A stretch of DNA of 64,000 bases, from the NCBI GenBank assembly GCA_904063045.1, contig CAJFCJ010000005.1, forward strand, positions 635,988 through 699,987. Direction: 5' to 3'. Made by a program: the position numbers and the translations under genes. This document shows positions 1 to 64,000 of the stretch, piece after piece. The notes under the pieces are model-generated. The model was not told the origin of the DNA, searched no databases, and worked only from the letters and a program-made list of their open reading frames with translations. How positions within the stretch are numbered: position 1 is the stretch's first letter; every line of letters starts with the position of its first letter. This DNA comes from Dimorphilus gyrociliatus (taxonomy: Eukaryota > Animalia > Annelida).

Positions 1-23036: not shown

Positions 23037-25054
23037 AGCCACCCGGCTTCCCAACTCTTCATTCATGAATGAAGTGTGGGAGACGCCGTAAAAAGTGGGT
23101 GAATAAGTTATATACATACGCAATTCAATGTGCAAAAATGTTGTAATAATTTAATATTGAATGATAAAATTGATAGAGGAAGTTTTTTTTTTCAATAAAA
23201 ACAATGTAATTAGGTCAACGTGTTTTTTTTATGAATGGACAGAGGACGTCAAACAACATGTGATTGATAGAGAGCAAAATAATAAACGATTTCGCTATGT
23301 AATAAGTATAAATGATTCCAATATAATATTGGGTATGTTCAACCTAGAATTTTGGGTGTGACATTCACGATAAGAGAATAGAAAAATGATTTGTAAGGAA
23401 AGCGATAATGGAACGAAATAAAGTTACCTGCTGTACTTCTTTCTTTTTGAAAAATTAGCTTTATCCGATCGTCGTGGAAATATTGGTGAATTGGACATAT
23501 TTTTTTAATCCTCGTAAAATTAGAATCGACATCGACGGAAATCGCGATTGAACTGAGTGTAGTTGAAGACGGAAGTAACCTGTTCAACTTCCCGCCAAAA
23601 TTTTTAACTGGTGCCGTTTCCCTTATATTCATAAACTGCTATTTTGTAGACAAGATGCGTAACCCATGGCTGGTTTCTATTCCGCAATATCTTTGACTGG
23701 TTCCAAACCGAAAAAAGACGGGAACAGGCGACATTGTTAAAGGGCAAATAAACACGTGCCAAAAATATATTGAACATATTTATACCCCCACAATAGGTAA
23801 GGGAGTTCTTTCCTTTATTTAAAAAGGAAAACCGCTCTAAAATGTATCCTTTTTTATTGTTGAATTAGTCTCCACCTACCAATATATACCAATACGTCAG
23901 TGGTATATTCAATAGCTCTTCATACTTGAGCTTATATTGCTTACATTAATTTCATTACTCCCACATTACCAAACACATGTTACTCTCTATAAACTAAACG
24001 CTTTGAAGTAATTATGAATATATATTTAATGTATATGTTAGTATAAATGTACTTTTTGTTGTTTTGTCTTCTATTGATGTATACTACTGCGTAGGAAAAT
24101 AACAATTTATGTGTGTATGTATGTATGTTGTAATGATGTTTGCGTTTTTTGGCCATAAATGTATTGGAAACAAGATGCAGCTGTTCAGAGGCGGAAGTAG
24201 AGTTCATGGACCGCCCCATCGGGTCGAAAGTGTCACGGATGCGATTATTGTTCCGACCATTTCCGGTTTCCTGTTTGAATGGGCAGCTGTATGTTGTTAT
24301 CTATGGAACACAAATACTCTAATTTGTAGTCCATTCGCCGATCTGTAATGAAAATCTTTTGAAGAGTTGACTATCAAGATTCTCGTTTATACCGATTAGG
24401 CGAACGGTGTAGTTTTCCGTAGAATCGATCTATTTCCCTTTATCAACGACCGATAATCCTTAGATCAATTTACTACTATGATCATTCATTCATACGTATA
24501 ATCGATATTTTTTTTTGTTTACTATTTAATTACAAATGCGTGAATAATGGGAAAAAAAATGAATGAACTCATATGATGATTGTAGGTCTGTATAAATCGT
24601 ATAATGAATTGGATTTAAAGCGTAAAAAATTGCTACGCCAATAGAAAATGTCGATTGAATAAAAGTGTATGGGAAATAGCGTGGTCCCAATTCATGAAAT
24701 TGTATAAGATAGATTTTTTTGCGCAGCTCTACATTTGCTCCATTTTCATTTCAGGTAAATCTTTAGTATTAAAGTTCAGTAGTGTAGCATTGGTAAAGTA
24801 AATAATTTCGTATCAGTTCATATCGCATCCGATCTAGATAGTTTGTCTGTTTAAAGGAGAAAAAAAATGTTATATAATTCATTTCGTAGATAAATATGTA
24901 ATACTTTTATTGAGAGAGCAATAAATAATGATATAAAAAAATATATTGTTTAAACGCTTATCTAAACTGATGAACGACTTGATAATCTTGAACGAGATAC
25001 TTTTTTTTTTACTGGTTTCTTCTTTTCAATTTTGGGAAGGCGTAATGAACGCCC

Positions 25055-26101
25055 TCAGACTAGGTTCAATAAAGAAAGGAAAAAGAGGATTAAAGGCCAA
25101 TGGGGTAGGTTTTTAAATGCCCAACTCTTGTAATTTGAATCATTTACTTCCAATACTGTTTTCGCTATGCAAATGCCAAAATTTTTGTGAGGACAAATTG
25201 AACATTCAGAACCTTTAACGCAAACTCTACTATCGCGTCTTTCCGTATGAACAGTACAACTGCCATTCACGGCAGAAAGTTTAGCCTTCCTATGCACACA
25301 CTTTCCTATAGATCTAAGAAATATTGTTTGATTTTTGCAGTGGCATTCGTCGAAGAGGCAAACCATATTTCTTAAGCAGTGGCTATCTCCTACGCATTTG
25401 CGATGATATTTGCTTTTTTCGCATCGTTTACCATCTGAACTAGGAGCGTACTGATCAAAGCACGAGCAAACTCCATTCTTACAATAAGACCTGACGTCGG
25501 TGCAAAACTTGGTACAGCTTTCATTCGGTAGCGTCTCATTTACAGCAATACAATGAATTGAATTCCTAACTGGTTTGGCATCAGTAAGGCAGTCGCATCT
25601 GTTTGTTTTGAAAGAGCATAAGGCGAAATTTCCCGGGCAGATGCCGTATCCTGGTCCGCATTTTTCTCCATAACGTAAAACTGTTGATATTACAAGTTTA
25701 CACAAAGTGAATTATTTCCATCAAAAGTTAAAAGGTAAAATGGAGAGAAAGAAAGAAAAAAAAAAATACAGCTTCGCATTGACTATCTCTGCAATAAAGT
25801 CATCAAAATGAGAGCTTACTTTTGTAGCACTGATCGGCTCTTTTCTTATAGCCATTTGAACATTTGCATTTGCCAAATTGGCAGTGATCACTTTTGTGGC
25901 AATACATATTCTTGTCCAGCAATTTACATTGTTCGTTGTTTTTGCATAGACGACAATCTGCTAATTTCACAACTGGAATACGATAAAATTATCGTTATCT
26001 TCTTTATAATCTAACTACTAACGTATAGTAATAAAAGTAGGATACTGTTAATACATACTGCATATTAAGAGTCCATAAAACAGCGTATGGCGATGATTCA
26101 T
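25055..26101 (-). CDS. Secreted/GPI-anchored cysteine-rich EB/EGF-like module protein, 273 aa, 3 exons
   Basis: Exons 26059-26101 (MNHRHTLFYGLLIC, signal-peptide-like), 25820-25972 (phase 1-1 module ...CRLCKNNEQC...CHKSDHCQFGKCKCSNGY...C) and 25055-25680; 822 nt in frame. Repeated C-x-C module ends and a hydrophobic C-terminus WPLILFFLSLLNLV*. Exons 1-2 are not in the ORF track; exon 1 is the least certain. Confidence 0.75.
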
Positions 26102-26248
26102 TCCGATATTTGTAATAAATACTTTTGATATATTGAGATTATGATCGGGGTTTGTTAAGCCCGAAGAAGTTTATTAATTTCAGTAGCAACAAATTGCAGT
26201 TAGAATTTCCTATCAGCGGCAGAGAGCCAGAGGAAGCAACCAGGAGAG

Positions 26249-26252
<4 letters not shown>

Positions 26253-26283
<31 letters not shown>
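26253..26283. repeat. (AG)n microsatellite
   Basis: About 15 AG units. Confidence 0.9.
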
Positions 26284-26287
<4 letters not shown>

Positions 26288-28264
26288 AAAACAAAGATGA
26301 AGATGAAATGGTTAAGTAAGCTGATTACTTTTAGGTTTTATAAACACAACATTTAAGACAAACATTTAGGATTATATAGCAGGCAGGCTATATAATAGGA
26401 CTATTCCTTCAATGCACAATCTATCCGTTGGTTTTTGGTTGTCGCTGCAACGCTCTACAATACTCATCACAATCTCTGACGGAGCAGTATCGATCAGTAC
26501 CAACCGGAAGTTTGCACTCACCAAAATGTGTACCGTAGCATGTATTACGTAATCGTTTAAAAAACATGAATTATGTTCATATTATGTTAAACGAAGGAAA
26601 GATGTGTTGTTTAAATAGAGCACTTGATTGGTAATGGAACAATATGTACATTTTCAGTTTGTCAGTATAACATTGGCGTGTTTTATAACCGTAAAATTGT
26701 TGATCTATTGCCATTGGCGAATTATTTTACTATATATTTTACTATCGTAATTATTTAGCGAAATAAACCTTCTTAGGAATGTTTTAGCTACTTACTTTTT
26801 ACAATCGCTGTTTTCTTCGAAAGAAACTTCCGTACTTCCGATTAGAGTTTCGACGTTTGGAACTGTTACACACTTTTATTTTTCTCTCCTACCCTTTGTA
26901 GTATTATACGGAGAATTGATGAAATTTTTAAGTAATCGTCACTGCAAAAAGAGAGGAATATTTTTCAGATTAACGGAAAGCTCCACTTTGCAACTTATAA
27001 ACAATAGGGAATACCCCCTATCTCCAACTACGAAAACAAAGAAGTAATGTCAAGGTCGACTGCTGTAAGCACCAATATACGTTTGTCAAAAAGTTTATTA
27101 TCCCTGGTGAAAGATTGAATGGTATTGGAAGCAGAAATTGTATGATGGCAAATTAAGTTTAATTGACTGTATTATTGTATTTTTATATATAGGGTATAAT
27201 AGCGACGCTAATAATGGAAAGGGTAGTTACAATCGCAATGTATTTTATGTCCGTTCAATAACTCATTGCACTTTATCCGTTCGTCCTTTCTTCGAAATGC
27301 GTGGAACGACTACAGATCATGGGAAACATGGAAAAGGATTGCTAACGAATTTATCTATAATTTAGTTAGAAAAAGTATAATTTGATTAGAATGAAACACA
27401 CGGAGGAATAGCCATTTTACAGGTGAAAAAAGAATCGTATGAATTTTTCCACTTCAGTATCGGCTTTTTGTAAAATTTATTAATAAAATATTGATAGATT
27501 AATGTAAAAAGAATAAAATTGCTGGCTTTATTAGGGTGAATGAATTATTAATTAGCGTAAAAAAATTGTAAACTAGTGCATTTCAGTGTGTTGAAACTAC
27601 AAGCGTTGAAAACTCATACTGTATCCCTTGCCGCGAGTTGATTCAAGACAAAACGTCTTCCATTGTGTCCTCCATATCGTCGAATAGTCAAGTTTTTTTT
27701 GACAAAATGTTGGCCGTTCCTGCAATAGTGGAATGATACTTTCCATTGCGGTAAGTGACAATATTTTTTTTCTTTTTCTTGATCCTGCCTCTACACATCC
27801 CTCTCCCCGCCCGCCTCGCAAATGTTTAAATGCCCTATTGCCGTTCAATGATATACATATATATATATATATATATACAGTATATATATAACCAGTCATT
27901 TGACAATGATTGGTGATATGATCAGTTTAAAAATCAATCTCATCCATGCAATCTTTATAAGAGTTGTGCCTCTTAAAGCCGCTAGATCAAATGTGTTTAT
28001 TCATATATAGAATATAGTTTTCAATGACAAACATTTTTACCTGAAGCGTGTGTTTGATCGTGAAACAGGGAGAATGTGAAAAAAATTACTCTTAATTGTG
28101 GAATTCTCATCCGTACAACACTGGTTTTTTTTGCAGATATTTCGTAAAAAGGTTTACCGTAGGTTTTACAATAATTTTTAGTTTCGTCTTGAACAGAATC
28201 GCTCGCTGACAATATACCAATATTTCTTTTGGATCGATACTGTTCAGACATTTAAAATGTATGT

Positions 28265-29045
<781 letters not shown>

Positions 29046-31270
29046 GTAATTTTCTATCGAAATTTTCACGACAGTTTGCAAAACGTAAACATATCGTACG
29101 TATGAATTGTAAGCCGGTTCCGCCATCTATTGGTTAAGCGCTACAATAGTTGTACTGGTAGATTAAGACGATACTACATTGTTGACTAGGTAGTTGTATC
29201 CTCTACTGCAAAGACTAATGAGTTATAGAACTTAATGCAATTTATTTTCACCAAAGAAAATTTTAGTCTCAAAAAATTAAGGATCAATTTGAATTCATCA
29301 CGAATAAATTCTAATCAGATTTCCAATAGTCTTTATTCTTTGGCACGGAGCTTTCCTTAATGACACTTAACGAAAGCTTCTCTCTCCTCCTTCAACTTCT
29401 TATATGTCTTTTTTATTTTCAGAAATCAATTCAATACACTTAATAAAACGTCTAGCTTAATCAGGGTACGACCATAATTCGATAATTGATGGAAGTTTCT
29501 CTTTTATTGAGAACTGCCCAAACTGAAAAAACAAATTTTAACCTTATCGAATGGTTTCCTATTTGCGCTATGAAAGGTTTATATTGAAAGTGTAGACTAC
29601 TGCCCACACTATCATCTATCGATTATATTGTAATAAAGAAGGCATAAATTTTATGAATTTGTTCGATTAATTTCGTCTTCTTTATCTATTTATCAGAGAA
29701 TGAATCGATACTGTCTTTTGAACAGTATAATATAGCGTCTAATTGATATGCTTTTATTTTAAAGGAAATGTATAGGTTAAAATTATACGATATGTCCTCT
29801 TATTGTATAATTTATTATGATAGATATGAACCGAACTAACCCAACTGTAATTGTGCTATTCTGTTAATTCTTCTATTTGTTATAAGTGAAACATTGAGTA
29901 TTCTAAAAGTTTGCCTTTTATTTCGGTTTTTGTTTTCAAACTGATTAAAAGTTGATGGAAGAAAGGATCGGAATAATTTGGAATTAATTACGCTTCGGAA
30001 TAAGATTTGGTTAATGGGGAATACCAAAGACTCTCTATCTAGTTTCAGGCCTACAAATCAATGCCGATTTAAGACTGGCTACGATCACTTTAAGTGACGC
30101 CACTTACAAAAATATAGATGCAACGACTGATAAATTACGGCAAAGTGAATTAATTTTCAGTCATTTTACAACTTAATTAATTTAGATTGGATATACATTG
30201 AGTAAACAATTTAACTATTTGTTCGTTTTTCTTATTTTCCTTTCTTTTCTTTGTCACGAATGTCATTAACTTTGAGGAAACTTAATTTAGATTAGAAGAA
30301 AACTATATAACAGTAAATATTCATTTGTTTCTATGAGAAAAAGTCGATCCTCATTGTAGTTTCCCTCTTTCTCTCTTGATTTGTCTTTCTCTTAATTAAC
30401 TAGGTTGACTATCTAATAATCTCGGTAAACAAACAAAATACAGCCTCAGGACATGCTGCAAAAGTAATTGCGTACATTTAATCCAACCGTCGCCCAAAGC
30501 CCATTCATTTCTTCTTACTCTCCTACTTCCTCTTGCTCTCTGTCCTCTCCCTCATCCTCCTCTCTCGGTCACTCTATCTCTCTCCGTCTCTCTCTGTCTC
30601 TATCTTCCTCTCTCTTAGTTCCACTTCCTCTCTCTTCAATTTGTCTCTTTTTTCCCCTCAACTCATAAACGCACAGTTTGCTTATTTACCAATATTTCAA
30701 CTCTTTATTCTTAATGGACGGTAGATGGCGCTTTTTGAAAGAATTTCATTTGATGACAATGCGCATCTGGTTTGAAAAAATTAGGTTAATCAGATCACAC
30801 TAGAAAAACTTAGAACGCGTTTTTTAGGCCTATAAGTTGGAATGAAATCAAATCGGACTTGCCCTTTTTTTTGCTAAGAAAAAAATCGATTAAAGGACGC
30901 GCTTGCAAGAATTGCACTTCCATTATCCTTCTCTTTGATGAGAGAACATACACTAGACGGTTGGCGAGAAAGTGGAAGGAGCTAGGAGTTGGTGGAATAT
31001 CTCTATGATTTCTCTCACTATTTCTTTTTTTATCGTGCTCCTGTCAGAAAGATGATTAATTTTTTTAATCGTACAATCTATTCATATTTGTATTTGAAAA
31101 GTTCCAGCTAATGCCAGTCTATAGCCAATGAAAAACCATTTTTGTAATTTAACATGGTAGAAAGCGTCTAAATATAGTAGAGAGCGTTTCTTTAAATTGA
31201 CCCCTGTTTTATTATAGAATCTAAAAGCATTGAAAGTAAAGAGATTGAGCGAGTAAAGTGGAAGAGAGAT

Positions 31271-31288
31271 AGAGAGAGAGAGAGAGAG

Positions 31289-31350
<62 letters not shown>
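31271..31350. repeat. Compound (AG)n(GT)n microsatellite
   Basis: (AG)~10 at 31271-31291 directly followed by (GT)~29 to 31350. Confidence 0.95.
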
Positions 31351-31357
<7 letters not shown>

Positions 31358-33980
31358 AAGAAGAAAAAAGAACGGAGAGACAAAGACAAAGCTAAGAGAG
31401 AGAGATAGAGAGAGGGGTGGTGAATGAGAGTAGGAGGGAATAAGATCAAGGGCAGGCAAAAAGTAAATCTAAAAACAGAGTAGAAAAGTATGGAGTGGAT
31501 AAAAGGAGAAAATGAAATTAAATATAATAGATAGTTTGATTTGAAGAATGGATCTTTAACCAAACTAAAATTGTTACCATTATTGATGAAAATAGAGTTC
31601 TTGCTCCTTCTTTTCCAGCATCGACAATCGATGAGAATGAGGTAAAAAAAAACCGGATTTAGGAAAAGTTTTCAGAGTTGATCTTAACACTCCCCAATTG
31701 ATGTAATCGAACGTATCCTTTTAAATGTGATAGATAGATAGATAGAGAGAAAAATTTTAGAGACGCGAGTGCAAAAAACAATTTTTTAAATATAAAGAAA
31801 TTGCGAGCGAAAGACAGGAAAAGAATGAAACAGAAAGACAGAGAGAGAAACCGACATTTCGCTGTTTGTCATATTTTTCTTCTAATTAATGATCGACAAA
31901 AAAAATTACGTGTTCTATTTAAATGAAATAATAATAAGAGAAGAACCCTAGGAAAAAAGAAAAACAGAACTTTTCTTTTTTTAATAGGAGACGTATAGAT
32001 GTAAATAATCACCTTTCACCAACAAAATTAGATGATAGTATATATTTTCATTATAAACTCTACACAGGCAATATTCGTAGGTGTTTAATTAGTTTTAGCA
32101 CTGTTAGTGGACACGCACTAGTTGGGAATAGGAGGAAACGTCTCATTGAACTAATAAAGAAAGTTGATAGAGAAAGTGGATGGAAATTACTGGCAAGGGA
32201 AAGGAACTGTTCTAATAGGATGAGAGATAAGGCACCTATTCGCCTTTTAATGTATTTTTCAGCAAAAAAAAAATTCGGCAAAGAATTCGGGAATAGGAAT
32301 TATGGTGACAAAGGAGGAGGAGAACTGCTCATCTTACCCTAGTTGACAAACAGCAAAGATAAACAAAACGTGTTTGCATCCAGCAATGACTTATTGTAAA
32401 CGTTTGACATTCTTTTCATCACTTGACGTAAAGGTTAAGTGCGCCTTCTTTTACACCCATTGTAGATGCAGAAAAGGTGGAAAGGAGGAGTAGGAGAGGG
32501 CGAGCAAGGAGAAATTGCTCTATAGGATAATCGATTCGACTATCATTTGAACATTCCCAGATTCGATCGGTCGGGCTTTGAACAAACATTTGCAGTTTAT
32601 TGAGTGGCCTTACTCAACGCTAGTTTTTGCGGCATAGATTTTACGCCAAAACTGCAAAATATATAGTTGAAATTTGCTCTTTGACGCATTGATTTTTCCA
32701 CTTATATGCTCTGAGGATGTGACGTAAATGAGCAAATTAGACTGCCCTGTTTGCACAATCTTTATACACTATTCATTCAGACTATAAAAGTTCTATATTC
32801 GATGTTGTTCAACTGCAACAATTTAACGTCAATGAGAAATAGAAGAAAATAATAACTACATACAGAGTAAAGAAAGGCTCCAGTTTGTTTTTATTTCAAT
32901 ACAGGAAGGTCATGTATTGTCCCCTTATTTCAGTTAAAGAAAGGCGTTACTTGGCTATAGTGTTAATAAATGGTCTATTCTTAGATCATCGAATAGATAT
33001 ATATATATATATATATATACAGTATATATACAGTATATATATATATACTGTAGATAGCCTGTTTTTTTTCTACAGGCAATCGAATTTAATGTTAAACAGG
33101 AATATTTAGCTGACATTTTTATCTCAGTTAAACACCCAATACTTATTTTCTACGGTTCTACTCGCCCAATTTTGCTCCTAACAAATGCTCTCCTCCTCTC
33201 TATAGAAAATGGTGTTTACTTTGAAAAAGAGCCCTTGATTTAATAATTTTTTTTCTGACAATCTATAATAAATCATCTTACCGTACAAATGTAATTTTCT
33301 TTCTTACCGGGAATTGAAATCAGTTAACCGAAATTTGAAACGAAATTTAGAGCAGCTACTTATTACACTATATTACATTGGGGAATAATTATTGGACCTT
33401 TTCAAGGTTTTTTTTTAGCTCGTTTCACACAATTCATTAAGTGATATCACAAACAGCATTGCGTAATACCTCTTAGTAAGGAAATCTATTTTTCTTAAGT
33501 TGATTATCCACCGGCAATTCATTTATATGTTTCGATATTATTTGATGTTGGTGGCGGTACAATATGTGTAGTATTTTGCCGTGTTTGTATAATTGAATGG
33601 ACGATTCTATTGGCGAGGATTTAGTCTTTTAGGTGTATATCAATTTCAGTTAGTTTTCTTTTCATTCAAGATGATATGCAAATGATTTCCGGATGTAATC
33701 AAGAAAGGGTATAAATTATACATTAATATCCGGATGATAGGTGATCGATTCCTCAACCCGTTAGATGGCCTCTTAAGCGAGTCAATAAACAACAACTTTT
33801 CAATAACAAGTAAATAGACAAAACAACAACAACAACCACAATAATAATAATAACAATGGGAAAGCAAACAAACAGATAGAAACATGATTCAAAATTGAAA
33901 ATGAAACAACACTAAAGTCTATTCTTCTCTAGTCTTTGTTCTTTGCTTTAGCTTTTTTAGTTTTTCTCTTGAACGAGCAG

Positions 33981-33994
33981 CGGCCACCTGGTGG
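33981..33994 (-). promoter_or_regulatory. CTCF-like motif
   Basis: Minus strand CCACCAGGTGGCCG fits the CTCF core CCASYAGRKGGC; motif only. Confidence 0.3.
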
Positions 33995-36900
33995 AAAAAG
34001 GGATTTAAAAAAGGAATAGTTTGCGTCATAGCAATGACGTCTAGTTACTATTCTGATATTGAATATATCAGTTGAGTTGACTATGGTTGAGATAAATAAA
34101 GGGAAGAGGGGAAAAAGTGGGAAAATTCCTTTCTTGGAGAAAGTATCTTTTAATAATAGTACTCTTCTATTATACTAGGGGCGGTGACGACCACCCACTC
34201 ACGCTTTTTGCTTTCATATCACTGTAGTTTGTTTTTGTGCTGAAGCCGCGAACGTGATAGATAATAACTGTTGGAATTGTAGAAAATTGCGAGAATTGAT
34301 TTGTATTATTATTGAATGTTAATTGATCAATTATTAAGAAATAGGGCGAAAAAAAATTATATTTAAATAGGTGATACGGATTAAAAACCACTTATAAATT
34401 AAAATTAATTAAAGCGATTCGTAGAGTCGATGTCTTGACGAGCTTGAGTTTGCATGATATAAATCTTCTTTTTTTTATCATTGACAAAAAGGGTATAAAG
34501 ATGAAAAAGCTGAAAAAAAGTTGATAGAGGTAATACGATGAAGAAAGATGCGTTAATAAATTAATTTCTACGTTACTTCTATCGTGTTTAACAACCTTCA
34601 CCTGCTTTTTGCAAAATTCTTTCAATCATTCATTTGGTTTTTTTGATAAGAAAGTAAAAGGCAGCGGAAGGAAGAATATGATTTACAGTTTTTAAACTTG
34701 CACGCACAAATTCCAGATATACTGTATATCTATTTTTTTATTCTTCTATTTTTCTATAGCGTTCTTTCGTCTTCTCATTGCCTATTCACTCATTTGCATT
34801 GTCTTTTCTACGCCTATCAAGTAATTATTCGGTATCTGTCAATCTCACTAGAAATCGATACAAGACAAAGACCATCATCTACTATTCGAATAGGCTAGAC
34901 TGACTATATAGACCGGGCTTTTTTTTTGTCTGTGACATACGCTAATTCGAAAAAATATATACTGTTCTATCACGAAACGTTAAACAGACGTCTAATCCGC
35001 AGAAAAAAAATATACAGCCAATAAGAAGAGACGGCGCTATTTTGCAGTACAACTGGCGCCGTTTTTTTTCCCAGGTAGTCAGTTAAACAGCGGCGAACTT
35101 GCGGCATACTTTAAACTTTTTCCTTTTTTAGGTGAGTAATAAACCGAATTGTTTGTTATCGTTAAACGTAGTTTTTTCACGATTATTTAAGTGCGATTAA
35201 ATACTAGCGGTTTGGTTGGTTGACGAGTAAACGATATATTAATATTATATATATATATATATATATAAATTTATATGGAAATATTAATAGATTATATATA
35301 TATATACAGTATATATATATATATATAAGCAATGCGGCTTTTAAAGTGAAGAAAGTAAATATTGTTGAGAGTAAAGTAAAGTTTGTAACTAAAACCAGGG
35401 AAACCAATTTTAATCCGTCTAAAAATCGATAGGTTGTCAAACTTTTTAGATGCATCTATAACAAACAAGTAGACGGTGTCTAATCTAGTCGCATCAAGTG
35501 ACATTAAGTATGCTTTTTCTGTTGAGTTTGTCTTAAGCTACACCCGTTGCGAGATTGTTCATTGATAATTACAGGGCGGGCCAAATGTCTCTATCTCCAT
35601 CTCACTCGTCAACACTTCCTCGTTCCTCCTTTCCCCCTATTTCTATTCCCCCTTCTCTCTCTTCTATTTTTTATCTATTTGTTTTTTTTTGTCAAACCAT
35701 CGCTGTTCGTGCTGAAATGTCTTTTGAGAAAAACCGCTGGGCTTCCTCATAGCCTAAGGCCGACAGCTTATTTTCGTCTTAAATGAATTCTTTTATGAGT
35801 GTAAATCATAATTCTGTAAAAAATCCCACTATTACGGTGGTATGCTCGGCACCGCACTGACGTCTTTGTAAAACATATTGAAGGGAGGACTTTCACGTAA
35901 GACGAGAAACTTCAATCAGCACAATGGCATGAGAAACTTCGATCAGCTCCGAAGAGACATTGATTTATCATGGTTCGATCTAATTCATATGCAGGTGTTG
36001 TCAGTTAATTTTCACCAATTTGCATCTTTTGTGAATTCCTTTTCATTAAGCCGCCCACCTCATTTATTTTAAATGAAACAAAGCTATATACTTTCGCCGC
36101 TTTCTGTTGGTCGCATTAAGCATTTAATTAATTTCCATTTGGTTTCCAAGAACTACCAACTTTTTCAACCAATCGAAATCGATTTGTTTTTCTCTTTCCT
36201 ATCATTGATTTGTCAGCTCCGTCTATTCATTTCTCGCCCCTTGACAAACATTTAACATAGCGGATCGAAGAATGATTCTCCTCTTCTGGAGAATTTTTTC
36301 CTTTCCCCCAATTACGTAATTATAGGTATTGATTTAGGTCCCTCTCCCCTTTCCCCCTCCCTTACAGTCTATCAACTATCTATTACTATTAATCGTACGG
36401 TATATAGAAACCGATTTATTGATTTTTTTTCAACTCTTTAAAAAAAAAAACCTTCCTAAATGTTAGAGCACAATCTATTGTTTATTAAAATAAGAAACGT
36501 TAAATAACGAACGATGTGAGATAGATACACTTCGGATCGAGTAGTTGTTATTTCGAATATGGGATGGGAGGGGGAAAAAACTCGTAAAAATATCCGATTT
36601 TGAGACGAGAAGTAAATGAATGAATGTTTTCCCTTAAAAAATCAGAAAGTAGACTAAGAACAGAAATGAAAAGAACGAGAAAGAGAAGGAGAAGAAAAGA
36701 ATAAGAGGAGAAAGGAAGAGAGAATGAAAGAAGTTTTAAGAGAAATACTTATCACATTATATAGAAGAGAAAATTTCATCTGGCGAAATATAATCTTAAA
36801 TTTATTAATTATTGATTATCGATTATTATTATAAGTATTATAACTCTTATTGAGTTTGTAAAGTACCATTGAAAGACGTAAACAAACTGAATGAATTGCA

Positions 36901-37501
36901 AACAAAAAAAACTATCAAGTGAAATCATCGAAACCCCGTGTAAAGAATGGAAAGATGAAAAAATTTACACAACCTGCTATTAGATCGATAAAGTCGTCAT
37001 ATGTGAGAAAAATTTGATAGACATTTCAACAAAAAGACAGCCAGAAGCATCTGTTGGACAAACAATATGGGATTGATCTGCAAACTAATAGGCCTATTTT
37101 TGTATAGGGCGTATATCGAACGCCAATCCAGCTCTCGAGCGTCCTTATAGACGCCTGAGAGAACGTCGTGACTTAAAAAGCTTGAAAGAAACACGACTAG
37201 AAGCAAGTCGATCCCGTAAAAAGCTAATGATAGACGTGACGTAGCAGGTAGGTTTGGGCGAGTTTGTAATTAATTCTAGGGGGGTTTTTTCTCGCTAAAT
37301 CTCTTCTTTAAATAAAAAGAAGAAAAAAAGAACGACTTGAAATTCAATCGCTTATCTGTAATATGTTGGGTGAGAGCCGCAATTAAAGTTTGCTTAAAGT
37401 AAATAAGTTGTGTTTAAATAAAGGTAAATAGCGCTATTCCATGCATTCTAATCACACTTCTGCTCTTCTGTTGTAGACGAACGACAAGAGGCGAAACAAC
37501 G

Positions 37502-40500
37502 ATGCTAACCCTGCAAATTATCTTTCTCAGCATAGTCGGATTGGTACTACCATCGAAGTAAAAACTTACATTTCATATTATCGCTCTTTCTCAAGGCGTC
37601 CGTCTTTAATAATGAAACGAAGCGGGCAGAGTCGTTACTGTTACTTTTCTTTTTCTCTACTCTCTTTAGGCTAAAGTCGAATGCCAGCGATCTTCATAAG
37701 ATTGTCAGTAAATTGTTTGCGGAAAAGTACGATGGAGAAATTCGGCCAAATGTTGAGAATGATCAGCCAGTCAAGTGCTATTTGAATTTCAGGATAAATT
37801 CAATGTCAGCTTTAAGAGAAGTGTCGATGGTAAGTGGGCTGTTTATTACTGATAAAAGCGCTATGACAAACAAAATCGATCTAAATTGATTATCGCTGCT
37901 TTTTCCACGCCCTAGTCCTTTTCTCGTTCAGAATTAGATACCCATTTCGCGGTTTTGGTGTGGAAATATTCGAGAAACCAATCAGAATTTTGACGCCAAA
38001 AGTAAAAACGTATTCGAGATTGTGTCTATCACTCGGCAACTCGCTTTTAGTGGTGAATGATCGCGTCACGTGACTTTCGATACCCTATTAGTTCTTACAA
38101 GCGTTTCCTTGTACCCATTCGTACGTTTGACACAAACTACATGATCAAGTCGACTGATGGAATTTTTAAACGGCAATAATTAACGTTTCTGTATATTTGA
38201 TTGTCGCTCAGCCTATTGACATTTTTTGTTTCAGAGCATAACAGTTCTGAATAGAGTAAATATTGAATTTTCATAAATCTACACTCCTCCCTTCCCTTAC
38301 GCGCTCGCTCGCTCCCTCGCTCTCTCTCTTACCGTCTTTATAAAGATAAATAGTAGAGAGGTACGATAGCGTCTCTTCCTTTTGCTTTCATCTTCTTTTT
38401 GAGAAAGAAAGAAAAAAAATAAGTTCCGCTTACGAAATTAATCATAAGAGTCCCTCTTTCTGTATTTTGAAAAAGAGATGAAAATAAAGACGAATTCTTT
38501 TTCGGAGAGAATCAATATTCTACTTTTCTCTTTCCTTAAGTACCGTTGCCATCTTCCCAGCGTTGTACGGTTAAGAAAGGATAGGAGATTGAGAAGGCAA
38601 TTAGGCGTCCTTTAGCTGTGTTTCAATTTTAATGATTTTCTTATTGTGTCGTTAAAGAATTGAAAACTAAAAGGATAGATGACTTTCGATTTCTCAAATA
38701 TTCGGTACAGTTTAAAAACAAGGAGACAAAATAAGATAATAGAAAACAAGACAAAGCAAGAAACAAATATGAGACGAGAATAAAATCATAAAATTCCTAT
38801 TCGCTTTATTATTTTCTTTTTATTTATTTTTTTTTGACTGACTGACTAACTGTCTGTTTTATTCTCTCCTGTTTTAGCTGTTGTCATAGTTATAATTATT
38901 AACTTCACAGGGATTTCACTAAACAGTATCTTTGGGAAAAGGAGGCGTCTGTGTCTCTTTATCGGTTAGCTTCGTCTACGTCTCCTTAGAGACGCCTTTG
39001 AGCGTTAGTCGTACGCTAAGCGAGCTTGTTAATAGGCTCTTATTCTATTTACCTGATTGTTTTTAGCCAATGTCTAGTCACACTAAACGTTTGGAGGGAA
39101 ATACTTCAATTATTAAATTTAGGCCTATTTGAATTGAATTTCTATGTTGGGCCATTAAAAATTTTCCAGCTGAGACAAACGGAAGAGTATGCAAACATAG
39201 TCTACTTACCTAAATAAAGATTATTTTTTTCCTACCTATTTTCTGGTTAATGTCAAGAGGCTATAGTTATCGGAAAATTGTCACGTTCTACAGCCGTCTA
39301 ATTAAGCGTATTATATATATATACGTTTAGGTATTTGCTTATAAGCAAAACATACACACGTCACTCGTTGGACATGATTTGCTCTAACTTATCACTTTTC
39401 ATATATTGGTGAAAGAATACGAATAATAGACACAAGACAACAGCGGTAATAAGGGTTTTATTAACCGTTATAAATAAGTAAATGCATTCCTAAAGCGTCT
39501 AGAGCGACGTTTGCGAAGGCCGTGAGGTAACACCTTATCAATAAACTATTCTTAGAATTTTCTTTGAAGACGAAAAATAGCGTTCGTTTTTCTATCTGCA
39601 ATACGCGATTATAATTAGCAAACTGGAAAACAAGTAGCGTTCTTTTTAAAGAGGGAATAATCGGAGACAAATAGACGCGGGAAATATGTAAGCTGCGTTT
39701 CGTGTTATTGGGCGGGATTTTGGCAAAAAATCGTAATAGAATACATGTTATTCCAGTTATTGGGCGGAATTAGCCCGGATTTGCGAGCAAGCGGCGGTGA
39801 CGCCTTCGCTTCGATTCTATTCAATTGTGATAAATTTAAGCGTTTGGAGAGCCATAAAAAAATAGACGTTCTGCCAAAATGTCGAAAAATAGTAAATCTA
39901 ATTTTAGCTGAAACATTAGAAATAATCGCATCAGAAATCCTCAGACTGCCTAACAAAAACGTCGCAAACCGCTTTTTTTGCCTCGTTCAATGGAGGAGGG
40001 CGTCTATTTCGGTTTTAAGGTGAAGATGACAATTTTTATTAAATTAACCATACTTTCCGATCATCGGAGACACCTTCCGGTTGATAAAATAGGGAATTAT
40101 TTTATATAGTAGACGCCTACTTAATTCACCATTAAAATCCGACGCAGTCGACTATGAAATTAAGTTTTATATAAATATTGTCTAGGAGTCGTATTCCGGC
40201 CCAATAGGCCTATTCATGTTTTACTATTGCGCCTATTTTCTTTTTTTTTTTCCAGCGTCTCTGTTTGTTGTTGGTTTATTGAAAAATAGTTTGGCGTGTC
40301 GCCCGATTGCTTGTTTAATTAGTGTAGGTTTGAAGTTTCCTAGCCGCTAATCCATCTGATTATCGACTGAAAGACGAGAAGATGTCCATAAAACTGAAAA
40401 AAAAAAAAAAAACTATAAGCATCCTTTGGTGTTTTTATCAGAAAAGACAAAAATAAGAAAGCAGGTGACTCCTTTTCTGAATTATAATTTGCTAATTAAC

Positions 40501-43500
40501 AGACTAACGATACATGTTAAACATTAATCCGCTTCTTAGCAACCGATGATTTATTTATACCGAGTTAATATATCTATTATAGGCTTAATAGGTTGCGGGA
40601 AAGCGATTATTGGATTTTCAATTCGAGGCCATTGAACGTATGGCAGTATAGTGGAGATGAGGCGAAAGGTGTTCAAGACGAAAACAAAAATTGACAAATT
40701 AACAAAAGAGCCCAGAGTGTTTGAGTAGGGGAGAGGATAGGAGAGGAGCAGCAAGTACAAACGGTTTGAGGGCAATGATATTTTCGCAGATAGCATACAG
40801 CATATACAGTGTATTATAGACACTATACGGAGAGTTTAGTGTAAACTGAAAGACTATACAATGAAATATTATAATTTATTAACATAGTGCACTTTTTCTA
40901 TACATGTACAATGTACAATGTTTGAGCAAGGCGAGAAAGTCTATTTAAGAATTGCATGCTTTGATTGCTTTGATTGATTTGCGAATATACACGCGCGTAT
41001 GCGATTACGCTCAATAGCCTTCTATATATATATTCTAATAAGTAGTATTGCGTTTAAACAATTGAATTCTTTCTCCGGTATTTTTCGCATTCCTAAAGAA
41101 AAGCTCTCGCCTTTCGCTTCTCCTTATTTCCTATTTTCCCACTTTGAATAGGATTTGAAACCGTCTATACTATACACTCTATACAATACTAGAAAATTCT
41201 TTGAAAAGGGACGCAAATGGGAATATCCTAACGTAAGTTGGATCGTATGATGAAATATAAAGATTATCAATAAACAACATACGAGAACCGTCAAAAAAAA
41301 AGATTTTTGCAACACTAATTCCGTTGCCTAACTGTATTTTGCAGCTGATTGCAGATTGCGTATCGAGAAATTGCTTCTGGCATAAAATATGGATAAATAG
41401 ATATACATATTAGTTTACTTTGATCTTATACAGTGTTCTTTGCTGTACACATAGCATTTTTTTTAACCTTCTATCGCGGGATATTTTATAAGGCGTCTCC
41501 TATTCATGCAGTTAACTGTAATGTATTCTATTACAGCCAAATATATATATATATATATATTAGTATGTGTACAGTGTATATATATATATATATATTTTAC
41601 TCCACTGCAAAAGATAATTTATTAGGATTAAAGCGATTCGGATTAGATGGCGGTTGGAGGGAAAAAAAAGCGAAATGTTTAGGGTAAATTCCTTGCAATT
41701 GCTCTTTAGTAGATTATTTTGAATTATTTTTAGATATCACCTATTTATTTCCTCTCTCAACATAACAAAGTGGCCGCAAATTGTATATATTGATCCTCGA
41801 AGTGTAAATAAAAATATAGCAAACTAAACAAGATCACTTTATTTACCCGTTTCGTTACATGGTCGATTTGATTGCTTGTAAAAAAAAAAAAATTCGATTT
41901 AGTGATCGAATAGAAGGTTAAAATGAAATTCCATTTACTTATTTACATTACAGGATTATAATGTCAATATCTACCTTCGACTCCGGTGGAATGAACCTCG
42001 TCTATCTTATGGTCATCATAAGGGATACGAAAATGGCAGTTATACTCTGTCGCACAAACAATTTTCCAAGCTTTGGATTCCCGATGTATTTATTAAGAAT
42101 GAAAAGGACGGCAAACTACATGATTTAGTGCTACCGAATCGATTGTTGCGTTTGTACCCTAATGGCAATATTTTGTACAGTCAAAGACTTAGCTTGACAT
42201 TAGCATGCGAATTGGATTTGGCTCGTTTTCCTCTTGATAATCAAACGTGTAATTTCGTCTTCGCCAGTTGTAAGTATAATTTCAACAATTATTTTTTGCC
42301 AAGTAGTCATTTGAAGAGAAAAAAAAAAGCTTTAAAAGTCAAAATAGTAGACAAAGTTGCTTTGTCCTCTGCAGTCCTATCGTCTGAGGTGATCTACGAA
42401 ACACGAAACGCTAAATGGCTTGACATTTACCCCACAACTATCAACCACCAACTTTTACTCTTAATATTCTAATTAGCCGGCTCACTAACGCTTCGGTTTC
42501 GTTTTCTTTTCTATACTCGTTCCGTTGTTCTGAGCAAGAGTTAGAACAATTGGAATTCGTAGCTTTACTTAAAGTAAAGTGTCGTTTTCTTATTTTCAAA
42601 CTTGTCAAATAACTTATGGTACTGCTATGAAATGAGATCATGCAAATCAACTTTGAGAAAAAGTTGTTGTTCCCTCGAGAAAGTTTTCAAACTAGATAAA
42701 CAGCGTTTAGGGATGACTAAATCATGCAGTCCACCTGCAAAAAAGAATACAGGAAGAACCGGGGACCGGGGAAATTAAAACGAGGGCAAGAGAGAGAGAG
42801 AGAGAGAGAAAAAAAACAACTCAATTTTTATAACAAATGACGAGTATAGACAGTATCTAGACAAGCGAAGAATAGGCGAGGCAGGGAGGATGAGCGAGAG
42901 AAGTGGGAGGGATTGAAAGGAAAAGCGTAAAAACTACAGCGATACGCAACCAAATAGAGTTTGCGATAAATACAATGAGAGGGAGAGGAAGACAAAGAGA
43001 GGAAGCGAGTGAAGGAGTTAATTGAAAATGATAATTTTGAGAAAGCAACCCGTTGAGTAATAGCTATCAAAAAAAAGACGTGATAAAGAGAGAGGTTGAC
43101 TATTTACATTAATTAAAAAAAGAGAGAAAAGAAATTTACGCTGCTCTTCCTTTTTGTTCTAATAATAGAGGAGCAATTTGTTGGAAATTGGCCTTATTCA
43201 GACGCCAATTCTAGCATCTATTTGCTTTATAATACGCAATATGTTTGACTTTACCTTACGTTCTATAAATAATTGTGTATGGTTGGTGTATGTTTTTAAA
43301 TGAATATCGAATTTTATCTGTTCTCTGTGAAAACGAGTGAGAAAGCCAGAAAAAAGTATAATATCCATTACGTAGATGATATATTTGCAATAGTTGACTC
43401 AATTGTAGGAATAGGAATAATTGATAGGTTTTACTGGAAATATCATATCATCTTATCGTTACTAGATTTTCACCGATACAATTGTAACGGGTTAAAAAGA

Positions 43501-45525
43501 AACAGACTTTACGAGGCGACTAAAATTTATTGTACAAGTGAGTGGATTAATGGGGTTGTTAAATTCTTTCAGACGCTCATACATTAAAGGATCTGGAAAT
43601 TCTTTGGGATAACGAAAGAAACGCTACCGCTGTGGCCGAAGGCTTAAAACCACCTGAATTTGAATTGCTTGAAATTAGCGGTCGTTACTGCACGTCTGGA
43701 ACGTCGACAGGTACTTATATCTACAAATATTACTTGTTTATATATATACTTTATATACTTGTGTATTTTATACCATATTTTTTTAAGCTGATTATCTGCG
43801 TACGCGTCCGCCGCAAAGTACATTGTATGTATAGGAGAATAAATCTTCGCAATTCAATTGTGTTTAGACGCGTATAGCTTGTGTTTAGACTTTGGGCGTT
43901 GAGAAATGACCAAATTTGTGTGACTATGACCACTTGTATTCGTCGTAATGACCTTTTTTCTCCTTCTCTCTCGCTCTCTCTCTCGACGTAATCAGGCTAG
44001 GAGTAGAGGACAAGGAGGCGTGGCTCGTCACACGAGCATTTTTTTTTTCATTAACGCTTAACCGCAATGGAACTGCGTGCAATTGTCAAGTAAATTATTT
44101 ATTTAAATTTTTCCTTAAGTTTATTACTCTTTTGTAGTAAAATAATAAAGAAAACAAATAGACATTATAGAAGCAATGTAGGCACAAAAATATAGCAGGA
44201 TATATCTTGTTAGCCATCTTATTGGTCTCAGCTAAGGAGGTGAAGATGAGGAGAAAATGACCTTTATTTTTATCTATCATAATATCCTACCTCTTAGCGT
44301 TCTATATGTCTTCGAGCAAATTCACATATGCAGCAGTGTGTGGTAATTTGAAATTATAGAGAAAAAGCACAACTTGAATTAATTCACCCCGCTGCTTCCT
44401 CCTGAAATAGACGCCCCTTCCAGCCATTTCCCAGACACGGCAGTACGCTATCGGAATTTTAATAGGTTTATTAAAGCTGTATATCGTTTCAAAGTGCTAT
44501 CCAGACGAGGGTTCCCTAGGTGGGAAAAGCCGACTTATTATCATTCCTCATCCTATTATCTTGTACCAAGGAAAAAAGCCAATGGCTTAACAATTACCAT
44601 TGGGACGACATTGTTCGTCTTATGTAATATAGATGTCTGTATAAAAGATGTATCTAAATATGCTAATAGTTTACCTAACGAGAAAGCGTTAGACAACCTA
44701 ATCGGGTATCTCTGGGGTGTCGTATTCGAAAAGGTCCCTCTTAGATAACCTATAGAAAGCAAAAAACAAATCTGCTTCGAACGATTAGCGAGAAAGAGTG
44801 CAGAGAATGAGAAATAGGAGGAAAGGGGAGAAGGAAAAAGCACAAAAAAATCGAGACAGAAAGTCAATATCGACAAAAAAGAATACTTGAGAGTTTATTT
44901 TTCGGGGAGAAAATTATCTCCAAGGACCTTGACTTCCTATAGAACTTGTTTATTTGAATGCTAAATTTAATGTTTATTCCATGCATTGCGGTGAACAGTT
45001 GACTCGTCTAAGTTATATTAAAATTTAATATTATGTAGGAATTCCTTAATTATTTCCGCTTGGTCTACCGTACCAGAGTTATAATGAATGCTTTGAATCT
45101 ATTTCAATTTTATAATATCCTTCCCTCGGACTAGAGAAATTCAACCTCTTTCAATATTATTAACTGATTAACTAGCTCTATCTGTCCATCTCTCTATGTT
45201 GATTTCTTTGTTCAATTTTTGCCCTGGTTCGCTCTGTTCGCCGTTCAACTTAATCTGACATCCGTTGTCTATTATTTATTATCGGATGGAATATTTACAA
45301 GAATTGTAGCTAAAAAATGAATGAGAGCGTGGAATCATCCTACCTTTTTTTAGATTAACGTTGCTTACATTATATCACCCTTTCATAGCATTTCCCTTTT
45401 CGCTTAGGACAATGTTAATTTGGAAAAGTAGAAACTATTCTTCGATAGAATGACCCTTCTAGGAAATTAACCCTCCTCGAAAATAAATTTCTAGAATATA
45501 ACCTTTTCAAGTGTTTGCTCTTAAC

Positions 45526-45567
<42 letters not shown>

Positions 45568-47093
45568 TGTATATGTATTGAGTGTAGAGAGGTAGAAATG
45601 GCAGTAAAAATTGGTTTCGAATGATTCATAAAGTGAGGAAGGAGAGCGGCGGTAAATTTATTTAGTCGGTGCAGATTTATTAAAAGGAAATTTAGTAGAT
45701 GAGAATGTGAAATTGTAGTAATTTAACATTTGCTTCGATTCGTTTTGAATTTCTGCTGAAGCCTTTTTTTCTTCTATGTCTTCAACAGGAGCCTACGCAT
45801 GCCTGGAAGCCATTCTTAAATTTCAGCGTAAAGTCAACTATTACCTCATTCAAGTATATTTACCATCTTTGTTGGTTGTTGTTTTGTCGTGGGTCTCCTT
45901 TTGGATCGATACGGATGCCGTACCGGCGAGGATAACATTAGGACTGTTGACAGTCCTAACGATGACTACGCAGAGTTCTAACTTTGCCGCCAGAATGCCT
46001 CGCGTGTCATACGTAAAGGCCATAGATGTTTGGATGGCTATGTGTCTGGTGTTTGTATTTGGCGCTTTAATTGAATATTCCTTTGTCAACGTCCTTGCGA
46101 GAAGAGCAAAGCCAAAACAGGAGAATATGATAGCCGCACTCGTTAAACAAGTACATGTAAGTCTTTTGCATTTCTTTCAAGTTTCCCAGTAAATTAACAA
46201 AAGGTAAAGAGAGACGGTAGCAAGAAGACAAACTAACGAAATTCTTATACCAACAAACCTTTTCGAGATCTCGTTTGTCGGTTGCAGTTTTCGTCAAACC
46301 AACGCATGACCGATAATTTCTTTGCGTGCGATCGCTTTTCGACTTCCGCCGTTTTCAAACAAACGCTTTTTTCAACGCTTCGTCAATTCCCGGTTGAAGA
46401 AACGAACACTGGTTTTGTTCTCTTTTTCAGCCTAATACATTTTTTTTCGCTGACTTTTTTTTTCTCTGAAAATTTACCTTTTCTTTACTTTGCTTCAGAA
46501 TCTTTTTGCCTTATTCCTTTCATTCTGCTATGTGCAAAATGTACACGTGCAGATATGCAGATATGCTGATATTAGAGCTCTCGTGCAGAGATGTTTTCTC
46601 GCTTTCTTTCTCGCTGTAGCCGCCCGTTAGAATAATATACAAACGCGAAATATAGTTCAATACGCTAAGTGAATGGTAGAATAAGAAACGTATACGAAAT
46701 AAACAAACATATTTACAAAGCAGGAAAGTAAACGTGTTGACAATTTTCAGGTTCATACAAATACAGCGGCGAACGGTGGTGAGGGGAGGAGATCGCTAGC
46801 CAAAGATCCGAAAGGACGAGACGAAGCCGAAACAGAACTTATGCTAAGGTGATTAGAGACTCGTATACGCACATTTACACATGAACCTAACTCTTTTGTA
46901 TATTCTATTAAATAGGGACGGCGATAAGGTGAATACTGCTGTATGCGCTCAGTCCTGTTCGAAGACTATGAAGAACAAAGCAGGCTTAGTGGATAGATTT
47001 AGCAGGTTCATGTTTCCTCTGGCGTTCGGTATTTTTAACTTGTTCTACTGGGTTTTCTACTTGACAAATAAGAGCTCTAACCAAAGACGTTGA
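37502..47093 (+). CDS. Cys-loop ligand-gated anion channel subunit (GluCl/glycine-receptor-like), 437 aa, 7 exons
   Basis: Exons 37502-37557, 37670-37829, 41954-42269, 43573-43710, 45789-46156, 46751-46848, 46916-47093 (1314 nt, all GT-AG, phases consistent). Signal peptide [17 protein letters not shown]; YDGEIRP; NIYLRLRW; LWIPD; Cys-loop [15 protein letters not shown]; second disulfide loop [12 protein letters not shown]; M2 with the anion-selective PAR motif; M4 [20 protein letters not shown]. Confidence 0.93.
38065..38074. promoter_or_regulatory. Palindromic GTCACGTGAC (CLEAR/USF-type E-box) in channel intron 2
   Basis: Perfect 10-bp palindrome; function not shown. Confidence 0.25.
43360..43530 (+). 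mobile_element. Degenerate reverse-transcriptase fragment, possibly Penelope-like, in channel intron 3
   Basis: [10 protein letters not shown], followed by LSLLDF and RLYEAT, in the order and rough spacing of the YVDD / PFLD / VYRKPT motifs of PLE-type RTs. Confidence 0.4.
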
Positions 47094-49120
47094 ATTTAAA
47101 GAGATTCTACTGCAACAACTGCTGATTATCCTTTACTAAGATGGGAAAACTTCAAATTTATAGACAAACAAACTATAATTAAAAGAGAAAAAAATGAAAA
47201 AAAGAACAGACAGTAAATACGGTATAGATAAATTGCTAAAGAATTATTTACTACTGTACATACTGTACATTCATCCATGTATGTGGCCATAATTTATATG
47301 TATACGTCAAAATAGTAATAGAGATACAAATACTAATAATACTACTAACGATAGTAATAAGAACAATAATAACGATCAAAAATAATATTATTATCCATTA
47401 CAATATCACATAATAAAGCAGAAAAAGAGGAAGAGGAAGAAAAAACTCCTGTGTGTTGTTACTATTAATCGCACAATCCCGTAACTGGGTACTGGAGTAG
47501 CCTGTAGCAAAAAGCTCGTACTTTTTTAAGATAGCTGATGGCCCCCCACCCACCTCATTCCCCCTCTCGCTCCCCCCTCCCTCAACTAGATACAAGGTTG
47601 TTTCCATTTGTTCTTTCAGGGAATTGTCTTCCCTTTCGCAACTCTTTTAGTTGCCTCGTACAAACTGAGAAAGGGGGAAGAAAAGAAAACGGGGCGAAGG
47701 AGAATAAGTGGAAAGAGGAGAAGGAACTGTCTTGAAAATCCGTCGTATACTCTTTTGCTTTATAGAGCCGTCGTATAGTTTGCATACTCGTGTTTAAAGG
47801 ACGAAAAACAAATAGAAAAAATACATTATACAAACATTCCTAGTTGATAATTGTTATTAAAGGCGCCGCTCCACATAGCAGAGTATATATACTATTATAT
47901 TCAAAGTAAATGATGTAAACCCGGGTATTTAACTGTCAATATTACTTTTATAAATACTGTATAAGTGTAATACACAAATGATATATAAAAAAAGAAATCA
48001 CATACTGCAGCAGAAATCTATTATTATACGTCAGTCGTTGGATGTTCCAATAGTGAATTTGTTGATTTACTCTAATAAAAAATAAAAATAAATATCCATT
48101 TCGCTTCCTTCTCTTTTCTCACTTTAATTTCTTTTCCCAACCCTGACAAACAATGGTCGCTTTCAACTTTAAGGAACTCGACAAACAATTATGGAAGAGT
48201 GGCCAACGGGAGTAGAGGGCAAAAGTTGATATACACTATGTATCTATCCACTAAACATAGCATATCCCAAATGTAAATATATTCCAATATACTATATCAT
48301 AGGTATTTGAATATTTCAATCAACCGACATCGAATCGACTCTTCTTCCTATATTCAGATAGAATAAAGCCTATAAAATAATCTCTTTCACCGATACGTTT
48401 TCTAATTTATAGACGACTCTGTTTTCTATATTTACTAAATATGAAAACAACATACGAATGTCGAATTTGATATGGCTGCTGTTTTCTCCATGTCTCCTTC
48501 TCATTCTCTATTTATCTTATTGATTTGTGCTTTCGTTATTATGATATCTTTATCGAGCGTTGTTGATTCAATTATATTTTGTCAGTTGTTGCTCTCTTAT
48601 ATGGCTGGTCAAAGATTGCAGGTTGAGAACAGACTGAAAAATAGATTTCTCTGTTTGATCACCAATTTCTTTTTGAACAATTATTATTGAAGAAAGATTA
48701 GGAGATTTAGTTTTTTATCTAGAAAGAGCTTATCTGCCTTGATTAAACCTCTTCCGATTTAGGTTCGAAACTCCCTTTAAAGCTAATATAATACTTTAGA
48801 TGATCCTTCTTACCTACAGCATCCCTACCCATCCATTAAGTATTTTAAGAATGTATGCTGGCAAAGCGAATTTATAAGGGAGTGAGCCTGTCTTCCGTTG
48901 CGGAAGAAGAAGACAAAAAGTGAGCATTATGAGCATAAAAACAATCCAACTTCCACATTTATAGACAATGTACACACGCATATAGATGTATATCTGGTAC
49001 ATTATCTGGTTTGATGTAGATCATATACTGTTAGTATAATTATACTAATAGTAGTAATAGTATTACTCTTTATGATACGCATGTATATAAATACTGTATA
49101 TGCAGTTTATGTATATATTA

Positions 49121-49158
<38 letters not shown>

Positions 49159-50949
49159 TGTATATACTGTATATCTATTTACATGCATATTGTAAACACT
49201 GTATAGAAACCTTATGACAAACGCCAACGTGAACATATTTCTGCAGATACAGTAATATTTTGCTTTTTTTTTAATGCAAACTGTCGAGCAGACTATTACA
49301 TAATTTCACTTAAAGTTTCTCCTTAAATGATCGATAAATATGCAAGTATAAAATAACGAAACAGTTTGAAAATAGGTAATGCATAAAGAGTATATTGTTA
49401 CATTATTTAATGTAGTGCTGTATACACCTATATAATCTTATTATATATCTATTTAAGTTGGAGTATTAGAGTACTGTTTGTAAACATTGTTGCAGATGGC
49501 ACTAGTTTAATGTTAGCTAAATACAAGGTGAAGCTGCATGAATAAAAAATGAGTAGCGGATGGGAGAAATAGAGAGAGTGAGAGAGAGTGTGTGTGTGTG
49601 TTTGTGTGTGTTGTATGGATTTGGGTTTGTGCTTAATTAAAGAAGTAACGTTAGCCGTCTTCAACAGATAAAATTTTTACAAGAATTTATGATAAGGAAA
49701 CGGGGGGAACAAACTATCGATTTCCCGACTATTCTCTCTCTCTCTTCCCTGCTCCTTTCGCTCCCCTTGCTCTCTTTTCCTGTCCCACTAAAATTCCCAA
49801 TCAGATTTATTCTTTATTTACACAAAATAATACAATTTTTTTTAACAAGCAACAAGATTTACTTATTTCCCTTTCATCTGGTTGATAGGTGAAGAACACA
49901 AGCGTCTATACGCGTTGGTACTTTCCTTTAGTTTCCATCTTTCTCTATAATCCAATGCCACACAATAAATTTAATAATTAACCTAAAAAATTAGTAATAT
50001 TCCGCCAACGTCGCAAGCCTATTAATAATAGAATAACTTGATTATGGCTAATAGATAGAGAAATAATAAGATGCCCTTCCTACCGTAGGCCTAGTCGTCA
50101 TGATATTATCTGCAATATTAATTAATATCCTGTTGCATTCTAATATGCAGCTTTGGCATATTAAAACGTCCCTTAATTAGACCTTTAGTTTCCTTTATGA
50201 GCTTTCAATTCAATAAAAATCTAGGTTGATGCGACGTCGTTAACAACCAACCCTGCCTTGAAACTTTTCAGGCAAGTTTATTTATTATTCTGTGTCCTTT
50301 TTGACTCTTGAGAATTCTCGACAATCACTTGGCCCATAAATATTGATGGCAAGAAACTTCAACTACAAATTACAATAAAAACCCGTTAAAGTCCAATGGT
50401 TAAGACGCTGTTGAACTTGAAGCAAATCAATTCAAGAATGTACTCGTAGCCTTTTCTCAAATCGCAACAAGAACATTCCTTAATTAATTAATAAACAAGA
50501 TTATTGATGTTAGTAACGGTACGTAATCGCATTTACAATTATTTCGGTGTTATCCCTAATTAATTACTATAATTTATTTACAGTATTATCCTCGTCCTTC
50601 TCTATTCATTCTGAAAACTCGCATAATTTCTCTTCCTTATCCCTAGTATCTTTGTTCGCCTTCTTTCTATCGAAAACAGCACTAATTCTTTTAACCTATA
50701 TAAACTTTTCGCTCTTAAATAGGCGTGGCGCCATCTTTGTGCAATTAAATATTTTGCCATTGTAACCGAAGGGAGAAGTGTTTGTCATGCATTTAGGACT
50801 GTAGAAAAACGACCGGGACTAGGAGAAGTAATTGAGAAAGAGAGCGCACCATAGAGAGAAAAAGTAATTTTATTGGAGAGAAAGAAAAAAAGAGTCAGTA
50901 ACGTAAAGTTAATAGTATGTGGAAGAGATCCTCTTCTATTTATTTTTAT

Positions 50950-53900
50950 TCAAGCATGAGTACTTCGGCTTGCCTCAGAGGACGAGACCCATCTTCTCTC
51001 GTTAGTTTTCGTATTGTATTCGTACATCTTACCCGTGTCTGTAACGAATTGTTTCAATGAACTCTACTCTATAAGTTCTCTTTGTTCTCTTTCACAAAAA
51101 GAGAAAATAAAACCAATCCAAATGGAAATAATCTATTTACCTGGGTCAAAAGCCGTTCCGTCGAAACCTTTACCGTTGTTGAAAGTGGGCGTAATTTCGG
51201 CCGTCGACGCCATGGATTCAGTAACGTCAGGGGTTCTAGTATTGTTATTTCTAAAGCTAGTCGATTTCGGGGGAATATTTTTCTTTTGCTGAAATTTTAA
51301 TTCAAACGCAAAAGTCAAATATTTAATTTGCCTAAATAAAGACTTTTATTATTAGATTTACCTTATTTGGTTCTCGGATTAGAAGAGTCGGAGCCACATC
51401 GACAGTTGTTAGATTATCTCTGGGTAAAATATTTGCAGGACCCTGAACACTCTTCTTTCTCGGTATAGGTGTAATTACTCTTGGCGGTTTCTTATGATTC
51501 TTATAGAGGCAATAAGATACGATAATTATTATAATAATGAGTATAATAAAGGCGGCGACGGACGAGCAAATAACCACAATTAATCCCGTCTGCGTCTCTA
51601 TCCAAGGTGTCTCTGACGACGATGTCGTTGGGTAAGGTTGAACCTGTTTTATATTGTAATCGGAAAACTCAGATCCAGTTATCGACGAACTAGGATCTCC
51701 AGTGTTCGTGTTTCCCCGCCAGGCAGTTAACAGAACATCTTTATCAATGAAACTCTTGGGATTGTCAACGTTAGATTGCAGATCACTATTAGAATCACTT
51801 AGAGCGTAAACGTATGCAGTTGTTCTGAAGTAAAATCGTTTTTATTAGTATTAATAGACATTATCTTTATTCTGCAATTGAAAAAATTGGGAAACTCACG
51901 AGGAAGATTGTAGTAATCTTCTTCTCGCTGTAACTGAACCGGAAACTGCTTCGCCACACTGATGAATAGAGGCGTTGGGATATTTAGGGGCAAGACTTTT
52001 CTTTAAACTTGCCAGAAACGAGTCAACTTTCTGATTAAACGAATCAGAAGCCATTTGGAGAACGAACGAGACGCAGACGGCAGTCTTGCTATAAGTATCA
52101 ACTCTAACAAGAGCCTTGACAGCTTTCGAAGGGGTTGCCCCATCTGATGCGGTTACCGAAATTAAATATTTTTTACCCACAGCTGCAGTTTTCCCCGATT
52201 GGAAAGTCACAATTCCTTGAGTTGGATCCACCTTAAAAAGGCCTGATTCATCCGTTATTCCGTAAGTGACTTGTCCATTTAGACCATCGTCCGGATCAGT
52301 TGCTTGGAAGGCAAACAGCTTTTTATCGGCCTTCTCGTTATAGGCAGCTTCTACACTAAGGAAGGTTTTCCCGTTGAAGCTGGGAGCGTTATCATTTTCA
52401 TCGGTTATATAAACAGTTACCGGGGTTGCTGTTGTTAGGGCCGGACTTCCTCTGTCCACAGCCAAAATATTAATTGTATACTTGCTCTGCTCTTCACGAT
52501 CCAAAGCAATCTTATTTGTTAGTGATCCAGTTGTGGAGTCTATTGAAAATTTATTAGTTAAGCTACTATCCTGAATGGAGTAGGCTATCTCTCCGTTATT
52601 TCCTGTATCTTTATCGACGGCGCTGACTTGTAAAATCGATTTGGACGTAATTTCATTTTCTTTAATATAGCCAACGTAATTGCTTGTAACGAATGCGGGT
52701 TTATTATCATTTGCGTCGGTTATTGTTATTTGAACATTGGTTTCAGAGTATAATGAACCTTGGTCGGTTGCTCTTACAAGTAGCGTGTACATATCATTTA
52801 TCTCCCTATCTAGTACTGCCTGAGGTGAAGTAGACAGATATCCCGTTACTGAATCCAATGTGAAATGTCCTGCTGGACCTTTAGAAGTTAGCTGAATAGA
52901 ATATTGAACCACTCCATTCGATCCTAAGTCTGCATCTGTTGCCTGAATTCGCCCAATAACAGTACCACCTGCGGAATTTTCCAGAACGCTGAATTGATAG
53001 CCTTGACTGAACGATGGTACAACGTCGTTGTTGTCGGAAACGACAATATTAAGGGTTGTCGTTGCGGATCTTCTTGTTGAGCCAAAATCAGACGCTCGAA
53101 CAACGACAGCGTACGATGCAATCTCCTCTCTATTAAGTACTTTCGCCAGTCTAAAGAGTCCAGTATTTGGATCCAAAGTAAAATCAAAGTTCGTATTACC
53201 ACTAACAATTTCGTATTGTAATTTTCCGTTATTATAGCTATCTTTATCGTTTGCGTCAACGTCGAAAACGGTTGATCCAACAGTTGTGTTTTCGTACAAG
53301 TTTTTCGTATATGGTAAATTAAGGAAATAGGGATCGTTATCATTCACATCACCCACATTTACAGTCACTGTTGCTGTTCCTGTTCTGGGAGTTGTTCCCG
53401 CGTCGACTGCAATTACATTCAGAACATACTGACTTTTCGTTTCTCTGTCCAGAGGATAAAGCGTATCAATGAGTACTTCATTTGTCGCGACTGTTGTCAA
53501 TCTAAAATGATTTTCAACATTTGTCGATGCAACGATAGAAAATGTTAATCTTGCATTATCCGAGGAATCGCTATCGCTGCAACTTAATTTTGTTACAGAA
53601 GTACCAACGTTAAGATTTTCAACTACTTCCACAGAGAAGTCGGTAGGTGAAAATATTGGATCGTTATCATTGACATCGTTAAGAGTTATTCTCACTGAAC
53701 AGTATGAAGATTTTTTCGGGTTTGCTCCATCTTCTGCTCGAATAAGCAAGTTGTGTACAGATTTCGCTTCAAAGTCTAAAGTTGGACTGGCAATTGTGCT
53801 GATATCGCCGTTGTTTGCGTTGATTGTAAATTGGCTTGCGCCATCACCGCCTTGAATTGCGTACGCAACCGTTCCAAAAACACCAGAATCAGCATCATTA

Positions 53901-56900
53901 GCTTGGACTTTAAATACAGAGACGCCTCCATTTAAATTCTCGTTAATTGCAACGGAATATTGATTTTGTGTGAAAACTGGATAGTTGTCGTTAACATCAA
54001 CGAGATTTATAGTAAGAGTCAGAAAATCGTAACGCGTTCCGCTAACTATAATTCCTTGATTATCGTAAACTGAAACATTCAATGTATAAGAATTCGGTGA
54101 TGTATCATAGTCCAAAATTTGGGAGACGCTCAATTTTCCTGTGACGGGATCCATGACAAAAGTTGAGTCGCTAGGATTTCCAGATACAATACCGTAACGC
54201 ATGATACCATAGGCTCCAGTATCTGAATCAGTGGCATTAGTATCATAGATTACAGTACCTACAGGAGTATCCTCTTGTAAGGTTAGAGCGTTTGTCTCTT
54301 CTGATAGAACTGGATAAAATTCGTTAACTGATAGAACATTTACAGTAATCCAGCATTGAGCTTTTAATTCAGGCGTTCCACCATCTGCAACTTCAACTTT
54401 CAATACGTAAACAGACTTCGTTTCGTGGTCGAGTTGTTTCAGTAGTCGTAATTTTTTCGTTGCATGGACAAAATCGAATGTTGAATCGTCATTACCCGAT
54501 AAGAATGTAAAAGTGTGTCCATTATTGGGAGCTAAATCATCATCTGTGGTGGTTACTGTTAGAATTTCGGTATTCAGAGCAGTAGTCTCAACAACTGAGA
54601 CAGTATAAGATGCAGGTGTAAATACAGGGTAATTATCATTATAATCGTCAACAACTATAGAGGCAGTTGTTGTTGCAGTTTTTACGTCTCCAAGAGAATC
54701 TAAGGAATCCTTTACTATTATGATCAGAGCGTAATTAGCTGTGGCTTCTCTATTCAGCGGTTGAGCCAGAAACAATTTACCATTGGTTTCATCTATGCTG
54801 AATTTGTTTTCGCTGTTTCCACCCGTGATAAAATATCTCAGTTGTTTATGAACGCCCTCGTCCGCGTCACTTGCCTGAACTGTTAAAATTTCAGCACCTC
54901 CAACAGCCATATTTTCATTAACATTTTTCACGTCGCTACTAGTTGGTGCAGTTATAAGGGGATCATTTTCATTTACAGGCTCCACTTCGACATAAACAAC
55001 GGCGGTGGCGCTTCGCTTATCAGCTGCGTTTGTTGGATTATCACTTGCGGTTATTGTTAATTGATGAAATTTAGTAGTTTCGTAGTCCAAAGCAACCGAA
55101 GTGGTTGTGATAGCTCCAGTCGACGCATCAATTGTAAATATGGAATTAGCATTTCCATTTGTAATAGCGTAAGTTACCAAATTATTGGGGCTATCCGCAT
55201 CGCTATCGGTACAAGAAACTGTGATGACAGGAGTTAGTGCAGAATTTTCTGGAAGAGATTTTGTATACGGTGCAGATGGACATGATGGAGATTTGTCATT
55301 AAAATCAGTTACGCTGACACTCAGAGTAGCTGTTCCAGTTTTCTGGTCAGCTCCTGTAGCTCCATCTACAGCCTTTATTGTTAAAACGTACTGGGCTGTT
55401 ACTTCTCTATCGAGTGTCCCTGCTAATGAGACTCTACCATTGGTTGGATGAATAGCAAACACATTATTCGTATTTCCCGCGGTTATACTGTATGTAAGTG
55501 ATCCGAATAGATCACTATCATCATCCGTCGCAACCACATCTTTTACAGACGTTCCAGAGGCATCATTCTCTACGACGCTTCCAGAATACGGAGAAGGTAA
55601 AAATGTGGGGGTTTCCTCGTTGATATTACTTATTGCAACATGAACGATAAGAGCCAAAGTTTTAGGTGTTGTTCCTTTGTCAGCCAGGGTTAGTGTAAGA
55701 GTATAGGTGGTCTTTGTTTCATAATCCAATTTAGTTTTATCTGCAATTGTAATTACACCAGCCGTTGTAGCACCAAAAAGACCGTCGGTATTTCCTGAAT
55801 TTACTGTAAATTCTAAATCTTTGTTAATACCGTCATCATTGTCGCTGCACTGCGCTCCAAGATCAATCACTTGATCTCCATTATCGGCATTCTCTGCAAT
55901 TGTTTGATAAAAAACATTTTTAGAACAAACTGGATAATTGTCGTTTTCATCGGTTATATCAATTGTTAGTGTAGCTGAACCAGTTCTCGCATTTGGACTG
56001 GGCGCTTTATCTATTGCGTGCAATGTCAATATATATTGTGCCGTGGTTTCTCTGTCTAGTTCATTTATAACTCTAACTTCGCCTGTCTTTGGGTCAATGT
56101 CAAACTTTCCGTTAGCACCAGAGGCAATTGAGTAAGCAAATTCCCCATCTATACCATCATCAGAATCTGTAGCAGAAATTGCTGCAGGAATAACTTGACC
56201 AATAGCGGTACTTTCTATCACGTTTTGCGAATAAGGTGCTGATGTAAAGGCAGGTGCTGCCTCGTTCACTCCAAGAATGTTAACCGTAACCATAACTACT
56301 GATGATAAAGATGTACCTCCCCCATCTGTTACAGTTATTTCAAAATTGTAAACTTTTTTAGTATCTTCGTAGTCGAACGAATTGCCCGTTTTCACAGTTA
56401 CTTGTCCAGTTGAAGAAACAGAAAATTTTGCTATATCGCCACTCGTTAAAGCATAAGATAATTGATTGTTATTATTAAGACTGGCGTCTGCATCTTGACA
56501 CTGCAAATTTGTTACAGTATCCCCGGGACTTATGCTTTCAGAAATTTCAACAGCAATTACTGCAGGCGTACAAACTGGAGGTTGATCGTTATCATCCGTA
56601 ACTGTTAGGGTAAGAGTGGCAGTTCCAAATTTTGGTCCTGGATTTGTTCCAGAGTCTGTAGCTCGAATTACCACCGAATGAGTCGCTGCGGCTTCCCTAT
56701 CGAGTTCTTTGAGGAGTCTTATTTCACCAGTTAGGGGGTCAATACCCATATACTCCGTATCACCAGACGTAATTGAATAAGACATTCCGTTCATTCCGTC
56801 TGGACCATCGTCCGTGTCTACAGCAGTTATCGTATGTATGACGGTGTTAATTGGTGTAGCTTCAGATTTTTGAATAGATAAAACGTTATTGGCTATGTTT

Positions 56901-59900
56901 GGTGTAATTTCATTGTAGCCTTCGATACCGATAACCACAGCAACCTCACTGGACAGTGGTCCGCCATCCTGCGCTCGAACTGTTAAAGTGAATGATTTCT
57001 CTGATTCGTAATCCAAACTCTGAGCAATTTTAATGCGGCCAAGACCATTTGAAGTATCTTTTATAATTTCCCATTTATTGTTTGTGTTACCACTTACTAT
57101 AGAGTAGGTAATTTCTCCAAATGTCAACAAATCAGTATCTGTTGCAGTAACTGTTAAAACAGTACTACCAACTGCTGTATTTTCCGAGGTTGATGTTACA
57201 TAAGCAGCTGGCGAAAAGACTGGTTTTTCATTTCGATCAAGTATAGTTATTGCTAGACTATGAGATGTTGTCTTTACAGCATCTCTCGTACCGGAATCTG
57301 TAGCAACTATGGTCAAAGTATAAGAGTCTCTCGTCTCCCTGTCGACAACGTCTTTTAGTTTTATAAGGCCAGTTTTCGGATCCATTTCAAAAGTAGTATC
57401 AGCAGGATTTATCGCATAAGTTATTGTATCAGCTGTATCAGCATCTGTAGCAGTAATTGTTAATATATCATTTCCTACAGGTGTATTTTCATAGAGATCG
57501 TGAGTGGTAGGCATTCCACCGAACACCGGAGCCGCTTCGTTAACGTCCAAAACATTAACTACGACAAGAACTGTAGTAGTAAGAGTTGGCGCTGCTCCTT
57601 GATCGGAAACTTTTACAATAATTGAATGTTGTTTTGATGTTTCATAATCGAGTGCTGTAGCAAGGGTAATAGCTCCTGTTCCACCGTTAATGGCAAATTT
57701 TCCAGTGCCTGCCACTCCATCCACAAAAGTTATTGAATATAAAAGTGTAGTTCCACTATCTGCATCACTGCATGCTGGGGTAACTATTTGAGTAGCAGGC
57801 GTGGTAGTAGCATCTTCTCGAATATTAACGGCGTATAAGCGAGGAGTGCAACTAGGCGTGTTGTCATTAACATTTCCTACATTGATTGTAACGGTCGTCG
57901 AAGCTTCTCTTGGAGTTGCGCCCCTATCTATGACTTTTACAGTTAAAGTATATGTTCTTTCACTTGGAGTTTCATAATCAACTGCCGCTTTTAACGATAT
58001 AATGCCACTCTCAGAGTCAAGCGCAAATTTTACATGATTGGCCATGCTAAAATAAAAGCTCCCGTCGGCTCCATGATCATTATCTTGGCCAGTCAGCTGA
58101 AATATACTAGAACCAGCAGCTTGATTCTCTAAGATGTTTTTGGTATATGGAGTTGAAGTAAAACTAGGAGGATTATCATTATCTGCTGTTACTGAAATTA
58201 TTACCGTACAAGATGAAGATTTAGCACCAGCAGCTCCTGCGCTATCTGTAGCAGTTATTTCAAGGGCATAAGATTTAACTGCGCTGTCATAATCCACCCC
58301 AGCATTTGTGACGGTAATCCAACCAGTTGTCGCATCTATGGCAAAGGCAGTTCCGGTATTGCCACTTGAAATGCTAAATCCAACTGTTCCATAATTATTG
58401 GTTCCTGGATCATCAGCGTCAGTTGCTGTTACTCTTACAACTTGTGTCCCTGATGTAGACTCTTCAAGTACTGTCGCTGAATATGAAGATGGATTGAAGA
58501 CCGGTGCATTATCATTTGCATCTGTCAATGTTATAACAACTTGTGCTGTTCCAGATAAAGAACCTCCATCAGTAGCTTTTACCTTGAAAGTGTATGAAGT
58601 TGGGGCTGTATCTCTATCAACAGCCTGTATGAGACTTATATCTCCATTTGAAGAAGATATAGCGAATGGTGCGTAGGAGCCTGAGTGAAAAGCATATTCC
58701 ACTTGACCATGAGAAGTATCTCCACTATCAGCATCATTAGCGGTAACGCTTACTACTACGGTACCAACACCAGTCGATTCCAGTAAATCCATAGGATAAT
58801 TTCCTGAGCTAGTGAAAATTGGAGTTGCTTCATTTACTGGTCCAACAGTTATAATGCCATCAACTGTTCGAGATAATGTTCCATCCGAGATTGTTATTCT
58901 TAAGCTGAAAGACCTATCAGCAACAGGGACTTCGAAATCTAGTTGGGCCACAGTTTGAACCTGTTTGTTTAATAAATATTGTTGAAAAATATACTCTCAG
59001 TATTTGTAAAACACTTACAACTCCTGTTGTGGATACTTTAAATTTTGTAGCATCTCCAATTGTAAGAGTGTATGTTAGGGTCGTACTTGGATCAGCATCA
59101 GAACAAGATAGATCAATAACATCATGAGGGGATGCTGGAGACGCGGTAACAGATTCTAGAACTTGCTCATTGAAAGACACTACTGTACAAGATGGTGTAC
59201 TATCATTAACATCAGTCACGGTAATAGCAATAGTTGTATCTGCTGAGTTTGTTCCAGCTTGTTCAGTAATTCTAATGCCCAAAGAATAAGACGCCACTGT
59301 TTCCCTGTTCAAAGTTGTGGCAACAGAAATTAAACCTGAGTCTGGGTCTATACTAAAAGCTCCTCCCGTATTTCCCGATTGAATAGAATAAACTCTCTTT
59401 CCATGAGGATGAGTATTGCCATCAGGGTCAGAACTGGAAGTTTGATAGACAGCTGATCCTACCACTGCTGATTCGGAAACTGGGCTTGTGTATGGTGCAC
59501 TTGTCCAAACTGGCGGACCTTCGTTAACTGCCGTAACTTGTACTGTTACAGCAATTACAACAGATTTACCAGGAGTGTCAGCAATTTGTATAGACATGGT
59601 ATGGGATGTTGTTGCTTCAAAGTTTAGAGCTGTTGTTAATCTCAATTCACCTCTCCCATGTGTTCCAGGGACGACAGCAAAATTACTATCACCAGTTATT
59701 GTAAATGCTAGCGCGGCATTAGTTCCATCGTCGGCGTCGCTGCATCCCAGGTCGCTTATTACCGTGAAAGGTAGAGATCCTGAAGCTGTCGCTTCAGCTT
59801 GCTGAAGATTATAGGCATAGGAGGTACAAATGGGACTATTATCGTTAGCATCAGTAACAACTACGGTAACAGTACCGATGGCCGGTGACGATCCTCCATC

Positions 59901-62900
59901 AGTTGCCCTTACGGAAATTTCATGCTTTTTATTACCTGTTGGTAAAGTATCATAATCTAATAGACCAGCCAATGTGATTTTTCCCGATGATTGATCAATT
60001 GTAAATTTAGAAATTCCATTATTAGTTACTGAGAGGATTGAATATTCAAGGTCTCCTTGTGGACCATGATCATCATCTGTAGCTATATAAGTAGCTATGA
60101 TTTGTCCTATTGCAATGGACTCGGTGAATGAATAACTAGGATTTGAAGCAAAGGTTGGATTATTGTCATTTTCAGCCGTAAGTGCAATAGAAACCCCAAC
60201 GCTGATTGTATCTCCAGTTGCGGTAACGTCGACTATTAGATTGTAGGTTTTTGTGGCAGAATCGTAATCTAAGCCTGTAGAAGGAGCTGGTACCGTACCC
60301 TTGTTTACCACTGTAATCACACCAGTGTTGCTATCTATTTGAAAAGCTGTTCCAGTGTTTGATGGGGATTGTATTGCATAAGATACAGCAACACCATCTG
60401 GATCAGAGCAGTCTAGATCAGCTACAGTAGTTCCAGCAGCAGTAGTTTCGGATATTTCTTTTGTTATTTGCCACGAATTTGCATTGCAAGTTGGTACATT
60501 GTCGTTAACATTAGTTACAGTTATTGTTACAGTTGCAACTTGACTCTTTACCGGAGAACCTTTATCCTTTGCAGTGATTTGAAGAGAAAATGACCTCTCT
60601 GCAACTGTTTCGTAATCGACCGGTTTAGCCAATTGAAGAGCTCCGGTGGAGGAATCAATTGTAAAGAAATTATTAGGATCTGAAGCAGTAGACTTTTCCC
60701 AAACAATGACGCCAGCATCATCGAAATCGTTGTCAGTCACTGATAAAGTTTTGAATACAACACCTACACCTTGACTTTCGGGAATCTGGTAAAAACAAAT
60801 GAATGCTTTAGTTCATTAAATCTTCTTCATTGAAAAACTATAATTACCGGTAATGATATTGTTGTTCCATCGTTGAACGACGGAGTAAAGTCGTTAACTG
60901 AAGTTATTGCAATGTAGACAGTTGCAGTTCCGGATCTGATAGGTGATGTTCCATCAGTCACTCTAACAACTAATTGATAAGAAGCAGCATCGTTTGTTGT
61001 AAGATCTGGTTCTATTGCAGTTTGAAGGAGTAAGACTTTCGTATCTCCTGTTTTCAGCCCGAATTTTGTAGTGTCCCCACTGACAATTGTATAAGTAAAA
61101 GTTGGAGTAGATTTATCGCCATCAGACGTTCCGGTGAATGTATGTAGGGTGGCGCCAGGGGTTGACGTTTCCGCCACTGGCACATGATAAACAGTACTTG
61201 AAAATTTGGGATCATTATCGTTGTAATCTTGAAGGTTTATTGTAATAGTTTTGTCCGTTGGATTCTTAGGAGTGGCTCCCTGGTCGCTCGCTCTAATTAC
61301 TAAAGTAAATGATGTAATTGGCGTTGCATCATCTGCTTCGAAAATTCCTGTCGTTTCAACATCTCCGGAGACAGGGTCAATTCTGAATAGACTTATTGCC
61401 GAGTTGGAGGAAGAGTCTAAAGCTGACACTAGTGAATAAATTATTTGACCGTCACCGCTAGCCGAGCTATCCTGATCAGTTGCTGTAGCAGTAAAAATTG
61501 AGTGACCAGATCCAACGTTTTCTAGAATAGAATGAGTTGAAGTAAATGATCCCCAAACCGGTGTATGTTCATTTACTGGATTTACAAGTACAATTATTTT
61601 AACGGTAGCCACTTGAACAGGAGCATTTCCGCCATTGTCATTAATTGTTATTGTAAGTTCGTATCTAGATTTTGTTTCATAATCAAGTGCTGTAGCTGAA
61701 GTTTTCAACTAAAACGTGTAAAAAATAAAGAATTAGTTTGAAACGAATGAAAAATAAGCGTCTAAATGGTATTTTACATCAGCTCCAGTAGCTTTTGATA
61801 CTATCTTGAATTTAGCTGTTGGGTCGTCATTGGAAATCGTATATGAATGAATAGTTCCGAAGGCACCTGAATCGGCATCGGAGCACAATATTTCTTGTAC
61901 AGGAGTATCTGTTTCCAATTGAAATATTATATATAGAATACTCTACGTAGACAGTATAAGACAAATCTTACTATCAGGAGAATTTTCATCCACATTTGCA
62001 ACATAAACTGATTGTGTACATGTTGGCTTGTTGTCATTAGAATCGACAACATTAAAGGTAGCAACATAGTCAACCTGGACATTTAAATCGTTTTTATTTT
62101 TTTAAATAAGATTTTAAGCATTAAAAATTATTTTAAGCAAAACTGACTGTTTTCACTGGCGATCCTGCATCTGAGGCGCGTACTGTAACTGCGTATGTTG
62201 TTTGTGTCTCGTAGTCAAGTGATTTGGCAAGAAAAATTTCTCCGGTTGAAGACGAAATTGTAAAGTAATCAGCGCCACTATTTGTAACTGATATGATTTG
62301 ATAGGATAGTGATCCATCTGCTCCATGATCAGCATCTGAGGCCGCATATGTAAGTATAGAATAACCAGCTATACTTGTTTCAGCCACATTCTCAGCTGCT
62401 GGATTTGATGCGGTAGGGGTGTTGTCATTTATTCCAGTTAATAAAATGGTTACTGGTATATCAACGTAATCACTACCCCCAGTCACTCTCACAACTAGGG
62501 AATAGAATTTGGTAGCTGAATCGTAATCCAAAAGTGTGGCTCCAGATCCTTGGTCTTTAACCTTGAGGCTACCTGCAGCGGAGATTTCAAAAGCAGATCC
62601 ACCACCACTTTGAATAGCATACGTCATGCTTTCTCCTTCCGGTTCGGTACAATCAATTAGTACTACCTAAACGAAAAATTGACTTTGAAGATCAGATAAT
62701 GGACACAAAAAAAACAAATTATATATTACTTACTTGAGTATTGGCAGCCGTATTTTCGGCCAATACAAGAGTGTGAGTGTATGATGTACAAGTTGGCGCC
62801 TTATCAGAAACATCAGTAACACTAACCGTTAGTGATACTGTCGCAGACAGAGATCCTGAATCTGTTACTTTATAGTTCAATGAAAAGTACTTGTTGGGCG

Positions 62901-64000
62901 TAAGAGTGTCATAGTCTAACGCTTTTCTCAAATAAATATTTCCATTTGTACTGTCGATATGAAAGTATTCTCCAGTATCCGATCCTGCTACTTTGGTAAA
63001 AGTTAAGACATCGCCATAGTCGGCATCACTGGCGGCAACTGCTCCAATTAGATCGCCTACTGATGTAGTTTCCGGAATCTATAATATGAACGAAAAGAAA
63101 AACAGTTTAAAAAAGCATTAATTATTATTGCATATATTACTAACAGAAATATCGGCTGGACTTGGAGTTGTAAATGATGGGCCAGCATCATTTGTTGGTG
63201 TAATTGTTATATAAGCAACAGACTGAGACGTCTGTACTCCATCACCAACAGTACAAAGTAATGTATATTTAGTTGTTGGAGTTCCACCACCATCTAAATT
63301 GAATGCTGCCAGTGTTTGAATTCTACCCGAACTTGTAATAGAGAATTTTGACAATGCAGCACCACTTGATCCAGTTAAAGAGTATGAATAAATTGCCGTC
63401 GTTGCATCATTGTCCGTGACGACAACATCTAAAACACTTGTTGAAGGTGCGGAATTTTCCGGAATTGCAACATTATAGACATTAGAATCTAAGGATGGTA
63501 CTTCATCGTTAACATCTTGAACGTTTATCCTAATACTGGTAGTTGTTGCAGAAGCGGCTGGTTTAGTTCCCCGATCACTTGCTTTTACAGATAGCGTATA
63601 ATATTCAACCCCTACACCAGTTCCGTCTCGTTGAAGTTGACTGCTAGTCCTAATAATACCAGTTTTGGGATCGCAGCTGAAGTGTGCCAAAGACGATGTT
63701 GATCCGCCAACTGGTTAAAGAGTATAATTAATAATAAATATATGTAATAATGTACATAAAATATGGTAATTCATTTTCTTACCTAAGGTTGCAGTAGTTG
63801 ACTCTATTGTGAATACTATTTCAGAATCTATTTCCCCGCTTCGATCACTATCAGATGCCGCCAGCGTGAGAACCAATTGACCAATATTAGCTGCTTCAGA
63901 AACATCGTACGGGCTACTTAAAGAACCCCAAGTTGGAGAATTATCGTTTACCGGCTGGACATCTACTATAACTTTTATGGATGAGGTCAACCGAGGAGTG
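50950..64000 (-). CDS. Giant cadherin-repeat single-pass membrane protein (5'-incomplete; >=4090 aa in window)
   Basis: Exons >64000-63783, 63710-63145, 63078-62734, 62666-62148, 62074-61972, 61908-61778, 61708-60848, 60785-59019, 58960-51900, 51824-51362, 51288-51141, 51038-50950; GT-AG introns of 58-102 bp with consistent phases. 35 DxND/xxNE linkers counted, with DxD and LDYE/LDRE motifs; TM GLIVVICSSVAAFIILIIIIIVSYCLY; TGA at 50950-50952. Confidence 0.93.

What the first reader, a model, noticed from the sequence alone, without database searches (positions are those of the whole stretch)
50950..64000. Giant cadherin that fits none of the classical families
At least ~36 cadherin repeats are present (35 linkers counted) and the gene continues past the window, exceeding Fat (34), Dachsous (27) and CDH23 (27). 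There are no EGF or laminin-G domains before the TM, and no catenin-binding or recognisable Fat/Ds/protocadherin cytoplasmic motif. Instead the protein has a non-cadherin juxtamembrane domain with RRRLL, a TM and a ~115-aa tail ending in a WW-like module. Together these suggest an uncharacterised, possibly spiralian, very long tether or mechanoreceptor that could be cleaved and signal through its tail.
Basis: partly seen in the sequence, partly recalled or inferred. Interest (0 to 1): 0.72.

Follow-up and report, generated by a model that had tools for sequence, protein, structure and literature searches.

The report
Giant MAD-anchored cadherin with WW-like tail
This is a real, conserved gene for a roughly 6,300-residue cell-surface filament of 56 cadherin repeats, anchored like the ear's tip-link cadherins and ending inside the cell in a WW-like domain; it belongs to an unnamed family shared by annelids, molluscs, acorn worms and amphioxus.

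Summary
The minus strand carries an intact multi-exon cadherin gene. About 35 EC repeats lie in the window and 20 more upstream, 56 in all. The start codon is about 8,965 bases beyond the window end and the stop is at 50950-50952.

Pfam finds no EGF, LamG or catenin-binding domain. A related species keeps every 3' exon and the stop, and dN/dS is about 0.06.

- The family is not spiralian-specific. The MAD-TM module, and in 35 of the proteins I collected also the C-terminal motif, occur in molluscs, hemichordates and amphioxus. These proteins carry inconsistent automatic names.
- The WW-like tail is supported: profile-profile probability 93.7% against genuine WW domains, and a confident three-stranded model. 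It stays below the Pfam threshold.
- RRRLL is a conserved R-x-L-L motif in a flexible MAD loop. It fits site-1 protease better than furin, but cleavage is untested.

No RNA evidence was obtained. Other giant cadherins were already noted elsewhere in this genome.

The parts
50950..51038 (-). Last coding exon. It holds strands 2-3 of the WW-like domain (motif YEYNTKTNERRW), 12 further residues, and the TGA stop at 50950-50952.
   Evidence: Sequence reading. Exon and stop are conserved in the related species. It aligns to the family tail motif. It is the best own-genome hit of the tail profile, E 2e-11.
51039..51140 (-). Intron (gtaaat...ttacag, phase 1) that splits the WW-like domain.
   Evidence: It is poorly conserved between the two species (28 of 90 columns).
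51141..51288 (-). Tail exon of 49 codons plus 1 nt. It ends with the first strand of the WW-like domain (FDGTAFDP, from 51165).
51289..51361 (-). Unusually conserved 73-nt intron. If retained, it adds 9 codons and a stop at the same place in both species.
   Evidence: 74 of 90 columns are identical here, against 28-50 in the other introns.
51362..51824 (-). Exon holding the second half of the MAD (beta3-alpha2-beta4), the S/T-rich stalk with the PWIETQTG motif (51584-51607), the TM and the first 47 tail residues, including PPR.
   Evidence: Profile A2, built on this exon, found 102 representative proteins.
51503..51586 (-). Transmembrane helix, followed by KNHKK (type I orientation).
   Evidence: Weak TM-type Pfam hits only.
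51825..51896 (-). 72-nt intron (gtgagt...acttcag, phase 2) inside the MAD.
   Evidence: The C2 paralogue has no intron at this position.
51897..52093 (-). First half of the MAD (beta1-alpha1-beta2 and the loop).
   Evidence: It aligns to the module HMM and has 40% identity to the paralogue. The fold is taken from the paralogue model.
51911..51925 (-). RRRLL: the R-x-L-L motif in the beta2-beta3 loop of the MAD, a candidate site-1 protease site.
   Evidence: One search gives the coordinates. The motif is present in 28 of 43 family modules. The loop has low pLDDT in the model. RRLL is called the optimal SKI-1/S1P motif in PMC8310232.
51897..58960 (-). Giant exon of 7,064 nt: the end of EC35, EC36-EC56, and the first half of the MAD.
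   Evidence: It is 78% identical at protein level to the orthologous exon, with dN/dS about 0.06.
58961..59018 (-). 58-nt intron (gtaagt...aaacag).
   Evidence: The relative has a 46-nt intron at the same place.
59019..64000 (-). Upstream exons separated by short introns, encoding EC21/22 to EC35. The gene continues to an ATG about 8,965 nt beyond the window end.

Best explanation
What it is. The locus is an intact, selectively constrained gene for a type I membrane protein of about 6,300 residues. In order it has a signal peptide, 56 extracellular cadherin repeats, a ferredoxin-like membrane-adjacent domain (MAD), a short S/T-rich stalk ending in PWIETQTG, one TM helix, and a tail of about 125 residues. 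The last ~30 residues of the tail form a divergent WW domain in which the first Trp is replaced by Phe. It is the annelid member of an unnamed bilaterian family also seen in molluscs, hemichordates and amphioxus. The family is defined by this MAD-TM module and, in the 35 collected members where the tail is present, the C-terminal motif.

Likely mechanism (inferred, not shown).
- It probably works like the EC(n)-MAD-TM link cadherins CDH23, PCDH15 and CDHR2. If straight it would be a calcium-stiffened filament of about 250 nm that bears tension between membranes or protrusions.
- The MAD would form the bent, possibly dimerising and mechanically weak base.
- The conserved R-x-L-L in the exposed MAD loop would be cut by site-1 protease in the secretory pathway. 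This would leave a non-covalently held heterodimer that force could separate.
- The WW-like end would dock proline-rich cytoplasmic partners.
For: Shown here:
- Repeats and order of domains.
- Signal peptide and ATG.
- 3' exons, TM and stop.
- An orthologue in Logan run SRR23372228 with the same exons and stop, diverged introns, 78% protein identity, pN 0.14 against pS 0.73, and dN/dS about 0.06.
- The module family: 102 representatives. Thirty that I looked up come from molluscs, hemichordates and amphioxus.

MAD:
- Foldseek top hits are PCDH15 MAD12 (E 2e-5) and CDH23 MAD28 (E 1e-4).

WW-like tail:
- The window's two tail exons align column for column with the family motif.
- The model has three strands at pLDDT about 90.
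- Nearly all of the first ~35 Foldseek rows are WW domains, with rmsd 0.7-3 A in the better rows and 30-41% identity.
- Apart from one paralogue, the tail profile's next hits in the 78-Mb genome are genuine WW domains.
- hhalign against those WW domains gives probability 93.7%, E 2e-7.

R-x-L-L loop:
- 28 of 43 modules have the motif in the loop. One has RRRKR instead, and the rest lack the loop.
- RRLL is described as the optimal SKI-1/S1P motif (PMC8310232).
- The genome encodes an S1P orthologue (MBTPS1 domains, E 1e-109).
Against:
- The MAD was folded on a paralogue about 40% identical, and the WW-like domain on a bivalve homologue.
- WW scores stay below the Pfam gathering score (12.8-16 bits against 26.9).
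- Foldseek E-values for the tiny domain are 0.5-2, and VIA-align found nothing.
- Cleavage at R-x-L-L is inferred from a motif alone, and bivalve members lack the loop.
- About half of the EC linkers lack the first Asp of DxNDN, so rigidity is uncertain.
- Tissue, binding partner and ligand are unknown.
Confidence: 0.6

Rival explanations
1. It is simply a much-expanded orthologue of a named family, CDH23 (or fly Cad88C, often called the fly CDH23), so nothing new is present beyond repeat number.
Against: - Amphioxus and Saccoglossus have separate genes called CDH23 and CDH88C in PMC10734073 (BfCDH23 XP_035670190, BfCDH88C XP_035669276, SkCDH23 XP_006822896). Their accessions differ from those of the family members found here (XP_035676136, XP_006817814, XP_006812445).
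- The FASTA supplement of that paper (CDH23, CDH88C, PCDH15, Fat and Dachsous of ten species) contains none of the tail words ERRW, YEYN or YNTKT.
- The module profile has no sequence-level hit to the CDH23 or PCDH15 chains in the PDB.
- No arthropod, echinoderm or vertebrate protein is among the 30 representatives I looked up or the 13 word-search hits.
- I could not obtain a Cad88C sequence by reference, so no direct alignment was made.
Confidence: 0.12
2. The architecture is as described, but the two motifs have no special function. R-x-L-L would be a structural loop element that is never cleaved. The C-terminal beta-sheet would be a docking or sorting signal, not a proline-binding WW domain.
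For: Bivalve members do without the loop. WW scores are sub-threshold and the first Trp is missing. hhalign aligns only 23 columns. No experiment bears on either motif.
Against: - In the R-x-L-L motif the P4 Arg and both Leu are kept across four phyla, within an otherwise variable, low-confidence loop.
- One snail protein has a furin-type RRRKR at the same place.
- The Tyr and Trp that form the proline groove of WW domains are nearly invariant in the family.
- 22 of 35 tails carry PPP, PPR or PPxY motifs.
Confidence: 0.25
3. It is a Fat/Dachsous-type planar-polarity cadherin with a divergent tail, as the automatic name 'protocadherin Fat 4-like' given to many homologues suggests.
For: The best word-search hits for the last repeats are FAT4 and Dachsous/PCDH16 proteins. 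Sub-threshold Cadherin_FAT4_N and CELSR2-type Pfam hits occur.
Against: Those scores are sums over many generic EC repeats. There is no EGF or LamG between the last EC and the TM. No Cadherin_C is found. None of the 119 Fat4/Dachsous/PCDH16 proteins has the module or the tail motif.
Confidence: 0.02
4. It is a decaying or mis-assembled repeat array and not a functional gene.
For: No expression data were obtained. The repeats are long and similar, which can be prone to assembly error.
Against: - There is a 2,354-codon exon without a stop, open in both species, with dN/dS about 0.06.
- All 56 repeats are in order, with complementary partial hits across introns.
- Repeats are only 30-49% identical to one another, so collapse is unlikely.
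- Signal peptide, TM, stop and splice sites are all in place.
Confidence: 0.01

Closest known systems
Protocadherin-15 and cadherin-23 (tip-link cadherins) and CDHR2/PCDH24 (intermicrovillar link): the EC(n)-MAD-TM cadherins
   Different: It has 56 repeats against 11, 27 and 9. MAD sequence identity is only 12-20%, with no profile-level sequence hit. A conserved R-x-L-L loop and a PWIETxTG stalk motif are present. The tail is unrelated and ends in a WW-like domain, not the harmonin/PDZ-binding or CD1-3 tails (own knowledge). The N-terminal domain has no recognisable match. Amphioxus and hemichordates have separate CDH23 and PCDH15 genes.
WW domains of the FBP11/PRPF40 and Pin1 type (Pfam PF00397)
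   Same: A three-stranded sheet. The G-[KR]-x-Y-x-Y-N-x-x-T-x-x-x-x-W core matches these domains, and the groove Tyr and second Trp are kept. hhalign gives 93.7% against this genome's own PRPF40-like WW domains. The top Foldseek rows are Pin1, Prp40, FBP11, FBP28 and YAP WW domains.
   Different: The first Trp is Phe/Tyr and loop 1 is two residues longer. There is no trailing Pro. Scores are below the Pfam threshold. It sits at the extreme C-terminus of a transmembrane cadherin; my literature searches found no report of a cadherin with a WW domain, which is weak negative evidence.
Notch negative regulatory region (HD domain, furin S1 site) and SEA-domain receptors
   Different: These scores are much lower than for cadherin MADs. 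There are no LNR modules and no G/SVVV autoproteolysis motif. The motif fits S1P (R-x-L-L), not furin (R-x-K/R-R). Cleavage has not been shown.
Fat, Fat-like and Dachsous giant cadherins
   Same: Very many EC repeats. Automatic annotation names homologues 'Fat 4-like'. Fat and CELSR are also predicted to have a MAD after the last EC.
   Different: No EGF/LamG, no Fat or Dachsous tail, and none of 119 such proteins has this module or tail motif.

Membership tests
Cadherin superfamily | Tandem extracellular cadherin repeats (PF00028) with calcium-binding linkers | tested here: met
   PF00028 at E = 0 with 21 stretches in one exon, and hits in all other exons. 56 repeats by the gene's own HMM. 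21 of 52 linkers are canonical D-x-N-[DE]-x; the others mostly keep x-V-N-[DE].
MAD-bearing link cadherins (PCDH15 / CDH23 / CDHR2 architecture) | [quoted passage not shown] | tested here: met
MAD-bearing link cadherins (PCDH15 / CDH23 / CDHR2 architecture) | No EGF or LamG modules between the repeats and the membrane | tested here: met
   Pfam scans of all pieces.
CDH23 orthologues | Orthology: the gene is the CDH23 of its genome and groups with CDH23 of other species | tested here: not met
   Family members in amphioxus and Saccoglossus are different genes from those called CDH23 in PMC10734073. No tail-motif word occurs in that paper's sequences. No sequence-level hit to CDH23 chains. No tree was built.
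CDH23 orthologues | 27 EC repeats and a tail with a C-terminal PDZ-binding motif and harmonin-binding region (own knowledge) | tested here: not met
   56 repeats. The tail ends in the WW-like domain plus 12 residues (...STHA), and family C-termini are not conserved beyond the WW-like domain.
Cad88C family | Sequence similarity to Drosophila Cad88C and its orthologues | tested here: inconclusive
   No Cad88C sequence was available by reference. Indirect evidence: BfCDH88C is a different accession, and the supplement of PMC10734073 lacks the tail words. No arthropod or echinoderm is among the 30 representatives I looked up or the 13 word-search hits.
Fat / Fat-like | EGF and LamG modules after the repeats, and a Fat-type tail | tested here: not met
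Classical cadherins / Dachsous | Catenin-binding type cytoplasmic domain (PF01049) | tested here: not met
   No PF01049 on the TM exon or tail exons at E up to 10.
WW domain (PF00397) | Pfam score above the gathering threshold, and two Trp 20-22 residues apart | tested here: not met
   12.8-16 bits against 26.9 on three homologue tails, covering profile positions 8-30 only. The first Trp is Phe/Tyr.
WW domain (PF00397) | Three-stranded antiparallel sheet with the groove Tyr and C-terminal Trp, and detectable homology to genuine WW domains | tested here: met
   Strands 16-20, 26-31 and 36-39 at pLDDT about 90. WW domains fill the top Foldseek rows. hhalign 93.7%. Y28 and W39 are nearly invariant. 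Peptide binding is not testable here.
Site-1 protease (SKI-1/S1P) substrates | R-x-hydrophobic-Leu motif (optimal RRLL) in an accessible luminal loop, and actual cleavage | tested here: inconclusive
   The motif is present and conserved in 28 of 43 modules in a low-pLDDT loop. The motif definition comes from PMC8310232. An S1P gene is present. Cleavage cannot be tested with these tools.
SEA domain | SEA fold with the G/S-[VI]-V-V autoproteolysis site | tested here: not met

The most novel reading that the evidence does not exclude
An ancient bilaterian class of force-bearing giant cadherins works as a self-contained mechanosignalling unit. Site-1 protease pre-cuts the MAD loop, as furin pre-cuts Notch, so that tension can shed the 56-repeat filament. 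The remaining stub then signals through its own cytoplasmic WW domain, for example by capturing PPxY proteins. A retained-intron isoform without the WW domain could serve as a silent anchor. I found no report of a cadherin with a built-in WW domain or with S1P processing.
Probability: 0.2. Interest if true: 0.8.

Novelty: new variant of a known kind. Interest (0 to 1): 0.55.

Why it matters
Long link cadherins with a membrane-adjacent domain are so far known mainly from vertebrate hair-cell tip links and gut brush borders. This family shows that the same chassis exists, much longer, in annelids, molluscs, acorn worms and amphioxus.

It also has two conserved additions that make clear predictions. 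One is a protease-type loop inside the mechanically weak anchor domain. The other is a WW-like adaptor domain at the cytoplasmic end. Both can be tested with a few recombinant fragments.

The family appears to have been missed by cadherin surveys. It is not in the sequence set of the one echinoderm-centred survey I could check (PMC10734073). In public annotation it is hidden under contradictory automatic names (Fat 4-like, cadherin-23-like, CELSR1-like, DS-like), so naming it would tidy the invertebrate cadherin repertoire.

Tried and rejected
- I redid the step from files.
- **Spliced model.** The model was never joined. All searches, scans and folds used single exons by reference, or contiguous paralogue or homologue proteins. 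Pfam or AlphaFold on the window's own whole MAD or WW-like domain was therefore left out.
- **First acceptor guess.** My first guess for the TM-exon acceptor (ctctaag) was wrong. Paralogues showed a missing strand, and the acceptor is acttcag at 51825.
- **PDB sequence searches.** Searches of the exon pieces and of the module profile found nothing, as did a search with the N-terminal exon.
- **Word searches.** A word search restricted to the 74 non-cadherin residues found only the orthologue fragment. The first word search was swamped by summed EC scores.
- **Alignment A1.** It misplaced the exon fragments and was discarded in favour of A2.
- **S1P prodomain.** A look for an RRLL autoprocessing site in the worm S1P prodomain was uninformative.
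- **Furin.** Furin as the protease was considered and ranked below S1P. P4 is Ala, Gly, Ser or Asn when cleavage is placed after the basic run, whereas R-x-L-L is the invariant pattern.
Full report
**1. Observation**

The window is AT-rich animal DNA with short introns. It lies at G000:C5:635988-699987 in a 77.9-Mb assembly.

On the minus strand, ORFs from 51896 to 63990 are full of cadherin repeats. Pfam PF00028 scores E = 0 with 21 stretches in the 2,351-codon ORF and also hits the upstream ORFs.

I fetched 29 kb beyond the window. I then scanned all minus-strand open frames with an HMM built from 11 of the gene's own repeats.
- Hits run in order from extended coordinate 71,962 to 52,097.
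- Where a repeat is split by a short gap, the two partial hits are complementary (for example model positions 1-46 then 47-105), as expected for in-frame introns.
- A hand count and an automatic count both give 56 repeats.

**2. Gene model**

The start is an ATG at extended coordinate 72,965. It is followed by a hydrophobic signal peptide and a gtaagt donor. The first exon-2 domain has no Pfam or PDB match.

A 58-nt intron (59018-58961) precedes a single exon of 7,064 nt (58960-51897).

The 3' end is as follows.
- The giant exon ends at ...RRRLLQSS, and a 72-nt intron follows.
- Exon 51824-51362 holds a beta strand, a helix, an S/T-rich stalk ending in PWIETQTG, the TM (51586-51503), KNHKK and 47 tail residues.
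- Next comes a 73-nt intron, then exon 51288-51141, a 102-nt intron, and exon 51038-50950 ending in TGA.
- The tail is about 125 residues.

I first chose a wrong acceptor for the TM exon. Two paralogues showed that a strand was missing, and this fixed the acceptor at 51824/51825.

Pfam finds no EGF, LamG, Cadherin_C or any other domain on these exons.

Of the 52 linkers scored, 21 have the canonical D-x-N-[DE]-x. Most others keep x-V-N-[DE] with Pro, Gly or Ser in place of the first Asp. The two kinds often alternate.

**3. It is a working gene**

A word search found one close relative, a 2,337-residue ORF from Logan assemblies of SRR23372228/9. That contig aligns to the window's 3' region. 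All four exons and the stop are conserved, while the introns have diverged.

Over the giant exon, protein identity is 78%, pN is 0.14 and pS is 0.73 (saturated). This gives dN/dS of about 0.06.

Earlier notes of this scan name the organism as the annelid Dimorphilus gyrociliatus and describe other giant cadherins in it. I did not verify the species.

**4. The juxtamembrane domain is a MAD**

The two non-cadherin pieces have no PDB sequence match. A word search found no homologue apart from the orthologue.

In the worm's own genome they match three other loci.
- C2 is about 40% identical, and there the domain is not split by an intron.
- C23 is a second paralogue.
- C14 is a weak match.

A profile of the TM exon and these paralogues (A2) was searched against 1.84 billion representatives. 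It gave 102 proteins, 28 of them at E up to 1e-10.

A 43-sequence alignment (A3) was used to fold the C2 paralogue's module. [quoted passage not shown]

|---|---|---|
| PCDH15 MAD12 (6eet, 6c10, 6bxz) | 2e-5 to 4e-5 | 13.0 / 12.7 / 12.2 |
| CDH23 MAD28 (8tri) | 1e-4 | 11.7 |
| Nup54 | 8e-5 | 11.3-11.8 |
| CELSR1 | not in the top rows | 8.6 |
| Notch HD, dystroglycan, SEA, collectrin-like | about 0.04-0.3 where listed | at most 7.8 |

Nup54 is the known structural twin of MAD12 (bioRxiv 10.1101/460097).

The window's two halves align to the module HMM at 30-38% identity to homologues. The relation is visible only at fold level (12-20% identity; profile against PDB sequences negative).

**5. The tail ends in a WW-like domain**

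Among the collected proteins, 35 have both the module and a C-terminal motif of the form FDGxAxDP...G[KR]xYEYNTKTNERRW. It always lies 0-47 residues from the end.

The end of the window's penultimate exon and its last exon align to this motif column by column (A4).

- *Pfam.* WW scores only 12.8-16 bits on three homologue tails, against a threshold of 26.9.
- *AlphaFold.* The bivalve tail, folded with A4, gives three strands at pLDDT about 90.
- *Foldseek.* Nearly all of the first ~35 rows are WW domains (Pin1, Prp40, FBP11, FBP28, YAP, Nedd4L). In the better rows rmsd is 0.7-3 A and identity is 30-41%. E is only 0.5-2 because the domain is tiny. VIA-align found nothing.
- *Own-genome search.* A4 finds this gene, the C23 paralogue, and then three genuine WW-domain genes.
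- *hhalign.* A4 against those WW domains gives probability 93.7%, E 2e-7 over 23 columns.

The groove Tyr and the second Trp are nearly invariant. The first Trp is Phe or Tyr.

Twenty-two of the 35 tails carry PPP, PPR or PPxY motifs, and the window's tail has PPR.

**6. The RRRLL motif**

In A3, 28 of 43 modules have R-x-L-L (mostly RRLL or RKLL) in the beta2-beta3 loop, which has low confidence in the model. One snail protein has RRRKR there. The remaining 14 have a short loop without the motif.

The invariant pattern is Arg at P4 and Leu at P2 and P1. This is the site-1 protease motif, and RRLL is called its optimal motif in PMC8310232. Furin would need Arg at P4 of a basic run, which is absent here.

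The genome encodes an S1P orthologue with all MBTPS1 domains, as well as several furin-like convertases.

Cleavage itself is an inference.

**7. Family and relation to known cadherins**

The 30 representatives I looked up come from these groups.
- Gastropods and bivalves: Physella, Lymnaea, Bulinus, Haliotis, Patella, Babylonia, Mya, Dreissena, Ylistrum.
- Hemichordates: Saccoglossus, Glandiceps, Ptychodera.
- Amphioxus.

A further word search added bivalve members of up to 5,570 residues.

Their automatic names are contradictory: Fat 4-like, cadherin-23-like, CELSR1-like, DS-like.

None of the 119 Fat4/Dachsous/PCDH16 proteins has the module or the tail motif.

A survey of the bilaterian cadherin toolkit (PMC10734073) assigns other accessions to amphioxus CDH23 and CDH88C and to Saccoglossus CDH23. 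Its sequence supplement contains none of the tail words. The family therefore seems to have been overlooked.

I could not align it directly with fly Cad88C. My literature searches found no cadherin with a WW domain.

**8. How it probably works**

*Shown:*
- the domain order;
- strong purifying selection;
- the MAD fold (on a paralogue);
- the WW-like fold (on a homologue);
- conservation of the motifs across four phyla.

*Inferred:*
- a calcium-dependent filament of about 250 nm (56 x about 4.5 nm, own knowledge) that links membranes or protrusions under load, as CDH23, PCDH15 and CDHR2 do;
- a MAD acting as a bent, dimerising, mechanically weak base;
- S1P processing of the loop;
- recruitment of proline-rich partners by the tail.

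The tissue, the extracellular partner and the cytoplasmic ligand are all unknown.

**9. Limits**

- Exons were never joined, so the window's own MAD and WW-like domain were not scanned or folded as wholes.
- Only 30 of the 102 representatives were looked up for names, so absence from arthropods, echinoderms, cnidarians and vertebrates is not established.
- No tree was built.

Noticed in passing
window 51289-51361: The 73-nt intron between the TM exon and the first tail exon is far better conserved with the related species (74 of 90 columns) than the other introns (28-50 of 90). If retained, it adds 9 codons and a stop at the same position in both species. This could give a short-tail isoform without the WW-like domain, or it could be a splicing control element.
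   Followed up: partly
window 52097-64000 and L002 (upstream 8 kb): Only 21 of 52 scored EC linkers are canonical D-x-N-[DE]-x. The others mostly read P/G/S-V-N-[DE], and over long stretches the two kinds alternate. This suggests alternating full and partial calcium sites.
   Followed up: partly
extended coordinates about 57,000-71,300 (window 57,000-64,000 plus L002): There is a weak period-6 (and 12) similarity among repeats: EC3/EC9/EC21 at 42-45% and EC7/EC19/EC31/EC37 at 40-49%, against a 30% background. This agrees with another first-stage note of a six-EC super-repeat (s1-082584). The duplication is old, not recent.
   Followed up: partly
window 58,953-63,480 versus L005:5809-9954: A stretch that is one uninterrupted 1,381-codon exon in the related species is broken here by at least three or four short introns. 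This implies intron gain or loss between close relatives.
   Followed up: partly
G000:C23:561085-561996 (L009, L015, L017): A paralogue has the full family signature: MAD with RRRLLQ, PWIETTTG, a TM, and a WW-like last exon with YEYNSKTGERRW. The C2 paralogue (L013) has the MAD and TM, but the genome-wide tail-profile search found no WW-like exon on C2. Its downstream sequence was only skimmed.
   Followed up: partly
P0161 (Bulinus truncatus KAH9503770.1), MAD loop: In this snail family member the loop carries a furin-type RRRKR in place of R-x-L-L. This fits the idea that the loop is a convertase processing site.
   Followed up: no
G000:C3:2096342-2099002 (L023:1108-3768): A site-1 protease (MBTPS1) orthologue in one open frame of 887 codons or more, with MBTP1_N, Peptidase_S8 and the MBTPS1 third and fourth domains.
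   Followed up: partly
G000:C16:117257-118204 (L018:940-1887) and G000:C5:1285740-1286213 (L019:1192-1665): Genuine WW-domain genes: a PRPF40/FBP11-like gene with two WW domains, and a second gene with at least two WW domains in L019. They served here as the WW reference set.
   Followed up: no
window 16495-21249 and 28265-29045: Other first-stage notes on this window report NDFIP and Sprouty lying tail to tail, and a fossil flavin monooxygenase. I did not examine them.
   Followed up: no
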